From the NCBI GenBank assembly GCA_963771175.1, contig CAVYSY010000005.1, positions 1 through 64,000 on the forward strand: a DNA stretch of 64,000 bases, read 5' to 3'. Within the stretch, counting starts at the first letter, position 1, and the number at the start of each line of letters is the position of its first letter. Source of the DNA: an uncultured delta proteobacterium. Lineage in GTDB: Bacteria > Myxococcota > Myxococcia > Myxococcales > Myxococcaceae. Below are positions 1 through 64,000 of this stretch, in pieces. The position numbers and the translations under genes were made by a program. The notes under the pieces were generated by a model. That model saw only the letters and a list, made by a program, of their open reading frames with translations. It was not told where the DNA came from and did not search any database.

Positions 1-528
1 CGGCCTCCTGCTTCAGCACGAGGTCCGGCACCCTCCGCCATGAGGAACATCGACGTGCAGGGCTCGTCCGCCTGGGCCAGCATGGGTGGCCCGCCTTCGT
101 AGGGTGCGCACCTCCATCGCCTCGAGCAGCGCGAGGAAGGCGTCGCGGTCCAGCTGTGGAGAAGATGGGCACCGGCGCCGGGCCCTGCCTGTCCGGGAGG
201 AGCTCGAACTCGGCGGGTGCCATGCCGCCCTCCACCGGGCGGGGGAACGACCCCGAGCGCTTCGTGTAGTGCTCCGCGAGCAGGGCCTGCATCCGGGTGT
301 GTCGCGGCTCGAGCCGCTGCAGGGCCTTGCAGGCCGCCATGGCGCCCGGGCCGACTTCCCCAGGGCCCAGGCCTTCGCCAGCCCCTCGTAGCCCGCGGCG
401 GCCTCCTCCGGACGGCCCTCCCGCTCGAGCTTCTGGAACTCGGCGAGCGCCATGTCCAGTCGCTCCCGGGCGGCGAGCAGCCCGGCCTTCTCCCGCTGCT
501 GAAGAAGTCTCTCTGGCAGGTCCACCAT
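1..528 (-). CDS. Cyclic nucleotide-binding domain protein, N-terminal part; runs off the window edge; frameshifted
   Basis: Starts MVDLPERLL. Correcting frames near 1-180 gives VPIFSQLDRDAFLALLEAMEVRTY...EPCTSMFLMAEG, typical of the start of a cNMP-binding domain. Confidence 0.6.
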
Positions 529-877
529 CTGCGCTCACCTCCCCAACGCCAGACACTACCACCCTTTCCTGGATTGCCTATTTCCGTCAGGAGTCCAGGG
601 AACGAGACGGGTTGCCCGGCGAGGAATGGGGCGGAGCTGCTTCGGCGCCTTTCTTGCCCATCCACGGAAGCGCCGTAGTCAGGGTGTCCAGGGGTTTGTG
701 CTTCCCCGAGACTCCCGAGCGTCAGGCCCGGAACTTTCTTTCCCTGAAAGCGCTCGGAACTGGATGGTGTCGCCCGTACCGGGGGACGTGAATCCTGGCG
801 CCCCCTTCGGACGTCCTTAGTTTCGGCCCTGCAAGCTGTCCCGTTGTCGGGGTGGTCGGGGGCCGGAAGGAGGGCGT

Positions 878-2667
878 GTGGACGGACACCAGTCAGGTCT
901 CGAGGGCAGGTCCATTTCGCGGGCGGGGGGCGGCGCACGGCCTCCGGTGCTCTCCCCGCCTCGGTCCGAGGCAACTCCCGTGAGCGTCCAGGCCGCGCTG
1001 GGCTCGGTGCGCCGGATGACATGGACGCCATTTTCGATGATGCGCTCTTTGGTGCACCAGCGGGAAGGGCTACTCCCCGTGGAGGTCGTTTTCCGTGGAG
1101 GCCGCGCCCATGGCGGTGGGCTCCATGGAGTGGTTCCTGGGGCGGGACGCGCAGCCGACGGGGCCGTTCCGTCTGGAGCGGCTGCGCGAGCTGTGGCACC
1201 AGGGCGCCCTCGGCCCCGACACCCTCTGCTGGTGCGAGGCCTGGTCCCAGTGGAGGCGGCTGTCGAGCGTGCCCGGAGCTCGTTGGCCGCGCTGACGGAC
1301 GCGGGGCTGCCCGCGGTCGCAGCGACTAGCACAGCTCCGAAGCTCCGGCGAAGAAGGAGGAGGTGTCGACGGCGAAGGTCGTCTCCGCGCTCCCCTCGCT
1401 CGTCGCGGAGGAGGAGGCGTGGATGCGCAAGGTGCAGGCGGAGAAGGAGGCGAAGGAGGAGGCGCGCTCGGCGATGCTCGACTCCTCGAGCGCTCCCGTC
1501 GCCGAGCCCGTGCTGCCTCCGCACTTCGCACCGTTGCCCGTGCCCGTGCCCGTGCCGCCCGTGGTGGCTCCGGTGCCCGTGGCTCCGGCCGTCATCCCCG
1601 CCCGGTGATGCCCGAGGCTCCCGTGGCCCCCGAGTCCTCGCGGCGGGGTGAAGGGGCTCGTGGTCGGCGCGCTGATGGGGGCCACGACCGTGGGCCTCGC
1701 CATGGGGGCGTTGCTCCTCCTGCCACGGCTCCGGAGTGCTCCGGAGCGGGTGCCCGAGACCGCCGCGCAGCCGGTCGCCGTGGCCCCGGAGACGCCGCGA
1801 CAGGCCGCTCCCGTGCCGGTCGCCGCTCCGCCGCCTCCTCCCCGCAGGAGCCCGCTCCCGTCGCCCCGCCGCCGAGTGCGCCCGTGGTCGCGGCGGCTCC
1901 GGCGGTGCGGCCCGCTCCCGCTGGCCGCGCCCCAGCCTGCTCCGGCCCCGGTCGCGCCGGTGATCGAGAAGCAGGAGGCCAGGGTCGTCACCGCCTTGGC
2001 GCAGGTGCTCGCTCCGGCCCCGTCCGAGCCGTCGCGGAAGGTGGCCGCGGTCTACGCCCGTGGTGCGTGAGAAGCCCCAGGCCGTCGCGGAGGAGCGCAT
2101 CGCGCGGGCCGCCGATTCGGCCCTCCAGCGTCGTTCGCAGCCGCCTCCCGCGCCCACGCCGACGCCCAGGCCCGTGTCCCCGCCCAAGCCCGCGCGTGTC
2201 CTTGCCCAGGGTGGGCAAGGCAGTGGCGGACGACACCCCGGCCGCCGACCCGACCAACTTCGACGACTCGCTCGAACAAGGAGTTCGAGAAGGAGCTTTT
2301 CTCGGGCCCCAAGTCGGAGGATTCGCGCTCCAAGCGCACCGTCTACCTCCCGCCCGAGCCCGGCAAGGAGCTGCCCGAGTCCCTCTCCACCTCGGACGTC
2401 ATGCAGGTGGTGGGCTCACACAAGGACGGCATCGTCTCCTGCCTCGAGGCGCACGAGCCCCCGCGCGACCCGGACACCGACAAGGGCCGCTTCGTGTTGC
2501 GCTGGCGCGTCCAGCCGAGTGGCACGGCCTCCGAGGTCCTCATGGAGACCGAGGCTCTCAAGGGCACGCCGTTCGCCCGCTGCATGGAGGCGCAGGTGCG
2601 CTCGTGGAAGTTCCCGCGGCACCGCGTGCAGAGCCGCGCGCCGGTGCGCTTCCCGTTCACGTACTGA
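878..2667 (+). CDS. GYF_2 (DUF4339) domain membrane protein with AgmX/GltJ-like C-terminal domain; several frameshifts, start approximate
   Basis: Fragments in different frames: WFLGRDAQPTGPFRLERLRELWHQGALGPDTLCWCEAWSQWRRL (GYF_2), a Pro-rich linker, a TM helix GLVVGALMGATTVGLAMGALLLL, and a C-terminus VYLPPEPG...WRVQPSG...WKFPRHR...VRFPFTY. Confidence 0.7.
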
Positions 2668-2673
2668 GCGGGC

Positions 2674-3646
2674 TCAGCGCGCGGCGAGCTGGGCGGCCTT
2701 GAGCAGCGCTTCCACCATGGGAACGCTGCTCGCCTTGCCCGTGCCGGCGATGCCGTAGGCCGTGCCGTGGTCCGGCGACGTCCTCGGCACGGGCAGCCCG
2801 AGCGTCACGTTCACCGTGCGCTCGAAGTCCAGGGCCTTGGCCGGGATGAGTCCCTGGTCGTGGTACATCGCCAGCACCACGTCGTAGGGGAAGTGCTCCA
2901 CCTGGGCGAAGAGCCCGTCGGCCGCCAGGGGCCCGTGCGCGTCCACCCGCAGCTTGCGCGCGCGCTTGATGGCCGGCGTGAGGACCTCCACCTCCTCGCG
3001 CCCCAGCAGCCCGCCCTCGCCCGCGTGCGGGTTGAAGCTCAGCACGCCGATGCGAGGCGCCCGGCCCACCACCGGCTTCAGGCTCCGCGACAGCAGTTGG
3101 AGCTGGCCCACCAGTCGCTCCACCGTCAGCAGCCGGGAGACTTCCACCAGCGGCACGTGGTTCGTCGCCAGCGCCACCCGCACCCGCAGGGCCGTCCATG
3201 AGCATCAGCACCTCGCGGCCGAACGCCTCGGCCAGCACCTCGGTGTGCCCCATGAAAGGAATCCCCGCGCGCGAAATCTGCTCCTTCGACACGGGCGCCG
3301 TGCAGAGCGCGTCCACCTTGCCGGCTCGCGCCGCCCCGATGGCCGCCTGGATATAGCCGTACTGGGCCTTGCCGCCCGCTCGCGTGGGCTTGCCGGGGGC
3401 CCGGTCCTTCTCGGCCAGCTCCGTCACCACGCAGACCGTGGGCCCCGTCACCCGGGCCAGCGTGTCCGGCGTGGCGCGGGCGTACTTCTGGAAGAGGGGG
3501 AAGCGCTCCAGCGTGGGCCCATCTCCGAAGACGACGGGCGTCAGGGCCCGGCGCACCTTCGGCGAGGCGAGCGCCCGCGCGGTGACCTCGGGGCCGATTC
3601 CAGACACGTCTCCCAACGAGATGCCGACGACGGGACGCTCGCTCAC
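2674..3646 (-). CDS. pdxA: 4-hydroxythreonine-4-phosphate dehydrogenase; one frameshift near 3190
   Basis: GDVSGIGPE, TAPVSKE, GHTE, NPHAGE, MYHDQG and RTSPDHGTA motifs across ORFs 2657-3646 and 2674-3183. Confidence 0.95.
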
Positions 3647-3671
3647 GCGCTACCCCCTCCCAGTGGGGCGC

Positions 3672-4643
3672 TCAGATCTTCACTTCGACCGAGGCCTTCT
3701 GCCGCAGCTCCTGCACGTACTGCTCGACGTACTTCTCCGTCTTCTGCATCTTCAGCTTCGACTCCAGCTCGCCCTTCACCTGCTCGAAGGGAGCCACGTC
3801 CACCGCGCGCCGCTCCTCCACCTTCAGCACGTGCCAGCCGAACTGCGTGCGCACCGGCTCGCTCACGCCGCCCTCCGGCAGCGCGAAGGCCACTCGCTCG
3901 AACGCGGGCACCATCACCCCGCGCCGGAAGAAGCCCAGGTCCCCGCCATCCGCGGCGCTCGGGCCCTCGCTCTTCGCCTTGGCCAGCTCCGCGAAGTCCA
4001 CGCCCGGCTTGCGCGCCTCCTCCACCAGTTTCTCCGCCTTCTTGCGCGCCGCCTCCACCTGCTCCGGCTTCGCGTTCGGCTCCACCTGCACGAGGATGTG
4101 GCGCGCATGGACCTCGGCGTCGCCCGACTCCAGCTTGGTGTACTGGGTGTAGGCCGACTTCAGGTCCTCCTCGGACACCTTCACCTTCGGGCTCACCTTC
4201 ATCTGCACCAGCTTCATGCGCCCCATCTGCTTGCGCAGGAACTCCTTGTAGGCCTGCACGGTGAAGCCCTCGCCGGCCAGCAGTCGCTCGAACTGGGCGT
4301 CCTCGATGGCGTTGTTCTGCCGGCGCACGTCGGCGATGGCCGCCTCGAGCTCCGCGTCCGTCACGCCCAGGCCCAGCTCCTGAATCTGCTCCTCCATCAG
4401 CTTCTCGCCGATGAGAGCGTCCAGCGAGGCCTTGAGCAGCCGCGTCCGCTCCTCGGCCCGCTTCTGCGGATCCCTCACCGCGCTGTTGAGCCGCGCCATC
4501 TCCGGCGCAGCGCGCTTCTCCACCTCGGACAGCGCGATGATGTCGCGGTTCACCACCGCCGCCACCCGGTCCACCAACTCCGCCCGCGCCACCGCGCCGC
4601 TCAAGAGCAGCGCCGCCACCATCGTCCCGATCAGTTTCTTCAT
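3672..4643 (-). CDS. surA: SurA-like peptidyl-prolyl isomerase/chaperone
   Basis: Signal peptide, ELVDRVAAVVN (SurA N domain), parvulin motifs HARHILV, GGDLGFF, FGWHV; directly upstream of pdxA, the usual surA-pdxA order. Confidence 0.85.
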   Translation of the reverse strand: MKKLIGTMVAALLLSGAVARAELVDRVAAVVNRDIIALSEVEKRAAPEMARLNSAVRDPQKRAEERTRLLKASLDALIGEKLMEEQIQELGLGVTDAELEAAIADVRRQNNAIEDAQFERLLAGEGFTVQAYKEFLRKQMGRMKLVQMKVSPKVKVSEEDLKSAYTQYTKLESGDAEVHARHILVQVEPNAKPEQVEAARKKAEKLVEEARKPGVDFAELAKAKSEGPSAADGGDLGFFRRGVMVPAFERVAFALPEGGVSEPVRTQFGWHVLKVEERRAVDVAPFEQVKGELESKLKMQKTEKYVEQYVQELRQKASVEVKI

Positions 4644-4674
4644 GTCCTTCCTCTTTCCGTGCCCTCGATGGGGA

Positions 4675-5671
4675 CGACTCTTGCTTCGCCGCCGGCTGGG
4701 TCGCCGGCCGCCCGCGGATGGACTGCAGCGTGGCCTCGTTCACCCACACCTTGGCCTTCGCCCGCAGCTCCTGCTCATATTTCGCCTGCGCCTCCGCCCG
4801 CCGCTGCGCCAGCAGCTTGCTCTCCACCTGTGCGCGCACCTCGGTGAAGTCCAGCTTGCGCCCCGCCCGCTTTTCCAGCACCCGGAACAGGTGGTAGCCG
4901 TACTCCGTTTCCACCACGTCGGATACCTGGCTGGGCGACATCCGGAACACCACCTCGTCGAAGGCCGGCGGCATCTGCCCGCGAGGGAAGAAGCCCAGGT
5001 CGCCCCCCACCTTGGCGTCCGCGCTCAGCGAGTGGCGGCGTGCCAGGTCGGCGAACTTCTTGCCTGACTTGAGCAGCGCCTGCACCTTGCGCGCGTCGTC
5101 CATCCCCTTCACCACGATTTGAGCGGCGCGCACCTGCTCGGGCTCCACGTACTCCGCCTCGTGCGCCGCGAAGTAGCCGCGCAGCTCCTCCTCCGTCAGC
5201 GCCACGCGCGTGTACACCTCGCTGGCGAAGAGCTTCTCGATGATGAGCCGGGCCGACTCGCGCGCCTTCAGCTCCGCCATGGAGAGCTGCCCCTGGGCCA
5301 GCACCTCGTTGAAGTTGCCCGCCGGGTAGTCACTCGACAGCCGCAGCACCCCCCGGTCCACCTCCTCGGGCGTCACCGTGACGTTGTGCGTCCGGGCCTC
5401 CTGCAGCAGCACCATGCGCGGAGATGAGCGTGTCCAGCAGCGCCCGCTTGAAGGGCTCCACCTCCTCCGGCGTGCGCTGGGGGGCCTCGGTGGAGGCGAG
5501 CTCGCGGCCCAGCTCCAGCTCGAAGTCCGCGCGGGCGAGCACCTCGCCATTCACCGTGGCGACCACGTTGGCGTCCGGGTCCTCCTTGTCCTTCTTGGGG
5601 CAGCCGGCCAGGCCCACCGCGAGCGCCAGGGTGGCGAGCAGCGGGGTGGCGCGGACGAAGGCACGGCGCAT
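4675..5671 (-). CDS. Parvulin (PpiC-type) peptidyl-prolyl isomerase lipoprotein; frameshift near 5420; natural stop not visible, end approximate
   Basis: Lipobox LAGC, VVATVNGE, VRAAQIVV, GGDLGFFPRGQMPPAF, YGYHLF. Confidence 0.85.
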
Positions 5672-5694
5672 GGAGGGGCTCCTCTGGTGGAGGG

Positions 5695-6732
5695 TCACGG
5701 TTGGCCCACCGGGGCGGAAGGGAAAGGGGAGGGCGCGGGCATGGTACCGGGCGGTGGACCGCTCGGGGGCAGCATGGGGGCGCTCATGTCCACGTGGACG
5801 CGCGAGAGCGCCGCGGTGTCCACGGTGAAGCCGGCGCGGCGCTCCAGCCCGGAGAGCAGCTCCGACCAGGCCTGGGTGCGCTTCTCGTTGGCGAGCCGGC
5901 CGGCAATCTGCTGACGCACGTCCTCGAGCTTCAGGTTCAACGCGTCCTGGTGGCCGGTGAGCTGCAGCACGTGCAGCCCCGCGTCCGTCCGCACCACGCC
6001 GCTGAGCGCGCCCGGGCCGCTGGCGACGAGCGCGCGCGCGGCCTCGGCCACCTCGGGCCCGAAGTCCTGGGCGAGCACCTCGAGGGAGCGGTAGCGCAGG
6101 TCCCCATCCAGCGGCTGCGTGCGCGGCTCCTCGCTGTGGGCCCGTGCCAGTCGCCCGAAGGCGGCGAAGTCCTTGGCGGGCAGGGCCTTCGCGTCGGCGA
6201 GCAGCTTCTCCGCCTGGGCGCGCGCCGCCGTCTCGCGGGCCGCGTCCGTCCGGGGGGCCGCCAGGAAGATGTGCGAGAGGCGCACCTGCTCCGGCCGCAC
6301 GTAGTCCTCCTTCTGGCGCTCGTAGTACGCGGTCACCTCCGCGTCCGAGACGGGAGGCTGGGCCTCGTCGAGCTGTGCGCGCATCAGCCGCGTCACCAGC
6401 GCCCGCTTGGTGCTGGCCACCACCTCCGGGTCGTTCTGCAGCCCGCGCGCGAGCGCCTCCTGCACCAGCAGTTCGAAGCGCGCCAGGCCTTCCACGTACT
6501 CGCGCTTCTGCTCCAGCGTCTGGTAGCGCGCGCGCAGCGCGGGGCTCATCTCCTCCAGGCGGCGCTTCAGCTCCTCGGCCGTCACCTGGTCCGCCTTCCA
6601 GGAGGCCACCGCCGGGCCGCTCGGCTGGCGCTCATGGCGGAAGTCCACCACGGCGTGGCCCGGCGCGGGGCGGCGCTCGCAGCCCATGAGGGTCAGGAGG
6701 GCGAGGGCGAGGAAGCGGGAGGCTGGGGACAT
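5695..6732 (-). CDS. Parvulin (PpiC-type) peptidyl-prolyl isomerase lipoprotein
   Basis: Lipobox LMGC, EQVRLSHIFL, DGDL, GLHVLQL. Confidence 0.85.
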   Translation of the reverse strand: MSPASRFLALALLTLMGCERRPAPGHAVVDFRHERQPSGPAVASWKADQVTAEELKRRLEEMSPALRARYQTLEQKREYVEGLARFELLVQEALARGLQNDPEVVASTKRALVTRLMRAQLDEAQPPVSDAEVTAYYERQKEDYVRPEQVRLSHIFLAAPRTDAARETAARAQAEKLLADAKALPAKDFAAFGRLARAHSEEPRTQPLDGDLRYRSLEVLAQDFGPEVAEAARALVASGPGALSGVVRTDAGLHVLQLTGHQDALNLKLEDVRQQIAGRLANEKRTQAWSELLSGLERRAGFTVDTAALSRVHVDMSAPMLPPSGPPPGTMPAPSPFPSAPVGQP

Positions 6733-6795
6733 GGCGTGCGGGCCCGTGGGGTAGCACGCCGGGGGGGAGCGGACAACCGGGCGGCCCCTGGGGCC

Positions 6796-7812
6796 TCAGG
6801 GGCGAGTCGCGTGCGCGGACAGGAACGCCTCCACCAGCGGGAAGATTTCGTCCGGTGCCCGACGCCCGAGCACCAGGTCCGCATGCCCGTAGTCCTCGGC
6901 GAAGCCATGGCCGCGCCCGGCCACCACCAGCTTCACCGGCCCGCCGAGGTGCTCCTGGGCCCGCGCCACGGCCAGCGGCGGGGCGAGCAGGTCCTTGCTC
7001 CCCGCGATGAGCATCACGGGCAGGCGCACCCCGGCCAGTGGCTTGCGGTAGCAGGTGCCGTCCGCCATGCAGAAGGAGTCGGTGGTAATCCAGTGGGCGA
7101 ACTGACGCACCACGCCGCCGTAGACGTCCGCGGGCACGTTGGCCATGGCCTTGCGCACCACGTCCGGCTCCATGTTGGAGGTCAGCATCATGTAGCGGGT
7201 GAGCGGCCCTGGCGGCGCGCCGAAGAGGGCGATGCCGGTAATCCGCCGGGTGGGAATCATCTTCAGCCGCAGCAGCGGCTCGAGCCGCTGGATGAAGTGC
7301 TTGAGGCCCGGCTGCACCGCGAAGGAGAAGGGGCTGCCCATGGCCACCGCGGCCCGCACCGGCGCCTGCGGGTTTCGCGCCAGATGGCCGTAGAGGGTGA
7401 GGCCGCCCTTGGAATGACCCACCCAGAGCACTTGCTTCGCCCCGGTGGAGAGGACGGTACGCAGCGCACAACGGACGTCGTGCTCGGCCTGGTCATCGAA
7501 GGAGGCGTCGCCGCACGGGCCGGCGAGCCCCCGGCCGCGCAGCTCCAGCACCCACGCCTCGAAGCCCGCGCGGGCCAGGTAGCGCGCCAGGCTGTAGCGC
7601 TCGTCGAAGTCCATGTGGAACCGGTTGGCGCCCAGGCCGTGGCAGAGGATGACCGGCTCGGCGTGCCGGCGTTCTCCTCGGGGGTGGTAGCGCCCCAGGG
7701 CGATGGCCGCCCCGTCATCGGTGGGCACCCGGTACAGCTCGTCCGGACGGAAGGGCAGGGTGAGCAATCCTTCTCCGTCTCGATTTACAGCCCGGGAGAA
7801 AAGATCTGCCAT
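6796..7812 (-). CDS. Alpha/beta-fold hydrolase
   Basis: LCHGLG, nucleophile elbow GHSKGG, GSKD acid, YGHADL catalytic His. Confidence 0.85.
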   Translation of the reverse strand: MADLFSRAVNRDGEGLLTLPFRPDELYRVPTDDGAAIALGRYHPRGERRHAEPVILCHGLGANRFHMDFDERYSLARYLARAGFEAWVLELRGRGLAGPCGDASFDDQAEHDVRCALRTVLSTGAKQVLWVGHSKGGLTLYGHLARNPQAPVRAAVAMGSPFSFAVQPGLKHFIQRLEPLLRLKMIPTRRITGIALFGAPPGPLTRYMMLTSNMEPDVVRKAMANVPADVYGGVVRQFAHWITTDSFCMADGTCYRKPLAGVRLPVMLIAGSKDLLAPPLAVARAQEHLGGPVKLVVAGRGHGFAEDYGHADLVLGRRAPDEIFPLVEAFLSAHATRP

Positions 7813-7958
7813 TCGCGTCAGTCGGGGCCCATTTCGGTTCGTCACGACCGGAATCTAATGCCCCGGGTGGCGAGTGCCGCGTTGAAAAATCTGGCGCACC
7901 CACATGTCGGCCGGGCGGTTGCAAGGGTCTTATCTCGTTCAATCCGGGAGGCTCGTGG

Positions 7959-8207
7959 ATGCGGCAAAGCCCGACACTTGCGGAAACGTTGTCATCGACA
8001 GAGGGTGCCCTTCTTCCCACCGACACCCTCCTGCGTGCCCTGCGAGTGATGGAGCAGCGGGGCGTCTGGCTGCTCCCCGTGGTGGCGCAGGCGGGGGGGT
8101 TGGTGGGGCTGGTGAGCAGGGCGCACATCTTGTCGGCGTGGCGGGTGGATCCGCTGCTGCCAGTGGCGGTGGTGATGGCGGCCTGGAGGTCCTGGAGGGG
8201 CAGGTAG
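7959..8207 (+). CDS. Small single-CBS-domain protein
   Basis: PTDTLLRALRVMEQRGVWLLPVV...LVGLVSRAHIL fits the CBS pattern. Confidence 0.65.
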   Translation: MRQSPTLAETLSSTEGALLPTDTLLRALRVMEQRGVWLLPVVAQAGGLVGLVSRAHILSAWRVDPLLPVAVVMAAWRSWRGR

Positions 8208-8254
8208 GGGGTGGGCGTCCGATGGGGACGTGTGTGCGCTACACTCGCGCCGCC

Positions 8255-8515
8255 GTGTCGGACGCCTCCTGGAAGGTCTACATGCTGCGCTGTCGGGATG
8301 GGACGCTCTACACGGGCGCGACCAACGACCTGGAGCGGCGCCTGGCCACCCACAACCGGGGGAAGGGGGCGGCCTACACCCGGGCCCGCCTGCCGGTGAC
8401 GCTGGTGTGGAGCGAGCCGGCCGCCGATCGCGGCGCCGCCCTCCGCCGTGAGGCCGCCCTCAAGCGCCTTTCTCGGGCCGAGAAGCTACGCCTCGTCCAA
8501 CGGGTGCGCCGCTGA
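8255..8515 (+). CDS. GIY-YIG nuclease family protein (UPF0213/YhbQ-like)
   Basis: VYMLRCRDGTLYTGATNDLERRLATHNRGKGAAYTR...ALRREAALKRL. Confidence 0.9.
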   Translation: MSDASWKVYMLRCRDGTLYTGATNDLERRLATHNRGKGAAYTRARLPVTLVWSEPAADRGAALRREAALKRLSRAEKLRLVQRVRR

Positions 8516-8605
8516 CCCGGGCTGGGTTTCGTTTGACCCCGTTTTGTGGGAATGTTGGCAAGAGAACTCTCCATTCCCTTGAAAACAGGGGAGACCCAGA
8601 CCGAC

Positions 8606-9937
8606 ATGACGCAGACGCACGGGGGGGCTTCCCCGCAGGGCGAGACCGGAACGCCCCGGACCGAGGAGTGGGCGCTCCGGGATGAGCAGCACCTCCTCTA
8701 CATGCTGGCCTTCTCGTGTCTGCCGTTCTGGGGCGTGGACGCGCTGTCGGTGATGCGGCTGCCGTGGGACACGCTGGCGCTGCGGTTGGTGTGGGCGGTG
8801 CTGACGGCGGGAATGGGGTGGGGGCTGGCCCTCGTGCGGCAACCGCGCCGCCTGCTGGTGAGGACACTCGCCGGGATGGTGCTGCCCAACGTCTTCCTCG
8901 CGCTGGTGGTGCACCGACTGGACGGGGTGTACAGCCCCCTCTTCAGTTGGTTCTGCGTGCTGCCGGTGGTGACGCTCTTGGTGTCCCGGGGCGAGCTGTG
9001 GCTGGGAGTGCTGAGCACGCTGCTGTCGCTCGTGTCGGCGGGCGCGGTGATGTGGGCCGGTGGGACGTCGCTGCCGTTGGCGTTGGCGTGGTTGCTGTTG
9101 CTGCTGGGCTCGGGAGGCTTGGGGCTGCAGTTGAGCGTCTTCTACCGGCGGCTGCGCAACGCGCGGACGAATGCGGAGGTGCAGCAGCGGAGGGTGCAGG
9201 AGGCGCTGGTGGAGTCCGAGGCGCGCGTGCTGCAGGCCGAGCGGCTGGCGCAGGTGGGCCGGTTGGCGGCGGGCGTGGCCCACGAGGTGCGCAACCCCCT
9301 GGCCTACATCCAGGCCAACCTGCGCTTCCTCCAGGAGGAGTGGCAGCAGCAGGCGCAGGGGGAGAGCTCCGCCGAGTACACCGAGGCCTTGCAGGAGACG
9401 ATGCAGGGGGTGGAGCGCATCCATCAAATCGTGAAGGACCTCACGGTGATGTCGCGCAACGAGGTGGTGACGGAGGACGTGGGGCGGTGCGAGCTGGTGC
9501 CGGTCATCGACGAGAGCGTGCGGCTGGCCTCGGTGCGGCTGAAGTCCCTGGTGAAGCTGGAGGTGGAGCGGCCGCCGGTGGAGCTGGCGGTGCTAGCCGA
9601 GCCGCGGCGGTTGGGGCAGGTGCTGCTCAACCTGCTGCTGAACGCGGCGGACGCCATCGAGGACGCGAAGGTGTCGGAGGGGCGGGTGTCGCTGCGGGTG
9701 GAGCTGGCCGCCGACTGGGTGCGGCTGGTGGTGGAGGACAACGGGCCGGGCATCAAGGCCGAGCACCTGGCGAAGCTCTTCACCCCCTTCTTCACCACGA
9801 AGGAGCAGGGCAAGGGCACGGGGCTGGGGCTGACGCTGTCCCGGCAGTACGTGGAGTCCTTCGGGGGCGTGCTGCGCGCGGAGAACCGCCCCGAGGGCGG
9901 CGCGCGCTTCATCGTGGCGCTGCCGGGGACGCACTGA
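8606..9937 (+). CDS. Membrane sensor histidine kinase (NtrB-like), orphan
   Basis: Multiple TM helices, H-box AHEVRNPL, N-box NLLLNAADA, DNGPGI, PFFTTK, GTGLGL. Confidence 0.92.
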   Translation: MTQTHGGASPQGETGTPRTEEWALRDEQHLLYMLAFSCLPFWGVDALSVMRLPWDTLALRLVWAVLTAGMGWGLALVRQPRRLLVRTLAGMVLPNVFLALVVHRLDGVYSPLFSWFCVLPVVTLLVSRGELWLGVLSTLLSLVSAGAVMWAGGTSLPLALAWLLLLLGSGGLGLQLSVFYRRLRNARTNAEVQQRRVQEALVESEARVLQAERLAQVGRLAAGVAHEVRNPLAYIQANLRFLQEEWQQQAQGESSAEYTEALQETMQGVERIHQIVKDLTVMSRNEVVTEDVGRCELVPVIDESVRLASVRLKSLVKLEVERPPVELAVLAEPRRLGQVLLNLLLNAADAIEDAKVSEGRVSLRVELAADWVRLVVEDNGPGIKAEHLAKLFTPFFTTKEQGKGTGLGLTLSRQYVESFGGVLRAENRPEGGARFIVALPGTH

Positions 9938-9960
9938 ACCCCCCTCCCGGGCGCGTTCTC

Positions 9961-9993
9961 GAAAAACCTGTCCGACAGTCGGACAGGTTTTTC
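9961..9993. terminator. Perfect palindrome between convergent genes; bidirectional terminator or REP-like element
   Basis: GAAAAACCTGTCCGAC-A-GTCGGACAGGTTTTTC: 16-bp arms with an A-tract and a T-tract at the ends. Confidence 0.75.
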
Positions 9994-10308
9994 TCAACCG
10001 ACCGGGCGGGGCTGGGCCGGGGTGGCGGGCGGCTGCTCGACCGGCTTGCGCTTCTTGTTGCGCCACACCACGAAGAGGATGCCCAGCACGAGGAAGACGC
10101 CCGTGCCCACGAGCGTGCCGATGAGCTGGTAGCGCAGCAGGTCCGCGGTGATGCCCTGGATGACCTTGGGCAGATCGCACACCGTCTGTGCCCCGAGCGG
10201 CGCCGTGTTGTACCACGTGAGGAACTCGGGGCCGATCCACGAGGCCGTGGCCAGGCCCAGGAAGGCTCCCGCGAGCATGAAGGTGAGCAGCGTCTTCAGT
10301 GTGGCCAT
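9994..10308 (-). CDS. Hypothetical two-TM membrane protein
   Basis: Good GC3 bias, two hydrophobic segments, basic/Pro tail. Confidence 0.7.
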   Translation of the reverse strand: MATLKTLLTFMLAGAFLGLATASWIGPEFLTWYNTAPLGAQTVCDLPKVIQGITADLLRYQLIGTLVGTGVFLVLGILFVVWRNKKRKPVEQPPATPAQPRPVG

Positions 10309-10407
10309 GGTTCCAGGCACCTCGGTGAGGAGACGTGGGAGCGTCCTTTAGCACGCAATGTGTGCACGGGGGCCGCGACACGACAGGAGCCGTGCTATCT
10401 GGGGGTC

Positions 10408-10692
10408 GTGCCGCTCCTTCCTCTCGCCGCCCTGTTCGGGGTCATCACGCTCGTCTGCGCCGTCTTCCTGCTCGTCCACGCGTTCCGCCGCAGCCTGGGG
10501 ACCGGGATGATGGTGCTGCTGGTGCCCTGCTACATGCTCGTGTACGCGTTCAGCCAGTTCGAGCACCCGCGCAAGAACCTCATCCTCGCGGGCTTCTTCG
10601 GCGGCTCGGTGCTGGCCGCCGTGTTCCTCGGCCTGGGCGCCCACACGTTGGAGCAGGTGATGCTCCGGCCGCCCCCGCCGCCCGTCTTCTGA
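10408..10692 (+). CDS. Hypothetical small membrane protein
   Basis: 3' end of long ORF 8716-10692; hydrophobic helices around LVHAFRRSLGTGMMVLLVPCYMLVYAFSQF. Confidence 0.65.
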   Translation: MPLLPLAALFGVITLVCAVFLLVHAFRRSLGTGMMVLLVPCYMLVYAFSQFEHPRKNLILAGFFGGSVLAAVFLGLGAHTLEQVMLRPPPPPVF

Positions 10693-10701
10693 CGCGCGCC
10701 C

Positions 10702-11175
10702 GTGGAGACGTCCGCCCCCGCGAGCCCGCGCTGTCCCGCGCACCAGCGGGTCGCCGTGGCCACCTGCGCTCGCTGCGGCACCTTCCTGTGCGGTGAGTGC
10801 ACCGAGTTGCTCGGCGAGGCCGCCTATTGTGCCTCGTGCGCGGCCCTCGTCGCGCCGCAGGTGGGCCCCATTCCCCTCGGTCTCCTGGCGGTGTCCGGCC
10901 TGGTGCTGCTCGGGATGCTCTCCACCGCGGCGGCCTTCCTCCCCTTCTTCCCGTCCATCCTCAGCTTCCCCCGGTGGGTGCTGCTCGGGGCCTCGGGCGT
11001 GGCGGGGCTGTGGGTGCCGACACGGGTGCTTCACCGCATCGACAGCGGGCGGGGTCCTCGACGGGCGCGACTCCTCGCCCGATGCACGCGCTGGCTCGCC
11101 AGTGTGAACCTGCTCGTCTTCCTGCTCTCGCTCGCGTGGATGCTGTTCCTGCTCCGCGCGGCCCGGCCAGGCTGA
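10702..11175 (+). CDS. Membrane protein with N-terminal B-box-like zinc finger
   Basis: CPAH...CARCGTFLCGEC...YCASC followed by three TM segments. Confidence 0.6.
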   Translation: METSAPASPRCPAHQRVAVATCARCGTFLCGECTELLGEAAYCASCAALVAPQVGPIPLGLLAVSGLVLLGMLSTAAAFLPFFPSILSFPRWVLLGASGVAGLWVPTRVLHRIDSGRGPRRARLLARCTRWLASVNLLVFLLSLAWMLFLLRAARPG

Positions 11176-11196
11176 GCCCTCGGGGCCGCGCGCCCA

Positions 11197-11889
11197 TCAC
11201 ACCCCGCGCTCGTTCGGGTCCCAGATGTACTTGTGCATCTGGAGCTGGAAGCGCACCGGGAGCCGATCCTCGATGACCCACTCGGCCAGCTCCTTCGTGG
11301 TGAGCTTGCCGTAGACGGTGGAGAAGAGCATCCCGTACGGCTTCTCCAGCAGCCGGTGCTCGGCGATGAGCCGCTTGGACCACTCGTAGTCCTCGCGGCT
11401 GCCGATGACGAACTTGAGCTCGTCGTTGGCATTCATCGAGGAGAAGTTCCGGTAGTCGTTCCGGTCACTCTCTCCCGAGGACGGCGTCTTCATGTCCACG
11501 ATTTTATGGACGGCCGGAGGCACCAGCCGCACGTCGATGGCGCCGCTCGTCTCCAGCAGTACGATGAGCCCCGAGGCCAGCAGCTCCTCCATCAGTGGGT
11601 ACACCCCGGGCTGCAACAGGGGCTCGCCGCCCGTCACCTCCACCCGCTGCGCTCCGAGCGCCTTCACCTGGGCCACCACGTCCGGAATCTTCATGCGCGA
11701 GCCGCCGTGGAAGGCGAACTCGCTGTCGCAGTAGGTGCAGCGCAGGTGGCAGCCGGTGAGCCGCACGAAGGAGCAGAGCAGCCCCGCGTGCGAGGACTCG
11801 CCCTGCACGGAGAGGTAGATCTCCTTCACCACCACGGAGTCAGCGGTGGGAACACGACGGGGCTCGATGTGGGGGCGGGCGACGGGCAT
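11197..11889 (-). CDS. queE: 7-carboxy-7-deazaguanine synthase (radical SAM)
   Basis: EIYLSVQGE, CHLRCTYCD (CxxxCxxC), VTGGEPLLQ, ETSG, QLQMHKYIW. Confidence 0.92.
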   Translation of the reverse strand: MPVARPHIEPRRVPTADSVVVKEIYLSVQGESSHAGLLCSFVRLTGCHLRCTYCDSEFAFHGGSRMKIPDVVAQVKALGAQRVEVTGGEPLLQPGVYPLMEELLASGLIVLLETSGAIDVRLVPPAVHKIVDMKTPSSGESDRNDYRNFSSMNANDELKFVIGSREDYEWSKRLIAEHRLLEKPYGMLFSTVYGKLTTKELAEWVIEDRLPVRFQLQMHKYIWDPNERGV

Positions 11890-12037
11890 GGGGGATCCGG
11901 GGGCTGCTTCAACCCCACCCGGGTGGTGGATGCAAGCGGAGACGCCCCTCGGACTCCAACCGTCTGTTTCCTCTCGGGATTTCCAGGCGCCTGCCCTCCT
12001 CGGGAGGGAGCGGGCTCCCGAGAGGCGGCGTGGGGCC

Positions 12038-12871
12038 TCAGCCCGGGGTGTTCCGTGCCTTCACCTGGGCGAGGAAGCCGTCGATGAGCTGCCGGGCGAT
12101 GCTCAGGCGCGGGGGGAGGTTCGGGAGGTTGTCGGGGGTGAACCAGCCCGCCTCGGCGATCTCCTGACCATCCACCTGGATGTCGCCACCGGCGTACTCG
12201 GCGGTGAAGCCCAGCATCAGCGAGCGGCCGAAGGGCCACGGTTGGCTGCCGAAGTAGCGGAGGTTCTTCAGCTCCACCCCCACCTCCTCCTTCACCTCGC
12301 GCACCACCGTCTCCTCGAGCGACTCGCCGACGTCGACGAAGCCGGCCAGGGTGCTGAAGAAGGCCCCGGGGAAGTTGGCGTTGCGCGCGAGCAGCATGGC
12401 ATCGCCGCGGGTGATGAGCACGATGACCGCGGGGGAGATGCGCGGGTAGTAGGGCGTGCGGCAGACGGGGCAGCGGCGCGCGCGCTCGCCGGGGACGAGC
12501 ACCGTGGGCTGTCCGTCGCGCCCGCAGAAGCGGTGGGTGACGTCCCACTCGGCGATGGCGAGCGCCCGGCCGGCGACGCCGAAGAGGCCCTCGTCCACGC
12601 GGGTATAGAGGTTGCGCGCGGGGATGAGCTTCAGGCCGGCGGGAGGCTCGGTGTCCTTGGGGAGGGAGACGGCGTAGCAATCCACGTCGTCGAGCGTGCC
12701 GAGGAAGATCGCCTCGGTGGCGAGCGCGGGCAGCTCCGCGCCCGTGGGGATGTGGATGGAGCCCTCGCGCTCTCCGACGAGGAGGTCCAGGCCGCGCGCG
12801 ACGAAGAGCAAGGCGGTGTCGCGCGAGCGCGTGGGAGCATCATGTCCGGGGATGAATCGAGGTGAGCTCAC
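12038..12871 (-). CDS. nudC: NAD(+) diphosphatase (Nudix)
   Basis: HRFCG...CPVC zinc ribbon, YPRISPAVIV, Nudix box AGFVDVGESLEETVVREVKEEVG, SQPWPF. Confidence 0.93.
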   Translation of the reverse strand: MSSPRFIPGHDAPTRSRDTALLFVARGLDLLVGEREGSIHIPTGAELPALATEAIFLGTLDDVDCYAVSLPKDTEPPAGLKLIPARNLYTRVDEGLFGVAGRALAIAEWDVTHRFCGRDGQPTVLVPGERARRCPVCRTPYYPRISPAVIVLITRGDAMLLARNANFPGAFFSTLAGFVDVGESLEETVVREVKEEVGVELKNLRYFGSQPWPFGRSLMLGFTAEYAGGDIQVDGQEIAEAGWFTPDNLPNLPPRLSIARQLIDGFLAQVKARNTPG

Positions 12872-12940
12872 GCCCGGCACCTTAACGGGACGGGATGCGT
12901 TGGGGCAGGGGACTCGCCGCGACCGTGCTAGGAACAGGGC

Positions 12941-13405
12941 ATGCTCCGCACCTCGCTCCTGACGGCCCTCCTCTGCGTCTCCGCCGGCTGCGCCCGGGCT
13001 CCCGTCGTTCCCGTCCGCCACGTGGTGGGCACGGCGCAAGCGCCCACCTTCCGCATCGCCCAGGGCAAGGGCACGGCCATCCTGCTCGTCAACGAGGAGA
13101 CCGGGGCCCGCGCGGCGTCCATGGGCGTGTTGGAGCTCCAGGGTGGGGCCGGCGTGCCCGAGCACGTCCACGAGCACAGCGTGGAGATGCTCTACGTCGA
13201 GGAGGGCGATGCCGAGATGACCATCGAGGGACAGGTGCTGCCCGTGCGCTCGGGGGACGCCGTCTACATCCCGGCGGGGACCCGCCACGCGGCCCGGATT
13301 CCGGAGGGCACTCCGCGCTTCCGGGCCGTGCAGGTGTATGTGGGCCCTGGCCCCGAGCAACGCTTCCGCCAGGGGGTGTCCCTCGAGTCCGCCTCCTCTC
13401 CGTGA
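12941..13405 (+). CDS. Cupin-2 domain lipoprotein
   Basis: Signal ending SAGC; cupin motifs PEHVHEHSVEMLYV and GDAVYIPAGTRH. Confidence 0.85.
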   Translation: MLRTSLLTALLCVSAGCARAPVVPVRHVVGTAQAPTFRIAQGKGTAILLVNEETGARAASMGVLELQGGAGVPEHVHEHSVEMLYVEEGDAEMTIEGQVLPVRSGDAVYIPAGTRHAARIPEGTPRFRAVQVYVGPGPEQRFRQGVSLESASSP

Positions 13406-13408
13406 GGC

Positions 13409-13807
13409 CTACTTCTCCGGCTTGTGGGGAGGCAGCTCTTCGGGCAGCGGTATCCGAACCAGTTTCAGCCCCTTCGGCCCGTGGTCGAGCACCGTGAAGC
13501 CCTTGCCGGAGATCCTGACGAGCTGACCATCCCGGGCCGTCCCACTCGCGAGCCAGGCCTCCGCTTCCTCTCTCGACGCGAACGAGTGGGCGACCTTTAT
13601 CCCCTCGATGGCGGGCGTCGTGACTTTGCGAAAGAACTCGCGGAACTCCTCGAGCTTCTGGAGGTCGTCGCGGACGAAGAGCAACGCCGCCGCACAGACC
13701 CGGAGCGCCTCGTCTTCGGGTGTCCCCTCGGGGTGGTGCTTGCTCACGGTCTCCATGGTCCGAAGCACGGTGTCCACATCGAAGCTCTGGTTGTATTTCA
13801 TCGACAT
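13409..13807 (-). CDS. Hypothetical soluble protein, candidate immunity partner
   Basis: Intact 132-aa ORF about 40 nt downstream of the lipoprotein gene, sharing its AT-richer composition; no signal peptide. Confidence 0.7.
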   Translation of the reverse strand: MSMKYNQSFDVDTVLRTMETVSKHHPEGTPEDEALRVCAAALLFVRDDLQKLEEFREFFRKVTTPAIEGIKVAHSFASREEAEAWLASGTARDGQLVRISGKGFTVLDHGPKGLKLVRIPLPEELPPHKPEK

Positions 13808-13849
13808 GCCTTGGGGGAGCAATAGCGTGGTGTCGTGAATGACAGGCTT

Positions 13850-14329
13850 CTAGAGCGCGAGAGGCGCCAGGAGCAGCGCGCCGGCTCCGCCTGTGACAAG
13901 GATGAACGTGGTGCCCGCGACGATGACAACGGTTCCGAGTGCAATCTCTGACTTGTGGGCCCGAATCCAAGCGCGCGCCTTGTCGAGACTCGAGAACTCG
14001 AGGGGAGGACGTTTCTTCACTCGCTCCTCCTCTTCCTTCTCCTTCTCTTCAATGCATTGCATGTATTCCTTGCGGCACTTCTTGGTGCAGTATTCGTAGT
14101 ACCACTCGTTGTGTTCCGTGTGTGGATAGGGTTGCCGCGAGGACTCCCAGCATTGGTTGAAACACTTGTTGAGCTCGTCATCGCAGTCGTACCCGGAGCC
14201 CCCCGTCCCGAGCGCGCTGCCCACTCCGCTCGCGTCCTCATCCACCACGTAGGTCTGGGCCTTGCCCCGTACCGGTCCCACATGGCCGCAGCCGACGCAG
14301 GCCACCGCCACGGCACCCAGCAGCGCCAT
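13850..14329 (-). CDS. Cys-rich lipoprotein with hydrophobic C-terminal tail, candidate toxin
   Basis: RBS-like AAGAGGAG; lipobox-like CVGC; Cx6Cx3C...Cx3Cx6C; tail IALGTVVIVAGTTFILVTGGAGALLLAPLAL. Confidence 0.75.
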   Translation of the reverse strand: MALLGAVAVACVGCGHVGPVRGKAQTYVVDEDASGVGSALGTGGSGYDCDDELNKCFNQCWESSRQPYPHTEHNEWYYEYCTKKCRKEYMQCIEEKEKEEEERVKKRPPLEFSSLDKARAWIRAHKSEIALGTVVIVAGTTFILVTGGAGALLLAPLAL

Positions 14330-14478
14330 CAGCTTCAGGTCTCCTCTTTCAAGAGGCGTCAGGGTCCTCGCCGTCTCCCGAGCTCTCATCAAGGGCCCCA
14401 CGGTGTGCTCCGACTGCAGGGGAGCAGGTCAATCCATGCGGAAAAAACCTGAGTAATCTCAGGTATTTACGGGTGGAT

Positions 14479-14497
14479 GGGGGGGGGGGGGGGGGGG
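14479..14497. repeat. G19 homopolymer tract
   Basis: 19 consecutive G in the intergenic region between divergent genes. Confidence 0.9.
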
Positions 14498-14514
14498 CTG
14501 TACAAAGGTTCAGC
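14498..14514 (+). promoter_or_regulatory. Candidate myxobacterial LexA (SOS) box
   Basis: CTGTACAAAGGTTCAGC against the M. xanthus consensus CTRHAMRYBYGTTCAGS: both arms match, 3 mismatches in the central spacer. Confidence 0.45.
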
Positions 14515-14753
14515 GAGAACCTGCCCCGACGGATGGCTTCCGCCACCCCTCTCCCGTCCATGCGGATCCTTATGACGGATCGGCGGAGTCGACTCTAGGA
14601 GGCCGGGTCCTCCCTCCGCAATTTCACCCGCCTGGCTCGCGGCGGGCAGTGGACAGTGGGCGAGCCCTGGCCGTGAGCGCTCTCCCCCAGCAGGCGAGAG
14701 GCTCTCGGCAACCCCGGGGCCCATCCCGGGTTAGGATGGGAGTCCCCCGGGCC

Positions 14754-17048
14754 ATGGACTCTCCGCTGATGAACGACGACTCCTCCCAGTTCCCCCGCCC
14801 CCTCGGGCGCTACGAGCTCGTCCACCTGCTCGGACAGGGCGGCATGGGCGAGGTGTTCCTCGCCAAGATTTCCGGTGCCGCGGGCTTCGAGAAGCCCTGC
14901 ATCGTCAAGACGATCCTCCCCACGCTCCTCAAGGATCGGCAGTTCCTCGACCGCTTCCACCACGAGGCCAAGGTGCTGGTGCACCTCGTCCACTCGTCCA
15001 TCGCGCAGGTGTACGACATGGGCGAGGCCGAGGGCACCTACTACATGGCCCTCGAGTACGTGGCCGGCGTGGACCTGTCCTACCTCCAGGAGCAGGCTCG
15101 CACCGAGGGCCAGTCCCTCCCCGTGCCCGTGGCGCTCTACCTCGGCCAGCGCATCGCCGAGGGGCTCGGCTACGCCCACCGCAAGACGGGCCCGGACGGC
15201 CTGCCCCTGGGCATCGTCCACCGCGACGTCTCGCCCCACAACGTGATGGTCTCCTACGAGGGCGAGGTCAAGGTCATCGACTTCGGCCTCGCCAAGAGCG
15301 CCGCACGCAGCAAGTACACCCTGCCGTCCACCGTCATGGGCAAGCTGGGTTACATGTCCCCGGAGCAGGTGCGCGCCGAGGCCGTCGACCACCGCAGCGA
15401 CATCTACTCCTGCGGAGTGGTGGTGTGGGAGCTGCTCGCGGGCCGGCCCCTCGTCGCCCATGGCACCGTGGGCGAGATGATGGCCGCCATGTCCAACCCC
15501 ACGGTGCCCGCGCTGCATGAGCTCCGCCCGGACGTGGACCCGGCCCTCGACGCGGTGGTGCGTCGCGCGCTGGCCCCCAACCCCGCGGACCGCTACGCCC
15601 GCGCCGATGACTTCGCCCGCGCCCTCAACGAGCAGCTCCTGCGCACCGGCTCCTCCCTCGGAGCCGAGGAGGTGGGCAACTTCGTGCGCGCCCTCTGCCC
15701 GGAGGCCTTCGCTTCTCAGCGCAAGCTCCTCTCGCGCATCTCCAGCCCGGACCTCCGCCGCACGCCCGCGCCCGACGGCACCCTCGTTCCCCTGAACACC
15801 GCCCGGTACACCCCAATCCCCCTGCACCCGCCCAGCGCAACCAACACGGGCTACGAGGCCACCCTGGTGCGCTCGGCCAGCGGTACCGCCACGCCGACGG
15901 TGTCGCCCCAGTCCGGCTCCGGGCCCGTGGCCGTGAGCCGCAAGGGGTGGACGGTGGCGATCGTCCTCGGGGCGCTCGGCCTGGTGGGAGCCTCGGCGGG
16001 GGTGACCGCGGTCATGATGACCCGTCGTCCTCCGCCTCCGCCAATCGAGCAGGGGGGTCCTCCGCCTCCTCACGAGGGTGGGCCGGGAGGACCTCCCCCG
16101 CCGCACCATCGGCCCCCACCCCGTCCGGGCATGCCGCCTCCGGGTGGGCCCGAGGGTGAGCCGCCTCCGGGTGGGCCGGAAGGGGGCCCTCCTCCGTTTG
16201 GTGAAGTCCGGCCCGTTTCCGGTGGACCGGAGGCCGGGGCACCCGAAGCGAGCATGGCTCCGGGTGCGCTCGCGACCGCACCCACGGAGCCCGAGACTGG
16301 CTCGGCGCCGACGGAGGCCGCCGCACCGCCCGCGGAGCCGAAGAAGTCGGAAGCGGAGGCGTCTGCCGCCGGGTCGAAGCTCGTCCCCGCGGGGAATGTG
16401 GTGGGGATGCGGCCTGGCCCCGGTGGGCTCTACCTCATCCCGCAGCAGGGACGGCGGGCGGGGCTCACCCAGGGGATGGTCCTCCAGGTGGTGGCGGCGC
16501 CGGTGAAGGACAAGAAGGCGAGACTGCTCGGCGAGGCGACGGTGGTGAAGGTGCTGCCAAGGCGCACGCTGGTGCAGCTCGATGCCCGCGTGCGCGAGGC
16601 CGAGCAGGCCGAGTCCCTCTTCGTGGTGCTTCCCGAGGTGGTTCGTCCCGAGCGCTCCGCCGCGAAGGTCGAGCCCCAGGCGCCCGCCTCCCCGCCCGAG
16701 CCCCCGGTGGAGACCGCCACGCCGACGCCCACCGAGCCGGTTCCCGCTCCCGCTTCCGCCCCCACCAGCGAGCCGCGGGAGTTGAGCGGGCGCGTCTCGT
16801 TCAAGAGCATCGGCCCCTTCGCCAAGCACGTCATCCTCACCAACACGGACACCGTCCTCTGGAGCGGGTGCCTCCTCGTGATGGGGGGGCGGGACATGTA
16901 CAAGCTGGGCGGCATGGCCCCCGGCGGCTCGCGGGAGATTCCGCTGAGCGACTTCAAGCCAGGTGGCCGGGAAGTGCCCTTCGTGGGGAAGAACCGGCTC
17001 GGCCTCTTCTGTGCCGAGGGCGAGCGGCTGTTCCCCGCGAAGCTGTGA
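14754..17048 (+). CDS. Membrane Ser/Thr protein kinase with Pro-rich extracytoplasmic region
   Basis: LGQGGMGEV, HRDVSPHN, DFG, YMSPEQ; TM helix WTVAIVLGALGLVGASAGVTAVMM; PPPGGP repeats. Confidence 0.95.
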   Translation: MDSPLMNDDSSQFPRPLGRYELVHLLGQGGMGEVFLAKISGAAGFEKPCIVKTILPTLLKDRQFLDRFHHEAKVLVHLVHSSIAQVYDMGEAEGTYYMALEYVAGVDLSYLQEQARTEGQSLPVPVALYLGQRIAEGLGYAHRKTGPDGLPLGIVHRDVSPHNVMVSYEGEVKVIDFGLAKSAARSKYTLPSTVMGKLGYMSPEQVRAEAVDHRSDIYSCGVVVWELLAGRPLVAHGTVGEMMAAMSNPTVPALHELRPDVDPALDAVVRRALAPNPADRYARADDFARALNEQLLRTGSSLGAEEVGNFVRALCPEAFASQRKLLSRISSPDLRRTPAPDGTLVPLNTARYTPIPLHPPSATNTGYEATLVRSASGTATPTVSPQSGSGPVAVSRKGWTVAIVLGALGLVGASAGVTAVMMTRRPPPPPIEQGGPPPPHEGGPGGPPPPHHRPPPRPGMPPPGGPEGEPPPGGPEGGPPPFGEVRPVSGGPEAGAPEASMAPGALATAPTEPETGSAPTEAAAPPAEPKKSEAEASAAGSKLVPAGNVVGMRPGPGGLYLIPQQGRRAGLTQGMVLQVVAAPVKDKKARLLGEATVVKVLPRRTLVQLDARVREAEQAESLFVVLPEVVRPERSAAKVEPQAPASPPEPPVETATPTPTEPVPAPASAPTSEPRELSGRVSFKSIGPFAKHVILTNTDTVLWSGCLLVMGGRDMYKLGGMAPGGSREIPLSDFKPGGREVPFVGKNRLGLFCAEGERLFPAKL

Positions 17049-17051
17049 GCC

Positions 17052-19913
17052 TCAGAAGCTGCCGGTGAGCTGCAGCGTGAAGGTGCGCCCGTACTGGGGC
17101 ACGGGCGCGGCGGCGCGCTCCTGCCCGAGGGGCAGGGCGTAGCGGTCGTCGAGCAGGTTCTGCACGCCGGCGAAGTAGCGCACGTGCGCCAGCTCCCCGG
17201 AGACGCCCATGCCGATCAGCAGGGCCTCGCCGTTGTCCGCGCCCTCCTTCGCGAGGCCGCGGGCGCTCTGGTAGGTGGCCTGGGTGGCCAGGCGTACGTC
17301 TCCATTGCCCAGGGGCAGCATCAGTCGCCCGGAGGCGAGGTGCGCGGGCATGGAGCTGACCACGTCGTCCGAGGCGTTGCGCAGGGTGACGAAGGAGTAG
17401 CTCAGGTCCACCATCAGGTAGCGCCCTGGCTGCCAGTGCAGGCCGGCCTCGGCGCCCCAGGCGAGCGTCGTTCCGGAGCTGTTGGTGAAGACGAGGCACT
17501 GCTCGCTGCCGGCCGGGCTGCCGCACAGGGGCGTGCCGTCCTCCGTCTCCAGCACCACGAGGTTGGAGATGCGGTTGTGGTAGCCGGCCACGGTGAGGCG
17601 CAGCTCGTCCGTCAGGTCGTGCGCGTGCTCGAGCTCCAGGGTGGAGATGGTCTCCGGCTCCAGCGAGCCGGCGGCCCGCTGGGTGAGCAGGTTGTCGCTG
17701 TAGTCGAGCTCGTTGACGTTGGGGGCGCGGAAGGCGCGACCGACCACCAGCTTGGTGAGGCCCTTGTCATAGGGGCGGCCGATGAGAGACAGCCGAGGGG
17801 TGAACGGGGTGGTGTCCAGGTCGAGGTACTTGTCCACGCGCAGGCCCGCCGAGAGGCTCAGCCGCGGGTGCAGACGCCACTCGTCCAGCAGGTAGGCGGA
17901 GAGCAGCACGCGGCTCCTGTCGGGCAGGGGCGTGGTTCCCACGGGGCCGAAGCTCTCCTGCTCCACGCGCTGGCCCTGGCCTTCCAGTCCCACGGTGAGG
18001 CGGTTGTTGTCGGAGAGGTCGAGGAGGAAGCGGGCCTCGGCGCTGAGCCAGTTGGCACGGCCGGCATCGGTGTCGCGCCGCAGGTCGCCGTCGGGCAGCT
18101 CGTGCATCCAGTACCCGCGGTAGCGGCTGGCGTCATAGGAGCCGCGCAGCGACAGGTTCAGCCGCTTGCCCAGGGCCTTCTCGTAGCGCGCCTCGACGAA
18201 GCCGCGGATGTCCGCCACCTCGGTGCCGGAGGCTCCCAGCACGGTGTCGAAGGGCCCGGTGGGAATCTGCTTCTGGCGCCCGTGGAGCTGGGCCTGGAGG
18301 GTGAGGTTACCGAAGCGGGCCCGCAGCGAGGCGGTGGCGGCGCGCTCCCCGTCCTGCCCGGACACCACTGGCAGGCCCTCGCCCAGCCGGGTCGTCTCCG
18401 CGCCCTCCATGTTCAGCCCCGCCACGGACAGCAGCACCGAGTTGCGCCCGTCGTCCCACGCGGTGGTGCCGTGCAGCCGGAGGTTGCCCAGGGCGCCCAC
18501 CGCGGCCGTCGCCTCCACCCGGCGCTCCAGGCCCAGCGAGTCGCGGGGCACCACGTTGATGACGGCGAAGAAGGCACCCGTACCGTAGAGGGCGCTGCCC
18601 GGGCCTCGCACCACCTCGATGCGCTCCACCTCCTCGAGGTCCACCGACAAGTCCCGCGCCGAGTAGCCCTGGCCGGCCCACACGTCGTTGACGGAGTGGC
18701 CATCCCAGAGGATGAGGACGCGGGTGTTGAAGTCGCCCGGGGGCGCGAAGCCGCGCACGCCCAGGTAGGTGTACGTCCGGTCGTCGGAGAGGAAGATGCC
18801 GCGCACGGCGGCCAGGGCCTCGGCCAGCGTGGTGTAGCCGAAGGCGCGCAGCTCCTCCTGGGAGATGACGGTGATGGAGGCGGGGGCCTCGTCCACGGAG
18901 AGCAGGCTCTTGGACGCGGCGCGCACCGGCGGGGGCTCGTAGCGCAGCTCGGCGTGGATGCGCGTCTCCTGGTCGGCCACCACCTTCACCGTCTTGCGCT
19001 CGGGGCGCACGTCCCGGCTCTCCACCTCCAGGGTGTGCTCCCCCTCGGTGAGGGTGACGACGGTGGGGGTGAAGCCGGTGGGCCGGCCGTCCACGCGCAC
19101 CGTGGCGTTCTCGCGGTTGGCGGTGACGATGAGGCGCCCGGTGGGCTTCTCCTGGGAGCGCAGGGCCACCTGGAGGGGGACGCTGCCGTCGGCGGGCACC
19201 TCCACCACGAGCTGGGCCGGGGCGTAGCCGGGGGCGCGCACGTGGAGCACGTGGGAGCCGGGGGTGAAGCGCAGCGTGCCGGGCACCCGACCCACCACGG
19301 GGCCGTCCGCGGCCTCGCGCACCTCCGCGCCCTCGGGCGTGCCGGAGAGCACCACCTCGCCGGTGATGAGCTGGAGCGAGAACTCCTGCGACACGGAGCG
19401 CCCCCGCGCCACCGAGATGGACTCCTCGGTGGGACGGTAGCCCTCCTTGTGCACCACCACCTTGTGGCGCCCGGGCGTCAGCGCGAGCGTCAGGGGCGAG
19501 CGGCCGCGGATGCCGAGGTCCTCGCGGTCCACGAACACCTCGGCCCCCGGGGGCTCGGTGGTGACGCGCACCAGGGCCACCTTGGGGCGCAGCCGCTCCA
19601 TGGCACGGCGCACCTCGGCCTCGTCGGCCTTGGGCAGGTCCTCCTGGGCCAGGTCGTTGTAGTAGCGGTAGGCCTCGTTGTAGCGGGCGAGCGCCTCGTA
19701 GCACCGGGCGATGTTGAAGAGGACGTTCCGGTTGGGGACGAGGCGGTAGCTGGAGAAGTAGGCGCGCAGGGCCTCGACGTACTGGCCCTGGGCATAGGCC
19801 TCGTTGCCGAGCTCGAAGGCCACATCCGCTTCATCCGCGGTGTTGCTGGCCAGGGAGGCGGCGGGCGTGAGCAGCAGGGAAAGGACGAGGCAGCCGAAAC
19901 GGAGCACGCGCAT
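17052..19913 (-). CDS. TonB-dependent receptor with N-terminal TPR-like and PEGA domains
   Basis: Signal peptide; VLFNIARCYE (TPR-like); TEPPGAEVFVD (PEGA) repeats; plug ERIEVVRGPGSALYG; C-terminal GRTFTLQLTGSF. Confidence 0.9.
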   Translation of the reverse strand: MRVLRFGCLVLSLLLTPAASLASNTADEADVAFELGNEAYAQGQYVEALRAYFSSYRLVPNRNVLFNIARCYEALARYNEAYRYYNDLAQEDLPKADEAEVRRAMERLRPKVALVRVTTEPPGAEVFVDREDLGIRGRSPLTLALTPGRHKVVVHKEGYRPTEESISVARGRSVSQEFSLQLITGEVVLSGTPEGAEVREAADGPVVGRVPGTLRFTPGSHVLHVRAPGYAPAQLVVEVPADGSVPLQVALRSQEKPTGRLIVTANRENATVRVDGRPTGFTPTVVTLTEGEHTLEVESRDVRPERKTVKVVADQETRIHAELRYEPPPVRAASKSLLSVDEAPASITVISQEELRAFGYTTLAEALAAVRGIFLSDDRTYTYLGVRGFAPPGDFNTRVLILWDGHSVNDVWAGQGYSARDLSVDLEEVERIEVVRGPGSALYGTGAFFAVINVVPRDSLGLERRVEATAAVGALGNLRLHGTTAWDDGRNSVLLSVAGLNMEGAETTRLGEGLPVVSGQDGERAATASLRARFGNLTLQAQLHGRQKQIPTGPFDTVLGASGTEVADIRGFVEARYEKALGKRLNLSLRGSYDASRYRGYWMHELPDGDLRRDTDAGRANWLSAEARFLLDLSDNNRLTVGLEGQGQRVEQESFGPVGTTPLPDRSRVLLSAYLLDEWRLHPRLSLSAGLRVDKYLDLDTTPFTPRLSLIGRPYDKGLTKLVVGRAFRAPNVNELDYSDNLLTQRAAGSLEPETISTLELEHAHDLTDELRLTVAGYHNRISNLVVLETEDGTPLCGSPAGSEQCLVFTNSSGTTLAWGAEAGLHWQPGRYLMVDLSYSFVTLRNASDDVVSSMPAHLASGRLMLPLGNGDVRLATQATYQSARGLAKEGADNGEALLIGMGVSGELAHVRYFAGVQNLLDDRYALPLGQERAAAPVPQYGRTFTLQLTGSF

Positions 19914-20021
19914 TGCGCGCCCATTCTTCCCTCGGAAACCCCGTCAGGTCCACGGAACGGCAGTGGAAGTCATACCGCCGGAGCGGGTAGGAGGCCGGGC
20001 AATCGGTTGGGACGGCCCCGG

Positions 20022-20474
20022 CTACCCCGTCAGGGCCGCCGCCAGCGCCCGGGCCGCGGCCTCCAGCTCCGCCTCCGGGCGCGCCTCGTCAGGGAGTGCG
20101 TCGAAGGCGCCCCGCCCCCACAGGCGCTGGGGCGTGTCCCGGTAGCGCGGCACCAGGTGCAGGTGGAAGTGACGCAGCACGTCGCCGATGGCGAAGGCGT
20201 AGGCGTGCTCGGCGCCGAGCACCTCGCGCTGGGCCCTCATCACCCGCGCGGCGAAGGGGCCCAGCTCGCGCGCCGCCTCGTCGTCCAGGTCGTACAGGGC
20301 CCGCGCGTGCCGCACGCTGGTGAGCACCACCCAGCCGGGCAGCGCGCTGGGCGAGGCCACGCCGTGGAGCACCAGCCCCGCCGAGCGAGCGAGCACCCCT
20401 CCCACGGGACGGGTGGCTCCACTCACGAGGGCGCAGCCGAGACAGGGGTCGTTCACGTCCACCTTGTTGCTCAT
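20022..20474 (-). CDS. HIT family protein
   Basis: CLGC near the N-terminus and histidine triad HFHLHLVPRY. Confidence 0.85.
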   Translation of the reverse strand: MSNKVDVNDPCLGCALVSGATRPVGGVLARSAGLVLHGVASPSALPGWVVLTSVRHARALYDLDDEAARELGPFAARVMRAQREVLGAEHAYAFAIGDVLRHFHLHLVPRYRDTPQRLWGRGAFDALPDEARPEAELEAAARALAAALTG

Positions 20475-20597
20475 GGCGCGCACGCTACCAGCGCCCGGCG
20501 GGCAGGAGTGCTCTGCTTGACGCAGGTGGGGTGGGTCGGAGAGTGTCTCCCGCCGCTCCTCGCGGGCAGGGCATTCCAACCATTCAAGGTGGGGAAG

Positions 20598-22280
20598 ATG
20601 AAGAAGCATTTGGCGATCGTGTTGCCGCTGCTGGTTGTCGGGTGCACGGAGCCTGAGGACAAGGACCAGGACGGAATCATCGACGGCGTCCGCGAGCCGG
20701 ACAGCGTGTCGGTGGTGGCCCCGGCCAATCCGAAGGGGACGGTCTCCGGGCAGGTGCTGAACACCCGGATGCAGCCGCTCCCGGGCGCCTCGGTGCAGCT
20801 GACCATCGGCAGCGCGACGACGGAGCAGCCCGTCACGGCCACGACGGACGCCTCCGGCAATTTCATGTTCAAGAACGTGCCGGCCGGCTCCCAGGTGTTG
20901 GTGACCATCGGCATGGAGGGGTACGCCACGCTGCGCGCCAGCGCCGTGGTGCCCTCCAGCGCGGGCAACATCCCCATCAACAACGGCAACGCGAGCATTG
21001 GCGCCATCACGCTCGCCGAGACGAAGAGCACCGTGCGCTTCACGCTCGTCACGCCGTCGGGTCGTCCCGCCGCGGGTGCCCAGGCGTACCTCGAGGCCTC
21101 TCCCACCGGGACGATTGCCTTCAATGGCTCCACGGTGACGGCCGTGAGCTCGGTGGTGGTCCTGGCGCAGGCGGATGCCCAGGGCGTCGTCTCCTTCAAC
21201 AATGTCCCCGCGCCGGCGGAGCTGGCTCGCATCGGCGAGTACTCCCGCGAGGGGGGCAGCTACCGCCTGTGGGTGGATCCGGTCGATGTGAACTCCGATG
21301 GAGTCATCGATGCCGCCGGCTATGCGAAGAAGATCGATGCCTCGTCGTTGATGGTGTACGGCGGCTCGCAGCTCATCCTCCTGCCCGCGCCGCGCAACGA
21401 TGCCGACTCCATGGATCCGTCCGATCCCTCCACCGGCAGCGGCTTCAGCCTGGTGGCCACGAGTCTCTCCAGCCTCAACTTCGACGGCATCACCGACGTC
21501 GCGAAGAAGGCCCTGGCCAAGGAGCCGCTGCGCAACATGCTCCGGGCCAACGAGTCCCTCTTCGTCGCCTTCTCGCACCCCATCCAGAAGGACACCCTGC
21601 TCGCCACCGTGACGGACGAGTCCGGCCGTACGGGCGCCCCCATGACGGTGACTCCCAACGCGACGGGGGATGCCTTCAGCCTCGCCCTCCCCTCGCCACT
21701 GAGCATCGTGGAGGGCAACAGGTACAACGTGGTCCTGCGGGCCACCTCGGCCTACGACCAGACCACCCTGATCTGGAAGGGCTACTTCATCAGCGGCGAC
21801 GTCGGCAGCCCGAAGTCCACGACCCAGCCGGGCTTCGTGACTGTTGCCTTCAAGGACGGCGCCGGCGGTACCACGCCCAATCTCGACAATGGGGAGTGCG
21901 TCGTCGTCACCTTCAATCAGGTGGTCATCCCGCCCGATGCGACGGTGCTTCCGCCTGTCGAGGCTTTCTTCAACGCGAACCTCGGCCTCACGGGTCGCAT
22001 GGGCGAGTACGGTGCCGCCACGGGCTTGCAGCTCTCCGTGGCTCCTGCTCCCATGGTAAACGCCTGCTTTGATGAGAAGGCGAGCTACCCCATCAGCACC
22101 AACTTCACCTTCACGCCTCGCTACTACCTCCAGATGAACACGGGCGTGGGCATCTCGGTGCCCGCTGGCACGGCGGTGAAGCTGGCCTTCAGCAAGTATG
22201 CGACGAGCGCCGCCACCTACGAGACGGCCTGGGCCAAACCGCTGACCAGCGACGTCGAGGTCTCGCTCACCAAGCTGTAA
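20598..22280 (+). CDS. Lipoprotein with carboxypeptidase-regulatory-like beta-sandwich domain
   Basis: MKKHLAIVLPLLVVGC lipobox; DKDQDG Ca-binding-like loop; GTVSGQVL...PLPGASV...TTDASGNF. Confidence 0.8.
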   Translation: MKKHLAIVLPLLVVGCTEPEDKDQDGIIDGVREPDSVSVVAPANPKGTVSGQVLNTRMQPLPGASVQLTIGSATTEQPVTATTDASGNFMFKNVPAGSQVLVTIGMEGYATLRASAVVPSSAGNIPINNGNASIGAITLAETKSTVRFTLVTPSGRPAAGAQAYLEASPTGTIAFNGSTVTAVSSVVVLAQADAQGVVSFNNVPAPAELARIGEYSREGGSYRLWVDPVDVNSDGVIDAAGYAKKIDASSLMVYGGSQLILLPAPRNDADSMDPSDPSTGSGFSLVATSLSSLNFDGITDVAKKALAKEPLRNMLRANESLFVAFSHPIQKDTLLATVTDESGRTGAPMTVTPNATGDAFSLALPSPLSIVEGNRYNVVLRATSAYDQTTLIWKGYFISGDVGSPKSTTQPGFVTVAFKDGAGGTTPNLDNGECVVVTFNQVVIPPDATVLPPVEAFFNANLGLTGRMGEYGAATGLQLSVAPAPMVNACFDEKASYPISTNFTFTPRYYLQMNTGVGISVPAGTAVKLAFSKYATSAATYETAWAKPLTSDVEVSLTKL

Positions 22281-22307
22281 AGCTGTAGCCCTGGCGTTCC
22301 AGGAGCA

Positions 22308-22339
22308 GACAACCGGGCGGACTGCGCCGCCCGGTTGTC
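22308..22339. terminator. 13-bp stem hairpin downstream of the lipoprotein gene
   Basis: GACAACCGGGCGG-ACTGCG-CCGCCCGGTTGTC; no clear U-tract. Confidence 0.5.
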
Positions 22340-22487
22340 CCAAGTCATCATCGCTGTGAGGGAAGTGTCCTGGGCAGAACGGGTCTTGAGGGCTTCTGGT
22401 GCTCCAAAGCCTGCCGGGGACGAGCACATCCAAAGGGCCGTGCATAGCATGGAGCGGCGTTCCCACCTTGTACGAGGGACCCGCGCC

Positions 22488-22946
22488 ATGACCGAAACGT
22501 TCACGCAAACCCTCGAAAACAGGATGGCTGACAGCCGCCAGCCCGCCAATTCGGCCGAGCGCAGGCGTGTGCTCGTCGTCGACGACTTCGACGACGCACG
22601 CGAGATGTACGCGGAGTACCTCGAGTTTGTTGGCTTTCAGGTAGATGTGGCCCGCAACGGGGTAGAGGCCGTGGAGAAGGCCCAGGACGCTCCCCCGGAC
22701 ATCATCCTGATGGACCTGTCGCTGCCCATCATGGACGGGTGGGAGGCCACGCGGCGGCTGAAGCAGGACCAGCGCACCCGCGACATCCCGGTGATGGCGC
22801 TCAGCGGCCATGTGCTGGCTGGCAATGCCGAACAGGCGAGGCAGGCCGGCGCGGACGAGTTCGTCGCCAAGCCGTGTCTCCCGCAGGATCTGGAGGAGCG
22901 CATCCACCGGATGCTCAAGCCCAGCAAGCCCAAGAGCAAACCCTAG
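22488..22946 (+). CDS. Single-domain response regulator (DivK/CheY-like)
   Basis: VLVVDD, PDIILMDLSLPIMDG, AKP. Confidence 0.92.
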   Translation: MTETFTQTLENRMADSRQPANSAERRRVLVVDDFDDAREMYAEYLEFVGFQVDVARNGVEAVEKAQDAPPDIILMDLSLPIMDGWEATRRLKQDQRTRDIPVMALSGHVLAGNAEQARQAGADEFVAKPCLPQDLEERIHRMLKPSKPKSKP

Positions 22947-22988
22947 TCCGCTACCCTGATTCTTCCTCTTCGCGCGTAGGCACGTCCC

Positions 22989-25900
22989 GTGGGCTCCCCC
23001 CCTGCCTCCCGGTCCAACGTCGACGGGTGGACTCCGCCCGAGGCGTTCGACGAGTACCGCCTGGTGCGTCTCATCGGCCATGGGACCACGGGGGGCGTGT
23101 ACCTCGCCCATGACACGCTGCTCGACCGGCCGGTGGCGGTGAAGTTCGTCCGCGAGCTGGGCTCCGGCGCGCTCACCCGCTTCCTGGTGGAGGCCCGCGC
23201 CGCCGCCCGTGTCCAGCACCCCAACGTCGTCACCCTCTACCGGGTGGGCCAGCTCGAGAACCACCCCTACCTCATCTCCGAGTTCGTCCGGGGCACCTCC
23301 CTGGACCGGCTACCGCGGCCCATGCCCTGGGAGCGCGTGCTGGAGCTCGGCAAGGACCTGGCGCGGGGACTGGGCGCCGCGCACCGCCGCGGCGTGCTTC
23401 ACCGCGACATCAAACCCGGCAACGCCATCCTCACCGAGACCGGCGAGGTGAAGCTGCTGGACTTCGGATTGGCCAAGCTGCTGGACCTGGACGCGCCCGG
23501 GGGGGCCGGCGCCGACGCGCAGTTCATGGAGGATCCGCTCGACGACGTGCCGCCGTCGGCCCTGCCGGAGGGCATGCTGGTGGGCACGCCCTACTACATG
23601 TCCCCGGAGGCCTGGGCGGGCGAGGAGCTCACGGCCCGCGGCGACGTGTACTCGCTGGGGTTGGTGCTCTACGAGCTTTGTGCGGGCCAGGGGCCCTTCC
23701 GGGACGTGCGCCTGCGGGAGCTGCCGAAGGCGGTGTCCTCCCGGGACGCGCGGCCTCTGGCCGAGGTCGCTCCAGGCGTGGACCCGGCCTTCGCGACCGT
23801 GGTGGACCGGTGCCTGCGCCGCGCGCCCGAGGAGCGCTTCGCCTCCGCCGTGTCGCTGTTGGACGCGCTGGAGCAGCTCTCTCGCGACGAGTCCGCCGGG
23901 GTCGTGCCCGAGGGCAATCCCTACCGCGGCCTCCAGGCCTTCGAGGCCGAGCACCGCGCCCTCTTCTTCGGCCGGCAGCGAGAGCAGCGCGAGGTGCTGG
24001 AGCGGCTCCGGGCCGAGCCCTTCCTGCTCGTCACCGGTGACTCCGGCGTGGGCAAGTCCTCGCTGTGCCTCGCCGGCGTGCTGCCCCAGCTCATCGATGG
24101 CGCGCTGGAGGACAGGCGGCGCTGGAGGGGTGTGCGGTGGGTACCGGGCCGTCGCCCCGCCGCCGCGCTCGCCGCCGCGCTCTCCCCCGTGCTGGACGCG
24201 GACGAGGAGGGGCTGCTGGCCTTCCTGCGCGCGGACCCCACCGCGCTCGCGCGCCGGTTGCGAGCCCGCCTCGGCCCGGATGAGGGACTCGTCGTCTACG
24301 TGGACCAGCTCGAGGAGTTGGTGACGCTCGCGGGCGATGCCGAGGCCGCGCAGGCGGGGCTCGCGCTCGGGGGACTGGCCGAGGGCGTGTCCGGCGTGCG
24401 CGTCCTCGCCACCTGCCGCAGCGACTTCCTCACCCGGCTGACGGCGGTGCCGGGGCTCGGCGCGGCGGTGCCCGGGGCGCTCTACCTGCTGCGGGCGCTC
24501 GGCCCGGAGGAGGTCCGCGAGGCGGTGGTGGGCCCGGCGCGGGTGAAGGGCGTGCGCTTCGAGTCCGAGGCACTGGTGGACACGCTGGTGTCCTCCACCT
24601 CGGCCACCGAGAGCGGGCTGCCACTCCTGCAGTTCGCGCTCGCCGAGCTGTGGGAGGCGCGGGACGAGGCCTCGGGCGTCATCACCCAGGCGGCGCTGGA
24701 CGGACTGGGCGGCGTGGGGGGCGCGCTGGCGAAGCACGCGGACGCGGCCGTGGCACGCCTGCTGCCGGACCAGCGCACCGCCGCTCGCGGCGTCCTGCTG
24801 CGACTCATCACCGCGGACGGCACCCGGGCCCGGAAGACGGACCAGGAGCTGGTGGGGGATGACCCGCGCCACCGCACGGTGCTGGAGGCCCTGGTGCGCG
24901 CGCGCCTGCTGGTGGCCCGCGAAGGGGAAGGGGGCACCTCGTACGAGGTGGCCCACGAGGCGCTCCTGTCGGGCTGGGGCACGCTGGCGCGCTGGCTGGC
25001 CGAGGCCTCCGAGCGCCGCGAGGTGCAGTCCCGCCTGGAGGCCGACTCCGCCCACTGGGAGCGCGCGCGCCACATGAGGGAGCTGCTCTGGGGGCCCCGG
25101 CAGCTCGCCGAGGCCGCCGCGCTCGAGCCGGCCGAGCTCACCCGCCGCGAGCTGGCCTTCCTCGAGGCCTCGCGACGCACGGTGGTGCGCAGCCGCCACC
25201 TGCGACGGGCGCTCGCCGCGGGCTTCGTCCTCTCGCTGGGGCTCGTCTACGGGGGCCTGCGGCTGCGCGAGGCGGGAGAGCGGGACGCGGCGGTGCGCGC
25301 CTGGCTCGCCGATGCCGCCACCGCGATGGACAGCGTGTACCGGGAGCGTGCCACCTTCGCCGTCGCGCAAGAGGAGGCGCTCCGCTTCTTCGATGCCGGT
25401 CGCAAGGACGAGGGCGAGGCGGCCTGGGCACGCGCCATGGCGGCGGAGACGTCGGTGCGCCGTCGGCTCGACGAGGCGGGGGATCGACTGGAGCACGCGC
25501 TGGTGTTGGACCCCACCCGCGAGGATGTCCGCGGCGCCCTGGCCGACTTCCTCCTCGAGAGCGCCCTGCACGCCGAGCGGGAGCCGGGAGCCAGCGAGGT
25601 GTCGGCGTTGTTGCAGCGGCTGAAGCTGTACGACACCTCGGGAGAGCGCTGGCGGCGGTGGACGATGCCCGCCCTCGTCACGCTGGAGGTGGGCGCGCCC
25701 GGCGCGACGGTGGAGCTGCGTCCGGTCTCCAGGGACCTGGAGGGCCGCGAGAAGCCAGGCGAGCCGCTAGCGCTCGGCGCGGGGCCGTGGGTGGACGTGC
25801 CGGTGCCACCGGGAGACTGGCGCCTGGTGGTGAGGGCGCCGGGGCACGAGCCCGCCTCCGCCCCGCTGCGCCTCTCGCGCGGCGAGCGCAGGCGCCTGTC

Positions 25901-26762
25901 GCTGCCGCTCATCGCCGAGGGCCGGCTTCCCGAGGGCCTCGTCTATGTGCCGCCAGGGCGCGTGCTCTTCGGCAGCGCGGCGGACGCGAGCGTGCGCGGC
26001 TTCTTCAACGCCGTGCCGCTGCACGCGCGGGAGACGGCGGGCTTCCTCATCGCGCGCCATGAGACGACGTACGCGCAGTGGTTGACCTTCCTGGAGTCGC
26101 TGTCCCCGGAGGAGCGCGCCCGCCGCCTGCCTCGCACGAGCACGACGTACCACGGGCTGCTCCGGCTGGAGCGGGAGCGGGACATCTGGGTGCTGCGCTT
26201 CCAGCCGGGTGGGGTGGCCTATACCGTCCGAGCCGGGGAGAAGGTGCGCTACGCGAAGCGGGACCGCCGCGTGGCGCAGGACTGGCTGCGCTTCCCCGTC
26301 ACCGGTGTCTCGTTCGAGGACACGGAGGCCTACCTGGCCTGGCTGGACCGGACGGGCCGCGTGCCCGGTGCCCGCCTCTGCTCGGAGCTGGAGTGGGAGC
26401 GCGCCACGCGTGGCGAGGACGGTCGCGAGTTCCCCCACGGCAACGTGCTCGCTCCGGACGACGCCAACTTCGATCTCACCTACGGCAAGGAGCCCGGGGG
26501 ATTCGGCCCCGACGAGGTGGGCTCGCACCCGGCTTCCCGCAGCCCCTTCGGCGTGGATGACCTGGCGGGCAATGCCTTCGAGTGGACGCGCTCCTCGGTG
26601 GAGCCAGACCGCGCGGTGGCGCGAGGGGGCAGCTACTACTTCGCGGCCGCGACGGCCCGCTCGGCCAACCGCGAGATGCCGGAGCGCACCTTCCGCGACA
26701 TCAACGTGGGCCTCCGCGTGTGCGCGGATCCGCCCTCCCGTACGTTGCCCACGCGGGAGTGA
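22989..26762 (+). CDS. Ser/Thr kinase - STAND-class NTPase (nSTAND1-like) - TM - FGE/sulfatase-modifying-factor domain protein
   Basis: HRDIKPGN/DFG; NPYRGLQAF; Walker A GDSGVGKSS; Walker B VDQLEEL; GLPLLQFAL; EVAHEAL; FGE motifs RLCSELEWE, SPFGVDDLAGNAFEW, RGGS. Confidence 0.9.
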   Translation: MGSPPASRSNVDGWTPPEAFDEYRLVRLIGHGTTGGVYLAHDTLLDRPVAVKFVRELGSGALTRFLVEARAAARVQHPNVVTLYRVGQLENHPYLISEFVRGTSLDRLPRPMPWERVLELGKDLARGLGAAHRRGVLHRDIKPGNAILTETGEVKLLDFGLAKLLDLDAPGGAGADAQFMEDPLDDVPPSALPEGMLVGTPYYMSPEAWAGEELTARGDVYSLGLVLYELCAGQGPFRDVRLRELPKAVSSRDARPLAEVAPGVDPAFATVVDRCLRRAPEERFASAVSLLDALEQLSRDESAGVVPEGNPYRGLQAFEAEHRALFFGRQREQREVLERLRAEPFLLVTGDSGVGKSSLCLAGVLPQLIDGALEDRRRWRGVRWVPGRRPAAALAAALSPVLDADEEGLLAFLRADPTALARRLRARLGPDEGLVVYVDQLEELVTLAGDAEAAQAGLALGGLAEGVSGVRVLATCRSDFLTRLTAVPGLGAAVPGALYLLRALGPEEVREAVVGPARVKGVRFESEALVDTLVSSTSATESGLPLLQFALAELWEARDEASGVITQAALDGLGGVGGALAKHADAAVARLLPDQRTAARGVLLRLITADGTRARKTDQELVGDDPRHRTVLEALVRARLLVAREGEGGTSYEVAHEALLSGWGTLARWLAEASERREVQSRLEADSAHWERARHMRELLWGPRQLAEAAALEPAELTRRELAFLEASRRTVVRSRHLRRALAAGFVLSLGLVYGGLRLREAGERDAAVRAWLADAATAMDSVYRERATFAVAQEEALRFFDAGRKDEGEAAWARAMAAETSVRRRLDEAGDRLEHALVLDPTREDVRGALADFLLESALHAEREPGASEVSALLQRLKLYDTSGERWRRWTMPALVTLEVGAPGATVELRPVSRDLEGREKPGEPLALGAGPWVDVPVPPGDWRLVVRAPGHEPASAPLRLSRGERRRLSLPLIAEGRLPEGLVYVPPGRVLFGSAADASVRGFFNAVPLHARETAGFLIARHETTYAQWLTFLESLSPEERARRLPRTSTTYHGLLRLERERDIWVLRFQPGGVAYTVRAGEKVRYAKRDRRVAQDWLRFPVTGVSFEDTEAYLAWLDRTGRVPGARLCSELEWERATRGEDGREFPHGNVLAPDDANFDLTYGKEPGGFGPDEVGSHPASRSPFGVDDLAGNAFEWTRSSVEPDRAVARGGSYYFAAATARSANREMPERTFRDINVGLRVCADPPSRTLPTRE

Positions 26763-26897
26763 TGCCACGGGGTGCCCTCGTGGGGGCCTGCCTCTCGACA
26801 ATGCAAGTGCCTGGGTGCGACATGTGTGGCTTGCCCGAGGGAGGACCGCTGCACACCGTCGCGCGTGTGGGGACTGGGGTGTTGGAGGGGTGGGGAC

Positions 26898-27885
26898 ATG
26901 CGAGCGAGCGGGCGGTGGTGTTGCGTCGTGGCGGCCGTGGGGATGGTGGCCTGCGGGGGCGAGGTGCTGGTGGAGCCCGAGGAACACCTCGGTGAGCAGG
27001 CGGCGGCGCTGGCGGTATCCAATGGCACCAGGCTGAATGGCACCAACCTGAACGGGACGAACCTGAACGGAACGAACCTGAATGGCAGCCCGCTGTCGGG
27101 GGTGCTCGTCTCGGTCGACTACGCGGGCGCTCGCACCGACAAGGTGTCCGGCGTGCGGCGGCTGGGCACGTTCGACGCCGTGTGGCTGGAGGGCTCGGTC
27201 TTCCACGGCCGGTCCCGGGGGCGATACCTGTTCGGGCTCGATTTCCAGCGCGCGCGCTTCACGGGCAACCTGGGCAGTGGCCAGACGGTGGAATTGCGCG
27301 TGGACGCCATCACTCCGGGCTCGGCGGAGAGCCCGGACGTGTGGGCGTATCGGGTCTCCTACCGCGCGCCGACGGATGGCCGGTGGTACCCGCTCTGCGA
27401 GGATGCGAGTGGCCAGCCGGCGGCTGCCATCGCCGTGGCGGGGCGCTGGGACTACCGACAGGGGCTGCCGGGCGTGGGCGGTGCGAAGTACGACGACCCC
27501 CGCACCTTCACCTTCGCGTGCGAGGGCGCGGCGATCGCGAAGTGCATCCGCTTTGGCTACAGGCCGTGGGCGAGCGTCGACGGCGTGAGCCTCGCGGCGC
27601 TCCACCAGGCCTGCACGCGCCTCATCCGTGCGGACTACTGCGGCGACGGCACCTCGCACACCGTGAATGGGCAGTGGGTGAACATCATCGACGCGCTGGG
27701 CGTGCAGCGGGACTCCGAGCGCTGGGCGCTGGAAGCGGAGTGGGACGCCGAGGGCGCGCGCTGCTTCACGGACTACAACCGAGCCCGAGCACCCGTGTCG
27801 TGTCCGGAGATCCGGATGAAGACGCAGTGCGGCACGTCTGGAGGCCTTCTCCACTGGCACGTTGCTGCGCAGCGAGACGCCGTAG
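26898..27885 (+). CDS. ADYC-domain lipoprotein with pentapeptide repeats; frameshift near 27840
   Basis: Lipobox MVAC; NGTRL-NGTNL-NGTNL-NGTNL-NGSPL; FTFAC...AKC...GYRPW...ACTRLIRADYCGDG; an alternative frame ends AFSTGTLLRSETP-stop just before the convergent gene. Confidence 0.8.
27021..27095 (+). repeat. Five degenerate 15-bp coding repeats (NGxxL pentapeptides)
   Basis: aatggcaccaggctg aatggcaccaacctg aacgggacgaacctg aacggaacgaacctg aatggcagcccgctg. Confidence 0.85.
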
Positions 27886-27902
27886 CGCCCGGCGGCCCTC
27901 TC

Positions 27903-29422
27903 CTAGGGGGCGCACGGCTGGGGAGACGGCTTGCCGAGGAAGTCCACCTGGAGCCCGCCGTACTCCGAGCGACCGAACTCCATGCGCCACGCGTGCAGCA
28001 CCGCCACCCGCCAGGCGATGTTCAGCCCCAGGCCCTGCCCACCGAGCCCGCGCGTGCGCGCCGTGTTGCCCCGGACACCCCTCTCGAGGATGCCCGGCAG
28101 CTCGCTGTCGGGGATGCCGGGTCCATCATCGAGCACCCGCAGGCGGAAGGTGTCTCCGGGCTGGCGCTCGAGCACGACGGCGACATGGCCCTCGCGCGAG
28201 TTGTAGCGCACGGCGTTGTAGATGACGTTGCTCACCGCTTGCTCGATGAGCGTGACGTCTCCGTCCACCACCAGCGGCGACTCGGGGACGGCGCACTCGA
28301 GCGCCACGCCCGGACTGGCGCGCGATGGGACGGTGGCGGCCCATGCACCGCTCCACCAGGGCGTTGAGGTCCACCGGCCCGCGCTGCACGCTCGGCTCAC
28401 CCGCCTCCAGCCGGGCCGCCGCGCCCAGGTTGTGGATGAGCGCCGCCATGTAGTGCGCCTCCTGGCTGGCCGCCGCGACGACTGATGCCTCCATCGGCTC
28501 GCCTCGGGCCGCGCGCCGCTGCAGCTCGGCCAGGTGGCCCTGGAGTACCGTCAGGGGGAGCATCACGTCATGCGTGGTGTTTCCGAGGAAGGTGCGCAGC
28601 GCCTGTTCCCGCTTCTCCTTGAGGTCCATCTGCGCGCGCACCTCGTGCCCCGCCTCGTCGAAGGCGCGTGCCAGTTCGGAGATTTCATCGTTGCCCTGGA
28701 GGGTGATGGAGCCCTGGTAGGCGCTGCCGGCGAAGGCCCGCACCTCACGGGTGAGCTGCCGGAGGCGATGCACCACGGGCCCCACTGTGAGCAGCACGCC
28801 CGCCAGGGCGATCAGCATGGGCAGCAGCCAGAGGTCGGGAGGGGGGAGCAGGGGCTGCCGTGCTCCCCGGTCGGGGTGCTCCATCCGTTGGGCGAGCACG
28901 AAGGCGCACGGGCCGGACGCCCAGGCATGCGCACCAGCACCTCGCGCGGGCCACGGGGTCCAAACCCGGGGAACCCGGAGGACGGGCTGGCCGACTCCTG
29001 CCCCTGCCGCAGGTCTTCCACGAGCCCTTCATCCAGAGGGGGCGCGGCGGGGTTGCGGGCCGAGAAGCGGGCATCGTAGGCGAACAGCCGGACTTCACCC
29101 CTTCGAGGGGGAGCCCTGCTTCCGGGCGGAGGTGGCGGGCCCTCTCCCGACCGACCCGGATGCGGGGGCGGCTCCCCCCATCCCATGGGCGGCGGGGCGG
29201 GCGGTCGCGGTGCGACGGTCGAGCCAGGGGCGCGTTGCTCCAGGTCGTGGGAGCGGCCTCGCACTGCTCCCGCCCTCCCGAGAGCATGTGCGTGAGGGCG
29301 TACTCGGCGAGGGCCGACTCGCGCGCTCTCTCCTCGACGGCCGTGTGGACCCACGCCAGGCCCATCGCGACGGGGAGCGCCACCGCCATCGTCGTGAGCG
29401 CCAGCCGCATCCGCAGCTTCAT
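27903..29422 (-). CDS. HAMP-domain sensor histidine kinase; several frameshifts
   Basis: Start overlaps the regulator stop; DEISELARAF (HAMP), TTHDVMLPL (H-box), NVIYNAVRY, DDGPGI, GQGLGL in successive frames. Confidence 0.85.
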
Positions 29423-30093
29423 GGGTCCTCGCCCTCTCCGAGCCGGTAGCCGATGCCCCACACCGTCTCGATGTGCTTGCCCGGGCCGAGCTTGCGCCGC
29501 AGCCGCGACACATGAACGTCCAGCGTCCGCTCGGTGCCCTCGCGCTCCGGATCCAACACGTTCTCCACCAGCCACTGGCGCGTCACCGCCGCCCCGGGTC
29601 GACGGGCGAGCGCGGCCAACAGGTCGAACTCCACGCGCGTGAGCTCCACCGGGGTGCCGTGGACGCGCACCTCGCGGGCCTGGAGGTCCACGTGCAGCGC
29701 GCCGATGTCGACGCCGCTGTCCTGCCGCTGCAGCACTGGCCGGCGCAGCCGCGCGCGCACGCGCTCCACCAACTCCTCGGGCCAGAAGGGCTTGGTCATG
29801 TAGTCGTCGGCCCCCAACTTCAGCGCCCGCACCTTGTCCGCGGTGTCATTGCGCGCGCTGAGGATGAGCACTGGCACGTCCGAGCCATCCCGGAGCTGCT
29901 TGAGGATGTCCATCCCGTAGGTGCCGGGGAGCATCAGGTCGAGGATGATGAGCCTCCAGGTCGCCGCCTCGTCCGGGCGCAGTGCGCGCCCCTCGGTCCA
30001 CCAGGTGGGCTCGAAGCCCGCCCGCCCCAGGTGGTCGACAATCTGTGCTCCCAGCTGCCGGTCATCCTCGATGAGCAGGATGCGCTCACCCAT
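29419..30093 (-). CDS. OmpR/PhoB-family response regulator
   Basis: LLIEDD, ILDLMLPG, GADDYMTKPF, RTLDVHVSRLRRKL, IETVWGIGYR. Confidence 0.95.
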   Translation of the reverse strand: MGERILLIEDDRQLGAQIVDHLGRAGFEPTWWTEGRALRPDEAATWRLIILDLMLPGTYGMDILKQLRDGSDVPVLILSARNDTADKVRALKLGADDYMTKPFWPEELVERVRARLRRPVLQRQDSGVDIGALHVDLQAREVRVHGTPVELTRVEFDLLAALARRPGAAVTRQWLVENVLDPEREGTERTLDVHVSRLRRKLGPGKHIETVWGIGYRLGEGEDP

Positions 30094-30174
30094 GGCCTTG
30101 TCCTCTCCAGAAGTCGTGGCCGCCCCATCCGGGTGGGCACCACCCCTACTTGTGCCCCGTCGTACCGGAAGCGT

Positions 30175-30192
30175 CGTAAGAGAATCTTAAGA
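30175..30192. promoter_or_regulatory. Candidate OmpR-family binding site (11-bp-period direct repeat)
   Basis: CGTAAGA-GAAT-CTTAAGA; TAAGA starts at 30177 and 30188 in an AT-rich patch between the divergent regulator and lipoprotein genes. Confidence 0.55.
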
Positions 30193-30271
30193 CATGGCTC
30201 CTAGCTTGAGTCTCGGCGGGGCCGGCCGGGGCCTCGCCATTCCGACACCCAGGGTGTCGAGGAGCGATGAC

Positions 30272-31297
30272 ATGAGGTCTTGGCTGGAGTCGAAGAGGGG
30301 GCAGGGCAGGTTGCTGGGCACGGTGCTGCTCGCGGCGGCACTGGGCACCGGCTGTGGCGGCGCGTCGAGCGAGGAGGAGACGCCCGCCGCCCAGGCGAGC
30401 GAGGCCCTGGGCACGGCGAGCGATTCCGCCCACTCGATGGAGCTGGAGCGGCTCATCGCGGGGCTGGACGGAGACCTGAAGCGGGAGCAGCACGAGGCCT
30501 TCCGGTGCGACCCCGAGCCGGAGGTCACCGAGGTGCAGGTGTGCGACAAGACGGTGCCCTCGCGAATGCGCTTCGAGTGGACGGAGTGCAGCCGCGCGCC
30601 GTTCCAGCGCCCTCCTCCCGAGGCGGGCCAGACGCAGGATGGACAGTGGATGCCGCGGGGCGGTGGACTGCCTCCGCCGGGGGATGCGGCTCCCACGAGC
30701 TCCAGCGGCACGGTGGAGCTCGTCAACGACGTCATCGTGACGCCGGAGGGCACCTGCGGTCCGGAGACGCGCCTCGACAGCCTGCAGAGCGCGACCTTCT
30801 CCACCACGCACACCAGGCCGGACGGGAGTGTCGTGACCTTCCAGGGGACGGCCACCTCGAGCGGGAACCGCCTGGTCAGCGAGACGAGCTTCACCCGCAC
30901 CGGCACGGTCGACACCACGCGCGAGGTCCGGGACGCGGAGGGGCAGGTGGTGCGGAGCCTTCACCTCTCTGGCACGCTCTCCGTCGCCTTCGACGGCTCC
31001 GGCGAGGAGCCGGTCCGCATCCTGAGCGGCAAGTTCGACGCGGCGCTCGCGGATGGCACCACCTCGGTTATCACCGTGGAGGAGCTGCGCCGGACGCGGG
31101 GCTGCCGCTGGCCGATCGCCGGCACGGTGGTCCAGACCCAGGCGGATGGCACCGAGCACGTGTTGGGCTTCGGCCCCGAGTGCGGCTCGGCCACGCTCGA
31201 TGGCGAGGCGTACGAGCTGCGGGGTGGCCATCACGGGCGGGAGGGGCGTGACGGAGGCCGTCTGGGCGGCCCCGGTCCCTTCATCGGCTCCCGCTGA
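30272..31297 (+). CDS. Hypothetical beta-rich lipoprotein
   Basis: RBS GAGGAG; signal ending LGTGC; Thr/Val-rich strands, CRWPIAGT and FGPECG. Confidence 0.75.
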   Translation: MRSWLESKRGQGRLLGTVLLAAALGTGCGGASSEEETPAAQASEALGTASDSAHSMELERLIAGLDGDLKREQHEAFRCDPEPEVTEVQVCDKTVPSRMRFEWTECSRAPFQRPPPEAGQTQDGQWMPRGGGLPPPGDAAPTSSSGTVELVNDVIVTPEGTCGPETRLDSLQSATFSTTHTRPDGSVVTFQGTATSSGNRLVSETSFTRTGTVDTTREVRDAEGQVVRSLHLSGTLSVAFDGSGEEPVRILSGKFDAALADGTTSVITVEELRRTRGCRWPIAGTVVQTQADGTEHVLGFGPECGSATLDGEAYELRGGHHGREGRDGGRLGGPGPFIGSR

Positions 31298-31457
31298 ACC
31301 TTCACCCCTCGCGCGGTCTCGAGCGTCCACCCAAGGACGGGCCCACCAGGCAGGCAGGCGTCCGGCAGCGGCGGATGTGTGACATCCGGACGCTCTCGGG
31401 ATGCAAACGCGCCGCATCATGCGCATCCCACCTCCGCGTATCAGGAGGTGGGGTGGC

Positions 31458-32681
31458 GTGAGCGAGCGCACGAGGTGCCAGGGAGCGGGGAGACGTGTGG
31501 CCTCGTACGGAGGAGGCGCGTGCGGGCTCCTCGTGCTGCTGGGCCTGGTGGTGCTCGTGGGGTGCAAGCGAGGCGGGTCGGCGCCCCAGCCCCAGGAGCA
31601 GGCACCGGTGGAGCTCGGGCCGGAGGACGTGGTGCGCGTGGAGCCGCGCGAGCTGCGGAGCGGGCCCGTCCTCTCCGGCACGCTCCAGGCCCGGCGCGCC
31701 GCCACCATGCGGGCCGAGGTCCAGGGCGCCGTGCTGGAGATGGCCGTCGAGCAGGGCCAGCGGGTGAAGAAGGGCCAGCCCCTCGCGCGCATCGAGGCGC
31801 TCGCGCTGGAGGACCAGTACCTCGCCGCGCGCACGGCGGTGCAGGTGGCGCGCAACGGCGTGGAGGTGGCCCGTGTCGAGGAGGCGCGCAACCGCAAGCT
31901 GGTCGACGCGGGCGTCATCACCCGGCGCGACTATGAGCGGGCGGAGCTCGCGCGCCGGCAGGCCGAGGCGCAGCTCTCCGAGGCCAGGGCCCGCATGGCG
32001 CTCTCGCGCAGATCAGGTGGACCGCACCCGCATCCGCGCCCCCTTCGACGGGGTGGTGAGCGAGCGCCACGCCAGCGCGGGTGACATCGTCCAGCCGGGC
32101 GCGCCGCTCTACACCGTCATCGACCCCACCAGTCTGCGGCTGGAGGCCTCGGTGCCGGCCTCGCAGCTCGAGACGCTGAAGCCCGGGGCCCGCGTGGACT
32201 TCTCCGTCAGCGGCTATGGAGACCGCACCTTCCAGGGCCGCATCGAGCGCATCAATCCCGCGGTGGACCCGGCCACCGGCCAGGTGCGCCTCTACGTCGC
32301 CCTCCCCAACACCGAGCAGTCGCTGCTCACCGGGCTCTTCGCGGAGGGCCGGGTGGCGGCGCTCCGGCGCGAGGTGCCCGCGGTGCCCGTGTCCGCGGTG
32401 GACACGCGCGCCGAGCCTCCCGCGGTGCTGCGGGTGAAGGACGGCCGGGTGGAGCGCGTGGGCGTGACGCTGGGCCTGACGGACGACATCGCCCAGTGGG
32501 TGGAGCTGCGCTCCGGCGTACAGCCCGGGGACGTGGTGCTGAGGGGCTCGGCGCGGGACCTGGCCGAGGGCACCCGCGTGGAGCTGCGGCTGCCCGAGCA
32601 GCCCAGGAGCCGGAGCCGGGCGTGGGCGGTGCCGGCACTCCGCCGGTCCCGGAGCAGCCCCAGGAGTCCGAGCCCCACTGA
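31458..32681 (+). CDS. RND efflux periplasmic adaptor (membrane fusion protein); frameshifted
   Basis: Lipobox LVGC; GQRVKKGQPLARI; IRAPFDGVV; RINPAVDPAT. Confidence 0.9.
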
Positions 32682-32715
32682 GTCCCGCGCCCACCTTCAT
32701 CGAGGGAGAGCTCCC

Positions 32716-35700
32716 GTGTTCATCTCCGACTTCGCCATCAAGAAGCCCATCGTCACCATCACCGCCATGTTGGCGCTGGTGGTGTTCGGCCTGGTGGCGC
32801 TCGCTGGTGCTGCAGACGGACGAGTTCCCGGACATCCAGCAGCCCATCATCAACGTCACCATCGCCTACCCGGGCGCCTCGCCGGAGGTGGTCGAGCGCG
32901 AGGTGGTGGAGCCCGTCGAGGACGCCCTCTTCAGCATCAGCGGGGTGGACGCCGCGAAGTCCACCTCCAGCGCCACGGACGGCCTCGCGCAGTTCACCGT
33001 CTTCTTCGACTACGAGAAGGACCTGCAGCAGGCGTCCCAGGACGTGCGCGACGCCATCTCCAGCAAGCGCAACGACCTGCCGCTGGAGATGGAGGAGCCC
33101 GTCCTCACGCGCTTCGATCCGGCGGACCTGCCCATCATCTCGCTGGCCATCACCTCGGAGACGCTGCCGGCCACGGCGCTCACCCGGCTGGTGGACCCGG
33201 GCATCGTGGGCGAGCTGCGCTCCATTCCGGGCGTGGCCCAGGCCTCGGTGGTGGGCGGCATCGAGCGGGAGATGACGGTGTTCAGGTGCGCCCGGTGGCG
33301 CTGCAGGCCGCGGGGCTGAGCATCGCGCAGGTGGTGCAGGCGCTGCAGGCGCAGAACCTCGCGGCGCCGGTGGGCCGGCTGGACGGGCCGCTGGAGGAGA
33401 CGCACCATCCGCCTCAAGGGCCGGCTGGAGACGCCCGAGGACTTCGCGCGCGTCGTCATCGCCGAGCGCGGCGGCCGTCCCATCCGCCTCGGCGCAGGTG
33501 GCCCAGGTGTTCGACGGCACCGAGGAGCCGCGCACCCTGGCGCTCTACAACGGCGGCGAGGCGGTGGGCATCGACATCCTCAAGGCCAAGGGCTACAGCA
33601 CCACCGAGGTGGCCGACGCCGTCCGCGAGCGCGTCGCCGAGCTCCAGCAGCACGCTGCCCGCGGGCGTGAAGCTGGAGATGGTGCGCGACGCGGGCGTGC
33701 GGGTGGAGCGAGGCGGTGGAGAACGTGCAGGGCGCGCTGCTGGAGGGCGCGCTGCTCACCGTGCTGGTGGTGTTCCTCTTCCTCAACTCGTGGCGCTCCA
33801 CGGTGATCACGGGCCTGGCGCTGCCGGTGAGCGTGCTGGCCTCCTTCATCAGCGTGTGGGCGTTCGGCTTCACGCTCAACACCATGTCGCTGCTGGGCCT
33901 CGTCGCTGGCCATCGGCATCCTCATCGACGACGCCATCGTGGTGCGCGAGAACATCGTGCGCCACATCGAGCTGGGGAAGGACCACTACACGGCCTCGCG
34001 CGAGGGCACGAGCGAGATTGGCCTCGCGGTGGCGGCGACGACGTTCTCCATCGTGGCGGTGTTCGTCCCGGTGGCCTTCATGTACGGGGTGGCCGGGCAG
34101 TGGTTCAAGCCCTTCGCCCTCACCATCGCGTGCTCGGTGCTGGTGTCGCTCTTCGTGAGCTTCTCGCTGGACCCGATGCTCTCGGCGTACTGGCCGGACC
34201 CGGCGGTGGAGCAGGGGGCGCGCAAGGGCCCCATCTCGCGGGTGCTCGTCGCGCTTCAACCACTGGTTCGACCGGCAGGCGGACCACTACAAGCGCGTCA
34301 TCGCCTGGGCGCTGGACCACCGGCTGGCCATGGTGCTGTTGGCGGTGGGCTCGCTGGTGGGCGCGCTGGTGCTCCAGGCCACCCTGGGCGGGGCGGGCTT
34401 CGTCCCGGTGAGCGACCGCGCGGAGATTGAGATGCTGGTGGAGACGCCCGCCGGGCTCCAGCCTCGACTACACGCGGCGCAAGGTACGCGAGGTGTCCCG
34501 CCTCGCGCGCGAGCCACCCGGAGGTGGCGTACACCTTCACCACCATCGGCACGCCGCTGCCGCTGCGCTCGCCGGGCGTGGACCAGGCGCTGGTGTACGT
34601 GCGGCTCGACGCCCAAGGCGAGCGCGAGCTGAGCCAGGAGGAGCTCGGCGTCATCCTGCGACAGGGAGATGGCGCGCGTGGCCGGGGCGAGGGTGTCCGT
34701 CTTCACCAGCGGCTTCGGCGGAGCCTTCAAGGCGATTCAGTTGGAGCTGCGCGGGCCGGACGCGCGGGAGCTGTCGCGGCTGGCCGAGCAGGTGCGCCGC
34801 GAGGTGGAGCAGGTGCCGGGCGCGGTGGACGTGGGCCTGTCCACGCGCGGGCAGAAGCCGGAGGTGGAGGTGGAGGTGGACCGCGGCGTGGCGGGCCGGC
34901 TCGACGTGACGGTGGGCCAGGTGGCGCAGGCGCTGCGCGCGGCCTTCGCGGGAGTGGACTCGGGAGACTGGGTGGACCCCTCGGGCGAGACGCGCGACGT
35001 GGTGGTGCGGCTGGTCCCCGAATCCGCGCATGCGCCCGAGTGACCTGGTGCAGACTCCCCCTGGTGGCGGGCGCGGGGCCGGACGGCACGCCGGCGCTGG
35101 TGCCCCTGGGGCAGGTGGCGCGCATCCGCGAGACGGTGGGGCCCGCTCAAATCAACCACCTCAACCGCGAGAGGGTCATCAACGTGCAGGCCAACGTGCA
35201 GGGGCGCTCGCTGTCGGAGGTGATGACGGACATCCGGGCGCGGATGGCGCAGGTGCGGCTGCCGCCGGGCTACGAGCTGAGCGAGGGCGGCGAGGCTCGC
35301 GACCAGGCCGAGGTGTTCGGCCGCGTCTTCCTCGCGCTCGCGGTGGCGGTGCTGCTGATGTACCTCATCCTGGTCATCCAGTTCGGCTCGTTCCTGGACC
35401 CGGTGGCCATCCTCGTCTCGCTGCCGCTGTCGCTCATCGGCGTGGTGCTGGCGCTGCTGGTGACGGGGGACACGCTCAACATCATGAGCCTCATCGGCGT
35501 CATCCTGCTGATGGGGATTGTCGCCAAGAACGCCATCCTGCTCATCGACTTCGCCAAGTGGGCGCATACGCGGGGCAAGCCGATGCGGGAGGCGCTCATC
35601 GAGGCGGGGCGCATCCGCCTGCGGCCCATCATGATGACGACGTTCGCCCTCATCGCCGGCATGGTGCCGGTGGCGCTGGGGTTGGGAGAGGGCGGCGACT

Positions 35701-35894
35701 TCCGGGCGCCGCTGGGACGGGCCGTCATCGGCGGCGTCATCACCTCCACGCTGCTGACGCTGCTGGTGATTCCGACGGTGTACGAAATCCTCCACGACGG
35801 GCGCACCTGGGCGATGGGCAGGCTGCGGCGCACCCTGGGGCCCGGGGAGCACAAGCCGGTGCCTGGTCCGCCCCAGGCTCGGCCGGGGGCGTGA
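32716..35894 (+). CDS. RND efflux permease (AcrB/MdtB family); many frameshifts
   Basis: [62 protein letters not shown]. Confidence 0.92.
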
Positions 35895-35954
35895 GGCGAG
35901 CGCCATGGAGGTGACGGGCTGAGGAGGGTCTCCGCAGTCCAGGGCGGCGCCGTC

Positions 35955-38150
35955 GTGCTGGTGGGGCTGGTGGTCCTGGTCGCGTGGGTGCTCGACATCT
36001 CCAGCATCAAGGGGCTGCGGGCGGGCCTGCCCACGATGAAGGCCAACACGGCCCTGTGCTTCATCCTCTCCGGGGCCGCGCTCCTGCTGGCGAGCCTTCC
36101 CCGGCAGAGCGCCTTCGTGCGGCACGCCACACGGGCCGGCGCGGGGTTCGTCGGTCTCATCGCGGGCCTGTCGTTTGCCCAGTACCTCTTCGACGTGAAC
36201 CTGGGCCTCGATGAGCTCCTCGTGACGGACAAGGCCCGCGGCGTGGAGCTCGGTCACCCGGGGCGGATGGCCCCCAACACGGCCCTCTGCTTCGTCCTGC
36301 TCGGGGGGGCGCTCCTCTTCCTCGATGTGCGGACGCGGTGGGGGGGCTGGCCCTCGCAGTGGCTCGCGGCCCTCGCCGGAGTCATCGCGCTGGTGGCCTT
36401 CGTGGGCTACCTCTACGGGCAGCAGGAGTTCACCGGCATCTCCCGCTACGCGCAGATGGCGCTCCACACCACGGTGTGCTTCCTGCTGCTCTCCACCGGT
36501 GTCTTCACCGTCCGCCCGGAGCGCGGCTTCATGAAGGTCGTCACCTACTCGGGCGTGGGAGGCGTGCTCGCGCGCTGGCTGCTGCCGCCGGCGCTTGTCC
36601 TCCCCATCCTCCTGGGCGGGCTGGTGCTGTGGGGCCACCGGGTGGAGGCCTTCGCCTTGCCCTTCGCGGTGGCGCTCATCGCCACGGGCAACGTCGTCGC
36701 CTTCGCCGCGCTGGTGTGGGGGGCCGCGTTCGCTTTGGACCGGGTGGAGGCCCGGCGCCTGCGGGGCGAGGAGGAGCGGATGCGGCTGGTGGCCCGGGAG
36801 CAGGCCGCGCGCGCCGAGGCCGCCGCCCAGATGCGCGAGCGCTCCCGGGCCGAGGCCGCCGAGCAGGAGGCCAGCACGCTCGCCGCGGCCCAGCGCTTCC
36901 TCTCGGAGGCGGGCGTCTCCATGTCGGCCTCGCTCGACGAGGCGGAGACGCTCTCCACCCTCACCTGGCTCGCGGTGCCCCGGCTCGGCGACTGGTGCGT
37001 GGTGGACCTGCTGGAGCCAGAGGGAGCCACGCGGCAGGTGGCGGCCACCCACGTGGACTCGGCCCGGGCCGCGCACCTGGCGGAGCTCGCGGAACGGCGC
37101 CCGACGGAGCCGGCGGAGTCCGGCACCCTGGCGCACGTGCTGCGCACGGGTCAGCCCCTGCTGCTTCCGGACCTGGACGGCCCCCGGCGGCTCGCGGACG
37201 TGCTGGGCGTGCAGCGGGTGGAGCCGTTGCATGTGCTCGGGGTGCGCTCGGCCATGGTGGTCCCGCTCCTGGTGCACGGCGAGCCGTTCGGCGCCATCAC
37301 CTTCGTGTCGTCGCGCACCGAGCGGCGCTTCACCGAGGCGGACCTCTCCCTGGCCGAGGAGTTCGGCCGGCGCGCGGCGGTGGCGGTGGAGAACTCCCGG
37401 CTCTTCCTCGAGGCCCAGCATGCGGTCCGCACCCGCGAGGAGGTGCTGGCCGTGGTGAGCCACGACTTGAAGAACCCGCTGGGCAGCATCGCGCTGAGCG
37501 TCCAGCTCCTGCGCCGGCTCCTCCCCGAGGGCGAGGTGGGCGAGCGGATGCGCAAACACACCCACACCATCGAGCGCTCGGTGGAGCGGATGGAGCGGCT
37601 CATCCGCGACCTGCTCGACATGGCGAGCCTCCAGGCCGGCCGGTTGACGCTGGACCTGAGGCGCTACGCGGCGGACGACCTGGTGCGCGAGGGGCTGGCG
37701 CTGCTCGAGCCGCTGGCCATCCAGAAGCGGATTGAATTGCGGACGCGACTGCCCCGGGAGCGGAGCTGGGTGCGCTGCGACCGGGAGCGCTTCTTCCAGG
37801 TGCTGACCAACCTGGTGGGCAACGCCCTCAAGTTCACTCCCGAGGACGGGAGCGTGACGGTGGAGGTGGAGCCCCAGGGGGACTTCGTGCGCTTCTCCGT
37901 GCGCGACACCGGCCCGGGCATCTCCGCCGAGGCACTGCCCCACCTCTTCGAGCCCTTCTGGCAGGCCAAGGGGGCGGCGAGGCAGGGGACGGGGCTGGGC
38001 CTCTCCATCAGCCGGGGCCTCGTGGGGGCCCACGGTGGCTGGCTGGAAGTGGAGAGCGAGCAGGGGCGGGGGAGCACCTTCTCCTTCACCCTGCCCCGGG
38101 CCTCCCTGACGGCCGAGCGGGAGCGGGCCCCGGGGCCCACGGTCCACTGA
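35955..38150 (+). CDS. Membrane sensor histidine kinase with GAF domain; true start probably slightly upstream
   Basis: TM repeats [29 protein letters not shown]...[31 protein letters not shown]. Confidence 0.92.
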
Positions 38151-38254
38151 ACAGACGGGCAAGCATCCTCTTCGAACACTCCTGGCGTGTGTGCCACACT
38201 GCCTCGCGTTCCGCGCCGCGCGGGCGGGGGACGAAGCCACTTCGGAGCACTTCG

Positions 38255-39394
38255 ATGACGGACGAGCGCTGGACGAACGAATTCCTGGATGCCATGCGCG
38301 AGCAGTGCGACCCGCCGGCCGACGAGGCGGTGCGGAGCCTCTTCGCGCAAGGGATGGTGGGCTCGGCCAATGAGCTGATGAAGCAACTGGTGGCCAAGGA
38401 GCGGGTGCACGCGGAGGAGCTCCCCGAGCCGCTGCGCGGCTACTTCGAGCAGAGTGCCCGGCTGCCCTCGTGGGCGGACAAGGAGCTCATCCGCGAGGGG
38501 CAGGCGGTGTTCAGCCGCTGCGGCCCGCTGTCGGTGGTGGCGCTGGTGTGCGCGGGGCTGCCCACCTGCTACGCGGGGGCCCAGGGGGTGCAGGTGCTCC
38601 ACCTCACCGCCCGGCTGCAGACGGACACCCGGCGCCGCATCGTGGAGACGGCGCAGATGGTGGTGGACGTGATGGGCCCGGGCGGGCTCGAGGACGACGG
38701 CTGGGGCATCCGGGACGCGCAGAAGGTGCGCCTGATGCACGCCGCCGTGCGCCACCTCATCCGGCAGAGCGGCCGATGGAACCCCGAGTGGGGCCAGCCC
38801 GTCAACCAGGAGGACATGGCCGGCACGCTGGTGTCGTTCTCGGTGGTGACCATCCGCGCGCTGATGAAGCTGGGCTACACCCTCTCCGCGCGCGAGGCGC
38901 AGGCCTACTACCATGCGTGGCGGGTGGTGGGTTACATCATGGGCGTGGACGAGCGCCTGCTGCCGGAGTCCTTCGAGGACGGCGAGCGCCTCACGGACCG
39001 CATCTTCGGGCGCGTGTTCCGCACCAGCGAAGAGGGCAAGGCGATGACGCGCGCCCTCGTCGAGCTGCTGGAGCACATCGTCCCCGGCGACCTCTTCGAT
39101 GGCATGTGCGCCACGCTCATCCGCCACCTGGTGGGGGACTCGACGGCGGACCTCATCGCCGTGCCGCCCTCGGACTGGACGCGCCACCTGGTGAAGCCGC
39201 TGAAGCTGCTGGGCTGGGTGATGGACGAGACGGACGAGCAGAGCCGGGTGAACGCGAAGCTCGCCGAGCTGTTCGGCCGCAAGCTGCTGGAGGGCATCGT
39301 CTGGGTGAGCCGCGGCACCGAGCGCCCGCCCTTCCGCATCCCCTCCGAATTGGGCGAGTCCTGGAAGGTGCGCAGCCGCGAGCAGCAGCTCTGA
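38255..39394 (+). CDS. MpaB/rubber-oxygenase-like (DUF2236) heme protein
   Basis: [52 protein letters not shown]. Confidence 0.85.
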
Positions 39395-39433
39395 GGTGGC
39401 CCGGGCCCGTTGGGGGCCGGCCTGCCCGGCCCC

Positions 39434-40090
39434 TTACGCCTGGGTGCCCATCACCTTGGCGGCCCAGCGGCGCGTCGAATCGTCCCCGTTCTTCATCAAC
39501 GAGTCGAAGCTCCCGGCGCGCATCAGTTCCACCAGCCGTTCGTCCCGTGCGAGGATTTCAGTTGCATGCCAGGGGAAGAGGAGGTCCGTTTCCCCCGATT
39601 CTTGGTAGCGCGAGTCGGCGACCAGGGCTTCCAGATACCGGGAGTAGCTGTCGAAGAACCGGTCCACGTTAGATGCGATGGGCATGATGTCGGGCGCGTA
39701 CTCGTAGGTGTCGATGCGCACCACGGGTTGTCTTCCCCGGTCATCCGCGAGCCGGGGCACGGTGGCATAGGTGTAGATGTCGCCGCCGAAAACAATCACC
39801 GGCTCTCCCAGTTGATCCCAGTAGTTGTTCCTCCACCACTTATTGGTTTCCTCTAGCCTATGCTCCTGATCATCGTGGCGGGTGAGCCCCCACCCCATGG
39901 CTTTGTCAGCGAAAGCCGCGTATCCCAGGCGCGCATAGACGCTTGTTAGGACCGGGTCGAAGGGGACGCCCTCTAGCAACCCCTCGGCCCTTAGTGGCTT
40001 ACGGGCGGGCGGTGACGTCTCCAGCCCGAGATTCAATTGCTTGCATATGCTCATCAGTCGCTCCAGCCCGGGCAGTGACATTGTCTCCAT
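39434..40090 (-). CDS. Putative immunity protein
   Basis: 13 nt downstream of the toxin stop; AT-richer; YTYATVP...QPVVRID...PIASNVDRFF recalls SUKH/SMI1-type folds. Confidence 0.65.
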   Translation of the reverse strand: METMSLPGLERLMSICKQLNLGLETSPPARKPLRAEGLLEGVPFDPVLTSVYARLGYAAFADKAMGWGLTRHDDQEHRLEETNKWWRNNYWDQLGEPVIVFGGDIYTYATVPRLADDRGRQPVVRIDTYEYAPDIMPIASNVDRFFDSYSRYLEALVADSRYQESGETDLLFPWHATEILARDERLVELMRAGSFDSLMKNGDDSTRRWAAKVMGTQA

Positions 40091-40103
40091 TGTTAATCCT
40101 CGT

Positions 40104-41985
40104 CTAGTCGAGACCAGGGAATTGAATCCGTAGTTCGCGCAACGCGGCTTCTCTGGCTTGGTCGGTGGTTTTCAGCAACCCTGGTGGAGTATCGACGCGG
40201 TGGTACCAGGGTTCGAATTGCCTATCAATGATTTCGGCCGCACGTCTTACGTCGTCCGCTGTCGGATTGGGCCGGGCGGTTCGAAATCTCTCCCACAAAA
40301 GATTGATGTCTTTGTGGGCGTACTTCCGCGTCATCGCCAGGTTCTTCGCGGCGTTGATGTTGTCATCCGGAAAGAGGTGCGCGTACTGGAGCGGTCGCCG
40401 GTGGTGGATAGGAAGTTCCGCTCGTAGCTCATTCAAGCTCTTGGCGAATTGCGGATACAACTCGGCGTAATACGCACGAGCGTCCTTCCGAAGGGTATTT
40501 TTTAGCTCCGTATCCAACGGTTGCCTGATGGCCTGTTCGAGGCGGGCAAAGAGGCCCCGCAGCGTCTGTCGCTCGCCTTTGGTCAGGGCCTGCTCGCCTT
40601 CCAGTGCCAGTTTTCGCCAGAGTTGCCCGAAAGCCTCCTGTTCCTCCTTGGACAGGCGCTTGAGGGCGGTGCGCAACCAGCCGGCCACCGCTTCGGGCTC
40701 GCGGCTCAGCGCCCGCCCCACCCACTCAAGCCCCTCCGTGGCGAAGAAGCCCAGGCCCCTGGCGAGAATGCCTCCCGCCATCCAGAGGGCTGCCTCCTCC
40801 ACGCCCCTCTCAGACAGCCAGGCCGAGCCCTCAATCACGCCCTCGCGCCAGCGCAGCAGGGTGGCCTCGTGCATGGACAGGTACCAGCTCGGCCCGGGCT
40901 GCTGCGGCGGGCGCTCCACCCGGGCGGACTCCACCCGGCCCCGTGCCTGAGCCTCTCCCGGCTGGTGCTCGGCCCCCAGCACCACCCGCACCGTGCGTGT
41001 CCCCAGCCCCTCGGTGAAGGGCAGCAGCACCTGCAACAGGTGCCCCGCCACCTCGGACGAGAGCGATTTCGAGCCGCCTCCCGGCCCCTCGCGCGTGCGC
41101 CGCACCTCGCGCAACTCCCACCCGGCGAGCCAGCCGTCCTCCAGTTGCACCGCGAGCTCCACCCGCGCCGCGCCCCCGGCTGGCACCTGCACGGCGCGCA
41201 CCCACGCGCTGGCCGCCTCGTGGAAGGCGAGGACGGTGTTGGCCGGCGTGCCCTGGGTGCGCACCGGCAGTGTCCGGGCCTCGGCGGGGCGGCCTCCCTG
41301 GCGGGTGGCGTCGTAGTCCACCGCCCAGCGCGCCTCCTCGCGCCGCAACCTCAGCACCACCTCGCCCGTCCGCCGGCCCGCGTAGTCGGCGAAGACACGG
41401 CGCAGCACCCGCGCCAGCCCCTCCGTTTCCACCGGCCGCCCCGCGCGCCCGCTCCCGCGCGCTTCCTCGTAGCCCACCGGCGTCAGCGCGCCCCCCTCCA
41501 CCCAGAAGGCGAAGGCCAGCACCGCCCCCACCTCCTCCACCCCGCTGCACAGGCCCACCACCCGTGCCAGCGCCCTGTCCACCTCGGCTTCCCGTGCCGC
41601 CTCCGCGTCCCGCCCCTCCCGTTGGGCCGCCAGCACCAGCGCCGCCGCTCTCTCCCGTTCCACCTGTCGCGCCCGCTCCTGGACTTGCTCGGGGCGCGTT
41701 CCTCCCTCTGGCCCATGCGCCAGCACCGTCACCGGCTCTTCCGCCGGGTGCGAGTCCCGCTCCGCCACTGCCTCCACTGCCGGAATCAAGAGGTTGCTCT
41801 CGCGGCGCCGCCTGGATGCTCGCGGGTGTCAGCCGTAAGGAGGCTGCGCCCCTCGCCATGCCATGCCCCCACGGCGTGCCCGTGGCGCAACCCAGCAGGA
41901 GGAGCAGCACCACCGGGGACACGGCGCTCAACCCCAGTGGCTGCCGCGCACCTGACGGGCGCGGGCCAGCACGACGGGTGGACAT
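40104..41985 (-). CDS. Lipoprotein polymorphic toxin with C-terminal His-motif (HNH-like) nuclease; frameshift near 41790
   Basis: Lipobox LLLLGC in the 41985 frame; body in frame 40104-41789; tip LPIHHRRPLQYAHLFPDDNINAAKNL...AHKDIN. Confidence 0.75.
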
Positions 41986-42272
41986 GCCGCACCTCCGAGC
42001 GGGCCGCGAGGCCTGGAAAGCGTGTCCTCGGGATTACAGGGAGGCTCGGGCTGACCCGTCAACACCCTTGAGCGCGTGGACGGGCGCTCACGGGAACGTC
42101 ACCCCGCTGGCGCTGAACGTCCGGCTCCCGCTCGCGTCCCACAGTTGGCCACGCACGCCGTCCTCGTCCATCAGTCCCTCGGCGCGCAGACCGATGAGGC
42201 TCCTCGGCCGGGGGTGGACTCCACCCAGAAGGCTGGGAGCGACTCGGGCGGCGTGCCATCTTACGCCACGCC

Positions 42273-43067
42273 ATGCGCTTCCTCTCCACCATCCTCGTCC
42301 TGTTCGCCTCTGTTCCGGTGTGGGCCCAGCCGGAGCTGCCGATGCCTGCCTCCCTCAGCGAGCGGGTGATGTTGGTGTGGGGAGGAGGACGGACGCGCGA
42401 GGAGGCGGAGGCCTTCGTGTCGTCCTACCAGGAGCGCGCGGTGGACTGGGCGCGTGTGCTGGAGCTGGGGCCCGGCTACCCGCGTGTCGTCGACGGCGCG
42501 GAGTTTCCCGGACTGCGTCCCGGCTACTACTTCGTGGCGCTGGGCGTGTGCGACGTGAAGGAGGGCGCGGAGCTGACGAAGGTGTTCAAGGCGCTGGAGC
42601 CGCTCTCGTACTCGCGCCGGGTGCTGTGGGAGGAGCGCGACCCGCTGGTGTGCCCGTCGCTGCTGCCGGGGTGGACCTTCGGCAAGAGCGTGCAGGCGCG
42701 GGTCTCGGGAGGCACGCTGGCGGGGGCCACCTTCGACTACGCGGAGGAGGTGGGGATGCGCGAGCACCGGAACTGGCTGCTCGTCCTCGCGCTGCTGAAG
42801 AAGGGGGACGCGGAGAGCACCGTCGTCGAGCCGCCGGAGGATGGGGCCTCGTCGGAGGTGAAGAGTCTGAAGGTGGGCCGGGGCGAGGTGGTGCTGGAGG
42901 AGTGGCTGACGCACCCGACGTGCGACCCGGAGCCGCGCTCCGAGCTGCACACGCGCACCTGGCGCTTTTCCGCGCAGAAGGGGGAGATCGTGACGAAGCA
43001 GGTGAAGAAGCTGGTGCAGCGCAAGGACTGCACGAAGGAGCCGGGCGAGGTTTCCGCGGAGGAGTGA
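42273..43067 (+). CDS. Hypothetical secreted protein
   Basis: Signal peptide MRFLSTILVLFASVPVWA; strong GC3 bias. Confidence 0.75.
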   Translation: MRFLSTILVLFASVPVWAQPELPMPASLSERVMLVWGGGRTREEAEAFVSSYQERAVDWARVLELGPGYPRVVDGAEFPGLRPGYYFVALGVCDVKEGAELTKVFKALEPLSYSRRVLWEERDPLVCPSLLPGWTFGKSVQARVSGGTLAGATFDYAEEVGMREHRNWLLVLALLKKGDAESTVVEPPEDGASSEVKSLKVGRGEVVLEEWLTHPTCDPEPRSELHTRTWRFSAQKGEIVTKQVKKLVQRKDCTKEPGEVSAEE

Positions 43068-43094
43068 GACGCTCCCCGGCGCGGGCCACCCGCT

Positions 43095-43523
43095 TCACTT
43101 GCGCTCACGGCCGAAGATGTCCGCGTCCGCTTCTTCTCCCCCGGGAGCACCGTCGGCGCCGTAGCTCCACACCACGGGCCGTCCATCGCGGAACTCATAC
43201 TGGTAGGGCATGCCCCAGGGGTCGTACGGGAAGCGTTCAATGATCCCGCTGTTCACGAGCGCCCGCATCCCTCCCGTGGTGGGGACACGCCCGGTCTTCG
43301 CGGAGTAGAGCTTCAGGGCATTGTGGATGCTCTCGATGTCGTGCTCGGCGGTGTCCCGCTTCGGAGGCGGGAAGCACACGCCCGGTATGATGAACAGCAT
43401 CACTCCGAGCCACAGCGCGCCCATCACCACGAACAGGCCCAGGGTGGTCACGAGGCTGAAGAGGAGATGGCGCAGCCATGCCTTCCAGGTGAGTTTCGGA
43501 TGCACGGACGGGTCTGGAGCCAT
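43095..43523 (-). CDS. GspG/T2SSG-domain pseudopilin-like protein, orphan
   Basis: DIESIHNALKLY...GRVPT...DPWGMPYQY...SYGADGAPGG...DADI. Confidence 0.8.
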   Translation of the reverse strand: MAPDPSVHPKLTWKAWLRHLLFSLVTTLGLFVVMGALWLGVMLFIIPGVCFPPPKRDTAEHDIESIHNALKLYSAKTGRVPTTGGMRALVNSGIIERFPYDPWGMPYQYEFRDGRPVVWSYGADGAPGGEEADADIFGRERK

Positions 43524-43744
43524 GCCCGAGGCGCTTTCAATCTCCGTACCCGCCAGCGCCACGAGGGAGCCAGTCCGGTGCGATGCACCAGGAGGCTGGG
43601 TCCGTGCACTCCTTGTCCGCACGGCGCCGGGCCCGGCTGCCAATCTGTCAGCACCTGCTCAGCAGGCGGGCAACCGAGGTCGGCAAAGGGTTCACGGCCC
43701 CGCCATGATCTCCTAGGGTGGATGCCTCTCCCCGAGCCGTGCCG

Positions 43745-45689
43745 ATGCCCCGCGCAACCCTGCCCGAAGACTACCGGCGACACGTGACGGCGGCCCTGGC
43801 CGCGCTGAACGTGCGCAACCTGGTGCTGAGCATCCACGACCCGAGCTTCCCGAGCGCCCCGGCTGAGGACATCGGCCGTGGCTCGCCGTACTCGGAAGGG
43901 GGCATGCGCTTCCTCGAGTTCGCGCGGGAGCTGGGCTTCAATGGCATCCAGCTCGGCCCGCAGGGGCAGACATCGGAGGACAACCCCTCGCCGTACGACG
44001 GGACGCTCTTCTCGCGGAACGCGCTGAACGTGGCGCTCGCGTCCCTCACGCACGAGGAGTCCTGGGGCGGCCTGCTGCGGCCCGAGCACGTGCAGGCCCT
44101 CGTCGCGTCCCGGCCCGGCGGTGGCGAGTCGCGAACGAAGCACCGCTACGCCTTCCGAGCCCAGAGCGAGGCGCTGGAGGAGGCGTGGGTCACCTTCCAG
44201 CAAAAGCGGGCCCGGGCCATGCCGGGCAGCGCCATCGCCTGGCTGGCCGAGCACTTCGACACCTTCCGGCGCGAGCACCACGAGTGGCTGGAGCGGGACG
44301 CGCTCTATGACGCGCTCTGCATCGAGCACGGGCGCCCCTACTGGAAGGAGTGGCCGAGCGAGTGGGACAGGCGGCTGTGGAGCCCGCGCGCGGGTGAGGA
44401 GGTGACGTTCACCCAGCGCCGACACGTGCTGCTGGCGAAGTACGCCGGGCAGGTGGAGGCCCATGCCTTCCGGCAGTTCCTGGTGCACTCGCAGCACGCG
44501 GCGCTGCGGGAGCGGACGGTGGCCTGGGGCCTGAAGCTGTACGGGGACCTGCAGATTGGTTTCTCGCCGAAGGATGCGTGGGCGCACCAGGGGCTCTTCC
44601 TGGGCTCGTACCTGATGGGAGCGCCGCCCAGCCGTACCAACCCCGAGGGTCAGCCGTGGAACTACCCGGTGTTGGATCCGGCGCAGTACCGCGCGCCGAA
44701 CGGAGCGCCGGGCCCGGTGCTGGGGTTCATGGCCTCGCGGGTGAACAAGATGCTGTCCGAGTACGACGGACTGCGCATCGACCATCCGCACGGGCTGGTG
44801 TGCCCGTGGGTGTACCGCTCGGGAGAGCTGGATGCGCTGCGCGCGGTGCAGAACGGGGCGCGGCTCTTCTCCTCGCCGGACCTGCCGGAGCACCCGGAGC
44901 TGGCGCGCTGGTCCATCGTTGCGCCGGGGCAGCTCGACCGCATCGGTGCCGCGCTACGCGGATGGCTGGGTGCGCGAGCTGAGCCCTGCGCAGGTGCGTC
45001 GCTACAGCGCTCTCTTCGATGCCATCATCACGGCGGCGCATGCCCACGGGCGGAAGGTGTCGGACCTGCTGTGCGAGGTGTTGAGCACCATGCCCCATCC
45101 GCTGCAGCGGGTGCTGGAGCAGTACGGGCTGGGGCGCTTCCGGGTGACGCAGAAGGCGGACCTGACGAACCCGCGGGACGTGTACCGGTGCGAGAACGCC
45201 GCGCCCGGGGATTGGATCATGGTGGGCAACCACGACACGAAACCCATCTGGGCCCTGGCGGACCGCTGGCGGCAGGCGGGCGAGGCGCGTGCACAGGCGG
45301 ACTACCTGGCGTGGAGGCTCCACCCGGAGGAGGAGGGGCGCGAGGACTTCGCGCGGCGGCTGGTGGAGGAGCCGGGGTTGCTGGTGCAGGCGAAGTTCGC
45401 GGACCTGTTCGCGAGCCGGGCGGAGAACGTGATGGTGTTCTTCGCGGACCTGCTGGGGATGAAGGAGACGTACAACGCGCCCGGCACGGTGAGCGAGGAG
45501 AACTGGAGCCTCCGCGTGCCCAACGACTACCGGCGCGAGTACGCGGAGAAGCTCCAGGGCGATGCCGCGTTGAACCTGCCGAAGGCGCTGGCGTTGGCGT
45601 TGCGCGCGGGCGGAGAGGAGGCTCGCGCGCGACACCAGGGGCTCATCACGGCGCTGGAGCGGCTGGCCGCGGAGCTGCAACTCGGGTGA
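43745..45689 (+). CDS. malQ: 4-alpha-glucanotransferase (GH77); frameshift near 44940
   Basis: SPYDG, LYGDLQIG, GAPP...GQPWNYP, GLRIDHPHG, GNHDT, YNAPGT...NWSLR. Confidence 0.85.
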
Positions 45690-45698
45690 CGAGCGTGC

Positions 45699-46431
45699 TC
45701 AGTCCTGCACGTCCACGACGAGGCGGGTGGGCTCCTTCAGCTCCATGACCCGGTACTTGTTGGGGTGCTTCACGCCGAGCACCCAGGTGACCTCGCCCTC
45801 GAAGTCGCACGTCAGCTCCAGCTCCTCGAGCACGGGGAGCTTGGGCTTGCGCTCGCGCTCGGCGACCGTCACCTGACCATCCGCGTGGGCCTGGGCGGGT
45901 GTCATGCGCACCTGCAGCCAGCCCTGGCCGGCGATGGGCGTGGGGTCGCCGGAGCCGCACTTGATGACCGGCTTGTCGATGTACTCGAGGTGGTAGCCGG
46001 GCACCTGGTCGCCGTCGAACTGGAACACGACGCGGTCGAAGCCCTCGTTGCGGGCCGAGCGCACCTCGCGCAACGCCACCGGCTTCAGGGTGGAGCGCTT
46101 GATGTCCACGCGGCCCGCGGTCCACTCGCGGTTCTTCGGGTCCTCGGGCTGGAGGGCCTGTGAGCCCGCGGGGGTGGGGGAGGGCGGAGGCGTGGCCTCG
46201 GGAGCGGGCGTGGCCCCGGCATCGGCTCGCGGCGCCAGCATCGGCCTCGGCGGTCTGCTCGGCGGGAGCGGGGGGCGTGGTGGGCGACGCGGGCGGGGGC
46301 GTCGCCTCGGCGGGAGCGGTCTCGGCGGGGGTGGTGGGCTCGGGCCGTGCGGCCGGCTCGTCCTTCTTGCATCCCGCCATCGCGAGGCAGGCGGCGAGCC
46401 CCAGCGGCATCCAGCGTCCGGTCACCTTCAT
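45699..46431 (-). CDS. Lipoprotein with Pro-rich linker and AMIN-like C-terminal domain; frameshifted
   Basis: Lipobox MAGC; EVRSARNEGFDRVVFQF, DFEGEVTWVLG, PTRLVVDV. Confidence 0.75.
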
Positions 46432-46568
46432 CGTCGTCCTCCTGGCGGCCCGCGTGGTTGGGGCCGGAAACAGGGCCCCATGTGGCACGAGCCGCGCCCG
46501 AGTGCCAGAAGGATTGCCTCGGGGAGCCAGCGGAGCCGGAACGACGGCGGCTCCGCCAGTGGAGGGAC

Positions 46569-47042
46569 TCAGTCGTCCTGTTTGACCGGGATGAACTGGC
46601 CGCGAATCTCACCGGTCGGGTTGTTGGTGGTGTGGACGTTCACGTAATAGAGGCTGTCCTTGAAGTCATCCCGCTCGTCGTCGTTGAGCGTCCTGGTCCC
46701 TTCGAAGGTGCCGTTGCGCATGTCGGTGCTGGTGACGGTGAGGTTGAAGACGATGGGGCCGCTCGTGCCCGCGGCGCCCACGTGGACGTGGGCCGAGCTG
46801 CCGGACACCTCCTGCAGGTCGCTCGTCAGTCCGGAGAAGCTGCCGACGACCTTGAGCTCGTCATCGTCGAGCGTGGCGGTGGCCGTCCCGGAGGCGGTGG
46901 TCGTCACCGGAGGGACCTCGGCGGCGCCCGAGAGCTGGGTGGACGCGATGTACTTGTCTTCGCCGCAGCCGGTCAGCGCCAGCAGCCCGGCTCCCACCAA
47001 CGTCAGCACCGCCCCCCAACGCTTCGTGTGTTGCGTGTGCAT
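46569..47042 (-). CDS. CHRD-domain lipoprotein
   Basis: Lipobox LTGC; LSGAAEVPPV, AHVH, YVNVHT...GEIRGQ. Confidence 0.9.
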   Translation of the reverse strand: MHTQHTKRWGAVLTLVGAGLLALTGCGEDKYIASTQLSGAAEVPPVTTTASGTATATLDDDELKVVGSFSGLTSDLQEVSGSSAHVHVGAAGTSGPIVFNLTVTSTDMRNGTFEGTRTLNDDERDDFKDSLYYVNVHTTNNPTGEIRGQFIPVKQDD

Positions 47043-47344
47043 CGGTGTCTCCTGTCTGTCCGCCAGGGCCCATGGTCGTGCCCGGAATGGGCCCGGTGCC
47101 CGGTGGAGGGTCCCGTGTCTAGAGGACTTCCGGGATGCCATCGATTCCATGTGACGGGGGAGTGCCCGGTATCGGGCGGTCCCGGGCTCGGCCGTTCATT
47201 CCTGACACCTCGGGTGGGTCCAGGGGGAGGGAGGAGGCATCCGGGGCGATACACGTCTGGGGGGCGTCAATTCACACGGACTGCTTGGGAGGACGTACTC
47301 CGCCGCGTATATCGTGGCCTGGACGCGTACCCGAATCTGGAGCG

Positions 47345-48646
47345 ATGACTTCAATGGCCCTCGATCTCACCCCCCTGCTTGGTCCCCGGCGGGACGACAC
47401 CCTTGGCACGATGGTGCGCGGTCTCGTCGGCAGCGAAATCCTCCGCATCGCGGGGGAGATTCGCGAGTTGGTGGCCCAGGGCAAACAGGTGTGCAACCTG
47501 ACCGTGGGTGATTTCAGCCCCAAGGAGTTCCCCATCCCGCCCGGGCTGGGCGAGGGCATCGCCACGGCGCTGAAGGCGGGGGAGACGAACTACCCGCCCT
47601 CGGATGGAGTGCTGTCGCTCCGGCAGGCGGTGCTGCGCTTCTACGAGCGCGCGCTGGGGCTGAAGTACCCGCTGGAGAGCGTGCTCATCGCCGGCGGTGC
47701 GCGGCCGATCATCTACGCCATCTTCCGCGCGGTGGTGGATCCGGGAGACACGGTCGTCTACCCGGTGCCCTCGTGGAACAACAACCACTACACGCACATG
47801 GTGGGGGCGAAGCACGTGCCGGTGGTCACCGACGCCGAGCATGGCTTCATGCCCACGGTGGAGCAGCTCGCGCCGCACCTGAAGGAGGCGCGCCTGCTGT
47901 GCCTGTGCAGCCCGCTCAACCCCACGGGCACGATGATTTCGCCCGAGTCCCTGCGGGACATCAGCCGGCGCGTGGTGGAGGAGAACCGCCAGCGCGAGGC
48001 GCAGGGGCGCAAGCCGCTCATCGTGATGTACGACCAGATCTACTGGACGCTCGCGTTCGGGCAGACGAAGCACGTGACGCCGCTGGAGCTGGTGCCGGAG
48101 CTGGCGCCGTACACGGTGTTCGTGGACGGCATCTCGAAGGCCTTCGCGGCCACGGGTGTGCGCGTGGGCTGGGCGCTGGGGCCGCCGTCCATCGTCTCGC
48201 GGATGAAGGACGTGCTGGGGCACGTGGGGGCGTGGGCTCCCAAGGCCGAGCAGGTGGCGGTGGCGCGCTTCCTGGATGACGTGCCGGCCACGTCGGGCTT
48301 CCTGGAGGTGATGCGCCAGCGGGTGGACGAGCGGCTGGTGGCGTTGCACCAGGGCTTCACGGCGATGCGGGAGGCGGGTCTGCCGGTGCGCTCCATCGCG
48401 CCGCAGGGCGCCATCTATCTGTCGGCGCGGTTCGATCTGATCGGCAAGGCGGGGCTGAAGACGAACGACGACATCCGCCGGCTGCTGCTGGACAAGGCGG
48501 GCTTCGCGTTGGTGCCCTTCCAGGCCTTTGGTCTGAAGGAGGACACGGGCTGGTTCCGCCTGTCGGTGGGCGCCGTGTCCCTGGAGGAGATTCAAGCGGC
48601 GCTGCCGAGGGTGGAGGCGGTGCTGCGCGAGGCGGCGGGCAGGTAG
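47345..48646 (+). CDS. PLP-dependent class I/II aminotransferase (aspartate aminotransferase-like)
   Basis: NLTVGD, YPPSDG, SPLNPTG, YDQIY, GISKAFAATGVRVGW, FRLS. Confidence 0.92.
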   Translation: MTSMALDLTPLLGPRRDDTLGTMVRGLVGSEILRIAGEIRELVAQGKQVCNLTVGDFSPKEFPIPPGLGEGIATALKAGETNYPPSDGVLSLRQAVLRFYERALGLKYPLESVLIAGGARPIIYAIFRAVVDPGDTVVYPVPSWNNNHYTHMVGAKHVPVVTDAEHGFMPTVEQLAPHLKEARLLCLCSPLNPTGTMISPESLRDISRRVVEENRQREAQGRKPLIVMYDQIYWTLAFGQTKHVTPLELVPELAPYTVFVDGISKAFAATGVRVGWALGPPSIVSRMKDVLGHVGAWAPKAEQVAVARFLDDVPATSGFLEVMRQRVDERLVALHQGFTAMREAGLPVRSIAPQGAIYLSARFDLIGKAGLKTNDDIRRLLLDKAGFALVPFQAFGLKEDTGWFRLSVGAVSLEEIQAALPRVEAVLREAAGR

Positions 48647-48778
48647 GCCCCCTCGGGGACCCCGTCTGGCGTGTCCCATCGGGCTCGGGAATAGGGGGGC
48701 CGTGTCGCCGTTGAGGGCGGCACGCTCGGGGGGCGGCCAACCGCTTTTCGAGTGCCCACGGGGACGGCACCACCACCC

Positions 48779-50056
48779 ATGCTCAAGAGATTCGTGAACG
48801 TGAAGGACGAGGAGGTGGGCTCGGTCCTGCTGGCCTTCGTGTACTTCTTCACGTTGATGTGTGGCTACGCCATCCTCAAGCCGCTGCGCGACGAGATGGC
48901 GACGGCGAAGGGCGTGAAGAACGTCTCGTGGCTCTTCACGGCGACCTTCGTGGTGATGCTGGTGGCGGTGCCGGCCTTCTCGGCGCTGGTGGCGCGCTGG
49001 CCGAGGCAGCGGGTCATCCCGCTCGTCTACCGCTTCTTCCTGGTCAACCTGTTGGCCTTCTTCGTGGTGCTGAAGCTGGACGTGGGGCGCGGCGTGGTGG
49101 CGCCCGCCTTCTTCGTCTGGGTGAGCGTCTACAACCTCTTCGTCGTCTCCATCTTCTGGAGCTTCATGGCGGACCTGTTCGCGAGCGAGCAGGGCCGGCG
49201 CCTCTTCGGCTTCATCGCGGCGGGGGGCACGGCGGGCATGCTGGTGGGGCCCTTCCTGGTGACGCGCCTGGCCGAGCCGCTGGGTGCCACGAACCTGATG
49301 CTCGTCACCGCGGTGCTGCTGGAGGTCAGCGCGCAGTGCGTGCGGCTGTTGTCGCGCCGGGCCGCTGTCGTTCAGCCCCGGGCGGCCGTCGCCGAGGCTC
49401 CGGTGGGCGGGGACATCTTCGCCGGGCCGCGGCTGCTGTTCTCCTCGCCGCTGCTGCTGGGCCTGGGGCTGCAGATGCTCCTCTACGCCGCCACCTCCAC
49501 CTTCCTCTACAACCAGCAGGCCCACATCGTGGCCACGGTGGCCTCCGGCACCAACGCGCGCACCGCCGCCTTCGCCCACCTCGACTTCTGGGTGCAGGCC
49601 CTCACGCTCGTGCTGCAACTGGTGGTGACGGGGCGCCTCATGACGCGCTTCGGCCTGGGCCTGACGCTGGCGGTGGCGCCGGTGCTCACCGCGCTCGGCT
49701 TTCTCGGGCTGGCGATGGTGCCCACGATGCTGATGCTCATCGGCTTCAAGTCACTGCGCGGTGCCACGCACTACGCCTTCGAGCGGCCCGGGCGCGAGGT
49801 CCTCTTCACCAGCGTGGACCGCGAGGCCAGATACAAGTCCAAGGGCTTCATCGACACGGTGGTGTACCGCGGCAGTGACTCGGTGAGTGCCTGGCTGTAC
49901 ACGGGCCTCGACTCGCTGGGCCTGGGCGTGACGGCGCTGGCGCTGACCGCGGTGCCCTTCGCGGGCCTGTGGCTCACGGTGTCCCTGTGGCTCGCCCGGC
50001 AGCAGCAGCGCGCTCCCGCGCCCGCTTCGGCTCCCACGCTGACTCCCGCGCCGTAA
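48779..50056 (+). CDS. MFS transporter of the ATP/ADP translocase (TLC/NTT)-like family
   Basis: About 12 TM; YAILKPLRDEM, FWSFMADLF...RLFGFI, YKSKGFIDTVVYRGSD. Confidence 0.85.
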   Translation: MLKRFVNVKDEEVGSVLLAFVYFFTLMCGYAILKPLRDEMATAKGVKNVSWLFTATFVVMLVAVPAFSALVARWPRQRVIPLVYRFFLVNLLAFFVVLKLDVGRGVVAPAFFVWVSVYNLFVVSIFWSFMADLFASEQGRRLFGFIAAGGTAGMLVGPFLVTRLAEPLGATNLMLVTAVLLEVSAQCVRLLSRRAAVVQPRAAVAEAPVGGDIFAGPRLLFSSPLLLGLGLQMLLYAATSTFLYNQQAHIVATVASGTNARTAAFAHLDFWVQALTLVLQLVVTGRLMTRFGLGLTLAVAPVLTALGFLGLAMVPTMLMLIGFKSLRGATHYAFERPGREVLFTSVDREARYKSKGFIDTVVYRGSDSVSAWLYTGLDSLGLGVTALALTAVPFAGLWLTVSLWLARQQQRAPAPASAPTLTPAP

Positions 50057-50237
50057 CGGCAAAAAAAATGGGGAATGTCTCGTTTGGAAGCGAGACATCC
50101 CCCATCACTGCGACCTCGACCTCACTGCCTTCCCCTCCTGCGGGCAGGAGTCGTCGGGTCGTCAGCCCTGGAACCCGGCCCCCGCCGGACTCCCGGGCTG
50201 GCCCCCCGGTGCAGGAGGGGGGCGAAACGCAAAAGCC

Positions 50238-50694
50238 CTACCAGCTATAGATGCCACCTTCGTCCACCACCTCGTCGAGGTCGTGGTTGTGCGCCGACTC
50301 CATCGGCTGGTTCCGGGAGCGGCGACCCGGGCTGAAACCCCAGCCCCCGGCCAGCACGAGAGAAGCCGACGTCAGGTGCGGAGACAGCGGCCGCACCGAC
50401 GCGAGACAGGTCACCCCCGTGAGTGCCTCGCGCAGGGCGGCCGTTACCCGGGCCTCCATCAGCACCGCGAGCTGCGTGCGCTTCGCCCCCGCGAAGTACG
50501 CCACCCGCGGCACCTCCACCGTGTTTCCCCCCCCCCTGCCCGGCCGTCCTGGACAGACGGACCAGGTTCCTGGTCACCGACGCGCCCGGCTCCCCCCCCA
50601 TATTCAGGACCAGGCCCATCCTCTCCCCGCCCGACCGCTTCCCGTGGACCTGATGCCCCGCTGCCTTCATCCCGTTCTCAACCCTGAGCTGCAT
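50238..50694 (-). CDS. Hypothetical protein split at a G10 run
   Basis: Removing one G from the run at 50527-50536 joins ORFs 50245-50694 and 50238-50519 into one reading frame of about 151 aa. Confidence 0.5.
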
Positions 50695-50898
50695 GGGCTC
50701 CTCCCCCCCTTGGCACGCCCGTGAGCGCGTGAGTGACGCGGGGGATAATGGCCAATCCCTGATCGGGAGTTTTCCGCTCGGACGCCAACCGCTTGCGTAT
50801 GAGCGCCAAGCAGATGCGGAGCCCCGAAACGCGTTTCACGGGGGCGATCAAAATTCACGCACAGTGCCTGCTCGCTCGCTCCACGAGCGGACATTTTT

Positions 50899-50915
50899 GC
50901 TGAACGGCCTTGCAG
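50899..50915 (-). promoter_or_regulatory. Candidate myxobacterial LexA (SOS) box
   Basis: Minus strand CTGCAAGGCCGTTCAGC matches CTRHAMRYBYGTTCAGS at 16/17 positions; 53 nt before the topB start. Confidence 0.7.
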
Positions 50916-50968
50916 GTAGGAGGCGGCATGTAGGGGTATGGTCGTGTCCGTTGGACGCGCTATGAGGG

Positions 50969-53900
50969 ATGACCATGGGTGACGGAGGACGGGGCGTGCT
51001 GGCCGTGGTGGCGGAGAAGCCATCCATGGCGCGCGACATCGCGCGGGCGCTGGGGGCTCGCGAGCAGGGCGAGGGGTGTTACCGGGGCAACGGCTACGTG
51101 GTGACGTGGGCCATCGGGCACCTGGTGGGACTGGCGCAGCCGCACGAGATGCGGCCCGAGTGGAAGCGCTGGCAGCGCGAGCTGCTGCCCATGCTCGCCG
51201 CGCGACTGGCCGCTGGTGGTGGAGGACAAGACGGCCTCCCAGTTCCAGGTGGTGCGCCGGGTGATGACCTCGCCCGAGGTGGACGCCGTGGTGTGCGCCA
51301 CGGACGCCGGGCGCGAGGGCGAGCTCATCTTCCGCTACATCTACGAGGCCGCCGGGTGCCGCAAGCCGGTGCGGCGGCTGTGGGTGAGCTCGCTGACGGA
51401 GGGGGCCATCCGCGAGGGCTTCCGCGCGCTGAAGCCGGGGCGCGACTACGACGGGCTGGCGGACGCGGCCAAGGGGCGCAGCCGGGCGGACTGGCTGGTG
51501 GGGATGAACCTGTCGCGCCTCTACACGCTGGCGGGCGGGGACACGCTCTCGGTGGGTCGGGTGCAGACGCCCACGCTGGCCATGGTGGTGGAGCGCGAGC
51601 TGGCCATCCGCGACTTCGTCCCCAAGGAGTACCTGGAGGTGGTCGCCACCTTCGGCCCGGCGGGCCCCGAGGGGCCCCAGGGCAGCTACCAGGGCACCTG
51701 GTTCCGTCCCGCGGAGCCGGGCAAGGAGAAGGAGTGGGACTCGCGCGAGGCCCGGCGCCTGCCCGCGGACGGTGTGGAGGCGAAGGCGGTGGTGGCGCGC
51801 GTGCGAGGCGGGCCGCGCGGCCGTGGAGTCCGTCACCGCCGAGACGAAGCGGATGGCGGCGCCGCTGCTCTACGATCTGACGGAGCTGCAGCGCCACGCC
51901 AACCGCCTGTACGGCTATCAGCGCCCAGCGCACCCTGGAGCTGGCGCAGGCGCTGTACGAGAAGCACAAGCTGTTGAGCTACCCGCGTACCGCCAGCCGG
52001 CATCTCTCGCAGTCGGTGGCGGAGACGCTGCCCGAGGTGGTGCGCGCCATCCGCGGGCCCTGGGAGGCGCTGCTCGCGCCCGGCACCGGGCAGAAGCCCG
52101 CTGGGGCGCCGCTTCGTGGACGACGCGAAGGTGACGGACCACCACGCCATCATCCCGACGACGACCTCGCCCGAGGGCGCGAGCGCTCTCCCAGGACGAG
52201 CGGCGCATCTACGAGCTCGTCTGTCGTCGGCTGCTGGCGGCGTGGCACGAGGACTTCGTCTGGTTGGTGACGACCGTCATCACCGCCGTCACCTCGCTCG
52301 CCGCGAATGGGGGCTCGCCCGTGGTGGACCGCTTCCACAGCGCGGGCACCATGGTGGAGCGCGAGGGCTGGAAGGTGCTGGACGTCGGGGGAGGGCAGCG
52401 TGCCCCGAAGTCCCGCGAGGCGGGGAAGAAGAAGGAGGGCGAGGCCGAGGCGGAGGAGCCCGAGGACGAGCAGGAGCTGCCGCCGGGGCTGACGAAGGGG
52501 CTGGCGCGTGCGGTGCGCGAGGTGAAGCCGGTGACGAAGCGGACGCGGCCCCCGCCTCGCCTCACGGACGCGAGCCTGCTCACGGCGATGGAGACGGCCG
52601 GGCGGGCGCTGGACGACAAGGAGCTGGCGGACGCGATGCGCGGAGTCGGGGCTGGGAACGCCCGCCACGCGCGCGGCCATCATCGAGACGCTGCTCGACC
52701 GTGGCTACCTGGTGCGGCGGGGCAAGGCGTTCGAGGCGACGGAGAAGGGCATCGGGCTCATCCGGGTGGTGCATCCGGACGTGAAGAGCCCGGCGATGAC
52801 GGGGCAGTGGGAGGCGCTGGCTGCAGCGCATCGAGCGCGGCAGCGGAGACCTGGACTCCTTCCTCCGGGGCATCGAGGCCTACGTCATCGAGGTCGTGGG
52901 CAAGGTGCCCCCCTCGCTTCCCATGCCTCCTCCCACCACGCCGCTGCTCCCGGCGGGAGCTCCGCGTGAGGCCGCGCACCCCGTGTCCAAACCCAGGAGC
53001 ACCCGGGCTCCCAGCAGCACCCGGGCTCCCAGCGAGCCGACTCCGGCCTCCAGGTCATCCCGCAAGAATGCCGTGCTCCCCCTCGCGAACACCGTCCGGC
53101 CCGAGCGCACGCCCCGCGCGCCCACGCCACCGGAGGCCCTGCGCGGATTGCTGAAGGAGGTGTTCGGCTTCTCGGACTTCCGGCCGTACCAGGAAGCGGT
53201 GTGCCGCGCGGCGACCGAGGGCAAGGACCTGCTGCTGGTGATGCCCACCGGAGCGGGCAAGTCGCTCTGCTACCAGCTGCCCGGCCTCGCGCGGGCGGGC
53301 ACGACGCTCGTCATCAGCCCGCTCATCGCGCTGATGGAGGACCAGGTGGCGCGGCTGCAGTCGCTCGGGCTGGCGGCCGAGCGCATCCACTCGGGACGGG
53401 ACAGGGCCACGTCGCGCCAGGTGTGCGCGGACTACCTCGAGGGCCGGCTGGACTTCCTCTTCATCGCCCCCGAGCGGCTCGGGGTGCCCGGCTTCGTGGA
53501 GCTGCTGGCCCGGCGCACGCCCTCGCTGGTGGCCGTGGACGAGGCGCACTGCATCTCTCAGTGGGGGCACGACTTCCGCCCGGACTACCGGCTGCTGGGC
53601 ACCCGCCTGCCGATGCTGCGCCCCGCGCCCGTCATCGCGCTCACCGCCACCGCGACCCCGGACGTGCAGCACGACATCGTCCAGCAGCTCGGGCTCCAGG
53701 GACCGCGAGACAAGCCCGCGCGCACCTTCATCCACGGTTTCCGGCGCACCAACATCGCCATCGAGGTGCGCGAGCTCAACCCGAGCCAGCGCGGCGACGC
53801 CATTCGCGAGCTGCTCGCCGAGCCCGAGCACCGTCCGGCCATTGTCTACGCCTCCACGCGCAAGCACGCGGAGCGGTACGCCGAGGCGCTCGGCGCGGAC

Positions 53901-55331
53901 TTCTCCACCGGCATGTACCACGCGGGCATGAGCGCCTCGGATCGCGACGCGGTGCAGTCGGCGTTCCTCGGAGGCCGGCTGGAGGTCATCGTCGCGACGA
54001 CGGCCTTCGGCATGGGCATCGACAAGGCGGACGTGCGCACCGTGGTCCACGCCGCGCTGCCGGCCAGCCTGGAGGGCTACTACCAGGAGCTGGGCCGCGC
54101 GGGCCGCGACGGGAAGCCCTCGCGCGCGGTGCTGCTGCACTCCTTCATCGACCGGCGCACGCACGAGTTCTTCCACGAGCGCGACTACCCCGAGCCCTCC
54201 GTCCTCGAGCGCCTCTACCGGGCCGCCCGCGACGAGCCGGAGCCCAAGGAGTCCCTCGCGGCCCGGGCGCGCGTGGCGTCGGATACCTTCGACAAGGCGC
54301 TCGAGCAGCTCTGGATTCACGGCGGCGTGGAGGTGACTCCAGACGAGTCCGTTCGCCGTGGGCGGCCGGGCTGGGCGGCCTCGTACTCGGCGCAGCGCGA
54401 GCACAAGCAGTCACAGCTCGACCACATGGCCCGCTACGCCGAGTCCCACGGATGCCGCATGCGGCACCTCGTGGCGCACTTCGGTGACCTGCAGGACTCG
54501 GGGGCGGCGTGCGGCCTGTGCGACGTCTGCGCGCCCGAATCCTGTGCCACCCTGCGTTTCGGCGAGCCCTCCGCCACCGAGGCCCAGGCACTCGCGCGCA
54601 TCCTCGGGGCGCTCCACGAGCGCGATGCCCAGGCCACCGGCCGGCTCCACCGCGAGCTGTTCGGCGAGGCGCTGCCACGACGTGACTTCGAGCGGCTCCT
54701 CGGGGGTCTCGTGCGCGCCGGGCTCGTGCGTCTGTCCGAGGACACCTTCGAGAAGGATGGTCAGAACATCACCTTCCAGCGCGTGACGCTCACGCCCGAG
54801 GGCCGGCGCACGCACGAGCCCGCTCCGGGGCAGGTGCAACTGCCACGGGCTCCGGACGAGGCCCCCGCGCGCAAGCGCCGCGGCTCGAAGGCCAAGGGCT
54901 CGCGGACCAAGGTCTCCAAGGGGGGACGCACGCGCCGGACCTCACGCGGGAAGGCCGCCGATTCCTCCACCACCTGGTCGAAGGTCGAATACGAAGGGGA
55001 CATGGCGGAGCCGGTGGCGGCGCCTCGCGCCCCTCGTGGCCGGGAGGCCCTCGCGCGGGCGCTGGAGCGCTCCAGGCGCAGCGGGGCGACGCTCGGTGTG
55101 GGCTCGGCCTCGCCCCGACTGGTGGAGGCCCTGCGCTCGTGGCGGCTCAACGAGGCCCGCAGGCGCCGCGTGCCCGCCTTCCGCATCCTCACCGACGCGG
55201 TGCTCGGCGCCATCGCCACCGCGTGCCCTCGGGACGGCGCGGCGCTCCAGCGCATCCACGGTGTGGGCCCCAAGCTGACCGAGCGCTACGGCGACGCCAT
55301 CCTCGCGCTCGTCGGCCACGAGTCGCCCTGA
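50969..55331 (+). CDS. topB: DNA topoisomerase III - RecQ helicase fusion; frameshifts confined to the topoisomerase half
   Basis: AEKPS, TWAIGHL, ATDAGREGELIF, GRVQTPTL, SYPRT, DHHAIIPT, GLGTPATRA, TGQWE; then MPTGAGKS, DEAH, QELGRAGRDG, CGLCDVC and an HRDC domain. Confidence 0.88.
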
Positions 55332-55486
55332 GGCCCCAGTGCCCGTTGGACAACCCTCGTCCCGGCGGGGGGTGGTATTGCCATCTCGGTTTATGAGAAG
55401 GTGAGCATCCGTTCTCGACGCGAGCGGGGCTCTGCCGCAGGAGTCGCTTTCCTTGCTGGTGCCGATGAGGTGCCGAGGGGGCCGTC

Positions 55487-56065
55487 ATGCCGCTGGAGAA
55501 ACTGGTCTTCGCCTCGACGGTCGAGTCGCTGTTCGTCCGGCAGCTCGGGGCGAGGTGGTCCCCCCACGACCGGGAGCGGCTGGCGGAGGCGGGGCTGGAC
55601 CTGTCGCGGCCCCTCGCGGTCTCCTACCCGCTGGAGCAGTGGAAGACTTTCGTGCGCATCGCCGCCGAGGCGCTCTATCCGCGGCTCTCTCCCGTCGAGG
55701 CGCATCGGTGGATGGGCATCCACTTGCTGGAGGGCTACCTCCAGACGTTCCTGGGGAGCATGGTGGCGGAGCTGGCTCTGGCGCTGGGCCCGCTGCGCAC
55801 GTTGGAGCGCGTCGGGCAGGACTTCCGCAGCGGCAACAACTTCAGCGAGGTGCGGGTGGTGGAGCTCTCGCCCCGTCACATCGAGCTGTGGATGAACGAC
55901 GTCCTCTGTGAGCACCCCTCCTTCGCGGCGGGCTTCATCCTCCGGACACAGCATGTGGCCGGTGCGCGCGGCGCCTTCGTGGACGTGCGCTCCTTCGATG
56001 GCACCGCCTGCACCTTCGACGTCCGATGGCGGGAGGCCATCGTCCCCCAGGCCCTCAACGGCTGA
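55487..56065 (+). CDS. DUF2378 / TIGR02265-like Myxococcales protein
   Basis: EKLVFASTVESLF...RLAEAGLDL...YPLEQW...FRSGNNF pattern. Confidence 0.8.
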   Translation: MPLEKLVFASTVESLFVRQLGARWSPHDRERLAEAGLDLSRPLAVSYPLEQWKTFVRIAAEALYPRLSPVEAHRWMGIHLLEGYLQTFLGSMVAELALALGPLRTLERVGQDFRSGNNFSEVRVVELSPRHIELWMNDVLCEHPSFAAGFILRTQHVAGARGAFVDVRSFDGTACTFDVRWREAIVPQALNG

Positions 56066-56070
56066 GGCGC

Positions 56071-57528
56071 CTACAGGTACGGCGACAGCAGCCGCGCCAC
56101 GCCATCCCGCAGGCGGACGGGCAGCGAGCGGCCATTCACCTCCTCCAGGGTGAGGAGTCGCGCCTTCGTGAGCCGCTCCTCGATGAGGGCGTCCAGGCGC
56201 GTGGCGAGCTCCGGGTCGTAGCACTCCACGTTGAACTCGAAGTTGAGCCGCAGCGAGCGGGGGTCCCAGTTCGCCGAGCCCACCAGCGACCACGCCCCAT
56301 CCACCACCATCAGCTTGGTGTGGTCGAACGGAGGCGCGGTGAGGAAGACGCGGCAGTTGGGGCGCATCACCTGCCAGAACTGCGCGGTGGCGGCCCATTG
56401 CACCACCGGGAGGTTGAGCCGCTCGGGCAGCACCACGTCCACCCGCACGCCCCGCAGCGCCGCCACGTTCAGCGCCGTGACGAGCGCCGTGTCCGGGATG
56501 AAGTAGGGCGTGACGATGCGCACCGTGCTGCGCGCGCACGCCAGCGCGCCCAGCAGCGTCCAGCGCACCGTCTCGAAGTCCTCGTCCGGGCCGTCCGGAA
56601 TCCCCCGGGCGAGCACCGGCCCGGCGGGCTCCAGCGGAGGGAACCACGCCTCCCCCTGCAGGCGCTCCTTCGTGGTGAAGGCCCAGTCCTCGGCGAACGT
56701 CTCCTGCAACTGCCCCACCACCGGTCCCTCCACGCGGAAGTGCAGGTCGCGGGCGTCGCCGTGGCCGGGCAGGAAGTGCTCGCGGATGTTCATCCCCCCG
56801 GTGAAGCCCACCCGCCCGTCCACCACCAGCAGCTTGCGGTGGTTGCGCAGGTTCATGAAGGGCAGGCGCGCGGGGAAGAGGAGCGTGGGGAGGAAGCGCG
56901 CCACCCGCACCCCGGCGCGGCGCAGGCGGCCGGTGACGGGCGGCCAGTGGTAGCGCACCCCCATCGCGTCGATGAGCACGCGCACCTGCACCCCGCGCTT
57001 CACCGCTCGCCCGAGCGCGTCCACGAAGCGCCGGCCCGCCTCGTCGTTGTCGAAGATGTAGCTGCACAGCGAGATGGAGGCGCGCGCCGCGTCGATGGCC
57101 TCCAGCATGGCCGGGTAGGCACCCGCGCCGGCCTCCAGCGGGACGAGCCGGTTGCCCGGCAGCAGGGGGCGGTGGTGAATCACCTCGTCCACCAGGCGGG
57201 CGAGCGAGGCGAGATGCTCGGCCGGAGGCACCGCCGTCGCCAGCGTCTCGGGGGTGCACGCGGGCACACCCGACCGGGGCGGGAACTGGCCGTGCTCCTG
57301 GCGCAGCGTCAGCGAGCGGCCCCGGCGGCGGATGCGGTTGATGCCCAGCAGCAGGTACAGCACCACGCCCACCAGCGGAACCAGCCACACCAGTCCCACC
57401 CAGGCCACCGCCGCGCGCACGTCCCGCTTGCGCAGCACCGCGTGCCCGGTGGCCAGGACATTGGCCAGCACCGTGAACACCGCCGCCACATGGGGCCATA
57501 TCGCCAGGAGCAGCGATTCCAGCGTCAT
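56071..57528 (-). CDS. cls: Cardiolipin synthase (phospholipase D family)
   Basis: Two N-terminal TMs; two HKD motifs NHRKLLVVDG and HTKLMVVDG...GSANWD. Confidence 0.92.
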   Translation of the reverse strand: MTLESLLLAIWPHVAAVFTVLANVLATGHAVLRKRDVRAAVAWVGLVWLVPLVGVVLYLLLGINRIRRRGRSLTLRQEHGQFPPRSGVPACTPETLATAVPPAEHLASLARLVDEVIHHRPLLPGNRLVPLEAGAGAYPAMLEAIDAARASISLCSYIFDNDEAGRRFVDALGRAVKRGVQVRVLIDAMGVRYHWPPVTGRLRRAGVRVARFLPTLLFPARLPFMNLRNHRKLLVVDGRVGFTGGMNIREHFLPGHGDARDLHFRVEGPVVGQLQETFAEDWAFTTKERLQGEAWFPPLEPAGPVLARGIPDGPDEDFETVRWTLLGALACARSTVRIVTPYFIPDTALVTALNVAALRGVRVDVVLPERLNLPVVQWAATAQFWQVMRPNCRVFLTAPPFDHTKLMVVDGAWSLVGSANWDPRSLRLNFEFNVECYDPELATRLDALIEERLTKARLLTLEEVNGRSLPVRLRDGVARLLSPYL

Positions 57529-57693
57529 CCCTCCTCCGCCCGGCCGCGTCGAGACGGGGCTGGGGGACAGTATGTGCACGGTCGTCCGGGTGTGGCGCGG
57601 GCGGGCCGGAGGGCTCCGTCCAGCATCCTTCAGAGGTGCGCTTCAGGGGGGCTCTTCAGGGGGACTCCCCAGGGGTGCATATACTGCGGTGCC

Positions 57694-58746
57694 ATGGAGC
57701 CCATGCCCGACGTCACCCGCTTCTTCCACCCCGTCCTGGCCGCCCGGAAGCTGCGCGGGAAGCCGGTGCGCGTGGAGCTCGCCGGCCGCGCCTACGTCCT
57801 CTTCCGCGATGCCCAGGGCCGCCCCGCCGCGCTCGCGGACGCCTGCCCCCACCGCTTCGCCCCGCTGTCCGCCGGCCGTGTCACCCCCGAGGGCCAGCTC
57901 GAGTGCCCCTACCACGGCTGGCGCTTCGACGCCGACGGCCATGGCCGCAGTCTCAGCCAGCCCGACCTCAAGAAGTGCGACGCGCGCGCCTTCCAGGTCG
58001 TCGAGCGCTACGACTACCTCTGGCTGGCCGCGCGCGACGCGCCCCTCTCCGCCTTCCCGGACTTCGCCCCCCAGGGCTACGAGTTCAACGGCTCCTTCTC
58101 CATGCTCTTCCGCGCGCCGCTGCACGTGGTGCTCGACAACTTCAGCGAGGACGAGCACACCCCCACCGTCCATACCCGCCTCGGGTGGGACCGCACGCAA
58201 GCGGGAGGCGTCGAGTACGACGCCCAGAACTTCGAGGACCGCACCGAGGTGCGCTACAGCGCTCCCCAGCGGCCCTCGTACCTCATGCCCCTGCTGCTGC
58301 TGCGCAATGGCGACATCTTCCACAACCGCTGGGTGACGCGCTTCGACCCGCCGCGCGCCGACTTCACCATCACCTGGACGGGCCCCACCGGCCAGCAGCG
58401 CCCCTTCACCAACCGCCCCATCGTCTTCTTCGTGCCGGAGACGGCGAACACCACGCGCCTGCACGTCTTCTCCTTCGGCCTGCTCCATGATGAGCGCCTG
58501 CGCCCGATCATGCCGGTGGTGCGCCGGGCCTCCATCGTCCTGGCCTGGTTCGAGGTCCGCGACGACGCCCGCTTCATCCCCCTGGTGGCCGGCACCCCCT
58601 ACAGCATGAAGGGCATGCGGCTGAGCCGGTACGACAAGCCCCTCATCCACAACCGCAAGCTGCTCGAGCGCATCTACTTCGCCCAGGACGACGCCAGCGC
58701 CTCGCCCGAGCCGCTGATGAATGTGCCCGAGGCCGCCAACGGCTGA
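57694..58746 (+). CDS. Rieske [2Fe-2S] non-heme iron oxygenase
   Basis: CPHR...CPYHGW; mononuclear iron site DNFSEDEHTPTVH. Confidence 0.9.
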   Translation: MEPMPDVTRFFHPVLAARKLRGKPVRVELAGRAYVLFRDAQGRPAALADACPHRFAPLSAGRVTPEGQLECPYHGWRFDADGHGRSLSQPDLKKCDARAFQVVERYDYLWLAARDAPLSAFPDFAPQGYEFNGSFSMLFRAPLHVVLDNFSEDEHTPTVHTRLGWDRTQAGGVEYDAQNFEDRTEVRYSAPQRPSYLMPLLLLRNGDIFHNRWVTRFDPPRADFTITWTGPTGQQRPFTNRPIVFFVPETANTTRLHVFSFGLLHDERLRPIMPVVRRASIVLAWFEVRDDARFIPLVAGTPYSMKGMRLSRYDKPLIHNRKLLERIYFAQDDASASPEPLMNVPEAANG

Positions 58747-58966
58747 GCCCGCGCCGAAGGGGGTGCCCACTGTCCGATTGCGATACATCCCCGTCCGAGA
58801 GTCGGGCGGGGAGCGTCTCACGCGCACAACTCCTTGATACATCAAACGTTTTGGCGAAAAACGTCAGGACTCTTTACGCGGGAGCCGGGATTGCTTGGAG
58901 CATCTGTGCTCCACGGCCTTTCACGTTATCGCGGCCAAGTCCCGAATTTCTGAGGAGACGGGCTCT

Positions 58967-58982
58967 TGGCCCGGAGGTTGCT
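58967..58982 (+). promoter_or_regulatory. Candidate sigma-54 promoter
   Basis: TGGCCCG-GAGG-TTGCT: exact GG-N10-GC spacing, about 80 nt upstream of the protease ATG. Confidence 0.6.
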
Positions 58983-59063
58983 CATGGGCACGGCGCGCGG
59001 TCGAGGCTGGATACCCCCAGGCGACCGCGTCCAACCCTTGTTGTCCCCCAAAAGGAAGCTCCC

Positions 59064-59861
59064 ATGCGCAAGCTCTCCATGGCGTTGCTGGCTGGTGTTG
59101 CTCTCGTTGGTTGCGGTGGTCCCGAGGCCGCCGAGCAGAAGATTCCGACGTTCGAGGAGTTCCAGGCCGAGGCCATCACGGACGAGGGCGACGTCTATGT
59201 CGTCAACGGCGACGAGGCCGTCGAGGGCGTCGAGGGCCTGCGCGCGTACTATGACAACTTCGTGGCCAACGGCGACGTGGGCTCCACCGAGGGCGGCCTG
59301 GCCGTGTACTACAGCGGCGGCGACATCAAGTGGAGCGCCACCCAGGCTCGTAACCTCACCTACTGCGTGAGCTCCTCCTCGTTCGGCAGCCGCTACAGCA
59401 CCGTGGTGAGCGCGATGAACAACGCGACCGCGGCCTGGGAGGCCACCTCCAACGTCAACTTCATCCACAGCAGCACCTACGACTCCAACTGCACCGCGTC
59501 CCAGACCGGCGTGCTCTTCGACGTGCGCCAGACCAACGTCACGAGCTACCTGGCCCGCGCGTTCTTCCCGAACTCCAGCCGCTCGAGCCGCAACATCCTC
59601 ATCAGCACCAGCGCCTTCGGCAGCATCTCGCCCTGGACGCTCACGGGCATCCTCCGCCACGAGCTGGGCCACACGCTCGGCTTCCGCCACGAGCACACCC
59701 GCCTGTCGAGCACCGGCTGCTACGAGGACTCCGCCTGGCGCGCGCTGACCAGCTACGACTCCTCCTCCGTCATGCACTACCCCCAGTGCAATGGCACCCA
59801 GACGGGCGACCTCGTGCTGACCAGCCTGGACAAGTCCGGCGCCAAGTCGCTCTACCCGTAA
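59064..59861 (+). CDS. Zinc metalloprotease lipoprotein (M57-like metzincin)
   Basis: Lipobox LVGC; HELGHTLGFRH; Met-turn SVMHY. Confidence 0.88.
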   Translation: MRKLSMALLAGVALVGCGGPEAAEQKIPTFEEFQAEAITDEGDVYVVNGDEAVEGVEGLRAYYDNFVANGDVGSTEGGLAVYYSGGDIKWSATQARNLTYCVSSSSFGSRYSTVVSAMNNATAAWEATSNVNFIHSSTYDSNCTASQTGVLFDVRQTNVTSYLARAFFPNSSRSSRNILISTSAFGSISPWTLTGILRHELGHTLGFRHEHTRLSSTGCYEDSAWRALTSYDSSSVMHYPQCNGTQTGDLVLTSLDKSGAKSLYP

Positions 59862-59915
59862 TCCGTCCGCTCGCTTGAGCTGACAGGGGCCGGGGATGCT
59901 CACCTCTCTCCGGCC

Positions 59916-60293
59916 TCACATTTCCGGCGCCATCGCCTCCTCGGGCAGCGACATGGGCTCGAAGAAGATGAGCGTCTTCAGCTGGTCCGAGCCGTGGATG
60001 TCGATGCACTCGATCTCCCCGCTCTCGCTCTCCGCGGCGTAGACGTGCGCCGGCTCCGGGATGCGATGGGTAATCTCCTCGCCCGGCCGCCCCACCGTCA
60101 CCTGGATGGCGCCCTCCTCACTGCCCTTCTCCGCGAGCGAGATGTCCACCAGGGGTAGGCGCTCGGTCACCGTCTGCTCACCGAGGTTCGGGACCTCGGC
60201 CTCGACGCGCACCCAGTGGTCGCGCTCGATGGTGCTCACGAGGGAGAGGTAGTCGGCCCACCCGTCCCGGGGAATCTCTCGCGTGTGATACAT
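59916..60293 (-). CDS. DUF5335-like protein
   Basis: REIPRDGWADYL...LGEQ...LPLVDIS...ITHRIPEP. Confidence 0.7.
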   Translation of the reverse strand: MYHTREIPRDGWADYLSLVSTIERDHWVRVEAEVPNLGEQTVTERLPLVDISLAEKGSEEGAIQVTVGRPGEEITHRIPEPAHVYAAESESGEIECIDIHGSDQLKTLIFFEPMSLPEEAMAPEM

Positions 60294-60439
60294 TGGCCTG
60301 CCTCCGGCGCCTGGTCCGCGTTGGGGTTCTCTCCAAGCGTAAGGACGCCGGGAATCGGCGCCAGCGCTCTATCCGAGAACGGATACGGGACGAGCGGCGG
60401 GGCCCCGGCATGCCGCCCGCCCTGTGTGAATCCAGGCAC

Positions 60440-60832
60440 TCACTTCCGCTGGGGACTCGGGGCCTTCGGATAGAGCTCCACCAGGGTGGCCTCGTACCTG
60501 CCGCCCGGCTCGTCGTAGGAGGCGCGCACCTGCGAGCCCTCCTGGAGTTGAGCCCGGTCCGCCTGCTGGCCGCCGCTGACGATGCGGGTGTCCTCGCCCA
60601 GCGCGAGCGTCAGCGTGGTGCCGTCCTTCTCCTTCACCGTGATGCTGTTGCCGGCGACCCCCGTCACCGTCCCGTAGATTTCCTGGTCCGCCAGGTCCTC
60701 GCCGCCAAGGTTCTCGGGGTTCTGTTCGGCGACGCGGTCCTCCTGGCCCAGACGGTCACTCTCCTTCTTGCAGCCAGCGAGGCCGAGCAGGGCCACCGCC
60801 GTCAGACTCCACGTCCACTTGTGCATGGCCAT
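60440..60832 (-). CDS. Small lipoprotein with OB-fold (DUF5666-like) domain
   Basis: Lipobox LAGC; GTVTGVAGNSITV...LQEGSQVRASY. Confidence 0.65.
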   Translation of the reverse strand: MAMHKWTWSLTAVALLGLAGCKKESDRLGQEDRVAEQNPENLGGEDLADQEIYGTVTGVAGNSITVKEKDGTTLTLALGEDTRIVSGGQQADRAQLQEGSQVRASYDEPGGRYEATLVELYPKAPSPQRK

Positions 60833-61029
60833 TGGCTCCTTGCCGCCGGGCTCCGACGGCTCCTTTGGACACAAGGTGGTGTGTCAGAGCGAGCGGGCAC
60901 AATGGGATCGGGCGTAAGGCAGGGGGTTCCTCGCCTGTCAAAGTGGGCAGGCGTGCGGCCGTGCCTCGAGCGGGGCGCGTGTGCTCCTCGAGCCCACCGA
61001 CGGAGACAGCCTCCTCCTCCTCCGGCCCT

Positions 61030-61070
61030 GGTTTAAGTCAATTGACGTTTTCAGTCGTTCGACTTAAACC
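61030..61070. promoter_or_regulatory. Inverted repeat, probable TetR operator
   Basis: GGTTTAAGTC-N21-GACTTAAACC, AT-rich, containing TTGACG, about 100 nt upstream of the TetR gene. Confidence 0.7.
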
Positions 61071-61168
61071 ATTTCGCGTGGGCTCGAGGACGGGCCACCC
61101 CCGGAGGTCATGATGAGTGCCGACAACAGCATTCAGCCCAGTGGCGACAAGAAGGTTCCGGTGCGCTG

Positions 61169-61813
61169 GTGAGCTCGGGCAAGTCCGACCGGGGCAGTGA
61201 GACACGCGAGCTGCTGCTCGTCACCGCGGAGCGGCTGTTCGCCGAGCATGGGGTGGAGGCGGTCTCCAACCGCCAGGTGAGTGAGGCAGCGGGCCAGTCG
61301 AACAACTTCGCGGTCGGCTACCACTTCGGCTCCAAGGAAGACCTCGTGTTGGCGATCGTGCGCCGGCACTCCGAGTCGGTAGAGCGGCGGCGTACCGAGA
61401 TGCTCGCGGAGATCACCGGCTCGCCCGACCTGCGCGACTGGGCGTCCTGCCTCGTGCGGCCGCAAACCGAGCACCTCGCCTCGCTGGGCAGCCCCACCTG
61501 GTACGCGCGGTTCATCGCGCAGGTGACGAGCAATCCCTCCTTTCGAGAGCTCGTGGTCGAGGAGTCGCTCTCCACGCCGTCGATGCAGCAGACCACCGAA
61601 GGCATCTTCCGGCTGGTCCCGCGTCTTCCCGAGGAGGTGCGGCAGGAGCGTGGCTACATGTGCCGGTTGATGATCGTTCACATGTGCGCCGAGCGGGAAC
61701 GCGCGCTGCAGGAGGGCACCGCGATGCCACGCTCGACGTGGGAGTCCACCGCGGCCGGACTGGTCGACGCGCTCGTCGGATTGTGGCTGGCCCCTGTCAC
61801 CGCCCGGCGGTGA
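61169..61813 (+). CDS. TetR/AcrR-family transcriptional regulator
   Basis: TRELLLVTAERLFAEHGVEAVSNRQVSEAAGQ...YHFGSKEDL. Confidence 0.93.
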   Translation: MSSGKSDRGSETRELLLVTAERLFAEHGVEAVSNRQVSEAAGQSNNFAVGYHFGSKEDLVLAIVRRHSESVERRRTEMLAEITGSPDLRDWASCLVRPQTEHLASLGSPTWYARFIAQVTSNPSFRELVVEESLSTPSMQQTTEGIFRLVPRLPEEVRQERGYMCRLMIVHMCAERERALQEGTAMPRSTWESTAAGLVDALVGLWLAPVTARR

Positions 61814-61860
61814 CCTCAAGCTGTCCAGACGTCGAAAACAACCGAAAAGGATGTGTGCTG

Positions 61861-62580
61861 ATGAATGCGACTCATGCCAGCCAGCCCCCCGGGATCGACC
61901 CCAAGCTCGTCCTGCCCGACAACCCCTCCCTGTTCACCCGCCTGCGGGTGGCACTCAGGGCCATTAAATTGGTCAGAGGCAACGAGGGGAATCCCGTCTA
62001 TGGCCAGGCGATCCAAGCCAGCCTGGACCTCGAGGTCTACGCATCGCTCGCCCAGCGGCTCAAGCTCACCGAGGACGGGCGCCGCATGCTGTCCGAGCGC
62101 CCTTCTCTCGATGCCAGGGATCTGGATCTGGGTGCGCTCGAGCGCCTGCCCGAGGGAACGCTCGGCCATGCGTACGCGCGCTACTACAGTGACAACAAGA
62201 TCTCGCCCTTCGAGACGACGCTCGAGATCAAGAACGACGTCGACTTCATCTCCAAGCGCTACCGAGAGACGCATGACCTGTTGCACTCGCTGACGGGCTA
62301 CGGCACGGACGTGGTGGGCGAGATGGAACTGCAGGCGTGGGCCCTGGGCAATCTGGGTATCCGGACCGCGGCGCTCATCCTGCTGGTCGGCACGCTCGGA
62401 CAATTCAAGGACCCGCAGTCCGGAGTCGCGAGGTCCGAGTACCTGCGGCGGGTGAGGGCCGCGTACCACCGTGGCCGCGCGTCCCCGCTGTTCCTCGACT
62501 TCTGGTTCGAGAACCACTGGGAGACCCCCATGGCCACGCTGCGCGAGCGGCTGTTCGCCCCCGCGGAGCGGATGAACTGA
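61861..62580 (+). CDS. Coq4-family protein
   Basis: LERLPEGTLGHAY, RYRETHDLLHSLTGY...GE (HDxxH-x11-E metal motif). Confidence 0.88.
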   Translation: MNATHASQPPGIDPKLVLPDNPSLFTRLRVALRAIKLVRGNEGNPVYGQAIQASLDLEVYASLAQRLKLTEDGRRMLSERPSLDARDLDLGALERLPEGTLGHAYARYYSDNKISPFETTLEIKNDVDFISKRYRETHDLLHSLTGYGTDVVGEMELQAWALGNLGIRTAALILLVGTLGQFKDPQSGVARSEYLRRVRAAYHRGRASPLFLDFWFENHWETPMATLRERLFAPAERMN

Positions 62581-62602
62581 CTTGGACAGGAACGTCGTGG
62601 CA

Positions 62603-63847
62603 ATGGAAGAGCGCATCGTCATCGTGGGAGCCGGCCAGGCCGGTGGCGAGGTGGCCGCCGGCTTGCGAAGGCAGGGCTACAAGGGGCGCGTCCTCCTGCT
62701 GGGAGACGAGCCGCATCCGCCCTACCAGCGGCCTCCGCTCTCGAAGGGGTTCCTGCAGGGGAAGGTGGCGCTGACCGAGCTCTACCTCAAGCCGCTGGCG
62801 ACCTATGAGCACTTCGACATCGAGCTCGAGACCGGCACGCGCGTCGACGCCATCCACCGCTCCACGCGAGAGGTCTCCCTGGGGGATGGACGCCGGCTGG
62901 CCTACGACAAGCTCGTTCTGGCCACGGGAGGCCGGGCTCGTCCCTTGAGTCTTCCCGGACTGGAGGGGGCCCGACTCGAGAACCTGTTCGCCCTGCGCTC
63001 CATCTCCGACGTCGAGGCGATGCGCGCGAGGTTCGTCGCGGGCAATCGGTTGGTCATCATCGGTGGCGGCTACGTGGGGCTCGAGGTCGCGGCCGTGGCC
63101 GTGCAGCTCGGGCTGCATGTGACGCTGCTGGAGGCGGCGCCTCGCCTGCTCGCGCGGGTGACAGGTCCGGAGGTGTCCTCGTTCATCGAGCAGCTCCACC
63201 GCGAGCGGGGTGTGGAGTTCCGGCTCTCGTGCGAGGTGCGGGACCTGGAGCTCGACGAGGCACGACGCCAGGTGCGCGGGGTGAGCCTCGCGTGTCACGG
63301 CGTGCCAGAGCGGCTCGAGGCCGACCTGGTGCTGGTGGGAATCGGCCTCATCCCCAATACGGAGCTGGCCTCCGCGGCGGGCCTGGCCGTCGACAATGGC
63401 ATCGTCGTGGACGAGTACGCCTGTACGGCCGATCCGGCGATCCTCGCCATTGGAGACTGCGCGAATCAGCCCTGCGCCTACACGGGCGGACGCATCCGGC
63501 TCGAGTCCGTGCCCAATGCCATCGAGCATGCGCGCGTCGCGGCGGCCACCCTGATGGGCAAGCGGGAGCCCTATGCCGCCATTCCCTGGTTCTGGTCGGA
63601 CCAGTACGGCTTGAAGCTGCAGATGGTGGGGCTCTCCACCGGCTACGAGCAGTGCGTCACGCGAGGCCCCGTCGAGGGCAAGGGGTTCTCGGCCTACTAC
63701 CTCAAGGACAGACGGGTCATCGCCGCGGATGTCATCGGCCGCCCCGCGGAGTTCATGGCCGCGAAGCGACTGGTCTCGAGCCGGGCGGAGGTGGACGTCA
63801 CCCGCCTGGGCGACGCGGCCGTCCCGCTCACCAGCGTCGCCGCTTGA
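62603..63847 (+). CDS. Ferredoxin-NAD(P)+ reductase (putidaredoxin reductase-like)
   Basis: GAGQAG, PYQRPPLSK, GGGYVGLE, RLESVPNA, PWFWSDQY. Confidence 0.93.
   Translation: MEERIVIVGAGQAGGEVAAGLRRQGYKGRVLLLGDEPHPPYQRPPLSKGFLQGKVALTELYLKPLATYEHFDIELETGTRVDAIHRSTREVSLGDGRRLAYDKLVLATGGRARPLSLPGLEGARLENLFALRSISDVEAMRARFVAGNRLVIIGGGYVGLEVAAVAVQLGLHVTLLEAAPRLLARVTGPEVSSFIEQLHRERGVEFRLSCEVRDLELDEARRQVRGVSLACHGVPERLEADLVLVGIGLIPNTELASAAGLAVDNGIVVDEYACTADPAILAIGDCANQPCAYTGGRIRLESVPNAIEHARVAAATLMGKREPYAAIPWFWSDQYGLKLQMVGLSTGYEQCVTRGPVEGKGFSAYYLKDRRVIAADVIGRPAEFMAAKRLVSSRAEVDVTRLGDAAVPLTSVAA

Positions 63848-64000
<153 letters not shown>

Follow-up and report, generated by a model that had tools for sequence, protein, structure and literature searches.

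Does the plus-strand locus at positions 50969 to 55331 of the Archangium DNA analysed here (64,000 nucleotides, referred to as the window) encode a single polypeptide in which topoisomerase III (Topo III) is joined to a RecQ helicase, and, given seven breaks in its reading frame, is the gene intact? RecQ helicases and Topo III cooperate from bacteria to humans, and defects in BLM-TOP3A cause Bloom syndrome; the coupling between unwinding and strand passage is still debated, one reason being that the complexes have several subunits and are short-lived. Our reading is that the locus is probably an intact and functional Archangium gene for a single-chain Topo III-RecQ enzyme and that the seven frame breaks are assembly errors; we infer the coupled activity of the two halves and the control of the gene by LexA.

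The fusion itself, which had been proposed from the DNA letters alone, was confirmed. As shown in Table 1, the last helix of the topoisomerase core lies exactly where it had been placed, and it is followed without a stop by a 75-residue linker and by RecQ, frame 0 being open between 52803 and its stop at 55331. Pfam matches to DEAD, Helicase_C, RecQ_Zn_bind and HRDC were found in this frame, whereas pieces of Toprim and Topoisom_bac were found in upstream frames. All seven frame breaks are upstream of the junction, the last of them at 52816 (residue 614 of 1451), and so do not create the fusion. The accurate run contigs likewise read from one domain into the other without a stop codon that would separate them. 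The start codon is ATG 50969 or ATG 50975, of which only the latter is kept in 12/12 aligned relatives. A complete type IA core of the TopB type occupies the N-terminal 645 residues; where E. coli Topo III continues into a C-terminal tail that binds DNA, this protein has the flexible linker and a complete RecQ. In the X2 run contig, 18 nt are missing at 52998, inside the linker repeat.

Table 1. Features of the Topo III-RecQ locus, in window coordinates.
Feature	Position	Strand	Remarks
LexA-box-like 17-mer CTGCAAGGCCGTTCAGC, candidate SOS operator	50899..50915	-	about 54 nt upstream of ATG
Whole Topo III-linker-RecQ gene	50969..55331	+	1451 codons without the seven spurious bases; orthologues are single ORFs
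AEKPS: Toprim catalytic Glu, then Lys typical of Topo III	51011..51025	+	invariant in alignments A1 and A2
Stretch with seven spurious single-base insertions	51196..52816	+	at 51196, 51804, 51918, 52097, 52184, 52641, 52816
Toprim acidic motif TDAGREGE	51300..51323	+	DxG versus DPD in E. coli Topo III
Catalytic tyrosine codon (SYPRT)	51980..51982	+	aligns with TYPRS tyrosine of E. coli Topo III
Segment that aligns with residues 502-519 of E. coli Topo III	52591..52647	+	single 1-residue gap
Last helix of Topo III core, WLQRIERGSGDLDSFLRGIEAYVIEVVGKV	52818..52907	+	match to 1d6m ends here
Pro/Ser/Arg-rich linker, 75 residues	52908..53132	+	frame without stop from core helix into RecQ
Tandem repeat within linker, 18 bp, 2.3 copies	52992..53033	+	
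RecQ helicase core	53133..54194	+	Pfam DEAD, Helicase_C; 1oyw E 1.9e-83
Walker A (MPTGAGKS)	53241-53264	+	motif match
DEAH	53538-53549	+	aromatic loop (HCISQWGHDFR) adjoins
Motif VI (QELGRAGRDG)	54084-54113	+	motif match
Extra winged-helix-like insert (three helices and a beta-hairpin), predicted	54195..54359	+	between helicase core and zinc site; AF2 residues 38-92, block pLDDT 86-96
Four-cysteine zinc site, C-x18-C-x2-C-x2-C	54453..54530	+	Pfam RecQ_Zn_bind E 8.3e-10; aligns to 1oyw zinc site
RecQ winged-helix (RQC-like) domain, predicted	54573..54791	+	AF2 residues 164-236, order H-S-H-H-S-S, block pLDDT 84-92
Basic, predicted-disordered spacer from winged helix to HRDC	54792..55115	+	pLDDT < 50 at model residues 258-338; length variable in alignment
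HRDC domain	55116..55313	+	Pfam E 1.4e-19

In the window as given, the seven frame changes are confined to the topoisomerase half, and a clean 811-codon ORF begins at 52896, as might be expected of a true pseudogene in this strain in which the frameshifts are real and perhaps only the RecQ part is made from an internal start (e.g., GTG 52896). Comparison with the DNA of genome G011 (93.6% identical) showed that all seven changes are +1 insertions, with no deletions and no other frame-breaking indels in the gene. Contigs from each of three sequencing runs from two studies (X1, X2 and X3) lack every one of the inserted bases. The X1 contig, of 14,015 nt, spans 50800 to 55105 with exactly 7 gaps and 48 substitutions; because of these substitutions relative to the window, X1, although the nearest of the run contigs, may come from another strain rather than from the source DNA, a point in favour of a pseudogene.

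Removal of the seven bases gives a stop-free frame of 1451 aa, in agreement with the roughly 1450 aa of the original prediction, and this protein is 94.2% identical to that of G011, the topoisomerase half being 96% identical (619/645). The dN/dS values were 0.25 for the topoisomerase half, 0.15 for RecQ and 0.72 for the linker. The same insertion-only damage was found in an unrelated gene for an AcrB-family pump at 32.8-35.1 kb, where 2.3 kb hold 12 insertions of a single base and one of two bases; a RecQ paralogue on contig C26 likewise falls into two frames. The source assembly (G000) has a completeness of only 81.7% despite just 58 contigs. Therefore, because the breaks are absent from G011 and from the three runs, the corrected frame is stop-free and the pump gene is damaged in the same way, we regard the frame breaks as assembly errors. 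The conservation and the dN/dS of the topoisomerase half argue against a pseudogene, as does the finding that no Topo III other than the fusion occurs in the closed same-genus genomes checked (the closed genomes G006 and G015 each encode just two type IA topoisomerases, namely TopA and the fusion), and the pseudogene interpretation was rejected as very improbable. Clustered single-base insertions thus break real genes in this assembly, and its apparent pseudogenes should not be trusted before polishing.

The topoisomerase half was found to match E. coli Topo III end to end (1d6m and 1i7d; residues 13-639; E 3.7e-83), whereas the match to Topo I reached only about 1e-22. The best-scoring model for the G011 orthologue (P0001) was NF005829, at 650.9 bits (cut-off 597), and TIGR01056 topB scored 542.3 bits (cut-off 515.75). 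The stretch aligned to E. coli residues 502-519 covers what we take to be the decatenation loop. The catalytic tyrosine is invariant in the 19 and 12 fused proteins of alignments A1 and A2, respectively. According to a passage in PMC10969213, a Lys directly after the catalytic Glu separates Topo III from Topo I, and AEK is invariant in both alignments.

In the Toprim domain, AEKPS supplies the Glu and TDAGREGE the D...E, with Gly in place of the second Asp of the DxD motif. DAG was found in 305 of the 310 motif-bearing relatives, fused and unfused alike; DxG therefore appears to be a subfamily trait rather than a defect, and its interpretation as the mark of a dead topoisomerase was rejected. 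The unfused PRK07726-type Topo III relatives, which are not joined to RecQ, also share TDAGREGE.

The helicase half carries the RecQ motifs, the zinc site and the HRDC domain in the fused frame, as had been claimed and as both Pfam and inspection of the motifs showed. It scored 377.2 bits with TIGR00614 recQ_fam, above the cut-off of 219.8, and remained below the cut-off of the TIGR01389 recQ equivalog (467.7 versus 640.2 bits, in three stretches). The zinc-site cysteines are invariant across alignments of the fused proteins. The winged helix that had been named earlier was borne out in part: an RQC domain is predicted by the AF2 model and Foldseek, whereas Pfam RQC gave no match in the fused frame at E <= 0.01. 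In Foldseek, the best structural match for the zinc-winged-helix-HRDC part was BLM 4cdg (E 4e-6, 336 alignment columns), with matches to RECQ1 and bacterial RecQ cores as well, and a profile match to BLM extended over query positions 104-381. The HRDC domain gave profile matches to 2ma1 (E 2e-16), 2rhf and 1wud, the last of which was also matched by Foldseek with a TM of 0.90 and an rmsd of 0.8. Further RecQ-family paralogues at 38-47% identity are present in the same genus.

The fusion was compared with known systems in which the two activities are combined. BLM-TOP3A-RMI1/2 and Sgs1-Top3-Rmi1 also combine a Topo III-type enzyme with a RecQ-family helicase that bears a zinc site, a winged helix and an HRDC domain. 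The eukaryotic dissolvasome is assembled non-covalently, via the helicase N-terminus and RMI1, whereas the tether in the fusion is covalent. E. coli RecQ and TopB, which act with SSB, belong to the same enzyme families: the topoisomerase half resembles 1d6m and 1i7d, the helicase half resembles 1oyw, the HRDC domain resembles 1wud, and the zinc site is shared. The E. coli pair consists of separate proteins, whereas the myxobacterial enzyme is one polypeptide with Topo III first, in which the linker and RecQ replace the E. coli Topo III tail beyond about residue 601. The fusion also differs from the E. coli pair in the DxG (not DPD) of Toprim, in the extra insert of RecQ and in falling below the recQ equivalog cut-off. 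A stand-alone counterpart of the helicase half is the 732-aa RecQ of G028, which is 48% identical across the whole of it and likewise has the insert, the zinc site, the winged helix and the HRDC domain. The expected chemistry, in which the helicase makes single-stranded DNA and Topo III passes strands, is shared with the E. coli pair as described in passages of PMC2647321 and PMC8185306.

The expectation that similar fusions might already be annotated automatically across myxobacteria was borne out, since the best 120 database matches all have topoisomerase and helicase Pfam domains; the fused protein is labelled "DNA topoisomerase 3" or "RecQ" in the databases. In the same genus, 14 of 17 genomes have an open frame of 1452-1506 aa, a single ORF rather than two separate genes; in two of the other three the gene is cut by contig ends, and one (73% complete) lacks it. 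Among Myxococcota genomes bearing an orthologue (at least 55% identity), 92 of 104 have a frame of at least 1200 aa, or 91 of 103 if the unpublished G216 is left out. Continuous frames of 1262-1597 aa were also found in 8/8 full-length loci drawn from Acidobacteriota, Polyangiaceae, Bradymonadales, Oligoflexus and one record labelled 'proteobacterium'. Many of the 'short' database proteins end at contig edges, and therefore fused and unfused labels are unreliable. The spacing between the two halves varies across the family from 73 to 358, corresponding to approximately 0 to 280 extra residues at the linker, and some members, with a spacing of 78-87, are essentially linker-free.

The fusion is not obligatory. 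In G217, the orthologous Topo III stops after 668 aa, without a matching RecQ half; in G286, the two halves are in two overlapping frames; and G028 and G021 keep the RecQ subtype alone, without Topo III. That each half also exists on its own, together with the split in G286, the highly variable length and poor conservation of the linker (dN/dS above) and its richness in Pro, Ser and Arg, would fit a fused ORF that yields mostly two proteins, through internal initiation or cleavage of the linker, such that the fusion would serve as a device for co-expression. We consider this quite unlikely: the frame is open across the junction in the great majority of the Myxococcota genomes counted above and in other phyla, the junction has neither a stop nor a frame change in the 14 same-genus genomes, and in the linker-free members neither a cleavage site nor a ribosome-binding site could fit.

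We also examined the region upstream of the gene, where the LexA-box-like site is what is new here. This 17-mer, on the strand opposite to the fusion gene, has 1 mismatch to the Myxococcus LexA-box consensus used for motif scoring. A LexA-like site with 0-2 mismatches was found at the corresponding position upstream of the fusion gene in 8/8 genomes of genus g1 and 4/4 of genus g28 (Archangium and its sister genus), as a nearly invariant block within an otherwise diverged spacer. It was absent within 400 nt upstream of the gene in 8/8 genomes of other genera. The motif was also found upstream of lexA in 3/3 genomes (G000, G006 and G011) and upstream of recA in G006. In the whole of G000, at no more than 1 mismatch, there were 11 occurrences versus 7 of the reversed control, only a modest excess. 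In Archangium and its sister genus, the fusion gene is a probable member of the LexA (SOS) regulon. A sigma-70 promoter scan upstream of the gene found none, and only 0.05-0.07 of the sampled words were present in RNA runs X17-X20.

A model for the action of the single-chain enzyme would be as follows. Powered by ATP, RecQ would unwind the duplex at hemicatenanes, at double Holliday junctions and at forks that have stalled or converge, and so supply the single strand to which a type IA enzyme has to bind, and the tethered Topo III would cut one strand, pass another and reseal, such that the molecules would be unlinked without crossover. The tether would hold both activities at one site in a 1:1 ratio, and may take the role of SSB in E. 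coli, or of RMI1 and the helicase N-terminal region in eukaryotes. We infer junction dissolution or decatenation by the fused enzyme from the intact catalytic motifs, the purifying selection and the known partnership of RecQ and Topo III. A further proposal, which we put forward tentatively as a possibility, is that RecQ replaces the C-terminal DNA-binding domain of Topo III and that strand passage is mechanically linked to the unwinding driven by ATP, which would make the protein a self-contained dissolvase and decatenase, independent of SSB or an RMI1-like partner; linker-free members might carry out directional, ATP-dependent changes in topology, and in Archangium and its sister genus the enzyme would be induced by damage through LexA.

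The main role of the enzyme might instead lie elsewhere, in ATP-driven supercoiling as in reverse gyrase, in R-loop or RNA topology, or in action on foreign DNA. Reverse gyrase provides a precedent, in that an SF2 ATPase joined to a type IA core acquires a new activity, as described in passages of PMC7245102 and PMC2504306; furthermore, linker-free members could have a fixed geometry, and the RecQ half has its extra winged-helix-like insert. In the parts of the literature examined, no fusion of a helicase with a type IA topoisomerase other than reverse gyrase is discussed. In reverse gyrase the helicase-like domain comes first, the ATPase differs from a RecQ that carries a zinc site, a winged helix and HRDC, and the hosts are hyperthermophiles, whereas the fusion has the opposite order, a full RecQ with all three elements and mesophilic soil bacteria as hosts; the score with TIGR01054 (rgy) was 92 bits, versus a cut-off of 471.7. 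The fusion gene occupies a stable chromosomal locus whose neighbours are of a housekeeping type (one MFS, one PLD-family and one Rieske-domain gene) and not an island, and the LexA-like site points to a role in DNA repair. Thus, a main role outside the dissolution of recombination or replication intermediates appears rather unlikely.

The fusion is common to many related bacteria and has apparently never been studied. A full-text literature search returned no study of a natural Topo III-RecQ fusion, in keeping with the original prediction, and the portions of PMC12288472, PMC8185306, PMC10969213 and PMC2647321 that were searched contain no description of one. In two supplementary files of PMC12288472, with M. 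xanthus proteomics, there is no entry for 'topoisomerase III', 'topoisomerase 3' or 'topB'; a passage of that paper discusses a RecQ (locus 1950), which may be a protein other than the fusion. According to a passage in PMC7245102, hyperthermophiles 'uniquely' fused helicase and type IA units, in reverse gyrase, and the fusion described here corrects the view, as expressed in that passage, that only hyperthermophiles joined these functions.

In the natural single-chain form the two enzymes are locked at a 1:1 ratio, which suits them to biochemical, single-molecule and structural studies. The family also supplies natural experiments, with linkers from none to about 280 residues, the split form of G286 and the helicase-less form of G217. 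Purifying selection maintains the fusion in many soil bacteria, among them Myxococcus xanthus, which is genetically tractable.

The type IA topoisomerase at the start of the fusion gene (window 50969-55331, plus strand) was found to be split among several frames carrying pieces of the Pfam domains Toprim and Topoisom_bac, followed by a frame that is unbroken between 52803 and its stop at 55331 and contains DEAD, Helicase_C, RecQ_Zn_bind and HRDC. The original prediction had the last helix of the topoisomerase core reading without a stop through a linker into RecQ; the helix lies exactly where it had been located, and helix, linker and RecQ are joined in this one open frame. The G+C content is 72-74% across the whole region.

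Features of the window in and around the Topo III-RecQ fusion gene, and the comparison pump gene
Feature	Position	Strand	Remarks
AcrB/AcrD/AcrF-family RND pump gene	32627-35878	+	Intact in G011, 1084 aa
Terminator-like hairpin, strong	50067-50106		16 pairs and a T run on the minus strand; just past the upstream MFS gene
LexA-box-like 17-mer	50899-50915	-	About 54 nt before the ATG; one mismatch to the presumed LexA-box consensus
Toprim motif TDAGREGE (DxG)	51300-51323		Gly at the position of the second Asp in E. coli
Last topoisomerase helix, WLQRIERGSGDLDSFLRGIEAYVIEVVGKV	52818-52907	+	In the frame open from 52803
Pro/Ser/Arg linker, 75 residues	52908-53132	+	Between the topoisomerase helix and RecQ
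18-bp tandem repeat, 2.3 copies	52992-53033		Encodes repeated STRAPS in the linker
709-bp segment	55346-56054		Without counterpart in G011; directly downstream of the fusion gene
DUF2378 gene	55487-56065		In the 709-bp segment; Pfam E 1.1e-48

The frame breaks in the topoisomerase half are errors of the window's assembly. Alignment to the orthologous DNA of the same-genus genome G011 (93.6% identical) identified seven single-base insertions, at 51196, 51804, 51918, 52097, 52184, 52641 and 52816, and no other frame-breaking indels in the gene. All seven extra bases are missing in contigs of each of three public sequencing runs (X1, X2 and X3, from two studies). The X1 contig (14,015 nt) spans 50800-55105 and differs from the window by exactly seven gaps and by 48 substitutions, and it may derive from a closely related strain instead of the source DNA. 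Removal of the seven bases gives 1451 codons without a stop, encoding a protein 94.2% identical to that of G011 (619/645 residues in the topoisomerase half and 690/730 in the RecQ half). The gene is under selection: relative to G011, dN/dS is 0.25 in the topoisomerase half and 0.15 in RecQ, against 0.72 in the linker, and such values are not expected of a decaying gene. The same insertion-only pattern of damage was found in the unrelated RND pump gene: between 32802 and 35052, 12 insertions of one base and one of two bases disrupt it. Taken together, the run contigs without the insertions, the dN/dS values and the damage to the pump gene led us to reject the interpretation of the fusion gene as a decaying pseudogene.

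Further single-base insertions are present in the window at 44942 and 46229. Elsewhere in the same genome, a RecQ-family paralogue on contig C26 (129642-130812) matches in two adjoining frames (query residues 95-302 and 307-489), which is probably another assembly frameshift. The completeness of this genome was rated 81.7% despite its being in only 58 contigs.

The fusion is one gene and is widely conserved. An orthologue in an open frame of 1452-1506 aa, 81-92% identical, was found in 14 of 17 same-genus genomes, and each of the seven same-genus orthologues that were read out is a single ORF; the orthologue is cut by contig ends in two of the remaining genomes and is lacking from the third, which is 73% complete. 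Both the topoisomerase and the helicase Pfam domains are present in all of the best 120 database relatives, which belong to Archangium, Cystobacter, Stigmatella, Hyalangium, Myxococcus (including M. xanthus), Corallococcus, Pyxidicoccus and Aggregicoccus and, at 58-62% identity, to Thermoanaerobaculia and other Acidobacteriota. In a sample of 300 additional Myxococcota genomes, 104 had a match of at least 55% identity to the topoisomerase half, and in 92 of these (including one unpublished genome, G216) the match lies in a frame of at least 1200 aa.

Nine of the 12 shorter cases were looked at (all but G045, G277 and G267). The short topoisomerase frame ends at a contig end in G303, G310 and G185, and in G018 the match begins 174 nt from a contig end, with no RecQ-half orthologue found when looked for in that genome. 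The RecQ half sits at the start of another contig in G240, G246 and G283. In G286 (C2:680800-687200), the halves lie side by side in two frames that overlap, as the result of either a frameshift or a genuine split. In G217 (C41:31000-37000), the Topo III orthologue truly stops after 668 aa, and a search of that genome found no matching RecQ half.

Outside the phylum, uninterrupted frames (1262-1597 aa) carrying both sets of motifs were found in Solibacteraceae, Bryobacterales, Bryobacter and 'Acidobacteria bacterium' records, and likewise in Oligoflexus (Bdellovibrionota), Bradymonadales, Polyangiaceae and 'uncultured proteobacterium' records. All eight full-length loci examined from named records are continuous, and an exhaustive search of 50%-identity representatives gave a length of at least 1200 aa for 32 of the best 150 matches.

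An end-to-end match to E. coli Topo III structures pairs residues 13-639 of the topoisomerase half with residues 4-601 (E ~4e-83), whereas the match to Topo I is far weaker (E ~1e-22 to 1e-25), and this half scores above the NCBIfam topB cut-offs. Its motifs are intact: the catalytic Tyr lies in SYPRT, AEKPS supplies the Glu-Lys pair, and a stretch corresponding to E. coli Topo III residues 502-519, which we take to be the decatenation loop, is also present. The Toprim motif is DxG, whereas E. coli Topo III has DPD; this is a subfamily trait, because 305 of 310 motif-bearing relatives have the TDAGREGE-type DxG, whether fused or unfused. The topoisomerase core ends at about residue 645, where the linker and RecQ take the place of the C-terminal tail of E. 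coli Topo III (its residues after about 601).

In a contig from run X2, 18 nt are missing at 52998, inside the tandem repeat, and therefore the length of the linker varies between close strains. The last topoisomerase motif and Walker A lie 73-358 residues apart (median 154) in 170 family members, and a spacing of 78-87 corresponds to essentially no linker. Because the range is so wide and some members are nearly linkerless, it is the covalent link that is conserved and not a particular spacer.

With an E of 1.9e-83 to the E. coli RecQ core, the helicase half scores above the recQ_fam cut-off but below the recQ equivalog cut-off; a profile search matched RecQ HRDC structures. The last 414 residues were modelled with AlphaFold2 (mean pLDDT 72.4). 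The model has, in order, an additional insert of three helices and a hairpin, the zinc helices, the winged helix, a disordered basic spacer and HRDC, and Foldseek matched it to BLM (E 4e-6), to RECQ1 and the cores of bacterial RecQ proteins, and to the HRDC of E. coli (TM 0.90). A stand-alone 732-aa protein of genome G028 is of the same RecQ subtype, insert included, and is 48% identical.

In G006 and G015, both closed Archangium genomes, the type IA topoisomerases number exactly two (TopA and the fusion), and therefore the fusion is their only Topo III. Additional RecQ-family paralogues are present at 38-47% identity. In G028 and G021, TopA is the sole type IA topoisomerase and a RecQ of the fusion's subtype is unfused, with no topoisomerase gene beside it at the locus. 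The fusion gene has an MFS gene upstream and DUF2378, PLD-family and Rieske-domain genes downstream, and this neighbourhood is not an island. About 860 bp without an obvious ORF separate the terminator-like hairpin from the fusion gene.

Within this spacer, on the strand opposite to the gene, is the LexA-box-like 17-mer, which was scored against CTRHAMRYBYGTTCAGS, presumably the LexA-box consensus of Myxococcus xanthus. The motif also precedes lexA by about 64 nt in the window's genome, G006 and G011, and in G006 it precedes recA by about 50 nt. The site was found at the same position upstream of the fusion gene in 8/8 sequences of the genus and 4/4 genomes of a sister genus (g28), with 0-2 mismatches, as a nearly invariant block within an otherwise diverging spacer; it was absent within 400 nt upstream in 8/8 genomes of other genera. 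Genome-wide counts were in modest excess over a reversed control (11 versus 7 in the window's genome; 16 versus 4 in G006). The conserved position suggests, tentatively, a new candidate SOS operator. In G006 (C1:3948100-3951100), a 17-mer with one mismatch also precedes a GyrA/ParC-type gene by about 150 nt, and may be there by chance. A second conserved block, at about 50786-50826 (GGACGCCAAC.GCTTGCG ... GCGCCAA), is kept in 12/12 aligned Archangium and g28 upstream regions. A promoter scan upstream of the gene found no sigma-70-like promoter.

RecQ and Topo III are established partners (PMC2647321, PMC8185306), and we base on this partnership a model of how the fusion might act. At converging forks, at hemicatenanes or at double Holliday junctions, RecQ would unwind the duplex, and the tethered Topo III would pass strands through the ssDNA so made, with the DNA-binding modules of RecQ perhaps substituting for the missing topoisomerase C-terminal domain. 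A further paper describes hyperthermophiles as having 'uniquely' fused helicase and type IA topoisomerase units, as reverse gyrase (PMC7245102). Full-text literature searches, in the portions of text that they returned, gave no description of a natural Topo III-RecQ fusion. Such proteins are already in public databases under ordinary names, the best 120 relatives being called 'DNA topoisomerase 3' or 'RecQ'. The window adds a further member to the fusion family, exposes its apparent damage as an artefact and contributes a candidate SOS operator.
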